From the NCBI RefSeq assembly GCF_006345805.1, contig NC_042997.1:22878001-22942000 (forward strand): a stretch of 64,000 nucleotides of DNA, in the 5' to 3' direction. The DNA comes from Octopus sinensis. Its lineage: Eukaryota. Positions 1 to 64,000 of this stretch are shown here, one piece after another (the stretch's first letter is position 1; every line of letters begins with the position of its first letter). The notes under the pieces are model-generated. The model was not told the origin of the DNA and ran no database searches. It was given only the letters and a program-made list of their open reading frames with translations. A program made the position numbers and the translations under genes.

Positions 1-125
1 CCTTTCTCCATTCCAACAAAGAGTAATGCTCAAAACATCAAAAACTCTCTCTCTCTTTTTACTGAGCTTCAAACTAATACATTCCTTGTGCATGACCTTT
101 TGTTGTCTGTTACTCTTATTTGACA

Positions 126-740
126 TGGTTTCTACAGCTGGATGCCTTTCCTAATGCCAGCCACTTTACAGAGTGTACTCAGTGCTTTTTATGTGGCACC
201 AGTACCAGTAAGTTCACCAAAGTAACTTGCAAGAGAAGGCACCTCACCCACTCAACTGAGTGAGGAGTAGTATTGAGGGAGATGGCTTTGTGTCAGGTGA
301 GGAGAAGTTTGAGTATGATAGAGGGATATAAACAGGTGTCTTGCAGTAGAGGAGATACATGGCTGCTCCGGTTGAAAAAGGAAAAGAGAGCGCACAAGAG
401 AAAGAAAAGTGGTGAAGTTGATGTATTGGGGTGCATACTCAAGTTACAGGGATGGGTGTATAAATAAAGTGGTGAAGAGGATTGGATAGAGTAAGTGGGT
501 AGGTAAGTTTGCAAGAGTGTGAAAGGAGAGTTGGAGAGAAAGAGGAGGGTGTGCAGTGAATGAAGATGAATGGAGGGAGCCAGGTAAGAAGGTGAACTGC
601 AGGGGAGAGAGACTCACTAGGAACAAATTGTGTGCAGGTAAATTCATGAGAGTTTGAAAGGAAGAGTGGTAGATAGAGGAGAGGGGATGCAGTTAGTGAT
701 GAATATGGATGGAGGTCAGCTAATGGGACTCTAACCAAAT
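126..740 (-). mobile_element. Non-autonomous retroelement with RTE-type 3' tail and pyrimidine-rich body
   Basis: Reverse RTE tail (gtttctacagctggatgcc...) joined to a body containing tcaccaaagtaacttgcaag, shared with copies at 29.3, 59.4 and 61.3 kb. Confidence 0.65.
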
Positions 741-1465
741 ATCTATTGCTTTTGTATCATAAAAATATAAGTGCTCAATAGACCAAAATGTTAGATGAGT
801 GTGTAGTCTTTTGTTTGTCACAATGTAATGTAAACAGAATTTTGTATACAAACCAAGTTTTTGTTGACTGTACACAGCAGTGGATTAGAAGAAATGATCA
901 AAAGTTGGTGAATTGCTTAAATTGTGTTTTCAGTTAGCCATGTGAAACTCTGACATCAATTATGTGATCCGACAGTCTGTTTCAAAGTTCATGAGAGAGT
1001 GTTTGTTCATTTGTCAGCTGGTTGAAATACATACTTTTCTTTTGCTTAAGATTGAAGTGGGATGGCAAAAGATATGCAAAGATCAGAATTATTCAGTCTA
1101 ATCCAAAACACTTATACCTTATCTAGAATTATCTATGTAATCCTGGCTGTCTCTTCTCTGATCTCCAAATGTATTTTGAGAGTGCTGTGTTGTTTTCCAA
1201 GTGTCAATGGCAGTTTGGGCTGTTGTGCTGGTGTAGGCAACTTTTGAATAAGCATTCTGTGAGGCCTATGTAGCTGGTTGATGTGTTTATTAGTGGAGAC
1301 ATCAGCACGGTATATAATGCTTTTATTTTAGGCATTTACCTTTGCATGTCAGCTACTTTTGGTCTTGGATTATAGCGTTTTTGCATTGCTGTCTTTTTTC
1401 TCTACCTTTCTACTGCTATTACATTGTCTTCTGCTCCTAGTAGCTGGCTCTCATGCTACCTATAC

Positions 1466-1700
1466 TCACCCATTACCGTCATATTCGTCTCTCTTCATAT
1501 TATCACCCATGTTGTGTGTCCCCCTTATAGGATCCAGACTAATCTCTGCATCCGACTTTTCTATAACATCAACCCTCTGGAATTTCCACCCTGCATATGT
1601 TTTTCTTGATGTCATTGAGTTGCAACTGCTCAAGAGAAATGCTAACCACATTGATCTCACAAGTTTTAAAGAGTCTGCAAAGTCATTAGGCACAAGCCCT
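1466..1700 (-). pseudogene. Possible decayed RTE LINE apurinic endonuclease remnant
   Basis: ORF NDFADSLKLV...RKTYAGWKFQRVDVIEKSD loosely resembles the RTE APE segment (DFA..F.L.I.NT.F....HL.TY.SG...QIDYIL.RK.D); judged by eye only. Confidence 0.35.
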
Positions 1701-2194
1701 TTCCTCCAGATTAATCTAATTAAAAAAAAAAGAAGAAAAAAAAATTTTACATGTTCTGCATGTAGCTTTAGCTCTCCTTTATGTTTTGCTTATTGAAAGC
1801 TGGTGGAATTTGTGTTCTTTCAGAAAGTGCTGATCTGAGTGAAAAAAATGTTTGGCAACACTCATCTTTGTGTAATATTGTGTCACACCCTTTCTCATCA
1901 TAAACAGCATAAATTAAAACCCTCAGAACAGCTACAGATGGTCTTTACCAGCCATCCTACAACGTACATACATAACAAAGCTACAACTGCATCCTAAAGA
2001 TTAGCCTTCTTCAGGGCCAGAAAATGCTTCAATTCCTAATCTCTATAAAGCTCAAGTAAATTTCACATTGGGGTAACCCTTCCTCTTGTACTCATCCACA
2101 CTTGACTGCATCCAATAGAAAATCTTTTGACTAACTGATTAAAAAAAAAAAAGACTCCCTTCCCAACACACTACAACAGCCTCTAATTTACATA

Positions 2195-2633
2195 GCACAC
2201 TATGAACATCAATGGAATTTGTATCCTTGTGGTACCAGTGCCGGTGGCACATAAGAAAACCATCCGAACGGGACCGTAGCCAGTACCGCATCGACTGGCC
2301 TCCGTGCTGTGGGCACGTAACAAACACCATCCGATCGTGGCCGTTCACCAGCCTCGTCTGGCACCTGTGTCGGTGGCACATAAGAAAACACCGAAAACAC
2401 CATCCGAGCGTGGCCGTCTGCCAGCCTCGTCTGGCACCTGTGTCGGTGGCACATAAAATCACCCACTACACTCTCGGAGTGGTTGGCGTTAGGAAGGGCA
2501 TCCAGCTGTAGAAACACTCCCAGATCTGACTGGCCTGGTGCAGCCTTCGGGCTCCCCAGACCCCAGTTGAACCGTCCAACCCATGCTAGCATGGAAAGCG
2601 GACGTTAAACGATGATGATGATGATGATGATGA
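2195..2633 (+). mobile_element. Young RTE 3'-UTR/tail copy (family C) with internal tandem units and (TGA)n tail
   Basis: Four GGCAC(A/G)TAA..AA(A)CACC units, then tggttggcgttaggaagggcatccagctgtagaaac ... cgtccaacccatgctagcatggaaagcggacgttaaacgatgatga. Same tail as the RT-bearing RTE at 19.4-20.8 kb; CpGs retained. Confidence 0.85.
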
Positions 2634-4568
2634 CTACCCAAGTCCCATCCTTATTCCTTATTCTCTTTACCCCTACTGTGTCTCACTGCTCAAGCATCAT
2701 TATTTCACCTAAAACTTTTTACCACTGAATGTCAGCCCTCCGAAATTCATTTCCTAACCATGTTTTCCTCTACAGATGTTAACTTTGAGATGCTCAATGT
2801 AAATATAGACTGTATCAATCTTACAAGTCTCTCAGAGTTTTACAACAGTCATGAATACAGCCCAACCTTCTGATTAAGCCATAAAAAATACCATGTTATA
2901 TTTCTCTTCCTAATACTTTCAGGAGGATTGTTAATTGCTGTTGGTGAATACTGAATTTTTTCTGATATTGCTGCATGTTAGTGTCAAGAGTACTCTTTGA
3001 CTTTGTTAACATTCTTTTCATCAGAGGACAATGTATTTAACTTCTTATTAATGCTTTTTGACATTGACATATATTGGATAATGTTGGGTGGATAGATGGA
3101 TATTTGGTTTTTGACAGGCTGGTAAGATTTCAAGTCATAAGTTTTTTTGGGTTTTTTTTTGTTATTTGCTGAGTTTTGATGAAGGGCCTTTGCAGAACCT
3201 CCTGCACCAGTTATATTGTAGCCTTTAATGTTCCTCTTGAAGCTTTACAAAATATCAACATTGTATACTGTTAAGTTTGCTTTGTCTTTCATCAGCAGAT
3301 CAAACTGGAGCTCACCCAAATGCTGTCTCTTTAACTCGGTCAAAATTGATATGTCTAGGAGGTGGCTCTCACTTTTGCCATTCAAAATCATATGCCCTTC
3401 CCCTTGATACACTCATCTTGTTACCTAAAGAGTTTTTTTCTTTATTTCCTTGAACAAGATAGGCCTAATAGTTCACAGATTTTTTTCCAGTTCTATCAAA
3501 GTTATTCATAGGGACATGGAAATTGCCCATTCCATTGTTCTCAATCCTCAAGCATCCTTGCTCCATGGGATAGATCTCTTGGCATGCATGATGATATGCA
3601 GGTCTTTCTTTGTTGTGTTTATATATATTTTGTTGTATTGAATGGCTTTTATAAAATCTTACCTTAGAGATGGATAATAGTCAATGACATTGAATTGTGT
3701 AAGGTTTCTCTTTGTTTATGAAAGCAAACTATACATGAAGACACACTGCAATCATTACAACTTGCAGAGTACGTGAAATGCACAAACATATACATGAAAC
3801 TATATACAAACAGTGGTATTGTAACACAACACACTTAAGACAACGCACACACCTACAAATGCCTAAATATACTTCTCTCATACCTTGCTCATACAGTAAA
3901 CCATGACAATTTATACTTCTCATGCATGCACAAACATTGACATTATCATACTCCAGGAATTAAACTCTTCTCTAACCATAAAATGCACCATACCAAAATA
4001 GCTTCCTATTTGCATAGACAAATAACATTCAGCAAACAATGTGGCTTCTAAACACTAATTAGCAATATTAATCTCCATAATTTCAAGCAACCTGTATAAA
4101 TATGCATCCTGGCAAACATTTAGATAACTTGTCTCAGGTCAGCTTCCTATATGCTCTTGGTTAGAAACCAAAAAAGACAAGTTACTACCAAATAAGCCCC
4201 TATATTCAACAAACAAACAATAGTAATTCAAGTATGTTGGCTGCAGCTTACAACCATTATGGATGTTGACACTGACATGCAAAATCCAAATGTTTTAGTA
4301 AGCACCAAATACAGATTGCAAGCAACAAACTCAGGCAAGTTGCTTCCAGCACATGTTGAATGTCTAGCCGCTGAAACATTGCTGCCAATATAACCAGTTT
4401 TTTTTTATCATTCTATTGAGATCATTATCCTTAAGAGTTTCTATCATTCTAATACCTTACATTCTTGTGTCTTGGAGAAATTTCCCATTCTTCCATAAAG
4501 AATGGGAACCTTCCATTCTTTATGCATTAACATTTTTAATAATTGTAATATTTATTTTTAAATTTCAG

Positions 4569-4670
4569 GATTCTATTGATTTATTTCTTGGAAATTATCT
4601 TGTTGAAGAACAAGAAGGTATTACAAGACCCTCTCCTTTAGTGAATGATCGAGATTGGAAATTCTATGCA
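4569..4670 (+). CDS. SACM1L: SAC1 phosphoinositide phosphatase, third-to-last coding exon ([34 protein letters not shown])
   Basis: Acceptor tttaaatttcag| and donor |gtaagt; 102 nt, phase 0-0. Translation matches, from memory, human SAC1 [31 protein letters not shown]. Confidence 0.95.
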
Positions 4671-4675
4671 GTAAG

Positions 4676-4708
<33 letters not shown>

Positions 4709-4924
4709 GATTTTTTTCATTTCAAATCATCATACAAGCAGGGTTGTCATTTTCAGTGTTCCATGAAAAACATTACTGATCATGGAGAAAGATTATCTTG
4801 CCTGTAAACAGGTGAGGGTTAACAATAAGTAGGGCATCCCACTGTAGAAACATTGCCTCAACAAATCCCGCTTGACCCTTGCAAGCACAGAAAAGTAGCT
4901 GTTAAATGATGATGATGATTATAT

Positions 4925-5075
4925 ATATTCTTTCAGTTTCCATCTATCATATCCACTTGCAAAGCTTTGATCAGCCTCAGGCTATAGTAGACACCTGCCC
5001 AAGGTACCACACAGTGGGACTGAACCCAAGGCCATGTAGTTGGGAAGCAAGCTTATTAACCATACAGCCAAGTCT
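4925..5075 (-). mobile_element. tRNA-headed SINE family A, 5' half
   Basis: Reverse complement of head/core (gggactgaaccc, cttctttcagtttcc) seen in the full copy at 6501. Confidence 0.8.
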
Positions 5076-5749
5076 GCACTTTATTTATTTGTATATATTT
5101 GTTGATGCAGGCACAGCTGTGTAGTTAAGAAGTTCCTTTCTTAACATGGTTAGGGCCTCAGTCCGACTATATGAACATCGTTGGTTGGTGTTCTATACAA
5201 TAGCTGCATATATAATACTAACGTTTCTTTAATATTCCAAAATATTGAAAAAGGAGTTTTAAATAGATTTATTACACTTGCTATATGAAATGAATTGAAA
5301 AAGCTTTCACGTATTGGAATCAAAACAAAAGAGTAGATTCAAATGTGACCTTTGAACTTTATCCCTGTAAAGCCAATGTTAATCAGTTTGACTTTGATGT
5401 GACTGTACTTAAATAAGTTTACCCTTAATTTTGCTATTCAGTTTCTAAAAAGCACCCAGCATATTACGTAAAGTGGCTGGTGTTAGGAAGGACATAGAAA
5501 CCACAACAAACAACTGGTGTCTGTCCAGCTCCTGTCAAACCATCCAACCCATACCAGCTTGTTATTCAAATCTGGATATTTTATTAATTTTTTTCATATA
5601 GTTTTCAGGTTTTATTTTGAGCAGTAGACACTTAGGTTTTGGAAAAAAAAATTAATTTTAATTGAAAGTTTCTTTTTTAAATCATAATCTTAATAAACTC
5701 AAACACAGCATTTTAAATTTCCAGAAAGTAAAAAAAAATCAAAATTTAA

Positions 5750-5970
5750 CCCTTTAGTGTTCGCATTATTCTGCCAAAATTAATCCTTTTTCATCCACAT
5801 TGTTTTGAATTAATCATGCATTATCTTGTAGCTAGGAGATTTTGATGAGGTAGCTGTTAATTTTTAAAATGGTATTGTAGGTTTGGTGTGAGAGACCAGA
5901 TATGGCCAGTTTGCACATAAAACAAGCAGAATACTTTTGGCCGGATATGGCCAGTTTAAATGCTAAAGGG
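5750..5970. mobile_element. piggyBac-type MITE (221 bp)
   Basis: TTAA on both sides (5746-5749, 5971-5974); TIRs CCCTTTAGTGTT / AATGCTAAAGGG. Related copies at 13720, 19300, 32108 and 33937. Confidence 0.88.
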
Positions 5971-6500
5971 TTAAACCAATCCATCTTGTTTTGTATGTAA
6001 TTTTGAAGGACATAAATTGTGTTGGCATTCAGCATGTATGTGTCGTTAATATCTATTTATATATAGAATTTCTGTCTAGATGAAAATAAAAACAGTATTT
6101 CATTGCTACAGGTGTAAGCTTTGGTTTTTTTTTATCACTTCATATCAACAATTATGAGCAAAATTTAGCTAATTTCTTTACTGTATTTAGTTAAATATTG
6201 ACTCAGGTTGTTTCTTGTTTTGCTTAATAATTCAAAAGTAGAATGTAAAACTGAAACAGAAGTGGCAAAACAACAAAATGTACTTAGTTTCTGTTTATAC
6301 ACTGCCATGTACATAATTAGTGCATACGTGCTGACACAAAAACATATACATGTTAAACTTTTACTTGTATTTTGGTGTGTTCCAGGCATGACCATTCAGT
6401 GTGTATACTGTTTAATATATATGTAGAATACATCATTTAGTATAATGTTAAAATCATTTGATAAAATAGAATAAATTTTCTTTATATAAACTGTGTATAT

Positions 6501-6906
6501 GGCGTAGGAGTGGCTGTGTGGTAAGTAGCTTGTTTACCAACCACATGGTTCCGGGTTCAGTCCCACTGCGTGGCACCTTGGGCAAGTGTCTTCTACTATA
6601 GCCTCGGGCCGACCAAAGCCTCGTGAGTGGATTTGGTAGACGGAAACTGAAAGAAGCCCATCGTATATATGTATATATATATAAGTGTGTGTGTATATGT
6701 TTGTGTGTCTGTGTTTGTCCCCCTAGCATTGCTTGACAACCGATGCTGATGTGTTTACGTCCCCGTCACTTAGCGGTTCGGCAAAAGGGACCGATAGAAT
6801 AAGTACTGGGCTTACAAAAGAATAAGTCCCAGGGTCAAGTTGCTCGACTAAAAGGTGGTGCTCCAGCATGGCCACAGTCAAATGACTGAAACAAGTAAAA
6901 GAGAGT
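6501..6906 (+). mobile_element. tRNA-headed SINE family A, full length
   Basis: Head ggcgtaggagtggctgtgtggtaag (box A-like) and ggttcagtccc (box B-like), core ccttgggcaagtgtcttc...gacggaaactgaaagaagccc, central (TA/TG)n, tail ...atgactgaaacaagtaaaagag. Confidence 0.92.
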
Positions 6907-6934
6907 ATATGGCAATGCCCCTAGGAAAAATAGG

Positions 6935-7085
6935 TGGCACATAAAAAGCACCCAGCATATTCCGTAAAGTGGCTGGTGTTAGGAAGGACATAGAAACCAC
7001 AACAAACAACTGGTGTCTGTCCAGCTCCTGTCAAACCATCCAACCCATACCAGCTTGGAAAACAAACATTAAACGATGATGATGA
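6935..7085 (+). mobile_element. Degraded family C RTE-tail copy
   Basis: gcacataaaaagcacccag...gttaggaagg...catccaacccataccagc...ttaaacgatgatgatg. Confidence 0.75.
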
Positions 7086-7916
7086 TTTTGTTCCTATATA
7101 TAATGTACTTTTAAGTTGTTTTAGTTTATTAATGTAAGGCATTTTTTTTATATCCTTGTTATTAATGATAGTTGAGATATTTGACACATTTCACCTATGT
7201 CTTCTTATTGAGGTTCTCCCTTTCAAGTTAAAAGATTGAAAATTAATTGTGTTACTGCACTATTCTAATTTATATTGCAATTTTAACACTTCATTTAGAT
7301 GGGTATGAATTCACCATTAGGTGTCAGAACTGTGTAGTTTAAGAACTAGAAATAATTTAGCCGTAAACAACTTTTTCAATGAAAATGCATTTATTACTGA
7401 AAATTATCAAAGTAAGATTTTACCTGGTTCAAAAGAAAATATATCTAAAAATTATTGCCAATGATTAGCTTTGCCTTCAGAGGGAAATACTATCAAAAAA
7501 TGTATTTTTAATTAACAGCCTAATTACAACAATGTCTAAATCAGTTTACAATGGAATTTTATCATCATTGTCATACATCTACTGTCTATGCTGGCATGGG
7601 TTGTCAGGTCATTGCTGATCTCCTAGATGGATCGGAGGAGTAGATCTCACTCATAAGTTTCAGTTTTGGCTTGGCTTCTATGTTTGGATGTCCATCCTAT
7701 CACTAACCACTTTACAGAGTGTGTTGGGGGCATTTTTCACAGTATCAGCATCAGAAAAGTTGTCATGTCGTTGACAAGACTAAAAGGATTACTCAACCTC
7801 ACACTTAATTAACGAAGTGCAGTGGGTGCTTATTTCTGAAAAACATGGTGATATTTCTAAACCCCATAACTAACCTCTGTTTTGAAAAGTAAGGAAGAAG
7901 AAAGTGTGATCTGATT

Positions 7917-8065
7917 ATAGGCATGGCTGTGAAGTAAGAAGGTTGCTTCCCAGTCACATGGTCCCGGATTCAGTCCTGCTGCGTAGCACCTTGGGCAAGT
8001 GTCTTCTATAGCCTTAGGCTGACCAAAACTTTGTGAATGGATATGGTACACGAAAACTGAAAGAA
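7917..8065 (+). mobile_element. SINE family A, 5' half
   Basis: ggcatggctgtgaagtaagaaggttgcttcccagtcacatggtcccggattcagtcc...ccttgggcaagtgtcttc. Confidence 0.8.
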
Positions 8066-8069
8066 TCCT

Positions 8070-8300
8070 GTCATCACCATCATCATCATTGTTGTTTAAC
8101 ATCCACTTTCCATGCAGGCATGAGTTGGACGGTTGACTAAAGGCTGGCAAGCCAGAAGGCTGCACCAGGCTCAGTCTGATCTGGCAAAGTTTCTGCAGCT
8201 GAATGCCTTTCCTAACACCAACCACTCCGAACATGTCATGGGTGCTTTTTACATGCCACTGGAATGAAGGCCAGTCAGGCGGTTCTGGCATTGACCACAT
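8070..8300 (-). mobile_element. Family C RTE-tail copy
   Basis: (CAT)n followed by gtttaacatccactttccatgc...ttcctaacaccaaccactccg. Confidence 0.8.
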
Positions 8301-8321
8301 CATATATGTTCTTTTATTCTT

Positions 8322-8890
8322 TTACTGGTTTCAGTCATTTAACTGCGGACATGCTGAAGCACCACCTTTAGTCAAAGAAATCAATCCCAGGACTTATTCT
8401 TTGTAGGCCTAATACTTATTCTATTGGTCACTTTTGCTGAACTGCTAAGTTACGGGAAGTAAATGTACCAACATCGGTTGTTAAGCGATGGTGGGGAGAC
8501 AAACACAGGCACACAAACATACATATATATTTATGTATACAATGGGCTTCTTTCAGTTTCTATCTACCAAATCCATTCACAAGGCTTTGATCAGCCTGAG
8601 GCTATAGCAGAAGACACTTCCCCAAGGTGCCACACAGTGGGACTGAACCCAGAACCATCTTATTTCTTTATTGCCCACAAGGGGCTAAACATAGAGGGGA
8701 CAAACAGGGACAGACAAATGGATTAAGTCGATTACGTCGACCCCAGTGCGTAACTGGTACTTATTTAATCGACCCTGAAAGGATGAAAGGCAAAGTCGAC
8801 CTCGGCGAAATACTGCTAAGCATTTTGCCCGGTATGCTAACGTTTCCGCCAGCTCGCCGCCTTCTTACCACACAGCTATGCCTGTGCCTA
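8322..8890 (-). mobile_element. SINE family A interrupted by a family B SINE (8661-8864)
   Basis: A tail, body and core run to gaaccat at 8660; a B-family copy follows; the A head resumes cttaccacacagctatgcc. Confidence 0.85.
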
Positions 8891-9148
8891 TGTGTATATA
8901 TATTACATGTGTATGTGTGTGTCTTTGTGCCTGTGTTTGTCCCCCACCACCACCACTTGACACCAACTGTCACTGGTGTGTTTATGTCCCCATAACTTAG
9001 CAGTTCAGCAAAAAGTGAGCGATAGAATAAATACAAGGCTTATAAAACAAATAAGTACTGGAGTTGATACATTTGACTAAAAATTCTTCAAGTCACTGCC
9101 CCAGCTTGGACGCAGTCTAATGACTGAAACAAGTAAAAGGTAAAAGAT
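8890..9148 (+). mobile_element. SINE family A, 3' half
   Basis: gtgcctgtgtttgtcccc...gatagaataa...gcagtctaatgactgaaacaagtaaaaggtaaaaga. Confidence 0.75.
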
Positions 9149-9519
9149 ATAAAGGCTAGAACTGACTGAACCTACATTTTGTAATTTCCTTCTTAGCAGA
9201 AAGATTATGTCTGGAGAAATATTATTTTGATTCTGTTTAAACAGAAAGGTGGAATGTAATCCAATAATAGTAATATCCTGGAAAAGGAGTATATTAGAGA
9301 TTAAAGGATGCTTGGTTAAATTATAAAAGTGTATTAAACAAAATACTTCAAGATATGTTGAGAAGAAAAATATTCAGTTTCTTTTTCTGTATATAGAAGA
9401 AGCAAATTTCAAATGTCAGTTTTATCACACTACGACAAAAGTGTAATTAGACAGACATCTATAACCAGCTTTCATAATAGCACCTGGTATATCTAATACA
9501 AATAAACCTAGAGTTTTTA

Positions 9520-9658
9520 TTGTGTCTGGGGAGAGTCATTTTCTTTTTGTGCCTTATAATGTAACACACTTACCGGTAAAATTTCCACTTATTTCTTATT
9601 TTTATTTTCCTAAAATTTTTGTTGCGTCTTGCAACCTTTTCAATAGTCTTGACTCTGA
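9520..9658. mobile_element. 139-bp insertion flanked by a 12-bp direct repeat
   Basis: CTAGAGTTTTTA at 9508-9519 and 9659-9670; internal hairpin GTTGC-gtctt-GCAAC. Confidence 0.55.
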
Positions 9659-12039
9659 CTAGAGTTTTTAATTTGTCAAATATAGGATTATATGCTTTGT
9701 TCATTTAAATTTTAAGTCCTTCTTTAGTATATATGTAAGAGGAAACAACTCATCCATTTCAAGATTCATAAATCCATAGTTTTGAGTTCTGGAAATTAAT
9801 CAATGCTTCCATCTTAGGTTAGATTAGGCATATATGGTTTTATATACTGCACAGATAGTTTTGGTTAATTATATACTTGCAGTAGTATACATCAGGAGGT
9901 ATAAATCAAAGTTTGGTGAGATTTATGTTTTCAGAGTTTTCCAAAAATAGTTTGGCAAAGTTTGTCATCAAAGCATGTATCCGGATTCTATAAATCTCAA
10001 TATATCTGGAAATTATCATGAGATTTTTTGTATACTGAAAGAAATTACTTCTAAGAAGAAAATGACTTTTATCTATCAGGGTTGCTGAGCCAAGTTTTGT
10101 TCTTTCAGAGAGTAGTGTCTGTCTAAAAAGTCACTTGTTATCATAAATTTAATTTGACCTTTCCAGTTGATGTAATCTTTTAGTGAAGGAATCAAAGAAT
10201 GCATAGCAAATCACACCCTCACATCTGACTTCAGGAGAATTAATTTAAATGTTTGTATGTGTATGTTAATATGTTTATGTTTATATACTTGCCACAATCT
10301 TTGCAACCTTTTAGTACCTATTTTTAGGCCATGGATAACTTGTTACTCTCCTTGTCTCCACACTGTCACTCTTGCCTTCCTTTTCATACTCTTTTCACTT
10401 GGATACTTGTCCTTCTCTTATTCTTCTCTCATGTTTTCCTTCTCCTACACATTCTTTATACTTATATGCTTAGTGCTATCACAAACATTTGTGTGTTTGG
10501 AGATGGAGTGTTCTCTCTAGCAAAGGATTTTACTCAACACATCAGTACTATTATCTCACCACAGCTTATATTAACTTACATAAATTTGTGACCTCAGCCA
10601 ATGACAATCTTCCTTTATCAGTGTTAAATTTGGTGCCTCACTAGATCCCTGTCCATATTCCTCAGTTGATGATGCTCCACTCAGTTGCTCTGAATGGCTC
10701 TGATTGTTCACTGGTCACTTCCTGGTGATAGTCATGATGACCTTTACCCAGGTTGACCCAACAAGGAAGATGGCTGCTACTAACTAGAAACTGTCTCAGT
10801 CATGTAGAATTATCCACCAGTTAAAATCATCATCTATGAACATCTGTAGGAAAATGAACTCTGAGTGACCTTCCAATACCAGGCATGACCCTGATGGTGG
10901 ACATGGTGTTAAGAATGCTCATGAACTTTATTGATATAGGTTGGGATATGTGGTGCATCAGTCACCATAGCCAACACTAGTGAAAGTTGTCTATAGGTGA
11001 TGAAGATACCAATGATATATTACTAACATATGACTTAATAAGCAACAAATACAACAGCCTCTTTCTTGCTATAAATTCTCCAGACCATCTGCTGCATTTG
11101 TATTATTTCCTTTATCTCATGCCACTTTAATTATATGTCTATGCTAAATTTAAATTATATTTGCTTTAACATTTCTTATTTATATCTTTTCACTTCATCT
11201 CATTTTCACTTCACCCTTTATTTTTCTTCTTAGATTCTTTTCTATCTTTTAGTTATTATCCATTACACTACAAATAGTTTGATTTATGTATCATATTTAA
11301 ATACTACTTTGAAACTGATGTTGTGATATATAATGATGATCAAAATCAGAAGTATGACAAGCAAAATCCAAATTCGTTAAAATTCTAAAAAACTTCTTGT
11401 ATACATTATATAGCTATGAACTGTTTTTATTTTCTCCCTTCCAATTAACCTAATTGCTAAGTATGAATGTTTAAAGAGAAAAACAACTACACATTTCTCA
11501 TTCAGTGTTTAAAAAATTTTACAAAAACTAAATATGGCAAAAAAATTTCTTTAATTCACAGAAAAGTGAAAGCCTTTTTAAATTCCAGTAATTTCTATAT
11601 TTGATATCATTAGATTAACTTAATAAATTGTAATGTCTGCAGAATACTGATTCCTATATATTTCAAAATGTATCAAATATTGGCCAATGGATATATTTAA
11701 ATCTATAAAGCATTTAATAAATTAGTTGCAATTTATAACATTCTCCATATATTCAGTATTTTTATTCTCTTGATGCTACTCAAAGTTTATTGTCCTACCT
11801 TTCTTATTTCCAGCTATTTAGCTTGACTGATGTATTCAAAAGCTTTGCCAAATGCATATTATTCACTCACTTCAGCTTGATTTACTTTAAAAATCAATAA
11901 TATTAGTCTCCATTCTTTGATACAAATTGACCTATAATTTTTGTTACTTCATTTTATTACCATCCAAATTCATTAACTATGATTAGATATCTTGAAGCAT
12001 TACAACCACTAGCGCATTTATTATTATTATTTGTTGTGC

Positions 12040-12265
12040 CACATAAAGGCACCCTGTGCCAGTGCCACATAAAATGCACCCATTGCTACATATAAGGTGC
12101 CTAGTACACTCTCTGCAGTGGTTAGCATTACAAAGCGCATCTAACTTTTGAAACAATACCAAAACAAACAGTTGGAGCCTGGGCAACTCTCCAGCTGACC
12201 AGCTCCTGTCAAACCATCCAACCCATCCCAGCATGGATAACATGTTAAATGATGATGATGATGAT
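12040..12265 (+). mobile_element. Family C RTE-tail copy (degraded)
   Basis: gccacataaaggcacc units, then ...catccaacccatcccagcatgg...ttaaatgatgatgatg. Confidence 0.75.
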
Positions 12266-12285
12266 AATTATTATTATTATGATGT

Positions 12286-12522
12286 TAAGGTGATGAACTG
12301 GCAGAATCATTAGCATGCCTGGCAAAATGCTTAGCAGCATTTCTTCGTTTTTACGTCCTGAGTTCAAATTCCACTGAGGTCAACTTTGTCTTTCATCCTT
12401 TTGGGGCCGATAGAATAAGTACCAGTTAAATGCTGGGGTCAATGTAATCGACTTAACCCCTCCACCACCCTCCCAGAATTGCTGGCCTCATGCCAAAGTC
12501 TAAACTTATTATTATTATTATT

Positions 12523-12553
<31 letters not shown>

Positions 12554-12700
12554 GGGTGGCAGAATCATTAGCATGCCAAGCAAAATGCTAAGTGGCATTT
12601 TGTCTGTCTTTATGTTCCTCAGTTCAAATTCCACCAAGGTCGACTTTGCTTTTCATTCTTTCAGGGTCGATGAAATAAGTACCAGTTACACACTGGTACT
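12286..12700 (+). mobile_element. Two tandem tRNA-headed SINE family B copies separated by (ATT)n(AAT)n
   Basis: Head aaggtgatgaactggcagaatcattagcatgcc, box B gagttcaaattcc, core gtc(a/g)actttgcctttcatccttt.ggggtcgat.aaataagtaccagt, present twice. Confidence 0.85.
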
Positions 12701-13719
12701 TGTTATTATTATTATTGTTCTATTTATTTAGCCAAAGGAAAGCCATGCCCTGGAACTTTGCAGGCCTTCTTAGACAAGTAAGATCAAGTGTCTGGGATGG
12801 TTGCATATTGTTCAGTTTGAAATCTTGTTGGTCAATATTTGTAATGAGGGAAAGGAAAGTATTATAAGATGTATTATCTTGAGAGGAAAGTTTCTCAAAG
12901 TATTTATTGTAGTGTTTGAGGTAATAAGAGAGGATGAGTGCTTTGGATCATCTTAAGAAGATATAATTTGAAGCTTTATAATTTAAAGTAGTAATAGAAT
13001 GTACAGAGAAAGAGGGAAGAAGACGTCTGTAAGCTGTAAGCATATCAGTGAGTGAGGCTACACAGTCAGTTTGGTTGACCTTTTCTTAAATGCTATCTTA
13101 AATGTTGGTGTATCTAATCACTCGCATCATCTCAAAAAACATTGGTCGACACATTAATGTGGACTTTATTTGATTTTGAGATTAAGTGTTTTCTGTTCTT
13201 GAAGAGAAAACTTAGTATTTAATGAATTTCTACATTTGTAGTGATCAAGAAAGATCATCAAATGATGAGTTGCTTTAAAGGGTTTTAGATGTACATTTTG
13301 GACGAGTCCAGAGGTGTGTAATTCCAAGACTGCCTCATTGATTATATATAGTGATTGTCTGTATTTATATATTCATTTAGTCAGAGGAGAGATATGCTCT
13401 GTTAACAGGAACTTGGAATATTAGGTTGTAATGTCCCCATTGGAAAATGTTTTTGAAGTTTATGTTCATAGAAGCAATGCAAACCTGGCAAACAAGATTC
13501 TTCTCCTTTATTTCTTGTTTTAAGCAGCTCAAGCACTGCAATATCCTTTTTTTTAGCAAAAATCTTTACCTTCTAATTTTTCATTTCTCTCACTTCACTT
13601 CTCTTAAAACTGCTGTTATTTCACAAAACAAATATCTCTTGTAATGAATGCAAGATTAGGTACTACTGTTGCCATTTAATACATAGCAATGTCAATCAGA
13701 TACAGATAAGTAGATTTAA

Positions 13720-13921
13720 CTCTTTAGCACTTAAATTGGTCATATCTTTGCTTTATTCTGAAAATGACCAGATTCAGCTTCTCCCACCTACCCTATAACA
13801 TCATTCTAAAAATAAGTAATTATATCATTGAAATCTCGAAGATCTGAGATAATGCATGAATAATTCAAAACTGTGAATAAATAAAAATTGTATTGGACAG
13901 AGTCATCTGAATACTGAAGGG
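13720..13921. mobile_element. piggyBac-type MITE, opposite orientation to the 5750 copy
   Basis: TTAA flanks at 13716-13719 and 13922-13925; termini CTCTTTAGC / TACTGAAGGG. Confidence 0.8.
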
Positions 13922-14299
13922 TTAAGAAACAGTTCATCTAATTTCTTTCACATAATCTTTTGGGTTTTTTTTAAATGTTTAATTGCAATGAAAATGGTAT
14001 GGTACTAATGTGTTATTGTACATAGCTACATCTTAGAATTTTTATTCTTTTAATCTTAATTTACCTGTCATCTTTGTAGAATAGTGCAGAGCAAGTACTA
14101 AGTAGACTGATTCAATGGACAATATGAAATTCTATATACTTGATTTAAATAAATTACTGTATTGTAGTTTACAGTTGCTTCATTTCTAATGGTACCATTT
14201 TTAATTGAAAACTTGATTTTAGTCTATCTTCATCAATGAATGTAAAAAATGATTTATAAAATTTTATGCAACATCTTTTAATACATTTTTTTTTTTCAG

Positions 14300-14360
14300 T
14301 TGCCAGCCGTATTTTTTGTTTCCTTCGCAATGCTTGTTATTTGTTTACTTTTGCCTGATG
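14300..14360 (+). CDS. SACM1L: SAC1 penultimate coding exon, first TM helix (LPAVFFVSFAMLVICLLLPD)
   Basis: Acceptor (t)n cag| and donor G|gtaagt; 61 nt, phase 0-1; in frame with the previous exon. Corresponds to human [20 protein letters not shown]. Confidence 0.93.
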
Positions 14361-16100
14361 GTAAGTTTTTCAAATATTAAATTTTTTTAAATGCCAAATT
14401 GTAAGATTCTTATGTGTTGGTTATTTTCATTCTTTCACTTTTAATGTTTAAAGTATCCATAATTTGCTATTTAAATGTTACAATGATGGGAATTTTTTTT
14501 ACTATTGAACTATAGGTCATGAGTTTAAATTCTGGTTTAAATGTGTTCTTGTGAAACCACTTTATCATCCAGCTTAATCTTTCATTCTTGAAAACAGACA
14601 TCAATTATAATTCATGATTGAGTAACTGATGCTAAGAACAGCTTCTAGTTGTTAAAATGCCTATTTTTAAAACTTTATTGTAACTCCTGCTGAAATTTGT
14701 TTCTGTGCATCTATAATATCTAAAGTCATTATCTGTCAGTCTGCCAGAGATCCTACTGCATCTTTTGTGTATCTATTACTTACATTTAAGTAGTGTATAC
14801 TAGTCCCTATCTACTTCCTTCCTACATATCAAGCAAAACCACTTCCAAAATAACACTGGGGTTGTCCATTACTAACAAGATCTAGACTTCAGAACATTCT
14901 TCCCGGTTTTGAACTTTTTCTGCAACTCTTTAATGGATTCTGCTCTTAAAACAATCAACACATTGAAATTCTGAAGAGCATTTAGTCTTGATCTCCATCA
15001 GAGAGATAACACTTCACTAAACTCACTATCAATTGTATCCTTAGTCCTAGTACCCTTGTCCATAGCTTAACACTCGCAAATCTTTCCCTTGAGAGTAAGA
15101 AAGAGAAAGAAAGTGAAGTCAACAAGAAGAATAAGCTCATTAAAAAATAGCTTATTTCAAAATTTAGTTTGTGTAGGCATACAAATGAATAAGAAAAGTG
15201 AATATATAACATGAGAAGCCATGTTTCATTGGGAGATAAGCATTTTAGATTTTAACCTATCACAGACAGATGCCTTTAATTTTTTTATAGTAGAGAAATT
15301 AAAATAATAGGTATATTTATTACCTTCTGATGTTGAACAATATTCTTCTAGGTTACCAGTGGTCCTACTCAAAACTGGTGTTCACATCATTAGAATATTT
15401 CATTACACAAAGTTGATATACTTGTGATATGAGGAGGTATTGAAGAAATTTTTGTTTTGTATGATGTTGCAAAACTTGGTGTAATTTTACATTGTGCAAT
15501 AGCATCCACTTCAGCATTGGTTTCAAAGTAAATAATACAATACATGACTGTTCATTCAGCTATTTCTGCTTTACAGTTTTCTGGATCATGAAACATTATT
15601 CTGTATCTATCTTCATTTACTACTGCTGTAATTGTCTATGACATGAAAAGTTGTTCTTTCTTTCTCTCTCTCTCTCTCTTTTTTTTTTTTTTTTTTTTTT
15701 TTTTGGTGGGTGCCACTTAATTGAGCTAGTATTCTTGTGTTAGTATATTTATTAGATCAAATATCATTTTAGATTGTTTAAAAACTTCTATTGAATTTGA
15801 GTTTACTCATGTCAGAATGTATACTTTGAATTGCTTTCCTTTACGTAATCAAGAGGGTACATTCACACATTTTATATTTTAAAATTCTTACACATTTTCA
15901 TCAAAATAAGATCAAGATATCTGATTGTGTATATAATGATGTCTACTCCTTCTTCAGTGTTTGTTATAGGAATGATCACTAAAAAAACAAAAGCAATAGA
16001 TAAGCCAAACTTATGTGCAATTTTACACTTTATTTAACTTATTTGTAACTTAATGTCTCTTATACTTGTTTATTTTTTATATTTATCTCTATATTTTCAG

Positions 16101-16237
16101 AACATGCCACGGAACAAATATTATACATATTTTTCTGGGGTGGCTTTTGCATTTCATCAGTGTTGGCCATCTATATGTTTGGAGAGGTATTTGTTGATGC
16201 ACCTCGTCTGGCACAAGCAAAAGTACAAATAGACTAA
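16101..16237 (+). CDS. SACM1L: SAC1 last coding exon, second TM helix and C-tail (EHATEQILYIFFWGGFCISSVLAIYMFGEVFVDAPRLAQAKVQID*)
   Basis: Acceptor atattttcag|; phase 1 joins G|AA = Glu; stop TAA at 16235-16237. FVDAPRL motif as in human ...GKDFVDAPRLVQKEKID. Confidence 0.95.
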
Positions 16238-16821
16238 CAGTGATGGTACTAATTACATTTATATGATGAAGATGACAATGGGCAAGATGATGACGATGAC
16301 GATTTTTCCTCCCCCAGTCCATTGTTATTTCAGATACTGTAAGAATACTTAAAAACAATTTTTTAAAAAAATCTATTTCTAGATAAAAGTTTTTACAAAA
16401 CTATTATATTCATTTATGAAATCGTAATCAAATTAACCCCTTAATTATTTCCCCTTTCATAGTTATTTAGACTTATCACATTTGAGAATATATACAGACA
16501 CACACACGTGTGCGGTATTATACTTCGATAGCAGGAATCAGTGGTTAAAAAATTCTGTTGTCCCTTTCTTGTTATCACCCTTTTGAAGCATTATACAGAA
16601 TTATCATTATGTAATGTAATACTCAGTAATGTTTGTGTCACATGAAATTTTTTAAAATGTCCTTAGCATAAAGGTTTTAGGTCTCAGAATCTAGAAAAGC
16701 TAGTTTCAGATAAGCTCTGTAGTAAAGATATTTGAAATGAATTCCAAAAATTCATACATATGCATTCCGTTCATTGACATCATTGCTAATCTTGTTAGAA
16801 ATATTTTGTCACTTGATTATA

Positions 16822-17816
16822 AATAAAAAAATATCTTTGTTATTTATTGATGCTTATTTATTAATCTTTATTCATACCTCAGTTTGAAATGCATTAATAA
16901 AACGAAGGATTTATAATTATATTTAATAACCAATTACAACCAAATTAATTATCTCTATAAACAAAGTACATTGAAACTTGAACATTGTGTTAGAAAGCAA
17001 TTTGCTTTTACTATCATTGGTGCTAATCCCCTAAACCTAAATCACAATGTCTTTAAAACAATATTGAAGAGTTATAGATACCATAATTGAATTTTTTTTT
17101 TAAATTCTAACTCCAACAAGTATCCAATGAAAAATAACACTGGAAAAGTACTTTCTATGATTCAATATAATTTAGATTTTCAATGACAGCCTTTTGTTCT
17201 AAACTGAAATAATATGATTATCAAATCGTATTTTAGTTCTGTACATTTTTTCAATTGGATAAATTATTAATTAAAATTTGCTCTCTCATCACACAAAAAT
17301 AAATTGCACTTACTGCAGTGTAGATCAAACTAAATTTTTAATTATGTCTTCATACATGATATCATTATATTTTGGTTAGCACTTTGAACTCTAAATCCAA
17401 TGATCTGAGTTCAAGTCTTTGTATAACCTAGAAACTTAAATTTCTCCGTCCAACCCATGCAGTATGGAGAAGCGGACGTGAAATGAAGGTGATGATTTTA
17501 TGTGTGTGCGTGTGTGTGGATATGTACATGTGTGTATACACACACACACACACACACACACACGAAGAATTGAAAACATAGTAAGACTTTTTAGAATGTA
17601 AAGGCTGTATTTTAAAATTGGTCTAAAAATATTTATAGATGATGAATGTTATTTACATAGGTCATTGGTACAAGACTAATTACTTTAGTTAACATCTGTT
17701 AAACTATTGTAATGCACATTTTTGCACTGAATATTGTTAATATCAGCTGATGTTTATATGTATGTATTATAACATTGAAAAATTGCTTCTACTTAATCTA
17801 CATTTTATAGAATAAA
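16822..17816 (+). promoter_or_regulatory. Candidate SAC1 polyadenylation signals (AATAAA at 16822, 16896, 17811)
   Basis: AATAAA hexamers downstream of the stop; the 17811 site is followed by a U/GU-rich stretch. AATAAA is common by chance in this AT-rich DNA, so true usage is unknown. Confidence 0.25.
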
Positions 17817-18104
17817 GATTTCTATTTGGGCTTCAACAAAATCAGAATCATTCTTTTGTTCATCGTGTGTTTTAAATTTATCTAACTCAAGAATAGACTA
17901 TTGTTTTCCTAAAAAGTTAGAGATCTAGGTAAGTTATCAAAAATTGAAATCAATAAAATAATATTGTTCTGTAAAAGCAAGAAATTTGGGAAATAGTTAT
18001 TTTCATTTACCAAACAACAATCATCAGTTAATACTGTGTATATTTTGTCATCAATAAAATGTGTTAAATTGATATAAGTGACTTTCAGAAAAACAATAAA
18101 CTAA

Positions 18105-18470
18105 TATAGCTGTGTTGTAAGAAGTTTGCTTCTCAACCACCTGATTCTGGGTTCACTTCCACTGTATAGCACCTTGGGCAGGTGTCTTCTGTTCTTATCT
18201 AGGGTCAACCAAAGCCTTGTAAATGGTTTTTATAGACAAAAACTGAAAGAAGCCCATCGTATATATGTATATATATTTATGTATGTGAATGTGTATTCAT
18301 GTTTTTTATCTGGCTTGATTACATCCTCGTAAATTAACCGACCAGCAAAAGAGACTGTTAAAATAAGTGCCAGCCTTTAATTAAAAAGTAAGTACTGGGT
18401 TTGATTTATTCAAGTAAATCCATCAAGGCAGTTCCCCAGCTTGACCACAATCAAAGTAAAAAATAAAAGC
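18105..18470 (+). mobile_element. SINE family A (degraded, internally deleted)
   Basis: gctgtgttgtaagaagtttgcttctcaaccac...ggttcacttcc...ccttgggcaggtgtcttc...aactgaaagaagccc. Confidence 0.75.
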
Positions 18471-19299
18471 TATTCAAAGATTGTTCACAAACATCTACAA
18501 AAGTTGTAAAATGTCAGTTTCATAGATTTATTGATTTTTAAATAAAACACCTGTTTGCATATTGTTAAATTTTATGTCAAATGTGTTATCTGGTTAGTTA
18601 CTTGTACTGACATTAAGATAAGCAGTTAAGATTATAGCACAGATCAAATAGTGAGATGGACACCTGAGTTAGAATGACATTTGGGTAACACCTGGCACTA
18701 GTTGTTATTTTAATGTTATGATGAAAATTTTTTAAACAGGTTAAGGTGTTGTGTTTCACGTTATTTGTAATGATTATTTCACCATTTAAACACATTATAA
18801 AATAATAAAATGGTATTACAGTTATAAAGTTTTAATCTCAATGTTAGAAGAATTGCATCAAACAAAATGTATTTTGAATAAAAAAAATCTGAAACTGAAT
18901 TGATTATCAATATATGTAATGATTGCTTGAAATTTTTCTCCAGAGCTTAAACATAAGCTTCAGATATATCAGTTTACTATCAAGATATTTGAGCTGTGGT
19001 TTCAGTCATTACTTAGAATGAAGGGTTATGTACAGCCTAAGGTGAAATAAACATCAGAGATGCTTTGCCCATATAGAAACTGCAGGAACTACATGGAAAT
19101 TTTGCCAGCTCTTATAAACCCAATGCAATACTGGAAACCCTTCCATATCATTAGCAGGTATCTCAGGGTCACAAGCATTTCACCCCTTAGCTTGTAAACT
19201 ACACCTGAGTAGGGTAGCAAGGACTTAACTTTGCTTGCAGAAAGGTTCCAGTTGTGGTCTCTTATCAACTATAGCCACCTTAAGGTTGTTACAGTTTAA

Positions 19300-20797
19300 C
19301 ACTTTAGCGTTTAAACCGGCCATATCCAGCTTATCACACCTACCCTTCAATTTCATTCTAAAAATGTACGATCACATCATCAAAGTTTTTAATCTAAAAG
19401 ATATTGCATGATTAATTAAAGACAGCTGTACAAACTATGTAGAGGGATGCTGTTAGTAAGGTGAGTCACCAATAAGTACAGCGAGGAATTTAGTGTATAA
19501 GTAGGAGTTCACCAGGGTTCAGTTCTTAGCCTCTTTATATTTATCATGGTCCTTCAAGCTATTACTGAGGAATTTAAGACTAGCTGCCCTTGGGAGCTCC
19601 ACTATACTGATGACCTTGTTCTTATTGCTGAATTGCTACCAGAACTAGAGAAGAAATACAAGTATAACAGCAAAGACCAAAGTATTGATAAGTAGGAAAA
19701 CAGACAAATCGCAGATCCCTTCAGGGAGATGGCCCTGTTTAATATGTAGAAAAGGTGTCAAAAAACTCCATAAGGTATACTTAGTGCAAGCTATGGATAC
19801 TTAAGAGTGCAGTGGTATCATTGGATGATTAACAGAGAAGGTAGTCTTTACATGTGGCAAATATGCTGGTACATTAAACACCAGGAATGTAAAAAAAATA
19901 GACTCTCCCATATGCCAGTGGGGATCACTGGAAGTAGTAGACAGTTTCCATTTTTCTTAGGTGGCCAAGTTAGTAGTGGGGGTGGTTGTTCCAAAAGCAT
20001 ACCTTCTAAAATAAGAATAGGCTGGGCAAAGTTCAGAGAGCTACTATCTCTCTTAGTAATGAAGGGCCTCTCCCTCAGAATGAAAGGCAGTTTATACAAT
20101 GCCTGTGTATGAACAGCTGTGCTATGTGGCAGTGAGACATGGCCTTTGACTACTGAGGATATGCAAAGACTTGAAAGAAATGAAGCTAGTATGCTTCATT
20201 GGATGGGTAATGGCAGTTGTACATATAAAACAGAGTGTAAGTGATCTGAGAGAAAAACTGGGTATATGTAACATCAGATGTAATGTGCAAGAGAGAAGAC
20301 TGCATTGGTATAGTCATGTAATGCCTATGAATGAGGAACAGTTGCATCAAGAGGTGCCAATTTCTAATTGTTGAAGGGGTAGATGTGGGACAAAGTGGTG
20401 AGAAAGGATCTACAGATGTTGGCACTCACAGAGAGGATGATAGGGGACCAAGACTCCTGGAGGGTTGCTGTGTTTGAAAAAACATGTCAAGCTGAGTAAA
20501 AGCATGGTTGTCCTTACATACAGGCTCATCCCCTGCAATCTTCTCCAGCTGAGCATCCCTAATCTTGTGTGCTCATAGGTGCTAGGGCCATGTAAAAAGC
20601 ACCTGTGCCAGTGCTGCATAAATGCACCCAGTACACTTTGTAAAGTGGTCAGCATTAGGAATGGCATCCAGCCATAGAAACCATACCAAAACAGACGAGA
20701 AGTCTGAACAGCTGGTCAGCTCCTGTCAAACCATCGAACCCTTGCCAGCATGGAGAACAGATGTTAAATGATGATGATGATGATGAATGTAAAAGGG
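19300..20797. mobile_element. piggyBac MITE split by an RTE LINE insertion
   Basis: TTAA + MITE left part at 19300-~19423; MITE right terminus gaatgtaaaaggg + TTAA immediately after the RTE (TGA)n tail. Confidence 0.65.
19424..20786 (+). mobile_element. 5'-truncated RTE-clade LINE (decayed RT and C-terminus, 3' UTR, (TGA)n tail)
   Basis: Translates to VGVHQGSVLSPLLFIMVLQAITEEFKTSCPWELHYTDDLVLIAE..., RIGWAKFRELL...LYNACV, GSETWPLT, RRLHWYSHV, with stops and frameshifts. Confidence 0.92.
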
Positions 20798-22576
20798 TTA
20801 AAGAACTCAACTATCCTGTAATTTTCAAATCTGCAAGCTAAATGTAAATTCTTACTTCATACTCTCTCTCTCTCTCTCTCTTACACACACATATTTGATG
20901 TGTGTTTGAAGAATAGTAATGGAACATTTCCTGGCGGGGATGACTCTATATTGAAAGGAGAATCAGTTCATTATAAAGATCAAGTTAATTAGGACTTCAA
21001 ATTTCACCTACCAACCATTATATATATTTGCTTTCATAGCTCTATTCCACCCTAGGTAGATAATTCTCTGTCCTTCTCTCCTTAAAGAGCCAGATGTATT
21101 TTGACGACAAGATAAAATTTTATTTATTCCTGTGACTAAATTTGTCCACATGTTGTGTGAATTGTGCCTTAAAAGTGTTCTCCGTGAGCCCATTGCAGCA
21201 AAAATTTTATCCATGTTTTCTAGTCCATGTCTGAGGAGGGAACTTGCATGTCAAGGAAACTCTACAATAACAGGTTACTTTCTAGGTCAGCCAAAAGAGA
21301 TTTTTTTTTTCAGACATAAAGCTAGTTTCTCTAAATATTGAGCCTAAAATTAAATAATCTGAAGTTTATGTAAAGGAATTTTACTGTTATCTTCAGATGA
21401 ATTTGTATATGAACATCCATGGATATTTAGCTCTTATGGTTCAGAGTATCAAAGTAATGGTTCTATAAAAAAAGAACTAAAAAATGATATGAAATTTACT
21501 AAAAACAAGTGGTGATTGGATTAGCATATTGAATTGAATGCCTCACAGTATTTATTCTCTTGGCTTTTGGAATTCAAATCTTGCCAAGATCAACTTTGCT
21601 TTCATCCTTTCAAGGTTGAAAAAAGTATCAATTCAGAGTGGAGAATAAGTGAAATTCTTAGATGTTAAATGCTGGATAGGATGCCTCACTGTTTGTTCCA
21701 GTTCTGTGCATTCTGAGTTCAAATTTTGCCTCATCACCATAAAACAGAAACTACAGCAATTTGAAATACCAAAAGAAACACAGGTTCCTTTGTTTGTACA
21801 GAAAAATCAACTGTTGCTACCATCACCACTACAGTTACTTATGGAAAAAAAAAAGGTCTCCTTCTGAATCACAGGAGCTGAATGTATGAAGATATCCATT
21901 GTGATCCATAAATAGCTAACTAGTTGAGCAAATTGTCCATCAGAAGTTAGTTTGATTTCAAATAGTCAAAATTTTAGAGCCTTTCCAGTATGAAAGATGA
22001 TTTTTCTGATGAAGGAACACCTTTCAATATTGTTGTACAGCTTAACCTAAAGAGAAAGTATTGCTATGAATGATAGGAATTTCCTCCACTGAACATCACA
22101 ATACTTAGCAGAAACACATTTCAATTATGTATGTGTGCATGTATATATATATATATATATACATACATACACATAGGAATTCATTTGAATGTGATGAATC
22201 ACTGTCACAACATAAGTCCACATTACAGGCAATCCTTCAGGTGACAAAATGATAAATGAAAGAACTTGCTTAGATGAATCAGTAACATGGAACTCATTAA
22301 ATTTTTCAATTTTCACTGTTTTGTTATTTATCTTTAGTCGGGTGATATGGGTTGGGGTGTGCAGCAAACTGAGTTTGATGATCTGTTGATGGGTTGAGTT
22401 TCCATCTTTTTTTTCAGCAGTGTATCTGGAACTATGTTATTCAATGTGTCCTTCCTTATTCAAGAATATAGGCTATGATTTAAAGAAATTTTTCCACTAT
22501 TCTTTTATAGATGATGGTAGAAGCACCCAGCAATATCAATGATTGTAATTTTCTGTATAGTAGGAATCCATGTGAT

Positions 22577-22795
22577 AAGGTGGCGAGCTGGCAGAAACGT
22601 TAGCACACTGGGCGAAATGCGTAGCTGTATTTCGTCTGCCGTTACGTTCTGAGTTCAAATTCTGCCGAGGTTGACTTTGCCTTTCATCCTTTCGGGGTCG
22701 CTAAATTAAGTACCAGTTACGCACTGGGGTCGATGTAATCAACTTAATCCATTTGTCCTCTCTGTGTTTAGCCCCTTGTGGGTAGTAAAGAAATT
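22577..22795 (+). mobile_element. SINE family B (tail type 1) with 14-bp TSD
   Basis: TSD GGAATCCATGTGAT at 22563-22576 and 22796-22809; tail tttgtcctctctgtgtttagccccttgtgggtagtaaagaaat. Confidence 0.92.
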
Positions 22796-23201
22796 GGAAT
22801 CCATGTGATTGCAAAGCAAACTCCTTAACCACACAAACATACACACGCTTGTATTTCATTAGAAGATAAACCTTTTTGAATCATATGTTTGAATTTCTCA
22901 TTTCTGAATACTCACAGCAACATAGTAGGAGATTGACATGACAATATATAAACAAAAATATTCATAAACACATTGAAATATGATGGTTAACAGTACATCG
23001 TAATTTGATTGGTTGCTGCAAAATCATTAGAAAATGCCTCACACATTCACCTAAGCTTTGCTATACATAGAACATGATATTTTTAATTCTTGATATTAGA
23101 AAAACATGTTTCCATGCCTTCCATATAAATCACACTTAGGAAAAAAGAATTTGCTATTGTTGATAAAGTTTTTTGTTAGTATTGTTAGATTGATTAATTA
23201 A

Positions 23202-23590
23202 TGGCATTGCTGTGTGGTAAGAAACTTGCTTCCCAACCACATGGTTCTGGGTTCAGTCCCACTGCATGGCACTTTGGACAAATGTCTTATATAGCCTCAG
23301 GCTGACCAGAGCCTTGTGGTTGGATTTGGTAACTGGAAACTGAAAGAAGCCTGTCATGTGTGCGTCTTTGTGTCTGTGTTTGTTCCCCATCACTGCATGA
23401 CAATTGGTGTTGGTGCGTTTACATCCCTATAACTTAGCATTTTTGGAAACAGAGACTGATAGAATAAATATCAGGCTTTAGAAAAACAAAAAGCACTGCA
23501 GTCAATTCATTCAACTAAAAATTCTTGAAGGTGGTGCCCCAGCATGGTCACAGTCTAATGACTGAAACAGGCAGATAAAAGGTAAAAGAG
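23202..23590 (+). mobile_element. SINE family A, full length, older
   Basis: Head gctgtgtggtaagaaacttgcttcccaaccacatggttctgggttcagtccc; tail gtctaatgactgaaacagg. Confidence 0.85.
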
Positions 23591-24129
23591 GTTTGTTTTT
23601 AAAATATATATATAACCATCTTTCATGGTATGAAAAATCCATTGTGTAGAAAATATAATTTTGTAGCCAATTAATAGTTGGAAATTTCTTAATAAATAGT
23701 GAGGGAAGTGTCTAAAAGAATTCACCAATTCTGTTTTTTTGTTTTTTTATGTTCACAGTTACTAAAGGGTGTAATTGAAAGTGATATATTGTCAACAGAC
23801 ACAGGTCACACCTTCTGGAGTAATTAATATAGTGGGATATATGTTCCATGTTGGACCAATTGATCCTTAATTGTTAATATTTGTCATCCTTAATTGGATT
23901 ATGAAGTAGTGTCTTTCTGAGTGTTTAAATGTATACATATGCTGCAAAAATGTAATTTTAAAGGGGTTATCAGTAAACCTTACACCACTTTCTGTGTCAG
24001 TACCATCTACAAGATGAACTCCTTCCTAATAGTATCCATTGTATTTCCACTCATACAGCACAAAATAAATAGTGCATCATAGCAGTAAAGACCAAGCACT
24101 AAAATTTTATTAACAGACAGGTGCAAACT

Positions 24130-24665
24130 ATCAAACACCTGCCATCATCGACCTGTCTACCTATTATATCAGTCTTTATAAAAGTGTGGTAAAAATGGAA
24201 TTTTAAGTTAATGGTAATGACCAAGATAAACTTTGGGCAATCCTGATGTGTCCAGTGATTTAGATAAACATGAACAATTTGTTGCATCACACTGGAGTGG
24301 TGATTTGGATCTTCTAAAAGCGAAAAAGACAATCTACACATTCATTAGGTTCACAACCAGCTACAGTTAGTGTTACTTAAAAATATTTACAACAATCTTC
24401 AGAGTGTACTGCCAATCTTCAATATTTTAACAAGCATTTCTGCTACATTGTATTCAGCAGCGTACTCTTTCAGTAAACTGAGATGAATGTAGAATTATCT
24501 GGAGTGTACAATGGGCCAAATATGATTAAACAATGTAGTAATACTAAATATTGTGTGAAAAATAAGTCAACATGACTGCTGGCAAAAACGTTGACCAAAT
24601 TGGCACATGATTTTTTTTCAATCAGCCTAAAATGCTTTGCAGCTAAAAAGAGAGTCAGTTCTGTT
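24130..24665 (+). pseudogene. Fossil hAT transposase C-terminus (dimerisation domain)
   Basis: Reads ...ILTSISATLYSAAYSFSKLR*M*NYLECTMGQI*LNNVVILNI, matching the hATC pattern ERSFSKLK.IKNYLRSTMGQERLN.L.IL.I; multiple stops. Confidence 0.7.
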
Positions 24666-26439
24666 TTGTGGAATTGCTTTCTTGATGCCTATAGAAAGAA
24701 AGCTGTACATAGCCGTTCTTTCAAGCTAATGTTAAAGAGAGCTAACTGCTAACTCAGAGAAAGTTAAATAAAACATCTTGTTTATAGCTGCTGTGAGAAA
24801 GTGAAAAGAAACAATTGGAGTTTTGTTTAGATAGTTAAAATGGCAGACAGATTATTGGTCTCTTATTGGCTCAAATAAAACATGTGACAAAATGGTAAAA
24901 CTGAAATGTTACTTGTTACATGACCTAAATGAAGCTGCTATAAGTACTTCTTATTTTACTATAAGGAAAATAGTTATGTCTTTATTTTGTATCATGGAAG
25001 AGTCATGACAAAAACTACTAAATAAATTACATGGTGTACTTCTGAATGACATACAGAAAAAAATCTCAATTAATTAAAATTTGTCTTAGAAGCAAAACCT
25101 AATAGTAATTATTAGTGATGCTCAAAGAAAAGGGGATATATATTTTTAAAAATCAATAATTCGTCTCATCATCATTAACATTCTCATCATCATCATTTTT
25201 GTCATTATCAGCATTCTCATCATCATTGTCATTGTTTTACATAAGCTAAATGATACTTACAAAATTAATCTACATGCTTCGAAGGAAATCTGATTGCTGC
25301 TTGTCTCAAACATATTTGTATCTTATAGGACCTCATGAGTTAAACAGTTAAACTTGAACTTGTTTGATCAGTTAACTAAAGTTTTTACATATACAGAATT
25401 ATGAAGATCTTTGGCCAGTAGGAATTTTCATTATCAAAAACGAAAAATAACTGACATGGGCCAATATCAAGAATTGAGAAACATTAACCCATTTTAACGC
25501 AGGTTAACCCTGTCAAAATTTTGAAGATAGTTATATAAATAGGGATAACAAACATGCAAAAGTGTCTAGTTAACCTTTATTGCAGTAAATAAACCAAATA
25601 CAACTGTCCTCAGATGAGGACAGTGGATTAATGAAGGTTAAGTGACAGATGCAAAAAGATTTTCACTTAATTGAAATCTCTCCCATTAGTCAGAGAATGA
25701 CACAAAACTTGGTAAATTGCCAGCTACAAAAAGATAAGGGATAAATAATTTCAAGAAATTAGAAATAATTCTGCAGAATTAATTCATATGCTTAATGAGA
25801 AAATCTGATCTTTGTTACCAAACAAGTTGTGGATATGTTTCTGTCTTATTGGACATGTTAAAAATTGTTTTGTTATATACTAAAAACAGTCAAAAAATCT
25901 TTTAAGAAATAAACTTGTTTCAGTTTCACAAACCAAAGTAACTTACGATGCAAGAACAAATTCAAAGTATTTGTTGTTCATTGTGAATAAAAGTAATCTA
26001 ATACTAACCTTTGTATGACCTCTTACACTTGTTTAAAATCAGAAAAATTTGACCTCATTTTTCTTTGAATTTTCTAACCTGTGGGCTCAATATATTATTA
26101 AATCTGCTATCAACCTATATTATAGAAAACCTGAAGAAAGAAAAATAATTTTTTTAATCTAACTGCTCTACCTTTCATTTCAAAACCTATACCAATATGG
26201 ACTTCACCAATTTCTCTTGTGTTATTTGGCAACTTTGACCTTATAATTTAATTTGACATTCTGCTACAAACTTTTCCTTCAGTAATCATTTTGATCTGGT
26301 CAAGTGAGTTTTAATGGACTATTAGTTTATACTCTGTATATTTTTAGTGATATAAAATTCCTAACTTTAATTCATCAATCAGAAACTTATGTCTTTTACA
26401 TGATATTTCAGTCAAAAATATTTTGAATGTTTTAGTTTA

Positions 26440-27830
26440 TAAAGTGTTTTTCCCATGTACATAGGCTCCCAAAAGCATAAAAAAAATTTCCCAAACGTTT
26501 GAGTTCTAGGTAAATGAATTAGAACCTGCAATTATAAAGAATATAAGGGATAATGAAGGTAAGCCTATTGACATTTTCAAATTATGCTTTACTGAGGGAC
26601 ATATATGCAAAGAAACAGTTAAATATGCATCCCAAAAAGGAGATATACAATTTACTTTGTTGAAGATCTTTACAAATATTTTGGAATCCTTTTAAAAGAC
26701 TGTATTAGAAGACTCGTCCAGATGCAGATAACTTTCTAGTAAGCCATTCTATTAGTAGAAATAAATTTGAAAAGATTCGTCAATATATACTCTTCAATGA
26801 TAACATGACAATTGATCCTTGTGACAAAGTTTATAAAATTAGGCCTCTCCTAGACCATCTAAATGAGAAATTCTGTGAGTTCATTCTACCAATGGGTAAA
26901 ACTTTTTCTCTTGATAAGGCAATGGAGCCTTACTATGGGCACCATGGAATGGAGCAGTTTATAAGAGGAAAGCCAATCCATTATGGATTTAAGATTTGGT
27001 GTCTAACAACAGAGGGGTATTTGATTAGATTTTATCCATATACTGGTGCAGAAGACAAAGTGGCTGGAAAACCTCTTGGATCTTCAGTAACAGAAAGACT
27101 TTGTTGAGGTTTTGTACTTCAGGGTGCTTGCATCTTTATGGACAATTATTTCACTTCCTTACCTTTGATGCAGTCACTGTCAAGCACGCATGTTGGAACT
27201 ATCAGGAAAGACCGAATTGAGCAGGCACCTGCAGAGGATCTAAGTAATGCTCAGCGAGGTACATATTGTGCAGTTGAAGATCAAGCAAATGGAATTACTC
27301 TTGTTAGGTGGAATGATAATAACCAAGTTACTTTAGTTACAAATTCAAAAAACAGTTGGAAGTTGTTAGCAATGGAAGAAAACTGAAAGAAAGCACCTTA
27401 CTGTTCCACAACCCAATGTCACTAAGTTATACAACAAACGAATGGGAGGAATTTGATCTTTTTTATAAAATGAGAGGATATTACAGAATAAGAGTTAGAT
27501 AAAAAAAAAGTGGTATTGGCCTTTGTTTCACTTTTGTCTCAATGGGAGTATGGTGAATCTATAGATCTTGTACTGTCAAATTGAAAAGAACATTTCTCTC
27601 TTAGAATTCGCCAGACAAATTGTTATGACACTACTTGCTGCACCAGACTTAGGACCAAAGCAAGGAGTCCGTCCTAAAACAATGAAACAGTTAGATTTTA
27701 TGGTAAAAACCACTGGGTCAACAAAAATTATACACAGAGGTGTGCAGCATGCGAAAAATGTGCCAAGTTTGTATGTATCAAATGTAATGTTGGACTTCAT
27801 CCTGATATGTATCTTGTAGCTTACCATCAG
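26440..27830 (+). pseudogene. Fossil piggyBac (PGBD2/3-like) transposase
   Basis: DKVYKIRPLLDHLNEKF, SLDKAMEPYYGHHGMEQFIRGKPIHYGFKIWC, MDNYFTS, GTIRKDR, RWNDN, YNKRMGGI(D), KKWYWPLF. All three catalytic-Asp motifs are traceable but broken by stops and frameshifts; element ends not resolved. Confidence 0.92.
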
Positions 27831-28373
27831 TAAAGGCAAAAATTAAATGATTTCTTGTCATAATGACTATTAATATTAATGATTTTTTAGTGTAATTTCT
27901 TTCAATAAAGAAATGTAAAAGAACATTTTCTTTATCCCTAAACTCTTATGAACTAGGAAAATCCAAGCATATATATCATACATTAAAAAAACATGAAAAC
28001 CGCAAATTTTTTTGTAAAAAACAATATGAGTACTTTAAATGCAGTGTCCCAAACACCAGATTAAATTTTTATTAAAAAATTCAACTTTTTTAATTTGGGG
28101 TATTAGTGGGAAAGAAAATTAAAATATTTAAAAGTATTCATTAATGAGAGTATTGTACACTTACATTTTCAGTGTCAATTCTTTGTTCACTCATTCTACT
28201 TTACAAATAATGAGCATAGCAACCAAAGTAAAATAATAGAATTTGAGAGAATTAGGGCTGGTCTGCAAATAATTGTGCAAAGAGTTTTCAAAGTAGAATA
28301 AATTATCTTAGAGAAACTCTGATATGTTATGGTTTATCTGGGCTAAAGAACACAAATTGTAACCCTACTAGTT

Positions 28374-28590
28374 TTTTTTTTCTACTCTAGACACAAGGCC
28401 CGATATTTTTAGGGAGGGGATCAGTCGATTAGATCAACCCCAGAATGCAACTGGGACTTAATTTATCGACCCCAAAAGGATGAAAGGCAAAGTCGACTTC
28501 AGCGGAATGTGAACTCAGAACACAATGACACGAAATACTACTAAGCATTTCATCTAGCATGTTAACATTTCTGCTAGCTCACCACTTTAA
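28374..28590 (-). mobile_element. SINE family B (tail type 2) with 13-bp TSD
   Basis: TSD AACCCTACTAGTT at 28361-28373 and 28591-28603. Confidence 0.9.
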
Positions 28591-29309
28591 AACCCTACTA
28601 GTTATTGCCTAACCCCCACATAAAACCTAAATCAATATAGCAAAGGCAATGAACATACCATCTTTCTTCTCTCCTTTTTTTGCTTTGAGTGGATCTGGTG
28701 GACCAGAGCTGAAGGATACTTGGTACACACACACATGCACATGTGTGTGTATGTCTGTGTGTATATGTGTCTCCTTGTCTTGAGATTGTGTATGTCACCA
28801 TCATACAAGTGATTTAGATTTAACTTAATTTAGTATTTAATGAACCAAACAGCCACTCAGCACCACAGTTTAAAGAGGGGAGGTGTGTGGAGATAAAAAG
28901 GAAGGACGGTAGAAAATAATATAATTGATAATAATTTTAAAATTAAAAAAAAATAAAACTAAAAAGTAAAAGGTGGAAAGAAAATCTTTAAAAATAAAAT
29001 GTGTTCCTTTGAATATTCTTTATCTACCTCTGTTGTGTGTGTACTGGCTCTCTCAAGAGACGGATGAATGAAAAAAGATGGTTTAAAATAAAAGCAAGTT
29101 TGAATGAAATAGCAAGAAAGAAAAAAAATGCTTTGCGGGATATTTCTTTGCTTGTATATATTTGCCTTTCTTTCTTTCTTTCTTTGAAAACCACTTCTGG
29201 ATCAAATCACCCACACATTTCTTTCTTTTTATGGTTGAAAGATTGGGGTAACATCCAAAATAATGAGGTGGGGTGGAAATTGAGAGGGGAAAAAGCAGTG
29301 GCTTGTTGA

Positions 29310-29990
29310 TTCGCTATGCCTAGCTCTCACTCTCCAATCCTGTCCTCACACCCCTGCTCTTCCGTATCATTGCTATCCAGTAGCCTCTCCAACTCTATAT
29401 ATACCCAAGTCTTTCGTCACTTACTTGCACTCTTTAATCGCACTCACTTCGCAATATCCTGTCACTTATATTATGGCATTTGGAAAACAAGGGTATGCCC
29501 TGGCATTTGCCACTATTTATATCTCTCTCTTCCTTTACTCAACCATCTCATTTATACTCTGATCCCCGTTCCTTGTAAGCATACCTGACATTTTGCCACC
29601 ATCTCCATCCTGCGGTTTTCCACTCTCTCCCTCTCTCTCACTCCTTCTCCTGCACTTCCCTCAGGCTGGGCAACTGTGTATTTTCTTTGCGGTAGCCCAC
29701 CTGTTTTTGTCTTCATCCCTGATCTTTCTCTCTCTAGGCAGGTAACCTTGTACTTCTTCTTCAGCAAGACGCCTATATCTGTCTCACTATAACCTTTTCA
29801 TCATCACCTCCTCCAATGCCTCCTCCCCTCTTAAAAGGTTTTTTTCTTGCAAGTACTTGGTGATCCTGTCAGTGCAGGTGCCACTTAAAAGCATCCAGTC
29901 CACACTGTAAAGTGGTTGGTGTTTGGAAGGACATCCAGCTGTAAAAACCTTGCTAAAACTGACTTCGCCTGTGCTTGTGCCACATGAAAA
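29310..29990 (+). mobile_element. Pyrimidine-rich-body retroelement with truncated RTE tail
   Basis: cttgcaagtacttggtga landmark, then gtgccacttaaaagcatccagtccacactgtaaagtggttggtg...catccagctgtaaaaac. Confidence 0.6.
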
Positions 29991-30194
29991 GATGGAAAGA
30001 AAGTTTTATCTTCTTTCTTACAAACAACCACTTTTGTCTTAGTTAGGTTAACTTTAAGGCCCTCTGATTCCAGGTTTTGTTACCACACCTGGAATTTCTT
30101 CTCGACTTCTGCTAAAGATTCTGCAATAAGAGCAAGTTCTGCAATATTTGAAAAGTTTCCTCCTACTTTTTTGAGTTGCAGTCTTTACTCTCTT

Positions 30195-30418
30195 TTTTTT
30201 TACTCTCTTTTACTTGTTTCAGTCATTTGACTGTGGCCATGCTAGAGCACTGCCTTTAGTTAAACAAACCGACCCCAGGACTTATTCTTTGTAAGCCTAG
30301 TACTTATTGTATCGGTCGCTTATGCTGAACCACTAAGTTACGGGAACGTAAACACACCAGCATAGGTTGTCAAGCAACGTTGGGGGGACAAACAGAGACA
30401 CACATACACACACACACA

Positions 30419-30461
<43 letters not shown>

Positions 30462-30626
30462 CACGACGGACTTTTTCAGTTTCTGTCTACCAAATCCACT
30501 CACAAGGCTTTAGTCGGCCCAAGGCTATAGTAGAAGACACTTGCCCAAAGTGCCATGCAGTAGGACTGAACCCAGAACCATGTGGTTGATAAGCAAGCTA
30601 CTTACCACACAGCCACTCCTACACCT
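30195..30626 (-). mobile_element. SINE family A, full length
   Basis: Complete reverse complement from tail (ttttacttgtttcagtcatttgactg) to head (cttaccacacagccactcctacacc). Confidence 0.92.
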
Positions 30627-30961
30627 ATAGATTAATCTTAGATAACACATCTGCATCTATACTTGGTAGAAATAAAGGCATCCCAAATATTATTTTGGCA
30701 AGTTTAAAATGATTTCTTTTGTGTCATAAACCATTTACCATTTCTGTGGTGCCCTCTTCTTCCCTTGACGCCCTAAGCACATGCTTATTTTGCTTAATTG
30801 TTAATCCAGTACTGGCTATAACATTATCTTCCTGGCAGCAGTTACCTGTCCAAGATAAGAAAGAGCAGACTAAGCATAGAGCATCTTTTCTAACCCTTTC
30901 CTCATGCTAAGAGGGAAATAGAACATATTTAAAGAGGACTGCTCATTATTTTAGATGGAAG

Positions 30962-31180
30962 AGGGCAGTGAGCTGGCTGAATTGTTAGAATGCAGGGCAA
31001 AATGCTTAGCTGTATTTCATGTCTTTACATTCTGAGTTCAAATTCCACCGAGATTGACTTTGTCTTTCATCCCTTAGAGACAGTGGTAGGGCGGGGGTGA
31101 TAAAATAAGTACCAATTGAACACCAGAGTCAATGTAATCCACTCTCTGAAATTGCTGGCCTTATGCCAAAATTTGAAACC
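30962..31180 (+). mobile_element. SINE family B (tail type 2)
   Basis: gcagtgagctggctgaattgttag...gagttcaaattccaccgagattgactttg...attgctggccttatgccaaaatttgaaac. Confidence 0.82.
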
Positions 31181-31185
31181 AATTA

Positions 31186-31850
31186 TGTTTTGCTTGAGAA
31201 GAAGACCCATCAAGCCAAGTAAAATTGCAGTCATGGCAGATACCTATTTCTTTACTACCCACAAGGGGCTAAGCACAGAGAGGACAAACAAGGACAGACA
31301 AATGAATTAAGTCGATTATATCAACCCCCCAGTCCGTAATTGGTATTTATTTAATCGACCCCGAAAGGATGAAAGGCAAAGTCGACCTTGGCGGAATTTG
31401 AACTCAGAACTCAGACGAAATACGGCTACGCATTTCGCCCGGCGTGCTAACATTTCTGCCAGCTCTCCGCCATGGCAGATACCAGTATCATGCAAATGGA
31501 ACCCATGCCAGTGGCATGTAAAAGCACCTTTTGAGCATTGGTCCTCATGGAGGCAAGGGCTGAGATCATTCGGTATTATGCCATGGGTGAGAAGAAGACC
31601 CATCAAGCCAAGTAAAACTGCAGTTATGGCAGATACTGGTGCTGTGCAAATGGCATCCATGCCGGTGGCACATAAATGCACCCATTAAACTCTCAGAGTA
31701 GTTGGTGTTAGGAAGGGTATCCATCCATAGAAGCCATGCCAAGATAGACTGGAGTCTGGTGCAGCCTCCCAGCTTGCTAGTGCTAGTCAAACTGTTCAAC
31801 CCATGGACAACAGCCGTTAAATGGTGATGATGATGATAATGATGATGAAT
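31186..31850 (+). mobile_element. RTE 3'-UTR copy (family C) interrupted by a SINE B
   Basis: Duplicated unit gagaagaagacccatcaagccaagtaaaa.tgcagt.atggcagatac; RTE tail ending in (TGA)n. Confidence 0.75.
31245..31470 (-). mobile_element. Young SINE family B (tail type 1) with 13-bp TSD
   Basis: TSD CATGGCAGATACC at 31232-31244 and 31471-31483; CpGs retained. Confidence 0.92.
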
Positions 31851-32107
31851 GTCTTCGGTGAATGCTAAATTCTTTTTCCTACTTTAGTCTTCACACGACA
31901 ATTTTATATCTTTTGACCTCAGTGGGTAGGATTGGGCACTTATTTATTTGAGATTGGATTTTTTAATCTCACCATTAATATTTATATTATACTTCAAGTA
32001 AAAAAACAGTCTGGATTTTTAATTTTTTAGAATAAAGGATTAAGAATCTCCAAAAGGTTTTTTATTTTAGAAAAAGTTTTCTTTTTTTAATTTATTATTA
32101 TTTCTAA

Positions 32108-32327
32108 CCCTTCAGTATTCAGATTACTTTGTCAAATGTAATGCTTATTTAGTCACATTGTTTTCAATTAATCATGTATTATCTTGTAATTTTGAGATTT
32201 TGATGATGTGATTGTTTATTTTTAGAATGACATTGTGGGGTAGATGTGAGAGGTCCAATATGGCTGGTTTGAACATAAAACATATAAAATATTTGGGCTG
32301 GATATGGCTAGTTTAAATGCTAAAGGA
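32108..32327. mobile_element. piggyBac-type MITE copy
   Basis: CCCTTCAGTATT...AAATGCTAAAGGA + TTAA; body aligns with the 5750 copy. Confidence 0.8.
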
Positions 32328-33287
32328 TTAAAGCAAAAACTGATCAAGGCTAAAGGATAAAGGATTAACAACTGCATTAGTTTTTGTGTATAAATATATT
32401 TTGCTGACATTTGAAGTGTACAAATAGATTTTATTTGTATAAGTATTTTTATTTTCGTCCTTGGTATCTGTAACTGAAACAAAAGAATTTTAAATTTTCT
32501 GAAAACGAAACAACTAGAGCAAACAAGTATGATTATACATTTCAAATGCATATAAAATATATTCACATACAAAACAAACAACTAATGCAAACAAATATAT
32601 TTAATACATTTCAAATGTAAATAAAATATATTTACATGCAAAACAAAACTACAGCAGATGTCAATCCCTTAACACTATCAGCTTTAAATTGAAAAGAAAA
32701 ATATTACATTTTTCATTTTTAAGCATAAACATTTTTAAGCATAAACATTTGTAAAGTGTCTAAAAAAAAAATAGAGCAAAATAAAGAAGTTAGAGATGGG
32801 GGTTAGAAAAATTCATATCAAAACAAATGAGGGCTTTGGATTCTGATTACAGCCTGGTATTTTCAGTAGTTACTGTATAACCACTCCTTTTGACAAGACT
32901 GCTGTGAAATGCACTTACAGGCTCTAACATTACCAATGTATATCCGTACAAACGATAAAAAGAACTTAAAAACACTACAACTCGAAAAATGTTCAATTGT
33001 ACTTAAAAACGCTTGTTGAAAAAAATGGAAGGAAAGTATATGTACACAACAGAAGTTTTTATTTTTCTATAATGCTGTTTAGTCCGATTTCAGCTGGAAA
33101 GGCTTTCCAGCTATGACAATCCAATCTTTTGGGAACTATCCAGGATTACACAATTCAATATGCTCTTCTTTGTTTAGAATGGTAGATGTGATTTGAAGGA
33201 GATTTGGCTAGTATTTCTAACATGCTGAGTAACAACTTACAGGCTTCCTCATTGGTTCTATTTCTGTAAAGATGATAATGAAAATGA

Positions 33288-33740
33288 CCTTTTACTTGTT
33301 TCAGTCATTAGGCTGTGGCCATGCAGGAGCATTGCCTTCAAAAAGTTTTAGTTGAATGAATCACCCCCAGTGCCTATTATTGCTTTTAAACCTTGTACTT
33401 ATGCTATCAGTCTCTGTTGCCAAACAACTGCAGGGACAAAAACACACCAAACAGTCGTCAAGCAGTCATGGGAGACAAAGATAGACACACACATATACAA
33501 ACACACATAAACATGCACACACACACAAACATGCACACACACACACACACACACACACCACACACACACACACACGACAGGCTTCTTTCAGTTACTGACT
33601 GCCAAATCCATTCATAATACTTTGGTCAGTCTGAGGTTATATCAGAAGACACTTGCCCAAGGTGTTATGCAGTGGGACTGAACCCAGAAGTATGTAGTTT
33701 GGAAGCAAGTTTCTTACCATACAGCTATGCCTGCACCTAT
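33288..33740 (-). mobile_element. SINE family A, full length, with expanded (CA)n centre
   Basis: ttttacttgtttcagtcatt...ggcttctttcag...gggactgaacccag...cttaccatacagctatgcc. Confidence 0.85.
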
Positions 33741-33936
33741 ACAGCTATGCCCGAACCTCAAAACCACATAAAATAAAACAGACTATAAATTTAAATCTTA
33801 GAAATATTCATCCCAAAACAAAGATTCGAATGCCTTTATAAATTAGCCCCTTAATTGAATTAAAAATAGTGAATTCAGAAGCAGAATCAATAGATTTGTA
33901 CATAAGCTTGGATCTAAACACTAATAAATCCTTTAA

Positions 33937-34155
33937 TCTGAAAACATTCAGATTACTGTGCAAAATGTAATGCTAATTTATTCACATTGTTTTGAATTGA
34001 TCATGCATTACCTTGTAGCTTTGGGATTGCAATGAGGTGATTGCTTATTTTTAGGAGGACATTGTAAGGTAGGTGTGAGAGGCTGGATCTGGTCAGTTTG
34101 AATATAATCCATGTAGAATATTTCAGCCAGATGGCTGGTCTGAATACTGAAAGGT
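33937..34155. mobile_element. piggyBac-type MITE copy (degraded ends)
   Basis: cattcagattactgtgcaaaatgtaatgc...taggtgtgagaggctggatctggtcagtttg...gaatactgaaaggtt. Confidence 0.7.
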
Positions 34156-34909
34156 TACAGATCTGGTGATAAAACAAAAACAAGTAAGAAAATATACTAA
34201 CTGCACTATATACAAAAGTACAACATCAAACAGACTGCTTTGTGGTAATTGTTCTGACTCTCTGTTCTCTGGGTTCAAATCCTGCCTGAGGCCAACTTAG
34301 CCATTCACTTCTTCAGAGTCAATAAAAAAAAAAGTACCTACCCAAGGCATTGGATTAGTGGAACTGTTATAACATCAAACCAGACCCCTTCTGGCATTTG
34401 TCCTGGCTTTTTGCATTCTGAGTTCATATCCCACCATGACCTACTTGGATGGTAGACTTAATCTACCACTTGCTTTATTAACATCACCATCTGGAACCTT
34501 GAATGCCTTTAGTGGGACCCATTCTGTTGCAAGCATTCAAACCTGATCTCTACGTCAAGGATACCTTCCTTCCTCAGACCAGTTTTGGAGACCTGATGTC
34601 ATGGGCTCTGTCTTCCCTCCTAATTACAAGATATAAAAAAAAAAACACTATTAAATGGCGGTGCCCCAGCATGGCCACAGCTCGTGAGCTGAAACTAGAA
34701 TCAATCAATCAATCATTACAATGCACAAAACTTCTCATTTCATTTTTAGACAGTTCTCTCAGTCTTCCTCTCAGATAAGCTATTTGGTGGTTGTTGTTGC
34801 TGTTGTATAGCTCTAGATTAGTTGATCAAGCAAACCTTGCAGTTACACTGCTCCCATATCTGCGATTGTGCAGCTGCTACACACACGGAAAATCTTGGTT
34901 ATTATCATC

Positions 34910-35180
34910 ATTTAACATCTGTTCTTCATGCTAGCATAGGTTTGATGGCTTGACATTAGTGGGCAAACCAGAAAACCGTGCCAAGCTCCAGTGTCTACTT
35001 TGGCACAGTTTCTATGAATGCAAGCCCTTCCTAACATCAACCACTTTAAAGATTGTGGGTGCTTTCCATTCTGTAAAGTGGCTGGCCTTAGGAAGGGTAT
35101 CTAGCTGTAGAAACTATGCCAAAGCATACTTTGGAACTTGGTGCAGTCCTTTGTCCATTCAACCTGTCTATTCAACCTAT
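34910..35180 (-). mobile_element. Family C RTE-tail copy (degraded, partly rearranged)
   Basis: catcatttaacatctgttcttcatgctagcatagg...cccttcctaacatcaaccact. Confidence 0.7.
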
Positions 35181-35544
35181 TCCACCCGACTGATTGGTAT
35201 AAAGTCTCTCATCAACACTCCACAGTTTCTGACCCACAGATGTAAAAGAAATGGTAACCTTCTTGAGTCATGGCAACTCATAACGGCTGGTTTCCAGGGC
35301 ATATAAATTCCCCGATCATGAGTCCAACACCTTAACCACTAAGCCATAGGGTTCAGGACAACTCAATACTGCCAACTTAACACCGCTGACTCAATGCCAA
35401 CACAAATCAACACCAGGAAAATTGATTAATGAATAATTTATTCATTTTTTAACATTATCAGGTACTTATAAATAAAAGGTGTTGATTGCCAACATTGGTA
35501 GAAAAATATGAATTCTTGGTATTCCTTCTTTGAATGGTTTAAAG

Positions 35545-36130
35545 CAGGGATGGGGAACCTGTGGCCTTAAGGCTGCATACAGCCTTCTGGGTTAACAAGT
35601 GCAGCCTTTGATGTAAATGTTAATATATATTTTTTAAGACTTTGATTTTCTTTGTCTATAGTTTTTATGCATAAATTTACAATACACACACATATATAGA
35701 TAAGAGGAAAAATAACTGTGTTCAGTAATATCACTCCCAGAAATTGGAAGCATTTTTCTATGAACCTAATGAATATAAACTTAAAGCAGCATGGCTATAA
35801 AGACAACATTTCCTTGTCAGTCATACCAGCCTAGTAGGAGTGAGTAGCCTCACGCATGATACGTGTAGAGTTTCTGTCTCGTATACCTCCTCACTGTGGT
35901 TTGTGCTAAGTACTACTCAATGACTTCACAAGTGATACATGCAGAGTTCTTGTCTCGTCTACCTCCTCGCTGTGGTCTGCACTACACGTGATTCAGTTAA
36001 TTGTAGTCGTGATTAAGTTCATAGTGACTTGTGAAATTATAAGTCTGAGTTAGTTATAGCCTCATTTGAAAGCGTACATTCACCAGTGCACGCGTTGTTT
36101 TGCAGATTTCCTTTTTGTTACTGAGACTTA
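35545..36130 (+). mobile_element. hAT (Charlie-like) left-end fragment with a 76-bp-period direct repeat
   Basis: CAGGGATGGGGAACCTGTGGCC terminus typical of hAT MITEs. tgatac..g.agagtt..tgtctcgt.tacctcctc.ctgtggt.tg at 35857 and 35933. No matching right end seen. Confidence 0.5.
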
Positions 36131-36527
36131 ATTAGTAACAATGATCGAATTCATTGCTGCTCTGTTAGGCCTACTGCACACTGTTCCAGATAAAACGGTC
36201 TTAGATAAGACATGATCAATCAGCATCCGAAATCTTGGAATCTTGGTCATGACTTTAGCAATTGTCATTGTTTTGATTGAAAACTGTCAATATTTGGCAT
36301 TATTTCTATATTAATTGGGTAATGATAAATAATAGTACTAATTACAGAAAAGAATATTACAAATCTAGATGATATTTATTCTTGAATGGTAGTGACAATT
36401 GCCAAATTCAAGACCAAGAATATGGTTTTGGATGCAGATTTATTATGGTCTTGTCTGAGATCATTTTTTCTGGGTTAGTGTGCAGCCAGCCTTACTAATT
36501 CATTATCAACCTTTTATTTTTTATCAG

Positions 36528-36653
36528 TATTCCAGGATAAAAACAATTTTCAAGAAGAAGAGCGCAGGAGTGCCATGGCACTCCCACGTTCTTCTTCTTC
36601 TTCTTCTTCTTCTTCTTCTACCAAGAGTTCACAACCACCTCAAACACACAAGA
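36528..36653 (+). other. Candidate 126-nt exon (xFQDKNNFQEEERRSAMALPR-S10-TKSSQPPQTHK), gene unknown
   Basis: Branch-like TACTAAT at ~36493, tract cttttattttttatcag|, donor A|gtaagc. Length is a multiple of 3; internal ATG in GCCATGG Kozak context. No homology recognised. Confidence 0.45.
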
Positions 36654-36902
36654 GTAAGCAAGAAAGATAGAAGTAGGTAGAAACAAGGAAAATACCACTT
36701 GTATTTGAACACTATGCAAATATTCTTTTAAAAAACTTTTCTTTTAATTTTTCCAAAATTTAATTGTTTTCCTTACTTACAGTTGAAAAAGTCTGAAACA
36801 GATACTGAAATGTTTCTTATAAAATTATTTTAGCATTTTCTACCTTGATTTGTTTTTCCATATATATCAACTCGTGTGTTCCTTTCCAACCTTCTACATA
36901 TA

Positions 36903-36989
36903 ACATCATCCTCATCATCATCATCACCACCACCACCACCACTGCCGCCGCCGCCGCCACCACCACCACTGCCGCCGCCGCCGCCGCCG

Positions 36990-37022
<33 letters not shown>

Positions 37023-37420
37023 TCATTGTTTAACGTCCGTTTTCCATGCTAGCATGGGTTGGAGGATTTGACAGAGGACTGGCGAACCAGATGGCTGCAC
37101 CAGGCTCCAATCTTGATCTGGCAGAGTTTCTACAGCTGAATGCCCTTCCTAACACCAACCACTCCAAGAGTGTAATGAGTGCTTTTACATGCTACCGGCA
37201 CAAGTGCCAGTCAGGCGGTACTGGCAACAGCCACGCTCAAATGGTGTTTTTTATGTGCCACCTGCACAGTAGCCATTCCAGCAGCACTGGCAATGATCTC
37301 GCTCAAATGTTTTTTCACGTGCCAGTAAGGTGACACTGGTAACGATCATACTTGAATGATGCTTTTTACGTGCCGCTCTGGCAACGATCACACTTGGATG
37401 GTGCTCTTAGCACTCCACTA
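36903..37420 (-). mobile_element. Family C RTE-tail copy with expanded CAT/CAC/CGC tail
   Basis: Compound trinucleotide run at 36903-37027 directly abuts gtttaacgtccgttttccatgctagcatgggttgg. Confidence 0.85.
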
Positions 37421-37484
37421 ACACTACATATATATCTCTCTCTCTTTGGGAGAGGCACAAGCACCTACATGCACATATACATAC

Positions 37485-37640
37485 ACGGCAGTAACTTTCG
37501 CCTACTGAATTCAATCACAAAGCTTTGGTCAGCTCGGGGCTATAGCAGAAGACACATGTCCAAATTCCCATGCAGTGGGACTGAACCCGAAACCACATAG
37601 CTGGGAAGCAAGCTCCCTAACCACACAGCCATGCCCACAT
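37485..37640 (-). mobile_element. SINE family A, 5' half
   Basis: cacaaagctttggtcagctcggggctatagcagaagacac...gggactgaacccg...ctaaccacacagccatgccc. Confidence 0.8.
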
Positions 37641-37949
37641 TTATATATATAATTATATCCTTTATAAATTACTTTTATTCAAATTTTAAAAGTTCTGCTT
37701 TTTCTTTTTTAATTCGAGCCATGTATTAAGATTAATCTTTTTATAATGTTATAAAACAAATAATTAAAAACAGATGAAGTTATACAACAAATAAATTATT
37801 TATTAATCAATTTTTCTGGTGTTGAGTTGTCTTAGTGTTGCATTGTGCTAATGTTGAGTTGTCCTGGCATTGAGTCGGCAATGTTGAGTTGTCAGTGGTG
37901 AGTTGTCTCTATTTGTAAGCCACATGCCCACCCACAGACGTACTGTATC

Positions 37950-38240
37950 ATCTTTCTGCCTTCAGAACTGGTCAATCTCATGTCACATCTAAGTACTTCT
38001 GACTCATTTATAACACCCTAGCATTTGTAATGAAATTGAACTTCTAATTGTGTTGTCCATGGTTTCAGAAAGTGAGTTACAAGATCGTATTCTTGGTATA
38101 TACAGTGGCTGTCTTTGTTGAAGGACCTAGTTGTCATATTGCCATACAAGGATAACGTTGATATTTCCAGTCCAGTGAAGTATCTACATTGTAGATTGAT
38201 GATACTAGTGTGTAGAAGGTGTTTGTATATTACTTTATTT
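37950..38240 (-). pseudogene. Decayed RTE-like LINE C-terminal remnant
   Basis: LYGNMTTRS...SHCIYQEYDLVTHFLKPW resembles the RTE pattern ELYGNLP.IS...GHC.R..E.ISDLLLW.P; judged by eye only. Confidence 0.45.
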
Positions 38241-38242
38241 AA

Positions 38243-38755
38243 TCTATATATATAAAACTGTAGTTGTGTGAGTGTCTGTCCCCTTCGATTTAGATTCCTA
38301 ACTCCTCCCACATTTTGCAGTGCAGTTTAACCAAATTCGGATATCTTATAGTCATGATTCATATCGAGCTCGTCTGAGTGTTAGCGCGCGTCTACGATGA
38401 GTCTACGATTTTAAAAATAATTTAACATCATTTTTTATTCCATTTTAATGCATAATTTTTCGTGTGTCGATGGCGGCGGAGTTGGCGTCCATGGTCACAC
38501 CTGCACCTGTTTGCTTCTCCCCCTTCTTCCCTCCCTCGTGAAGCTGTAGGGAAGGGAGTGTAAGGAAATCAACGTCGTAAAGCGTTGTCAAGGAGACCAG
38601 CGTTCTTTTAGAACAATGACTTCATGGCTTGAAGACACCAAAACAGAAATGGCTAAGAAAGCCCGAATTGGCATCTATAAGGGAAGTAACTCTCTAAAAA
38701 TGCTTATATAGTTATTTCCCTTACAAACCCGAGCAACGCCGGGCGATACTGCTAG
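38243..38755 (+). mobile_element. Non-autonomous Helitron (513 bp)
   Basis: 5' TCTATATATATAAAA after an A; 3' hairpin CCCGAGCAACGCCGGG (38728-38743), then CTAG followed by T; no TSD; CpG-rich. Confidence 0.9.
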
Positions 38756-39105
38756 TTATTTATACAAATATAATGCCATTCTCCAATCACATGTTTGTAT
38801 GTGGGGGTGGAGAATGTAAACCTGCATTTGAGAACAATAACCACATTTGGAACACAAAGAAGAAGCCTTGTTCGATTATATTCAAAGGGATCAAGGTATA
38901 GGATATGTTTCTACATTGACTTGTGAATGTTTGCTTTTGATGAAAGCTGAATTATCTTCTAAAAATAATTTTTTTTTATCAGATAGTCTTATTTGCATGA
39001 CTACCTTTAGCATTCCACATATATATTGTTTTCACAGAGGCAGTTTGGTACTAGTTGGAAATAAGCTACCAGAAAATCATCAATGAAATCGGCAATAGAT
39101 TAGGT

Positions 39106-39324
39106 CAGTGCTTTTCAAACTTTTTGCTGGAGCGGAACCCCAAGGAAACATTCCAATGGCTCAAGGAACCCCTGTGCAATAATTTAATATTATTATGCAC
39201 ACATATCTGCACAGGAGAATTAAAAATTACTGCCGATTTTAGCAGTTTTGTAACTTCTTGCGGAACCCCTGGACTGTACTGGTGGAACCCTAAGGTTCCG
39301 CGGAACCCTGGTTGAAAACCACTG
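39106..39324. mobile_element. hAT (Buster/Charlie-type) MITE, 219 bp
   Basis: TIR CAGTGCTTTTCAAAC / GGTTGAAAACCACTG (13/15 match); 8-bp TSD GATTAGGT (nnnTAnnn) at 39098-39105 and 39325-39332; repeated GGAACCC subterminal motifs. Confidence 0.93.
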
Positions 39325-40975
39325 GATTAGGTTAATTTGTCCCTTACATAATTTCTTGAAGAATTTGTTTAGAACCAGCAACAGAATTAACTGTCATTCA
39401 GCTAGCTTGCCAGTTCAGATGATGGATATTAAAGCTTCCTACAACATTACGAATCACACACTAAATTCATTCATCTATGGGAGTATCAGATATTTGATCA
39501 GCTTAATCCCTATGACAACATTCAAAGTAACTTAAAACTCTGTGACATTCAGCTACCAAGAGAAATTACTGGTCCTAAGAAAGCCTCTGAAAATATTTCA
39601 CTGAATAACAATAAATAGTAAGTTTGCCTGTATTGAACCTTAGACCATAATACTTGCGTATTTCCAAAATTTGTTGCTGTATAACCCCAGATTATCCTTG
39701 ATTGAGCTGTGCTAAGATCAAAAATGTTCCAGCCGTGAAACAAGATAATATAGTTTTAGATATACTATGTATCCATTTTTTTTTAAAGGTGATTGGCTGT
39801 AAATTAAGGGAGGTTTGGCTGCTATTTTCAGGAGGTTGATTGATCACTTAGAGGCTCCCTCATAACATACCTAGTTATTAGTTGTGTGTTATTTTGAGTA
39901 TTTCATTTTGGAATTTAATAATGACAACAATTGTTGAATGGAATCTTTGCTATGTGGTAAGTGTTGAGCAGGGGTTTTGCTGTTCTGATTGTTGAGCATA
40001 ATTGTAGCAGTGTAATGATCGTTGAATAGAATTATACTCTATGCTTGTTGAAAGTTATGCATTCCAAGAGACTTACATAGTTGTTAACAGAATGATAGTT
40101 TTGAAAACTTGGATTTAAATTCACTGTCAGAAAGCCACGCTGTCAATAAACTATATTTTTTGGTTATTACATGTAACTGAAACATCTATTTACCCACTGT
40201 TTCTCCTCAAAGATTAATGCCAGTAATATGTTCACCAAGTATGTCAGTGATAAAATAACAAGCCATAAACACATGCTTTGTTAGAAAGATTTATTGTATC
40301 AGATTTTTCTTTCCTCCTTCCTTTTTTATTGTAAAAATGCTTTGTCTGCTATCAGTACATTAAACTATTATGTTTCTAGCATTTTTGACACCATGATTTC
40401 ACTTGAAGATTGTAGGTTTTCATAAGTTTATTTTTCATTATTTGTTGTTTTTGTATGTTTATTTTATTTTTTTTTAATTGTGTAAGTTTTCTCATTTTTT
40501 TTCTTCTTTTTTAATATTTGTTGATTTTTGCTTAGTTTTCTAAAAATGCATTCCTGATTCATAGAGCTTTTTGTGAATATGTCTTCTCTCACATCTAGGA
40601 GGAGAGAGATAATACTTGTTGCCTTTTGTACATCCATAATCTCTAATATGGAACATTATTTAGGGTGGAGGTGTTGACAGTTTGAACTAGTTATACTATG
40701 TAGATAGGAGCCTTTCAGAATTTTATGACAGACTGGAATGTGCAAAAAAGGGGTAATGCTGTTTGTTGTTGTTACCACTCAGTAGCATAAATTTACAAAT
40801 GCTTTTTCAAGATATAGGCAAGTTTTTTTTTTTTTTGGTTTGTTTGTTTTTTACTTTTTGTTTTTTTATAGTGGTTTGAACTTTTGGCTGAGTAGTGTTT
40901 GAGCTTGATTTATTCAGGCACCTCAGACTACCACTACCAGCAGCAGCAGCAGCACCACCACCACATCATTATTAT

Positions 40976-41185
40976 TAAGGTGGTAAGCTGGCAGAATCAT
41001 TATCATGCTGGAGAAAAAGCATAGCAACATTTCTTTAGTCTTCATGTTCTGAGTTCTAATTCCATTGAGGTTAACTTTGCCTTTCATCCTTTCCAAACTG
41101 ATGAAACAGGTACCAATCAAGAACTGAGGTTGATGTAACTGACTAGCTCCTATCCTAAAAGCCTTGTACCTATTGTAGAAAGGAT
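40976..41185 (+). mobile_element. SINE family B (tail type 2, degraded)
   Basis: aaggtggtaagctggcagaatcatt...gagttctaattccattgaggttaactttgcctttcatcc...gccttgtacctattgtagaaagg. Confidence 0.8.
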
Positions 41186-42954
41186 TATTATTATTATTTT
41201 TATTATGAACAGAAGTTTATGGTGGAAACTATAACTACTAATCTTGCACTATTTTAAATATATAATTAAATAAGTTATTCATATGTTGATGTTCTCGGAC
41301 AGTTTTGATCATTAAAGCTTCCTCTTCAAGGAGTATCATTTTTATAAGAGTGTGGAGAAGCATAGAAAATGGGTTACATGCCTGCTTTATGATTGATTAC
41401 CCAGATTAAGTATATATCTCTGAATCTATTACTCCTCTGTGCTTCATCTTTTTGTCATAAACACATGCTTTGTTAAAGAAATGGTATTGTACCATAAATT
41501 TTTCTTTCATAAGGAAGCTTTTTCTGTTGTTTGTACAATGAACTATGGTATTTATGGTATTTTTTGATTTTTTGATTCCACCATTTCATTTGGTTTGTTT
41601 CTTTCTTATGTTTGCTTCCCACTATCTGTTGATTTTCTCATTTTTTAATCATTGATTTTGTCCCAGCATGGCTGCAGTCTAATTACTGAAACAGGTAAAA
41701 GATATGTATAGTGCACCAGCAATTATTCTGAAGGCAAAATGTTTTATTGTGTTTCACTATGAATCTGTTTCCATAACCACATAAAACTGACATTATTGTC
41801 ATGAGAGGAAGAAGAACAAATTGTGTTCTGTAATGAGTTAAGAAGTAGCTGAAACAAATATTTCTTTCCATTTTGTTTCTCTACTGATAGTTACATTTTC
41901 CAAGAGAAAATATCCCTGCCTTTCAAGCATATTGCTTTGTAATCAAACAGGTCATGCAATCACACCTATTTCATAATGTATATCTGAAGCCAATTAAGCT
42001 TTAACTTAGATATGGTATGATTTAGGACTTAACAGAGAATACATGTTTAATCAGTGTGAATATAGGCATAAAATTTATATGAAAGATAATTCTGAATGCA
42101 TGTATGCATTTAGTATTGAACCCTCACCACCAACCTTATTGCTGCCTAGATTCATTAGCCCCTATTACAAAAATGCTGAAAGAAATTTAATTGCCATTAT
42201 AACACTATATTTCATCAGTATTTCAGACTAAGGTTTTCTTTACTAGTTTATTTTTGTTGGTTTTTGGTCAACAAATGGTTTAAAACTGTTTTGTGAAAAG
42301 CTGACTGTGTGAAACATGTGTAAGAAATAGAGAATGGGATATTCAATATGCACACAGACTGTGTGCTTTCCGGTTCCAGTTCTTCGCTGTTACAAGAGAA
42401 TGAGACATTGGCAGGATAACTTTTAGACATTTCAAGAATTTGGTCGATCTATATCCTGTCAGGCCACTAGATAGTCCAGTCATTGTGTGTCCCAATGACA
42501 CTGAAAACTATGCCAGTGAAGCACAAGCTTCTAGTAGGGCCTCCCATGCTGAATAAGTGAAAGGGATAGTGGCCAGACTAATATGGATCACCTCTTCCCA
42601 AAGGTAAAAATGGGTTTTGCATAGGGCCAACACCCCTACTTGGAAAAAGCAATGTTACAGAAACATCAATAACAATTCAAAACCAACAAGACCTGGGAGA
42701 GGAAGGCCTTCCCTTAGGAAAACATATAACATAATGCAGCATCCTAAGAAAACCAACAACATACATTACATAATTTTTATCCTTGCATTTAGATATATGA
42801 TTTAATGGAGCAGAGGTAAGTAATGTCTTCACATGACATAGTACTGCCACACGCAACTCCAAAACACCCTTGGTTATCTCAAACAATAATGTTACTCTTT
42901 ATAAGAGTTCAATGAGTCACACAGAGATGTTAATGTCTATCATCATAACAATAT

Positions 42955-43160
42955 ATCAAGCCTTAACCTGGAACCCTCAAGTAAAGTAGAAGAGAGGATG
43001 CCCTACAAAATAAAATAGCTGGAGATGGAATTCTGAGGCAGATCTGAAAAAGCTGGGATCCAAATGAAAGGAGCAGAAAAGACCACCCAGAGTCAAGAAG
43101 AGCAGAGATAATTCATCGATTTCCTATATTCCATAGGGAGGGAAGGCTTAATTAAGTAGT
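42955..43160 (+). pseudogene. RTE LINE 3' end remnant
   Basis: QALTWNPQVK*KRGCP..NSWR...EADLKKLG matches the RTE C-terminal pattern QALTWNP.GKRKRGRPKNTWRR. Confidence 0.65.
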
Positions 43161-45203
43161 TGTACTTTGTTGGAGCTTAGACTGACTCTAATGTGAAGGC
43201 ACCTTTACTGTTATTCTAATCCAGGATTACTGACTTACCAACCAGATACACAAAGATTGTCCACAGGGCAAGATTTAAGGATTTCTCCCTTCCCACTGCA
43301 GCAACTCAACAGAATACTACATAATTATTCAAACTGGGCACAAGTGCATACACTCCAAATACTGATGACTACCACATCTGTGTCTAGTGACCTGAGGTCA
43401 TTGAGTAAGTGACTTAGCTTCCTAGCTGACCTCAAGCTATGTATATTTATACACCCTGCTCTGATTACAACCGTGTCTTTCATTTACCATGGTCCTAAAG
43501 AATACTAGTTGATCCAGTCTCCTCATTATTTAAGGAAAAAGTTTGGAAAGGGCTTTCCAAAGCAAAGAATTTTTATTGAGCTTCTTGCATAAGCACTTAA
43601 GTACCTTGCTGCTGCTATTGATCTTGTAACTAATTTTGTCAGTTTTTGCAGTTATGGTTCTGGTCTGTTTGTGATTTTTCTTTGAGTTGTTGCTGTTGTT
43701 AAGATTTGGGTTGAGCAGTGAGTATGTTGTAACTTTGAAAAACATCTTCCAACCCTTTGAATATCCTTTGGGATAGCTGGTTTCTTATTATTCTGTTACA
43801 AACCTTTTTAGCTGAATTTCTTGTCTTGGCTTTGTCACTTGATGAGATCCCGGAAGATCAGTTGTAGCTGAGATAAGAGGTGACTCTATGATAATGTTAA
43901 CATTTATGTTTGTTTGTTTTTTCTCTGTAGTAAGTAGTGAAAGCATTCTTGGGAGGTTTCCCCTTGGAATGTGTTTGGTATTGTAGGCTAAAGTTATTTT
44001 GGGGATATTTGTTGTTGTTTTTGTTGAGAATTAGTGCATTATATCCAACCTGTTAGATCTTGTTGAACTGTCTGATTCTTGCCATCATGGAAAACAAATG
44101 TAAAATGCTGCTGATGATGGTGGTGTGGAGGAGACAAAGGAGAGAAAGGAGGATACATGTAAATATGATTACACATTCTCTTATTAATTCTTCTATATAT
44201 ACAATTACATATGTATACCTGGCATGAGACCTCATGTTCCATTCTTGTTTCACCACTTGGATTGGAAGTTTTCTATCAAATTGATCCATTAAGATATTTG
44301 CTGATGTGGTACTCCTTGACTCAGATTCTGTTTACTATAATGTGCTTCACAGTTTGGTATTGTCCTCTCATGCTTTTCTTTCTCTGCACCAGCAACCAAC
44401 TCACTAGTAATATTATCCAAATCAACTTCTAGTCAGTTCTTACAACTCTTTGCTTCTTGATAAAATTCTGCACACAGGTGTATGTATATCCAAGCTAAAC
44501 AAACATGCCAGAAAAATATGCTACTTCTATGAACAAAAGTTTGAAGATGTCCTATATATGACAATCTAATCTCTGGCAACGTTATCAAAACATAGCTACA
44601 GCATATATAAGGTTAAGTTAGATTCACTCTGCATGTAACCAAATGCAACTTGTGTCAAAGCCAGCTTGTTAACAACTAGACTGCTCACCCACCAACCCTG
44701 TTTAATGAGTGAGATGGGTGTGTGGATACCCAATAGGGTTAAAAATCAATAGAATCTATTATAAGTGGAAGAGCCTCTCACAATGAAGCCAATAGACAAC
44801 CAGGATCCTTGTGGTTTTCATCACTGCTTACAGTTATCTTTAAAAAATATTCTAATGTATCATACATATACTCTTTACTCTTTTACTTGTTTCAGTCATT
44901 TGACTGCGACCATGCTGGAGCACCGCATTTAGTCAAGCAAATCGACCCCGGGACTTATTCTTTGTAAGCCCAGTACTTATTCTATTGGTCTCTTTTGCTG
45001 AACCACTGAGTGACGGGGACGTAAACACACCAGCATCGGTTGTCAAGCAATGCTAGGGGGACAAACACAGACACACAAACATATACATATATATATATAT
45101 ATATAACGGGAAGCTTTATGAAAATAAACAAAAGACGAAGGCAGGTGGAAAACAAACAAACAATTGTATTAGTATGGCGCTCAGGAAATATAAATAAAAC
45201 AAG

Positions 45204-45240
45204 TCTTTAACGTTCGAGCCTACGCTCTTCAACAGAAAGA
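45204..45240 (-). ncRNA. Minimal type I hammerhead ribozyme-like motif (variant) in the Penelope 3' end
   Basis: Minus strand UCUUU-CUGUUGA-A-GAGC-GUAG-GCUC-GAA-CGUU-AAAGA: stem I, perfect stem II and a palindromic stem-III loop. The core deviates (CUGUUGA; GAA instead of GAAA). Confidence 0.6.
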
Positions 45241-45419
45241 TACACAGAGAGAGAAAAAAACACAGAAAAGGAGAGAAAAAAATGCGTGCAGTAGCTAACG
45301 AATCAACATGGCGATCTGATTTCGGCCAGAGGTCAAAGATCAAACATGAGACGCGAGAGCGAAATAAGGGAGATAATAGGGTTGATAAAAGGGTTGAGGG
45401 ACCAGCTAAAAGTGCGTGG

Positions 45420-46090
45420 GAGGGGTCTGGATGTGTGTATGTATAGGGTTGGTGTATGTATTAGTATGTATAAGGGTGTGTGTGTGTGTGTGTGTGGTGT
45501 ATGAGAGAGTATTAGTGCGTAAGATTGGTCTGGACGTGCGTATGTATGGGGTTGGTGTATGTATTAGTATGTATTAGTATGTATTAGTACGTATTGTATG
45601 TATAGGTGTGTGTGTGTGTTGTGAGAGAGTATATGTGAGTGTGCGTATGCGGGGTCTGGACGTGTGTATGTATAGGGTTGGTGTAAGTATTAGTATGTAC
45701 TAGTATGTATTAGTACGTATTAGTATGTATTAGTTGGTGTTTGTATTAGTATGGCACATCATATGTGATGTGATGTGTAAAGTCATGTGGTGTAGTGAGG
45801 AGAAGGGGAGGGGGAGAAGAGGGGGGGAGAAGGGGAGGGGAAGAAGAGGGGGAGGAGAAGGGGAGAGGAGAGGATGGGGGAGAAGGAAGGGGATGAGGGG
45901 ATGAAGGAGGAAAGAGGGAGAGGGGGAGAGAGAAGGGGAGAGAGGGAGTGAGGGAGCAGAGGGAAGGGGAAGAGGGAGGGAGAAAGAGGGAAGAAGGGAA
46001 GGGGAGTAGGGGTGAAAGGATGAAGGACTGAAGAAGTAGGGGTCGGGGGAGAAAGGATAGTGAGGAGGGGGGTGAGGTTAGATGAGGAGG
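45420..46090. repeat. Three ~110-125-bp tandem units plus a ~300-bp polypurine tract (Penelope 3' UTR)
   Basis: ggtctgga(t/c)gtg.gtatgtat.gggttggtgta.gtattagtatg at ~45421, 45527 and 45651; G/A-rich run at 45795-46090. Confidence 0.85.
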
Positions 46091-48109
46091 GGGGGAGAGT
46101 TGAGACCAAATGGCGTATAAGAGCGAAGAGAGAAGATTAATTCCTGTTCACGGCGCAAACGGGAATCCGGATGGCCTCTGTGTAAGGACAAACCGAACAC
46201 AGATAGGTGTTGCAAGGAGTGACCGGTGGAGCGGAAATGGCGTGAGACTGGTGTGTCGTTCGCAAGGTTGATGTCACGAAGGTGTTCCGCGAACCGGTCA
46301 GCCAAGCGGCGTCCCGTTTGTCCGATGTACAAGGAATTGCAGAGAGAGCAAAGATGCAATAGATAATATTGCTGGAGGTGCAGGTGAAGGAGTGATGATG
46401 GGATAGGGTCGATGGTGGGTGCTAGTGAGGCGGGTGGTGTTGGAGAGGTAAGGGCAAGTGCGGCAACGTGGGCGGGAGCAGGGGAACGAGCCGGGTTGGG
46501 AGGTAGGGTCAGGGAAGGAGCTATGGACCAAAAGGTCTCGAAGGTTGTGGGCTCGATTGAAAGAGGGGAGGGGTCGGTTAGGGAAGAGGTGTGAAGTGGA
46601 CGGGTCGGACTGGAGATGACGGAAAGCTCGAAGAATGGTGCGTTGGAGACGTAGGGTCGTGGGGTGGTAAGTGAGGGGAAAAGGGAGGCGGGAGACTACA
46701 GGGCGGGTTCGGGGAGAGAGAGCAGATACACGGTCCACGGACCGTGCTCTGGCAAGGGCGGTGTGGATAGTGTGAGGGGGTATCCACGTAGGGTGAAGTG
46801 GTGAGCCATACGTTGAGACTGAGTCTCAAAGTCATGGTCGTCACTACAGAGCCTACGTAGACGGAGGAATGGGAATAGGGGATGGAAAGCTTGGTGTGTT
46901 CTGGGTGGGAGGAAGAGAAGTTGAGGTATGAGTGTGAGTCTGTGTGTTTGTAGTGAATGGAGGTGGTAAGAGTGGAGTGAAGAATGCTAACCGAAATGTC
47001 GAGGAAGGAGACAGAGGTGTTGGAGATAGTGGAAGTGAAGTGGAGGGCTGGATGGAAAGATTGGACGAAAGAGAGGAAGGAATCTAGATGTTCGCGGGAG
47101 AGTGAGGTGGCACCGATAATGTCGTCAATATAACGACCATATAGTTCAGGAGTGGGACCAGTGAAATTAGAGAATATTTGGGCCTCAACATAGCCAACGA
47201 TATATATATATATATATACATACACATATATATGACAGGCTTCTTTCAGTTTCCGTCTACCAAATCCACTCACAAGGCATTGGTCAGCCTGGGGCTATAG
47301 CAGAAGACACTTGCCCAAGATGCCACGCAGTGGGACTGAACCCGGAAACATGTGGTTGGTAAGCAAGCTACTTACCACACAGCCACTCCTGCGCCTGCAT
47401 ATGTAATTTTTTATGCTGAATCTGAATTTGTTATACATTTATTCTAGAAAAATTTTGCAAAAATATTACAGGTGTTCAAAGTTTGATCTTTTTCAGAATT
47501 TTCAGCCAATCAGAAAACAGCAGGTTTACTACCTCTTCTATCATCGGGGAAGCGGGGGGCATCGACATGTCAAAACATTAAACTAGGAGTTTATAAAATA
47601 AATTATCTTTCTTGTATCCCCTTCTCCTCCTTGTGTGCATGCACAGTATCTTTGGCTACAGTTCTTCGCAATCAGCTATGCAACACATGGTGCTTCTTTG
47701 CTTTGGTGATATGTAAAAATACTTGCTTCTGATTGGCTAAAATACCCAAATTTTTCAAATTTTAAAGGCTAATAACTTTTTAATTATAGATTTATAGGAA
47801 AAATGAATTTCATTCTCATAATTAGTATGCAAAACCTAATCCATATTGCAAATTTAAAGATAACTGGAACAAACTGTAAGCAGTAACAAAAACCACAAAG
47901 ATCCAACAATCGTACTTGGAAAGGAAACAGGTGCTGCAATGTCATCTATTAACTGAAAAACCCTGCCATGCATATAGGTCACCTTAGATTATGGATTTTA
48001 CATTTATAATAAGGAATACACAACACACTAATCCTCTCCACCAACATACAACCTTCGACTAAAACTTTCACAAACCTTATAAATGTTAGTGATCACAATC
48101 TGTCTCAAC

Positions 48110-48260
48110 TACCACTTGTCTCTAATATAAACAAAATTACATCAGCTAAGCTGTTCCTTCTTTTAAGAAACAGAAAGTGCTTCAGTTCTGAACAGCTGGA
48201 GGCCCAAGACAAACTTACATCTTTGAGATGGAACAGCTGCATTATACATAAATATTTAAA
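48110..48260 (+). pseudogene. CR1/Jockey-group LINE RT C-terminal remnant
   Basis: VSNINKITSAKLFLLLRNRKCFSSEQL resembles HI..I...AS.KL.LL.R.RK.F..EQL; judged by eye only. Confidence 0.45.
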
Positions 48261-48479
48261 ACTGCCTAAAAAAAATAAGGCCATCTGAGTGATTGGCAAA
48301 GTTGTTATACATACTAACAAACTCAAGCATCACTGATGCAGTATATATTTACTCTGCCTTTCTATTACAATTTTAATTTCTGCTCTCCTGAATAAACAGC
48401 TATGTTGACAGTGGCAGTTAGTGGGAGCTTGCAAAGGCTCCACCGCCTCCACCTTCTATAACTAAAATCTCAAATATAT

Positions 48480-48689
48480 ATGTGTGTGTGTGTGTGTGTG
48501 TATGCATGTGCATGTGAGTGAGTTAGTGAGTGTGTGTACATGTGTGTGTGTGTGTATGTGCATGTATTTGTGTGTGTGAGTGTTTGTGTAGTGTGTGTGT
48601 GTGTGTGCGCACACGTGTGAATGTGTATGAGACTCAAATTCATGCCAGCATGGAAAATGGATGATAGATGATGATAATGGTGGTGGTGG

Positions 48690-48750
<61 letters not shown>

Positions 48751-48766
48751 GGTGTGGTGGTGGTGA

Positions 48767-48798
<32 letters not shown>

Positions 48799-48962
48799 AT
48801 GATGATGATGATGATGATAAAGAAGAAGAACAAAAAGTACTTGATACAGAAATAAAGTATGGTTATCAACTGTAGTAGTGAGATTAGGCTTGGTCACTTC
48901 TCTGCTTTTCATGAATGCTTACACTGATCCTGTAGCTACACTTATACGCACATGCACAAATG

Positions 48963-49017
<55 letters not shown>

Positions 49018-49625
49018 ACACACACGCAGAGGCTAGAAGGAAATGAAGTGGGCATGCTCCTCTGAATGCGTAGTGTTAGTGAGCCTGAAACACAAATGAA
49101 CTGAAGCGTAAACTAGTAAGTGCATGAAAGAAAAGCTGTGTATGGAGACTGACATCTGGCTAAGGAAGTACCAGGCAATCCAGAGGAACTTTTGAATAAA
49201 AGTGACATGAAAAGAAGTGGTGATGGCTGATTTCAGGAAGATGTCTCTCATAAAAAAGACCCATTTGTTCCTTGCAAGCATGGGGGAAGAACTACAAATG
49301 ATGATGGTGGTCGTGGTGATTGCAATGACAATGAAAATAGTGATGATATTGATGATGATGACAACGACGACAACCATGATTGTAGTAGTAGTGGTGGTGG
49401 TGGGGGCGGCGGCGGCGGCGGCGGCGGTGGAGGGTGGTGGTGGCAGTGGTGGTGGTTGCAATGAAAATGTTGACAATGATGATGATGGTGGTGGTGGTGG
49501 TGGTGGTGGTGGTGGTGGTGGTGGTGGTGGTGGTGGTGGTGGTGGTGGTTTTGATGGTGGTGGTGGTGGTGGTGGTGGTGGTGGTGGTGATGATGATAAT
49601 GATGATGATGATGATGATGATGATA

Positions 49626-49661
<36 letters not shown>

Positions 49662-49735
49662 TTGATGATGATGATTATGGTGATGGTGATGGTGATGGTG
49701 GTAGTGGTAGTCGGGGTGATAGTGGTGATGACAAC
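48480..49735. repeat. Compound microsatellite field: (TG)n, (GAT)n/(GGT)n, (CA)n, and a ~440-bp GAT/GGT/GGC array
   Basis: Read directly; each trinucleotide array follows an RTE-tail remnant (catgccagcatgg at 48641; gcaagcatgggg at 49273). Confidence 0.95.
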
Positions 49736-50661
49736 ATGCACATATTTATTATTATTTATATCATAGCTAGGCTCCAGTCCGAAGTTAGTTTATGAAGAAT
49801 TTTCATATTTTGATATCAGAATAACAGAACGCTTTACTAAAAGGAACTCAAAAGCAAAAACCCAGCATGCATTACGTCTAGTCATAAACTCCCATATGCT
49901 ACAAAAATTGAAAAAAAAAATTGCTTATCTACAAGAAACCATCAGCCTGCAACCTGCTAAACACTCTTCCTGTGACTAATATAATTTACATATTCAGATA
50001 CAAACATTCTAACATTTAAATATCCTGACTTCAAACGTTACACTGGACGCACTTTATAGCTGGCTGACCATGTGTCTAAAACAAGAAGCTATTCAAATAT
50101 ATTTTATTATAACAACACTAAACGGAATTAGATAGAAAAACATCGGTTTTCATAGTACAGTCTTCTTAACTAGAATACTACCAGCCTTTGCCCTCTGCTT
50201 AAAAGCTTGATTGAATTTCTCTTGCTCTCATTCTCTGTGTGTGTGTGTGAGGATGAACATATATATACATGTGTAATATATATGTGTGTGTGTATGTATG
50301 TATATATATATATATATGTATGCATGTGTGTGCATGCGTGTGTATGTGTATGAATATGAACATATATATATATATATTATTGTTATATTTCAGGATGGTT
50401 GTTTTTTTTTCTTTTTCCAAATAAACACATGCGCTATATATTCATTCTTCACTCGTTTATTACTGTTCTTATTCCAACTCATGTCCATTGTCTGGAAATC
50501 TTTCATCACACATCTGTGACCTCCTCAGTGACACTTTCCGTCTTCATGTGTGCTCTTGCTCTGCTTTAATCCATTCTCAGAATACAAGAATATCTGTTTC
50601 AACACACGGTTTCACATCAGGAATCTTGCAGCACAAATTCATCAATGTATGTATATATATC

Positions 50662-50858
50662 ATCATCATCATCATCATCGTTGAATGTCCGCTTTCCATG
50701 CTAGCATGGGTTAGAGGATTTGACTGAGGGCTGGCGAACCAGATGGCTGCACTAGGCTTCAATCTTGATCTGGCAGAGTTTCTACAGCTGGATGCCCTTC
50801 CTAACGCCAACCACTCCGAGAGTGTAGTGGGTGCTTTTATGTGCCACCGGCACGGGGC
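50662..50858 (-). mobile_element. Young family C RTE-tail copy
   Basis: (CAT)n cgttgaatgtccgctttccatgctagcatgggtt...cttcctaacgccaaccactccgagagtgtagtggg. Confidence 0.85.
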
Positions 50859-51831
50859 CATATATATATATATTTTTTTTTTTTAATTTATTTATTCTTT
50901 TATTTGTTTCAGTCATTTGACTGCAGCCATGCTGGAGTACCACATACATATGTACATATTTCATCTTTCTCCACTTCACTCATCTCTCTCTCACTCATAT
51001 CCTGCCAACCTCATTACTCTATCTCATTCTCCCATGAGCCTATGTATAAGAGACTGTATTAGACTATTAGTATCCAATACACACTAACTTCACCATGTCT
51101 GTACTGCCAGCCATATCTCTATTTTTCCTCTGATCCATCAACCACTTTTTTTCTTGGAGCACCTGTTATTGTAATCCATTACCTTTCTTTGCTGTTATCC
51201 ATCTCTGCTATTGCCCCATTACTATCTTCCCATCTTCACCCCAATAATTCTGCTTCTACCATCATAGTTTTACTCCTTTTACCCACTCATTCTACCTCTA
51301 TAATGTCACCCCTCTCTTATTCCTCTCCTCTCTCACATGACCTGAATGAATGCCTATGTTTGGGTTCTGAGTACTTTACATTTACAGTGCACCAGGTATC
51401 TCTTTCCAGGATGGTGTCACAGTGAAAGCCCCTCCATCATTCTGCACACCTCCTGGAATGACTGGTGAGAAAACAAAGGAAAGTTAGAGTCATCAGTTTT
51501 CTTAAATCCTGTCTCAGTGAGGACTTGGCGTCCTCTCTAATGCTGGTGCCAAGTAAAATGTACGTAGTATACACTATTAAGTGAATAGCAACCAAGCAGA
51601 TGGCATGCAAGGTTAAGAGGTTTCTTTAGTTGTGTTCTGCCAAGGATTTATCAATCCCTTAGTACCAGTGCCATGGATGAATGCACCCTCTACACTTTGT
51701 ACAGTAGTCAACAACAGGAAAGGCTTCTAGTGGCAGAAACCAAACTAAAACAACACATATGAGTGACTCAGCTAGTCCAACCCATGTCAATCTGGGAAGC
51801 AAACATAAAATTATGATCATGATGATGATGG

Positions 51832-51868
<37 letters not shown>

Positions 51869-51967
51869 ACACACACACAACTGGATACAATGACACACTC
51901 AGTAGTATATTTAAAAGAAAAGCTGTTTTCTTTTTGATTTCTTGTAAATCTCTTTTCTCTCCCTTTC

Positions 51968-52017
<50 letters not shown>

Positions 52018-52084
52018 CATATATATAGTTGTCTCTAATGACAGAATATCTCATACTCAAGGATATCCCAGAAACAGGTTTTTC

Positions 52085-52117
<33 letters not shown>

Positions 52118-52554
52118 TGTATGTATGTATGTGTCTGAGTGTGTATGTATATATATGTGTGTGTGTGTGTGTATTTACTTTTTATATTACTTTATTTTAT
52201 TCTACCTTATTACTTATTTTACTTTATTTTTTGTTATATTCAAATTAATCCATCATCCCTCATGTACACACATAAATAAAAATAAAATAACTCCATATGC
52301 TCAGTCTGCCAATATGAACTAAGAGGTCAACATGTAATCTTTTATTGCATATCTTTTTCTCTGATGATATTGTGTTTATACCTTATAAATGTAAATTTAA
52401 GCCATAAATTTGTAATTTATTTAATAAGCACAAGTGAAACAGCTGCAAGAAGTATGAAGCATCATTTTACTAATAAATAATCATTAACTTTTAACTCTCC
52501 ATTTTCTTTTCTGCTATTAAGTGAATACAGATTATATATATATATATATATTTC

Positions 52555-52880
52555 TGTGCCGGTGGCACATAAAAAGCACCATCTGAACGTGGCTGATGCC
52601 AGCACCGCCTTGACCGGCTTCTGTGCTGGTGGCACGTTAAAAGCACCAACTGATCGTGGCCGATGCCAGACTCCCCTGGCACCTGTGCCGGTGGCACGTA
52701 AAAAGCACCCACTACACCCGCAGAGTGGTTGGCGTTAGGAAGGGTATCCAGCTGTAGAAACACTGCCAGATCAGACTGGAGCCTGGTGCAGCCCCTGGCT
52801 TCCCAGACCCCGGTCGAACCGTCCAACCCATGCTAGCACGGAAAACGGACGTTAAACAATGATGATGATGATGATGATGA
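52555..52880 (+). mobile_element. Young family C RTE-tail copy with three internal units
   Basis: gtggcac(a/g)taaaaagcacc units, conserved tail, (TGA)n. Confidence 0.88.
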
Positions 52881-52888
52881 TATATATA

Positions 52889-53540
52889 TGCTCCTGTGGA
52901 TATGCAACATCAGTATGCCTGTATGACAGAGTGTAAGCATCTTGAGGGAAAAATTGGGCATAAAAGGCAACAGATGTGGTGTGCAAGAGACAATTGCACT
53001 GGTATGGTCATGTGATGCATATGGATGAGAACAGCTGTGTAAAGAAGTGCTGATCTCTAACTGTAGAGAGAAGCTGTGGAAGAGGTAGACTCAGAAAGGC
53101 ATAGGACAAGGTGGTGAGGCATGATCTTTGAATGTGGGGTCTCATGGAGGCAATGACTAGTGTTAATGGCTTTTAGCTATTTGCTGTGCTTGAGAAGACT
53201 CGTGAAACCAAGTGAAATCATAGATGTAACCAGTGCCAGTGACATGTAATAACATCTATGCTGGTGACACAAAACAGCATCCATGCCAGTCACATGTAAA
53301 AGCACCTGTGCCAGTGACACAAGAGCACCCATGCCAGTGACAGGTAAAGGCACCCCTACACTCTCAGAGTGGTTGGCATTAGGAAAGGTATCCAGCTGTA
53401 GAAACCAAGTCAAAACCAGACTGAAACCTGGTGCAGCTCTCTGACTTACTTGTTCCAGTCAAACCATCTAACCCATGCCAGTATGGGAAACAGACATTAA
53501 ATGATGATGAAGACGAAGATAATGATGATGATGATGATGA
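52889..53540 (+). mobile_element. Short 5'-truncated RTE LINE (C-terminal ORF, 3' UTR, tail)
   Basis: ...LHWYGHVMHMDENSCVKKC*SLTVE..CGRGR... followed by the family C tail. Confidence 0.85.
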
Positions 53541-53554
53541 TATATACACACACA

Positions 53555-53650
53555 CACATACATACATACATACATACATACATACATACATACATACATA
53601 CATACATACATACATACATACGTACATATATACATACATACATACATACA
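53555..53650. repeat. (CATA)n microsatellite, about 24 units
   Basis: Read directly; a second (CATA)n run lies at 54435-54478. Confidence 0.95.
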
Positions 53651-53657
53651 CACACAC

Positions 53658-54434
53658 ATTTTGAAGGCTATGTGTTTGCAATCCAAAAACAGGAGATTAC
53701 CACAAAGTACCTGGCAAACAAGAGAGACAGTGACGCTCTTGTAATCTGCATATGTAGGCTATGTCATGTTTCTGCGGAAGACATCATGCATGTGATTAGC
53801 AGTTGTTCTAAAATGTTGTCACAGTACTACCTGCCTATACAGCATGATGTTGTTGATAAAACAATTTACAAAGTAATCTGAAAAAAAGATTGTCCTGAAA
53901 TAAACTGTTATGGAATACATTCATAAACACCAACTCAAGGAATACTGCTGGAATATTCCCATCAAAACTTTTGTCAAATGCAAACATAACAGGCTAGATA
54001 TTGTTGTTTGGGATGGAGGGGCAAAAGTATGTACCGTCATAGAGGTTAGCTGTCCTACAGATATAAATATCTCTTTGAAAATCAAAGACAAAGAGTATAT
54101 CTATGGACAACTGCTTCGAAACCTCTAGCTTCTATATCCAGACTATGAATTCATATTCATACTAATAATAATTGGCACACTAGATTTTGTTAGTAAATGC
54201 TTAAAGGAGAATCTGGTTAAACTGGGATTTTCACAAAGAGAAATTGACCAGCTGCTTCGTACATTACAAGTGCAATCTGTGGGTGGAACAATAAAAATAT
54301 GCAAGACTTTTCTCAAGTTCCAAATGTGAATTTGTCTGTGTTAACTACATCCAAAAGATGAAGCCTTGTATCTTTGTTGGAAACTGGCTCCCTCCTCAGT
54401 GGAAAATTTATAATAATTGAAAAAATGAAAGAGA
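53658..54434 (+). mobile_element. R4/Dong-like non-LTR retrotransposon 3' fragment (CCHC knuckle + restriction-like endonuclease), copy 1
   Basis: FEGYVFAIQKQEITTKYL, CRLC...EDIMHVISSC, HNRLDIVVWD...IEVSCPTDINI..K.KDK...Y; stops present; (CATA)n on both sides. Confidence 0.85.
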
Positions 54435-54479
54435 CATACATACATACATACATACATACATACATACATACATACATGT

Positions 54480-56240
54480 TAAGAGAGTCTGAAGGGTATC
54501 ACACTGGTTCACAAGGAAACAGAAATACCAAAATTACAGTTTCTTTGTGGATGACTTGAAACTATATTCCAAGAATATACATGAGATGAAAAAGAGCCTT
54601 GACCTGGTTACAACATTCTCAAATGATGTGGTTTACAACTTGGTCAAGATAAATGTTGCAATATATTATAGTGAAAAGAGGGAAAACGTTAACCAGACAA
54701 ACAGCATATCCATTAATGACTTAATTATTTCCCCTATATCTGATGAGGAATGTTACAGAGACCTAGGAGTGGATGAAAACATATCTTATGATAGCACCTG
54801 TAACAAGATCACTAAAGCATATTATAGCCGTATAAAGAATATATGGACCTTGGAACTCTCTGCATTCAATAAAGCAGTGAATCACAATGTATTTGCAGCA
54901 CCAGTATTCATACCAATATTTGGGCTACATGATTGGATGCTTTATGAGATCCAAGCTATTGATGTGAAAACCCGGAAGATACTAACCGGCACACAAAATT
55001 TCCACATCAACAGCGAAGTAGACCACCTCTATCTGAAAAGAAAACAAGGGTCAGAAGCTTAATATCAACCCAGACTGCCTTTGAATGTCATATCATTTAC
55101 CTTCAGTAACATCTTTTAACTACCAAGTGCATCCCTGGACAAAGTTTGCATACAATAAAGCTGATAACATCATGAGACTTGGAAAGCAGCTCCTTGAGCA
55201 GCATTCCTTGAATCCATGCCCAAAGAAGTTACATGACTCTACTGCAATGTATCATCAGATGAAATGATGAGCATATATCAACAGAACATGCATGGATATG
55301 TAAGCAAAAAGCTCTGGGATGATAGTAACATTGGTCATCAGAGCAGTCTATCATGGACCAATAACTGGATTACTAACTCCTACTTTGAAGGGTATGCATT
55401 TGAAACCCAGGAGCAGGAAATATCAACAAAATACCTGATGCAGAAAAGAGACAGAGACACATGTAAAGCATCACAATCTGATAACAGATGCTGACTTTGT
55501 GGAGTTAACACTAAAGATATCACCCACATCATAAGCAGTTGTCTGAAAATGTTGTCAAGGTATTATCTACCAATGAGACATTATGTTGTAGCTAAGGCAC
55601 TGTACAATGAGATCTGTCAGAAGGATAACCCTGAGGACAAAGAAATAAGAGCCCACAGTATTGCAGAAGCCATAGTCTATCATAAGAAGGAGTACTGGTG
55701 GAATGTCTCAGTGAAAAGCTCAATAAAATGAAAGCATAATAGATCTGACTCGGTGATTTGAGACAGAAAAGAGAAACTATGCACAGTTGTGAAAATCAGC
55801 TGCCCAGTGGATGTTAACATAAAGCTAAAGATTAAGGAAAAAGAAAATACCTATGCTGAACTATTTAGGTATCTACTAATATTTGACCCAGATTACAAGT
55901 TCAGGTTTATATCTGTAATTATTGGAGCACTGGGATATGTAACACATTGCTTAAGTACCAATCTTGAGAAATAAGGCTTATCGAAACCAGAAAGGAGAAA
56001 GCTGATCTGAAGACTACAGATCAAAGCCATCAATGGAACTGTAAAAATCTGTAAAACTTTCCAGAAGTTTATCATTCAAATATATATGCACATGTTAGAC
56101 ATGCAACTATATGCATGAAAATACATATAAAAAACAAAACATTCAAATCTGCACATATACTTATATGCAAATATACCTTGTCGATGTTGAAATTCCAATG
56201 AAGGAGCCTCATATCTAGATTAGAAACTCAGCTCTTTCTC
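54480..56240 (+). mobile_element. R4/Dong-like retrotransposon fragment (RT domain 5 onward, CCHC, RLE), copy 2, different subfamily
   Basis: FVDDLKLYSKN, YRDLGVDENI, LSAFNK...HNVFAAPV, FEGYAFETQEQEISTKYL, HIISSCLKM, KISCPVDVNIKLKIKEKENTY; many frameshifts and stops. Confidence 0.88.
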
Positions 56241-56927
56241 TGTATATATTTCTTTAAAAGTTTTCTTTTCCTTTTTGTTTTCTCTCCCTCTTCTCTTGTT
56301 CTGTCATCAGATGAAGGGGTTACCAATGAAATGTTAAACTATCTCTATTTCTTTGAGTATGAAGCTAATAACTATAACTTTTAATGTATTTTGTCTTGTC
56401 TTCCATCTTGCTTTCATGGTTTTATTTTATCTTTTCATATATATGTATTGTGGGCATGTGTTTATTAATGTATGCATATAAATTAACATTTCAGGTTTTA
56501 ATATAAATATCATATATTTGTAAATGTCAGCCCCTGAAGAGTACTGAGCCTCATATCCTTGGTTACTAATTAAACACTCTATCAGTTTTATAGCACTCAG
56601 TTTGCTATTTCTTCCCTTCAAACTAAGTACAAGTGGCCGCATATTTTTTTACTGAACTTTTACTTTTATAACATACTTGACAGTTTCATTAAAATAGATT
56701 AGTAATTTATGTTGATGCAGTTAGGTTCCTCCCACTAACATCTAACATAGCAAAATGTTCCATTTTGATTTAACATTGACAAGAATATAGAGAAATTAGA
56801 AATTAATGATTAAACGTTTTAGATAAACAAAAGCCATTTACAAATACCAACTTAGTATTGAAATAGGATAGTAGACATACTTATGGTAAATGAAATATAT
56901 ACCTATTGTTTATCAGATGAATGTGTT

Positions 56928-57145
56928 AGCAAGGCGGTGAGCTGGCAGAAACGTTAGCACACTGGGCAAAATGCATAACAGCATTTCATCTGTCTTTACA
57001 TTCTGAGTTCAAATTCCGCCGAGGTTGACTTTGCCTTTCATCCTTTCGGGGTCGATAAATTAAGTACCAGTCATGTTTTGGGGTCAATCTAATCAACTGG
57101 CCCCCTGCTCCACAAAAATTTCGGGCCTTGTGCCTAGAGTAGAAA
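56928..57145 (+). mobile_element. SINE family B (tail type 2) with 13-bp TSD (1 mismatch)
   Basis: AGATGAATGTGTT (56915-56927) / AGATGTATGTGTT (57146-57158). Confidence 0.9.
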
Positions 57146-57399
57146 AGATGTATGTGTTTGCATTATGATAAGCTTAAGTGGCTTTAATTCCTTTTATTGA
57201 ATACAAATATTGATAACACAGTTAAAAGAGAGTCTTACTAGAATTCTGTGCGATAAAAACCTGTTTAAATAAGTTACTTTACTCTTATATTAATAATTCC
57301 CTGATGCTAATGTTTTTTACTTATATTGTATGAATTTGTGAATAATAGCTTTGTTGGAGATTTGTGCTAAATAGGGTTCCAAAAGATTGATCACAGGTT

Positions 57400-57590
57400 C
57401 ATTGTATTTTCTATGGTAAGAGTAACAAGCGGTGTTGGTGTATTTAGCCTTTGAAAGTTTTTTTTAAGTGAGATATCTCTGATTGCAGTTTCTGGAAGTT
57501 TGTTCCATAATTTGATAGTTAGATATAGAGGTCTGAAGCAGACCACAGATTTGGAGAAGAGAGGGCATGTCATTGATGAGGTTGCACATG
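57400..57590 (-). pseudogene. CR1/L2-like LINE 3' end remnant
   Basis: ...TIKLWNKLPETAIRDISLKKNFQRL resembles F..R.I.LWN.LP..V.....L..FK..L. Confidence 0.5.
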
Positions 57591-57879
57591 GCAATGAAAG
57601 GAATTTGACTCACCTGATTGAGTAAATGATTAATCAAACAGTCACTCAGGTAATTGGTTAAATGTAAATGAATTAACTAATAATGATAAAAGAAGTGAAA
57701 TAGACAACTGCATGTGTTTATCTTTGGCATAATGACCTTCTCAAGATACAACAAAATAAATATAGAAAGCTCTTCCCCAAAGTGTGAGTCTTGGCATCAG
57801 TTGTGATGAAGCTACATGCAGATATAAATGATATCTTTCAGACTATAATAACAACATTGCTCAAAGTTATTGCTTGAGT

Positions 57880-58092
57880 AGACAGCAAGCTGGCAGAAAC
57901 ATTAGCACATCAGGTGAAATGCTTAGCAGTATTTCATCTGCCTTTATGTTCTGAGTTCAAATTCCGCCAAGGTCGACTTTGCTTTGCATCCTTTTGGGGT
58001 CGATAAATTAAGTACCAGTTGCGTATTAGGGTTGATCTAATTGACTGGCCCCCTCCCCCAAAATTTCGGGCCTTGTGCCTAGAGTGGAAAAG
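57880..58092 (+). mobile_element. SINE family B (tail type 2) with 17-bp TSD
   Basis: AAAGTTATTGCTTGAGT at 57863-57879 and 58093-58109. Confidence 0.93.
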
Positions 58093-59396
58093 AAAGTTAT
58101 TGCTTGAGTGCCTTTTACAGAGTATTGTTGCTTCAGAAATCTATTTCCTGGGATTTAAACTGCTGAAAGCAAACTTTATCACAGAACATCAGAAGCTGTA
58201 ATAATCATTGAAGCTTACTTTTGGACTGTAGTGGATCAGATTATTATATCATGTGAAGTATTTATTCATAATGCTTTGGATATGTGTTCTGTAAACAGTG
58301 GCTTTTCCTTTCATGATCAGCTTATATGCAGTTTTTGCGTAGTGCTTAGGCCTTTGTACAGCTTCGTTACATTGGAAGACATATGTTCTGCCTATACCAG
58401 CTCTCTGTTTATGATTATATCAAGAATTTCATGCTGCCTTTTCACAGGCAGCTTACAATTTTCAAGATGCTGGTTTTAGGGGCTTTTCTTTGCTAGAATC
58501 CCCTTTACACCAGGATTTTCATATTTTTTGTACTCATGAAACCCCACTAGATTGGGTTAAAATTTTAGGAGCCTAAAAGATATTTGAAATAACATTGTGT
58601 TAGCATAATTTATTCGTTGTTCTTATCTTAGTGGTTTGAAAAATTCAATTGCAGAACTAAAACATTAAAAATTAATGACTCTGTTAAGCTTGTTCCTGGT
58701 TTCAGAGAAATAATAATTGGTATGATGGATGTTACTTGAAACTGTAAATCAACCACTATATTCAGTTTGTTTCAATTTTTTTTTTTTTGCATGTTATTGG
58801 ACATGGTGAAAAAGTTCCTGCACATAAATATGTAATTAAAAACCACATTAATACTTTTAAATTTTTTTGTGCTTATCGTAAGGGTACTCCATTAATAATG
58901 CAATCCAAAATTTTGTCAGTTCCAATTGCTGAAATTTTATTTAAGGGAAAAATCTGTTGCATGTCTATTTGTTGTTCACTTTATTCTTGTAATACATTGC
59001 TTAATTTTAACAGATATACAAATGGGTTTTCAATTTCAGCAGGAAAATAGTGTTATTGATTTATGCACAATCAGACAAATGTTACCAAACTGAGCTCTAT
59101 ATTTTGACTTGACAGTTTTATACTATGAAACAAAATTTGCTTCACAGTCTCAAACACTTGACACCTCAATGTCTTGGTTTACATTTAAGTGATTTAATTT
59201 TACTTTGGACTTTGAAATATCAATTAGAACCATAACACTGTAAGATTAACCTTATTCAACTTGATATCAGAAAACTGTGTCAGCTTTTCATCCCATACAT
59301 AACTTTTAGTTTGGCTCAAAAGTTCAAAAAGATGTTCAGGCAGAAATATAACCAACTTCTTTATGCAATTTGAAAATTATTATTTCAACCAGCACA

Positions 59397-60010
59397 CTTT
59401 TCATCATCATTTTACATCCATTTTCCATGCTGATATGGGTTGGACAGTTTGACAAGAGCTGATGAGCCAGCAGACTGCGCCAAGTTCCACTGTCTGCTTT
59501 GGCATGGTTTCTACTGATGGATGTCCTCATTAGCACCAACCTTTTCGCAGAGTGTACTGGGTTTGTTTTACAAGGCACCAATATTAGTGAAGTCACCAAA
59601 TAACCTACAAGACAAGAACCCTCAACTGAGGGACGTATAAGATTGAGGGAAATGAGAAGTTAAAGTATGATGGAGAGACAGAAACAGGTAGAGGAAAGAC
59701 AGAAATAGTAGAGGAAATAGATGACAACCCCAACTAGAAAGAGAGAGATGGGGAAGAGGTGTCAAGTTACAAGATGAATTTAACAGAAGTGGTCCTGAGG
59801 ATTGGACTGGGTGAATGGGTAGGCAAGATCACAAGAGTGTGAAAAGAGAAGGTAAATGCAGTGAATGGCAAACACAGGTGGAGATGGTAAGTGTGAGAAG
59901 ATGGAGGTAACAGGAAGCAGCACAGGTGATGTGGAGTGTGGGTGGTGTATGAAAGATGTACAGTGCCAGGGACAACGTCAGAGACACATAAGGGTAATAA
60001 TAAAGTCACA
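59397..60010 (-). mobile_element. Pyrimidine-rich-body retroelement with RTE tail
   Basis: (CAT)n + RTE tail + gtcaccaaataacctacaagacaagaaccctcaactgag body; homologous to 126-740. Confidence 0.65.
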
Positions 60011-60576
60011 TGCAAACCTGCCATATTTTCACAATGAATTGAAGATTATTGCATTTAGTAGTCTTAATGTAATATAATTGACCAACTTTACAGCATCATT
60101 TACTACTAATCTCAGATCTTGAAGCATACATTTTATTGCTTGTGCTTGATCATGAAACAGCTGTAGATACGTTTACAATTCTGATTTAAGTCTTTTATTT
60201 TTGCTACATAACCATCATTTCAGTTCCATCATTGCAAATATTTGAATAAAGTTTTCTATAAGTTTTCATTGTTTTCAATAAATGAATACATTAAATTAAT
60301 GCTTTCCCTCCAAAGGCTCGCAGATTAACAGGTCTTCTTCAATGCTACTTTTATAAATATAGTCTACAAATTCAAGCAAATATACTAAACCATTGCCTTT
60401 TAAATTATCTATTTGAAGAGAGAATGTTTAGTTTATTTCAACCTTTCTTATTACTTCAGTTTTGCAAAAATTTTACATTTGATCATCTTTTATACAGGGC
60501 TTTATTACGTTTTCTGAAATTTAAGTGTTTCACCTGTTTTTTTCTAGCTGATAAACAATGCAATATAAAGCAAGCA

Positions 60577-61313
60577 GAATCTTTTCGGTTTGAACGGCAG
60601 TTTTTTAAAATAATTTCTATGTAACTAAACACTTTTAAACTTCGTATACTGGTAGGATGTGTTTATAAAACATCTTTTTCTCTTGGCTTTCTTGAGAGAA
60701 TTCTATAGTTTGTAAGATATTTGGTCTTTAATTTCTTGCATTTTGGCAATTTCAACCTATTAATGACGTCTATTGAGGTGAAAACGATTTTTGCCGTAAC
60801 ATTTTATGGCGGCGTCATATGAAAATGTCCCTGATTTTTATGAAAAAAAAGATACCCTGTGGCCATAAACTGAGGGGTCACTCGTAAACAGAGCTGGATA
60901 ACAAAACCATTCTCTCTTTAGTGTCCACCCATAATTATGACCCTAGTATCGATCTATTGCATTTCAATCTGTTTTAGGGTTAGGGGTTGGGTTAGGGTTA
61001 GGGGTGGGGGGAAGGGTATCTTTTTTTCTTCAGAAATGTAAATAAACCCAATCTGTTTCTTAAACGAGGGACATTTTCATATTTCACCGCCAGAAAATTT
61101 TACAGCAGATAATGTTTCCACCTCAATAGACGTCATTGATTGGTTGAAATTACCAAAATTGAAGAAAATATCTTACAAATTACAGAATTTTCTCAAGAAA
61201 GTCAAGAGAAAAAGATGTTTTATAAACATATTCTACCAGTGTACGAAGTTTAAAAGTGTTTATAGTTATATAGAAATTATTTTTAAAAACTGCTGTTCAA
61301 ACTGAAAAGATCC
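60577..61313. mobile_element. Long-TIR (fold-back) MITE, 737 bp, with 8-bp TSD and a G-rich telomere-like spacer
   Basis: Inverted arms at ~60577-60857 and ~61014-61313; TSD AGCAAGCA at 60569-60576 and 61314-61321; TTAGGG-like run at 60974-61010. Superfamily (Merlin, MULE or other) not determined. Confidence 0.88.
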
Positions 61314-61324
61314 AGCAAGCAAAA

Positions 61325-61860
61325 CATTGACTACACCTTCACCTTTGTTCATCATTCACTACATTGACTTCTATTCCCATCTAATCATCTGTCATTCTCT
61401 TCTCAAACTCTTGCAAACTTACCAACCCACCCTTCCTGATCCTGTCCCTGTACCTTTTTTACTTACTTTCTTGTGCCTTGAGGCTACACCCTGATGCCTT
61501 GTTGCTAATATCTTTATCTCTTTTTTAGCTATTCCAAACCTTATATATGTAGGGTAGCCATATATAGCAAGACAGCTATTCCTGTACCTGAGTTACTTTA
61601 ATCTCTCAAACCTGGTCTTAAGCTACCTCTCTCTCTACTACACACTGCTCAGTTGAGGGGAGCCCTTTTGTCATGTGAGTTACTTGTGACCAGTGCCACA
61701 TAAAAAAAGCACCAAGTATACTCTGTAAAAAAGTTGGTGTTAGGAAGATTATCCAGCAATTGAAAGTATGCCAAAGCCACAGTCTTTCAGCTCATTGGTT
61801 CCTGGAATCATCCATCTCAAGCCAACCTGGAAGACTGACATTTAATGATGATGATGATGA
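61325..61860 (+). mobile_element. Pyrimidine-rich-body retroelement with RTE tail
   Basis: ctcagttgagggg...gagttacttgtgaccagtgccacataaaaaaagcacc...ttaatgatgatgatgatg. Confidence 0.6.
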
Positions 61861-62454
61861 CAAAAATGTATACTTCTTTTGATTTAATTCCAAACAATCT
61901 CTTTTTAAAATATTCTTCACTTAATTTTTTTATAAACCTTCAAATGTGTTGTTTCTAAATGCCACTTTAGTTAGATTTAAGGCTGAAACCTTTCCATATT
62001 CAACCAACAGTTCAGTTTTATCACCAGTCCAAATAAAAGTCCTGTAATATTTTATTTTCTTTGCTCATCTTGTTGTTTTGATGTTGGTTTTGCAGATAAA
62101 TTTTCTATAGGCTCAAGTTATGTAATGCCTCTTCCATTCATATCACTCAGGTTTTGCATATTAGCACTTGAATTATTGTTGGTATTTTACCATTTATCCA
62201 CTGGGGATGTAAATAAAATGTAATTTATTGATTTTAAAAAAATTATTATTTCCTAAAACATTCATCTTCACTATGCATACATTAGGAAAGTCACTAAACC
62301 ATATAACACCAATATTATACATTATTTTTAACAACCAATTCACATTTATTGTTGCCTAAACAGAAGGCAATTAAAAATTATGTAATATTAGCTTAAGCTA
62401 CCAGACACCACCAGTTCAACAGAATATATACCCATAATTAATGTTCTTATATGT

Positions 62455-62875
62455 GTAGGTGTGGGTATGTAGTCAAGAAATTTGCTTCCCAACCTCAGTT
62501 TTGAGTTCAGTTCTGCACTTAGCATCTACTATAGCCCTGAGCTGACCAAAGTTTTGTGAGTGAGTTTGATTGATGGAAACTGAAAGAAGCTTATCGTGTG
62601 TGTGTGTGTGTGGTGTGTGTGGTGTGTGTGTGTGTGTGTGTGCCTTTGTGTCTCCTTGTCTTAACATCAAATAATAGTAGTAAGTAAGTAACACTGTCAT
62701 ACATGCAGTGCCATTCATTTTTAATATTCTGCTAAAACATATCAGGCCATGGGGAAATACAACCTGGCTAGGAAACAGTTGAGGGCTGGAGACATTTGGC
62801 CATAGAAAATCGGCCTCAATAAATCCTGTCCAACTCATGCAAGCAAGGAAAAGGGGAGATTAAAACGATAATGAT
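62455..62875 (+). mobile_element. SINE family A head/core joined to an RTE-type tail
   Basis: A core (ggaaactgaaagaagc) + (TG)n + a different 3' body ending catgcaagcaaggaaaaggggagattaaaacgataatgat. Confidence 0.7.
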
Positions 62876-63554
62876 CAAATCTATGTACTTATTAATTACT
62901 CAAGCAGAAATTACTGCGAAAACCCTACATAAATTTGTGGTAAGTTTGTGTTCCGTCTTCTTGGAAATCTATATTGTGCAACTGCATTACTTTCCTCAAT
63001 CTGCATATGTGTCTCTGTATGTGTATGTGTTTGTAACAACTGACTGATTAATTGAAGAGTATAAAATACAAGATGTGGTGGTGGTATTGGGGGTGGGGGT
63101 TAGGTAGTGGAAAGAGAGGCACATAGGTAAAAAAGGCATGTTCTATACATGAATATCGAATCTGTCCTGTTGGTCACCACTTAATACATCTGTGTGTGTG
63201 TGTGTGTGTGTTTGTGTGTAAATGTGCATGTATGTACATGCATACGTGTGGGTGTGGTCATTGCCTTAGCAACACTTTATGGATATTGGTTACTTGAATA
63301 ATCATTATTTCATAACAACAGTAAATGGGTTTTTTAAATCCTGAATACAGTAAGCATAAACACATTTTTAAAAAAATTAACAATGTTGCATTATAGTTAC
63401 CTACATATAACTTTTAAAATGCTGGTACATCACAGGTTAACTTCTCTAAAATCACCAAAGAACTAGTAACAGCTGATACACATAGGAGGACTGAGTTTTG
63501 CAGAACCCATTGTCTCAGAAACCATGCTTTACAGATTGATGGCAGAACACCATC

Positions 63555-63990
63555 TCAACATCATCATCATCATCGTTTAGTGTCCGCTTTCCATGCTGGT
63601 GTGGGTTGGATGGTGCAACTGGGGTCTGAGAAGCCAGAAGGCTGCACCAGGCCTAGTCTGATCTGGCAATGTTTCTACAGCTGGATGCCCTTCCTAACGC
63701 CAACCACTCCATGAGTGTAGTGGGTGCTTTTTACGTGCCAGATGAGGCTGGCAAACAGCCACGATCGGATGGTGCTTTTCACATGCCACCAGCACGGAGG
63801 CCACGCGAAGCTGGCAATGGCCACGATCAGATGGTGCTTTTTACATGCCAGTTGGGGCGGCGCTGGAAACGGCCACGTTCGGATGGTTCTCTTATGTGCC
63901 ACTGGTACTGGTATCACAGCTACTATTTCCATTGATGTTGATCGATTTTGATTTTGATTTTGATTTTCACTTGCCTCAACAGGTCTTCAC
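63555..63990 (-). mobile_element. Young family C RTE-tail copy
   Basis: (CAT)n cgtttagtgtccgctttccatgc..., internal units, and upstream (GATTTT)n/catcaatggaaat shared with the 2195 copy. Confidence 0.85.
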
Positions 63991-64000
63991 AAGTAGAATT

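What the first reader, a model, noticed from the sequence alone, without database searches (positions are those of the whole stretch)
35340..37924. Possible Pack-MULE-like element: a Mutator-type transposon enclosing an exon with its intron flanks
Seen: inverted arms made of GACAACTCAA units, and a 9-bp TSD (TAAGCCA[T/C]A) that appears to split a SINE-like head (...ccttaaccactaagcca|catgccc). Inside lie a hAT end, unique AT-rich sequence and a 126-nt exon-like segment with branch point, polypyrimidine tract and GTAAG donor; no transposase was seen. Established: MULEs make 9-bp TSDs, and Pack-MULEs capture genomic fragments with introns, mainly described in plants. Inference: this may be gene-fragment capture by a DNA transposon in an animal, or an exon born inside a MULE.
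Basis: partly seen in the sequence, partly recalled or inferred. Interest (0 to 1): 0.72.

Follow-up and report, generated by a model that had tools for sequence, protein, structure and literature searches.

The report
Dead MULE transposon stuffed with other transposons
This is a real but ordinary Mutator-like DNA transposon relic in an octopus genome, and its "captured exon" is the seam between two other repeat fragments inside it, not a piece of a host gene.

Summary
The structural observation holds. Window 35349-37915 is one element with about 100-nt imperfect inverted arms built from GACAACTCAA-type units. It is flanked by a 9-bp duplication (TAAGCCATA/TAAGCCACA) that splits the tRNA-like head of a SINE.

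The element belongs to a low-copy family (about 30 ends in this 2.72-Gb genome). Other copies also have 9-bp duplications. The longer copies carry, between the same ends, decayed remains of a FLYWCH + MULE (PF10551) transposase. It is therefore a genuine non-autonomous Mutator-like element.

The Pack-MULE reading fails. All of the interior that is foreign to the family is repeat DNA:
- 35545-36553 is the first 1 kb of a hAT transposon. It starts at the hAT's exact terminus and is truncated at 36553.
- 36574-36900 is the 5'-truncated 3' end of an abundant LINE-like retroposon, joined through a 24-nt palindrome.
- 36901-37026 is microsatellite.
- 37006-37640 is a SINE on the minus strand.

The "126-nt exon" (36528-36653) straddles the hAT/palindrome/(TTC)10/retroposon seam. 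No parental gene exists, and the junctions occur nowhere else in the genome. This is a nested transposon pile-up with at least one deletion. Interest is low.

Side note: the closest relative of the transposase lies in a mantis-shrimp assembly, about 80% identical at DNA level. That suggests possible horizontal transfer.

The parts
34892..35339 (-). Host SINE (minus strand), body and most of the tRNA-like head. This is the target into which the MULE inserted. The rest of the head continues at 37925 to about 37935.
   Evidence: It has internal similarity to the SINE at 37010-37163 (D4/D6). Paralogous heads span the rejoined flanks.
35340..35348 (.). Left copy of the 9-bp target-site duplication, TAAGCCATA.
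   Evidence: Paralogous SINE heads carry this 9-mer once.
35349..35472 (-). MULE arm at the 'GGGTGCAG' end. This is the end downstream of the transposase gene in full-length relatives. It consists of the terminal GGGTTCAG followed by GACAACTCAA-type subterminal repeats.
   Evidence: It is 77-87% identical to the ends of at least 20 other loci. The terminus pattern has 28 genomic sites against 3 for the control.
35473..35544 (-). Short remnant of MULE internal sequence. It corresponds to the region just upstream of the transposase ORF in longer copies. About 1.5 kb of the full-length element, including the whole ORF, is deleted between 35472 and 35483.
   Evidence: 35483-35546 is 89-95% identical to L001, L002, L004, L005 and L013. 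It maps to positions 1663-1726 of the 2332-nt copy L001 and lies upstream of the open frame in L039.
35545..36553 (+). 5'-terminal 1 kb of a hAT transposon. It starts at the exact hAT terminus, CAGGGATGGGGAACC, and is truncated internally at 36549-36553. It carries a 76-nt tandem duplication at 35833-35984.
   Evidence: Copies at C3:58568572 (86%) and C7:29419322 (89%) continue past the 36553-equivalent position into an ORF. Copy L026 has an 8-bp TSD, TATTAGAC/CATTAGAC. Homologues of the ORF carry PF05699 and PF14291 and are named GTF2IRD2-like or FAM200B-like.
36552..36599 (.). Palindromic junction. 36552-36575 is an inverted copy (88%) of 36576-36599, the first bases of the retroposon fragment.
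   Evidence: I7. The junction is unique in the genome: all other hits stop at 36549-36553.
36574..36900 (+). 5'-truncated 3' part of an abundant LINE-like retroposon, with a (TTC)10 run at 36589-36619.
   Evidence: Dozens of copies are 84-90% identical and share the same 3' end (...CAACCTTCTACA) followed by varying microsatellites. Their 5' ends vary, and some copies extend more than 680 nt further upstream.
36901..37026 (.). Compound microsatellite, (CAT)n(CAC)n(GCC)n. It represents the tails of the retroposon and/or of the minus-strand SINE.
37006..37640 (-). SINE on the minus strand. The tRNA-like head ends at about 37640, the body has 66-nt tandem units (37183-37314), and the tail is (ATG)n.
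   Evidence: Head and tail modules match many copies in the window and in the fetched loci. No single contiguous copy of the whole length was seen, so it could be two adjacent SINE pieces.
37641..37915 (-). MULE arm at the 'CCTATTTG' end, upstream of the transposase gene in full-length relatives. It comprises internal sequence at 37641-37772, subterminal repeats at 37773-37907 and the terminal TCTATTTG.
   Evidence: It is 76-83% identical to the corresponding end of L001, L004, L005, L006, L013 and L018. Termini are compared.
37916..37924 (.). Right copy of the 9-bp target-site duplication, TAAGCCACA.
36528..36653 (+). It is a mosaic of the hAT fragment end, the palindrome, (TTC)10 and the start of the retroposon, not a gene fragment.

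Best explanation
Window 35349-37915 is a dead, non-autonomous internal-deletion derivative of a FLYWCH-zinc-finger Mutator-like (MULE) DNA transposon.

Shown:
- It inserted as one unit into the tRNA-like head of a SINE and duplicated 9 bp of the target.
- Of the roughly 2.3-kb parent element, it keeps only the two arms and about 70 nt of the region upstream of the transposase gene.
- Its interior holds three other mobile-element pieces: the first 1 kb of a hAT transposon, a 5'-truncated LINE-like retroposon 3' end, and a SINE.
- No host-gene sequence is present.
- The composite exists only at this locus.

Inferred:
- The transposase of an autonomous relative bound the GACAACTCAA-type subterminal repeats and made a 9-bp staggered cut.
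- The loss of the transposase gene arose by abortive gap repair. Other short copies have different deletion breakpoints.
- The hAT entered by ordinary transposition, because the junction sits at its exact terminal nucleotide.
- A later deletion or break-repair event removed the rest of the hAT plus about 135-150 nt of MULE sequence. That event is associated with the retroposon fragment and its hairpin-like palindrome.
- The SINE retroposed next to the MULE's (AC)n/(TA)n tract.
- The locus has no function today.
For: MULE identity:
- The arms and repeat units are significant.
- The family has about 30 ends in the genome.
- Termini are conserved: GGGTGCAGGACAACTCAAC...GAGTTGTCCCTATTTG.
- 9-bp TSDs match 9/9 in L004 and L018, 8/9 in the window copy and L002, and 7/9 in L003 and L006.
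- Transposase remnants lie inside TIR-bounded copies L001, L003 and L005.
- A 370-aa open frame in L039 hits PF10551 at 31.2 bits, above the 27.6 cutoff.
- Relatives of about 470 aa carry PF10551 + PF04500.

Deletion derivative:
- The window copy maps to positions 1-124, 1663-1726 and 2082-2332 of L001.
- L002, L003 and L004 have other breakpoints.

Single insertion:
- The rejoined flanks equal a continuous paralogous SINE head.

Interior is made of repeats:
- hAT fragment.
- Retroposon.
- SINE.

Junction uniqueness:
- Hits to the MULE side stop at 35546. Hits to the hAT side start at 35531-35545, the few bases before the 35545 terminus being chance flank similarity, and no hit covers both sides. 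Hits from the hAT side stop at 36549-36553.

Age:
- The window copy lies about 0.09 Jukes-Cantor (JC) distance from the family consensus over 143 sites.
Against: - The nested pieces do not show the clean signature of simple insertion. No TSD can be shown for the hAT, whose 3' end is missing, or for the retroposon and SINE, whose tails are microsatellite.
- About 135-150 nt of canonical MULE sequence is missing between the hAT and the SINE. At least one extra deletion must therefore be assumed, and the order of events is inferred.
- The genome search scores only the best candidates, so a diverged donor locus could be missed.
- No intact autonomous copy with both termini and an open transposase frame was recovered.
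- L001 and L005 have poor TSDs (2/9 and 6/9).
Confidence: 0.85

Rival explanations
1. Pack-MULE-like capture: the MULE acquired a host gene fragment (an exon with intron flanks) and carries it between its arms.
For: The element has MULE arms, a 9-bp TSD and no transposase. Its interior differs from all other family copies examined. The segment 36528-36653 has splice-site-like letters.
Against: Every part of the foreign interior belongs to a repeat family. The 'exon' crosses the junction of two unrelated repeats plus a palindrome and a microsatellite. It has no Pfam hit and only low-complexity frames. No single-copy parental locus was found.
Confidence: 0.03
2. TE-fragment capture by template switching. 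During gap repair after excision, the MULE copied pieces of a hAT, a retroposon and a SINE as filler DNA (the Pack-MULE mechanism, but with repeats as cargo). It may then have transposed as a composite to this site.
For: The interior replaces, rather than merely interrupts, about 135-150 nt of canonical MULE sequence. The hAT and the retroposon are both truncated at internal positions. A palindromic junction suggests break repair (I7).
Against: The left junction coincides with the exact terminal nucleotide of the hAT, and the right junction with the near-complete 5' end of the SINE. That is expected for real insertions and unlikely for random template switches. No second copy of the composite, and no donor block, exists in the genome.
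Confidence: 0.1
3. Two independent MULE fragments happen to flank older DNA, and the 9-bp repeat is a coincidence.
For: The outermost 8 nt of the two ends are not inverted repeats.
Against: The same asymmetric termini occur in paired form in many copies of about 1 kb with 9-bp TSDs. The two flanks rejoin into one continuous SINE head with the 9-mer present once. An 8/9 match at fixed positions has a chance probability of about 1e-4.
Confidence: 0.01

Closest known systems
Phantom-type / FLYWCH-bearing animal MULEs (Mutator superfamily; Dupeyron et al. 2019, PMC6446971; Muta1 of Aedes aegypti, PMC5225508)
   Same: It has a 9-bp TSD, within the 8-11 bp range given for MULEs. The arms are long with repeated subterminal motifs. 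There is a single ORF with a FLYWCH finger plus the PF10551 MULE domain. Relatives occur in crustaceans, aphids and beetles.
   Different: No phylogeny was made, so the clade assignment is only by resemblance. The outermost 8 nt of the two ends are not inverted. All copies seen here are decayed.
Pack-MULEs of rice and other plants (Jiang et al. 2004, cited in PMC6446971; PMC5861414)
   Same: It has MULE ends, a 9-bp TSD, no transposase, and an interior unrelated to the autonomous element.
   Different: The cargo here is fragments of other transposable elements, not host gene fragments. No parental gene exists. The composite is single-copy. At least the hAT entered by its own terminus.
Internal-deletion derivatives of DNA transposons (for example maize Mu1 relative to MuDR, or Ds relative to Ac; from general knowledge)
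   Same: Short copies share both ends with a longer transposase-bearing element and differ by copy-specific internal deletions.
   Different: The window copy additionally carries 2.1 kb of nested repeats.
Nested insertions in MULEs (maize and rice, PMC3903597)
   Same: Other transposable elements have inserted inside a MULE, inactivating and enlarging it.
   Different: Here the nesting is accompanied by loss of MULE and hAT sequence, so it is not a clean stack of insertions.

Membership tests
Mutator-like elements (MULE superfamily) | Target-site duplication of 8-11 bp (typically 9) | tested here: met
   The window copy matches 8/9. L004 and L018 match 9/9, L002 8/9, and L003 and L006 7/9. The range is taken from PMC6446971.
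Mutator-like elements (MULE superfamily) | Transposase with the MULE domain (PF10551) encoded between the same termini in related copies | tested here: met
   The L039 open frame scores 31.2 bits against a cutoff of 27.6. Remnants lie inside TIR-bounded L001, L003 and L005. Homologues carry PF10551 + PF04500.
Mutator-like elements (MULE superfamily) | Long terminal inverted repeats | tested here: inconclusive
   The arms are about 100-130 nt and 79-81% complementary through repeated 14-16-nt units. However, the outermost 8 nt differ between the ends in all copies. Non-TIR and imperfect-TIR MULEs are known.
Mutator-like elements (MULE superfamily) | Intact DDE catalytic residues / demonstrated transposition | not tested
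   Only decayed copies were seen, and no alignment of catalytic residues was made.
Pack-MULE | MULE ends and TSD, no transposase | tested here: met
Pack-MULE | The interior contains fragment(s) of non-TE host gene(s) with a parental copy elsewhere in the genome | tested here: not met
   The interior consists of a hAT 5' kb, a LINE-like 3' end, microsatellite and a SINE. No parental gene or donor block was found.
hAT superfamily (nested fragment 35545-36553) | 8-bp TSD and short TIRs beginning CAG(G/A)G | tested here: met
   Copy L026 883-2492 has TIRs CAGGGATGGGGAACC / AGTTCCCCATCTCTG and the TSD TATTAGAC/CATTAGAC. The window fragment lacks its 3' end, so its own TSD cannot be checked.
hAT superfamily (nested fragment 35545-36553) | Transposase with the hAT dimerisation domain (PF05699) | tested here: met
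   Direct Pfam scans of decayed ORF pieces found nothing. Close database homologues of the ORF downstream of the same 5' region (81% identity and below) carry PF05699 and PF14291, and are named GTF2IRD2-like or FAM200B-like.
Non-LTR retroposon (fragment 36574-36900) | Common 3' end with a simple-repeat tail and variable 5' truncation among copies | tested here: met
Non-LTR retroposon (fragment 36574-36900) | Reverse transcriptase in full-length members | not tested
   Upstream sequence beyond about 850 nt was not fetched.

The most novel reading that the evidence does not exclude
The foreign interior was not simply inserted. It may have been copied into the MULE by template switching during gap repair, which is the Pack-MULE mechanism acting in an animal with transposon fragments as cargo. 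Alternatively or in addition, the repeat mosaic at 36528-36653 may be used as an exon of a host transcript. Neither reading is excluded, because no sister-species orthologue and no RNA data could be consulted.
Probability: 0.1. Interest if true: 0.4.

Novelty: new member of a known kind. Interest (0 to 1): 0.12.

Why it matters
It matters little in itself. MULEs, including Mutator families in octopus genomes, are already catalogued (PMC13282606, PMC6446971), and nested transposons are routine in a genome that is about two-thirds repeats.

The useful outcome is negative. There is no evidence here for Pack-MULE-type gene capture in an animal. The case also shows how a seam between repeats with a pyrimidine run and a GTAAG can mimic an exon.

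Two by-products may be worth curating:
- a defined FLYWCH-MULE family with its termini, 9-bp TSD, an approximately 2.3-kb parent and 1-kb deletion derivatives;
- its about 80% DNA identity to a copy in a mantis-shrimp assembly, a candidate horizontal transfer between marine invertebrates.

Tried and rejected
- **Search for an autonomous copy.** Smaller fetches followed. L007, L008, L009 and L011 show no right end within 9 kb, so they are solo or truncated ends.
- **MULE domain in a decayed copy.** Pfam on a read-through of the decayed L009 transposase gave PF10551 just below cutoff (24.5 against 27.6 bits). This was superseded by the L039 open frame.
- **hAT domains.** Pfam on hAT ORF fragments and on a read-through of the L024 C-terminus gave no hAT domain. 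The question was resolved through database homologues.
- **tRNA test on SINE heads.** ARAGORN found no tRNA gene in the paralogous SINE heads. They are SINE heads, not tRNA genes.
- **hAT target-site consensus.** The hAT target consensus nTnnnnAn, recalled from memory rather than checked, fits the window's 8 nt upstream of the hAT (GTTTAAAG), but other copies fit poorly, so it was not used as evidence.
- **A first guess withdrawn.** I first took the 64-nt conserved piece (35483-35546) to encode part of the MULE domain. It maps upstream of the ORF.
- **Whether 37006-37640 is one SINE or two.** No contiguous full-length paralogue was seen, so this is left open.
- **Protein database search of the 42-aa 'exon' translation.** Not run. 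It is low-complexity and the cost was not justified.
Full report
**Source.** The window is G000:C1:22878001-22942000 of a 2.72-Gb, 13,516-contig animal genome. Contig C10 is 105,892,736 bp. That is the length of the contig carrying a protein that NCBI names 'FAM200B-like [Octopus sinensis]'. The genome is therefore very probably the Octopus sinensis chromosome assembly. The SINEs seen are also octopus-like, judged from my own knowledge.

**Observation.**
- The arms are real. 35357-35422 pairs with 37842-37907 (66 nt, 79%) and 35392-35459 with 37773-37840 (68 nt, 81%).
- GACAACTCAA occurs exactly four times in 64 kb, always in the arms, against 0.24 expected. The right arm is a 16-nt-period array.
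- Comparison with other copies fixes the element ends at 35349 (GGGTTCAG|GACAACTCAA...) and 37915 (...GAGTTGTC|TCTATTTG).
- The family consensus is 5'-GGGTGCAGGACAACTCAAC...GAGTTGTCCCTATTTG-3'. The outer 8 nt are not inverted copies, a conserved asymmetry.
- The ends are immediately flanked by TAAGCCATA (35340-35348) and TAAGCCACA (37916-37924).

**Empty-site proxy.** No sister genome was available, so I rejoined the flanks with one TSD copy and searched the same genome.
- Many paralogous SINE heads match across the joint at 95-98% over 40 nt.
- Seven fetched examples read ...GATCATGAGTCCAACACC(C/T)TAACCACTAAGCCA(T/C/A)ATGCC(T/C)CCAC, with the 9-mer present once.
- The element therefore arrived as one unit and duplicated 9 bp of a SINE head.

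**Family and superfamily.**
- The left arm has 34 matches in the genome. Its 19-nt terminus has 28 sites at up to 2 mismatches, against 3 for the reversed control. This is a small family.
- Paired ends delimit copies of 0.9-1.1 kb (L002, L003, L004) and 2.3-2.7 kb (L001, L005).
- Nine-bp TSDs match 9/9 in L004 (TATAATATC) and L018 (TAAATCTAA), 8/9 in L002 and 7/9 in L003 and L006.
- On the strand opposite to the GGGTGCAG end, longer copies carry decayed coding sequence. A read-through from L009 hits PF10551 (MULE) at 24.5 bits.
- A six-frame search with that peptide finds same-family remnants (54-75% identical) inside TIR-bounded L001, L003 and L005. It also finds a 370-aa open frame in L039, and that frame scores 31.2 bits on PF10551, above the 27.6 cutoff.
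- Database relatives of about 470 aa carry PF10551 + PF04500 (FLYWCH).
- This is a FLYWCH-MULE. It resembles the 'Phantom' group of Dupeyron et al., which has 8-10 bp TSDs, FLYWCH fingers and crustacean or arthropod hosts. Mutator families are already listed for O. vulgaris.

**The window copy as a deletion derivative.**
- Against the 2332-nt copy L001, the window copy keeps positions 1-124, 1663-1726 and 2082-2332.
- L002 lacks 327-1556, L004 lacks 457-1582 and L003 lacks 875-2107.
- The different breakpoints indicate independent internal deletions, as expected from abortive gap repair (inference).
- The retained 64-nt piece (35483-35546) lies upstream of the ORF, so no transposase coding sequence remains.

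**The interior.** A genome search with 35547-36900, followed by inspection of 14 fetched loci, shows the following.

(a) 35545-36553 is the 5' kb of a hAT.
- It starts at the exact terminus CAGGGATGGGGAACC.
- In L021, L022, L023, L026 and L027 the sequence continues past the 36553-equivalent position into an ORF (...ENGIFNEEWELQYF...).
- L026 shows an 8-bp TSD.
- ORF homologues carry PF05699 and PF14291.

(b) 36552-36575 is an inverted copy of 36576-36599.

(c) 36574-36900 belongs to a very abundant repeat.
- The query that contained it gave 2510 first-look candidates.
- It has a fixed 3' end followed by varying microsatellites.
- Its 5' ends vary, and some copies extend at least 680 nt upstream. 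This is a 5'-truncated LINE-like retroposon.

(d) 36901-37026 is compound microsatellite.

(e) 37006-37640 is SINE sequence on the minus strand. Its head ends next to the MULE's ...TATATAATTATATCC.

**The 'exon'.**
- The segment 36528-36653 runs from the last 26 nt of the hAT fragment through the palindrome and (TTC)10 into the retroposon.
- Its pyrimidine tract is hAT 5'-region sequence shared by other hAT copies.
- Its GTAAG lies in the body of the retroposon fragment.
- It has no Pfam match, and its open frames are poly-Leu or poly-Ser.

**Capture or nesting?**
- The junctions are unique. Family hits stop at 35546. Hits to the hAT side start at 35531-35545, the few bases before the 35545 terminus being chance flank similarity, and none spans the joint.
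- All other hAT-side hits stop at 36549-36553.
- None of at least 20 MULE copies has this interior, and none of the hAT or retroposon copies lies in MULE arms.
- There is therefore no donor block and no amplification.
- The left junction is at the hAT's terminal base and the right junction at the near-complete SINE 5' end. Both argue for true insertions.
- However, about 135-150 nt of canonical MULE sequence (...ATCTAAATACC...CCGGAAC(AC)n) and the rest of the hAT are missing.
- At least one deletion or break-repair event must therefore be assumed, plausibly tied to the retroposon fragment and its palindrome. The order of events is inferred, not shown.

**Age.** Over 143 aligned sites of the right internal region, the window copy is 0.089 JC from the family majority consensus, and other copies are mostly 0.03-0.07. 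On the O. vulgaris calibration, where JC 0.09 is about 25 My, this is a relic some tens of millions of years old. This is a rough inference.

**Side finding.**
- The closest protein relative (69% identity) is annotated in the mantis shrimp Oratosquilla oratoria.
- Its contig, L047, is about 80% identical at DNA level over 1.5 kb to L001, L005, L009 and L039.
- That is as close as those copies are to each other. L047 also carries GACAACTCAA-type repeats.
- No other repeat of this window occurs in the 7 kb seen.
- This is a candidate horizontal transfer. Contamination is not excluded.

**Verdict.** The structure is real and is a MULE. The Pack-MULE and exon interpretation is not supported. It is an ordinary nested-transposon relic.

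Noticed in passing
L039:4189-5298 (-); L047:1663-3229 and 5591-5705: The closest relative of this MULE's transposase (69% aa) is in a mantis-shrimp (Oratosquilla oratoria) assembly. The DNA is about 80% identical over 1.5 kb, as close as the octopus copies are to one another. This is a candidate horizontal transfer, or contamination.
   Followed up: partly
window 35349-35356 and 37908-37915; ends of L001-L018: The outermost 8 nt of the two MULE ends (GGGTGCAG against the reverse complement CAAATAGG) are not inverted repeats. Each is nevertheless conserved across copies. Inverted symmetry only begins at GACAACTCA.
   Followed up: partly
L001:571-1050: In one family copy the 14-nt subterminal unit is expanded into a tandem array of some 30 units at one end. 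The number of units per arm varies widely between copies.
   Followed up: no
window 36552-36599: A near-perfect 24+24-nt palindrome sits exactly at the 5' junction of the truncated retroposon. The left arm is an inverted copy of the retroposon's first bases, a hairpin or fold-back repair scar (I7).
   Followed up: partly
window 35833-35984: There is a 76-nt tandem duplication inside the hAT fragment. Some genomic hAT copies have one unit and others have two.
   Followed up: no
window 26709-27107 (+): An open frame matches the piggyBac-type transposase domain PF13843 (E = 1.3e-22), a piggyBac remnant about 9 kb upstream.
   Followed up: partly
window 46078-47294 (-) and 54493-55062 (+): These long open frames look, by eye, like retroelement remains: a GIY-YIG-like motif LYIGQTGRRLADRFAEH, and reverse-transcriptase-like sequence. 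There was no Pfam hit at E <= 0.001.
   Followed up: partly
G000:C15:31193496-31194332 and about 100 other places: The genome holds more than 100 more distant (25-35% aa) MULE-like coding stretches. Some have long uninterrupted frames, for example 657 aa on C15, and could be active or domesticated MULEs.
   Followed up: no
L001 (C7:3790044-3794347), inside the MULE copy: Another family copy carries a nested SINE flanked by the direct repeat GAGACAAACATACC. This is an example of clean nesting in the same family.
   Followed up: no
This identifies the source genome.
   Followed up: partly
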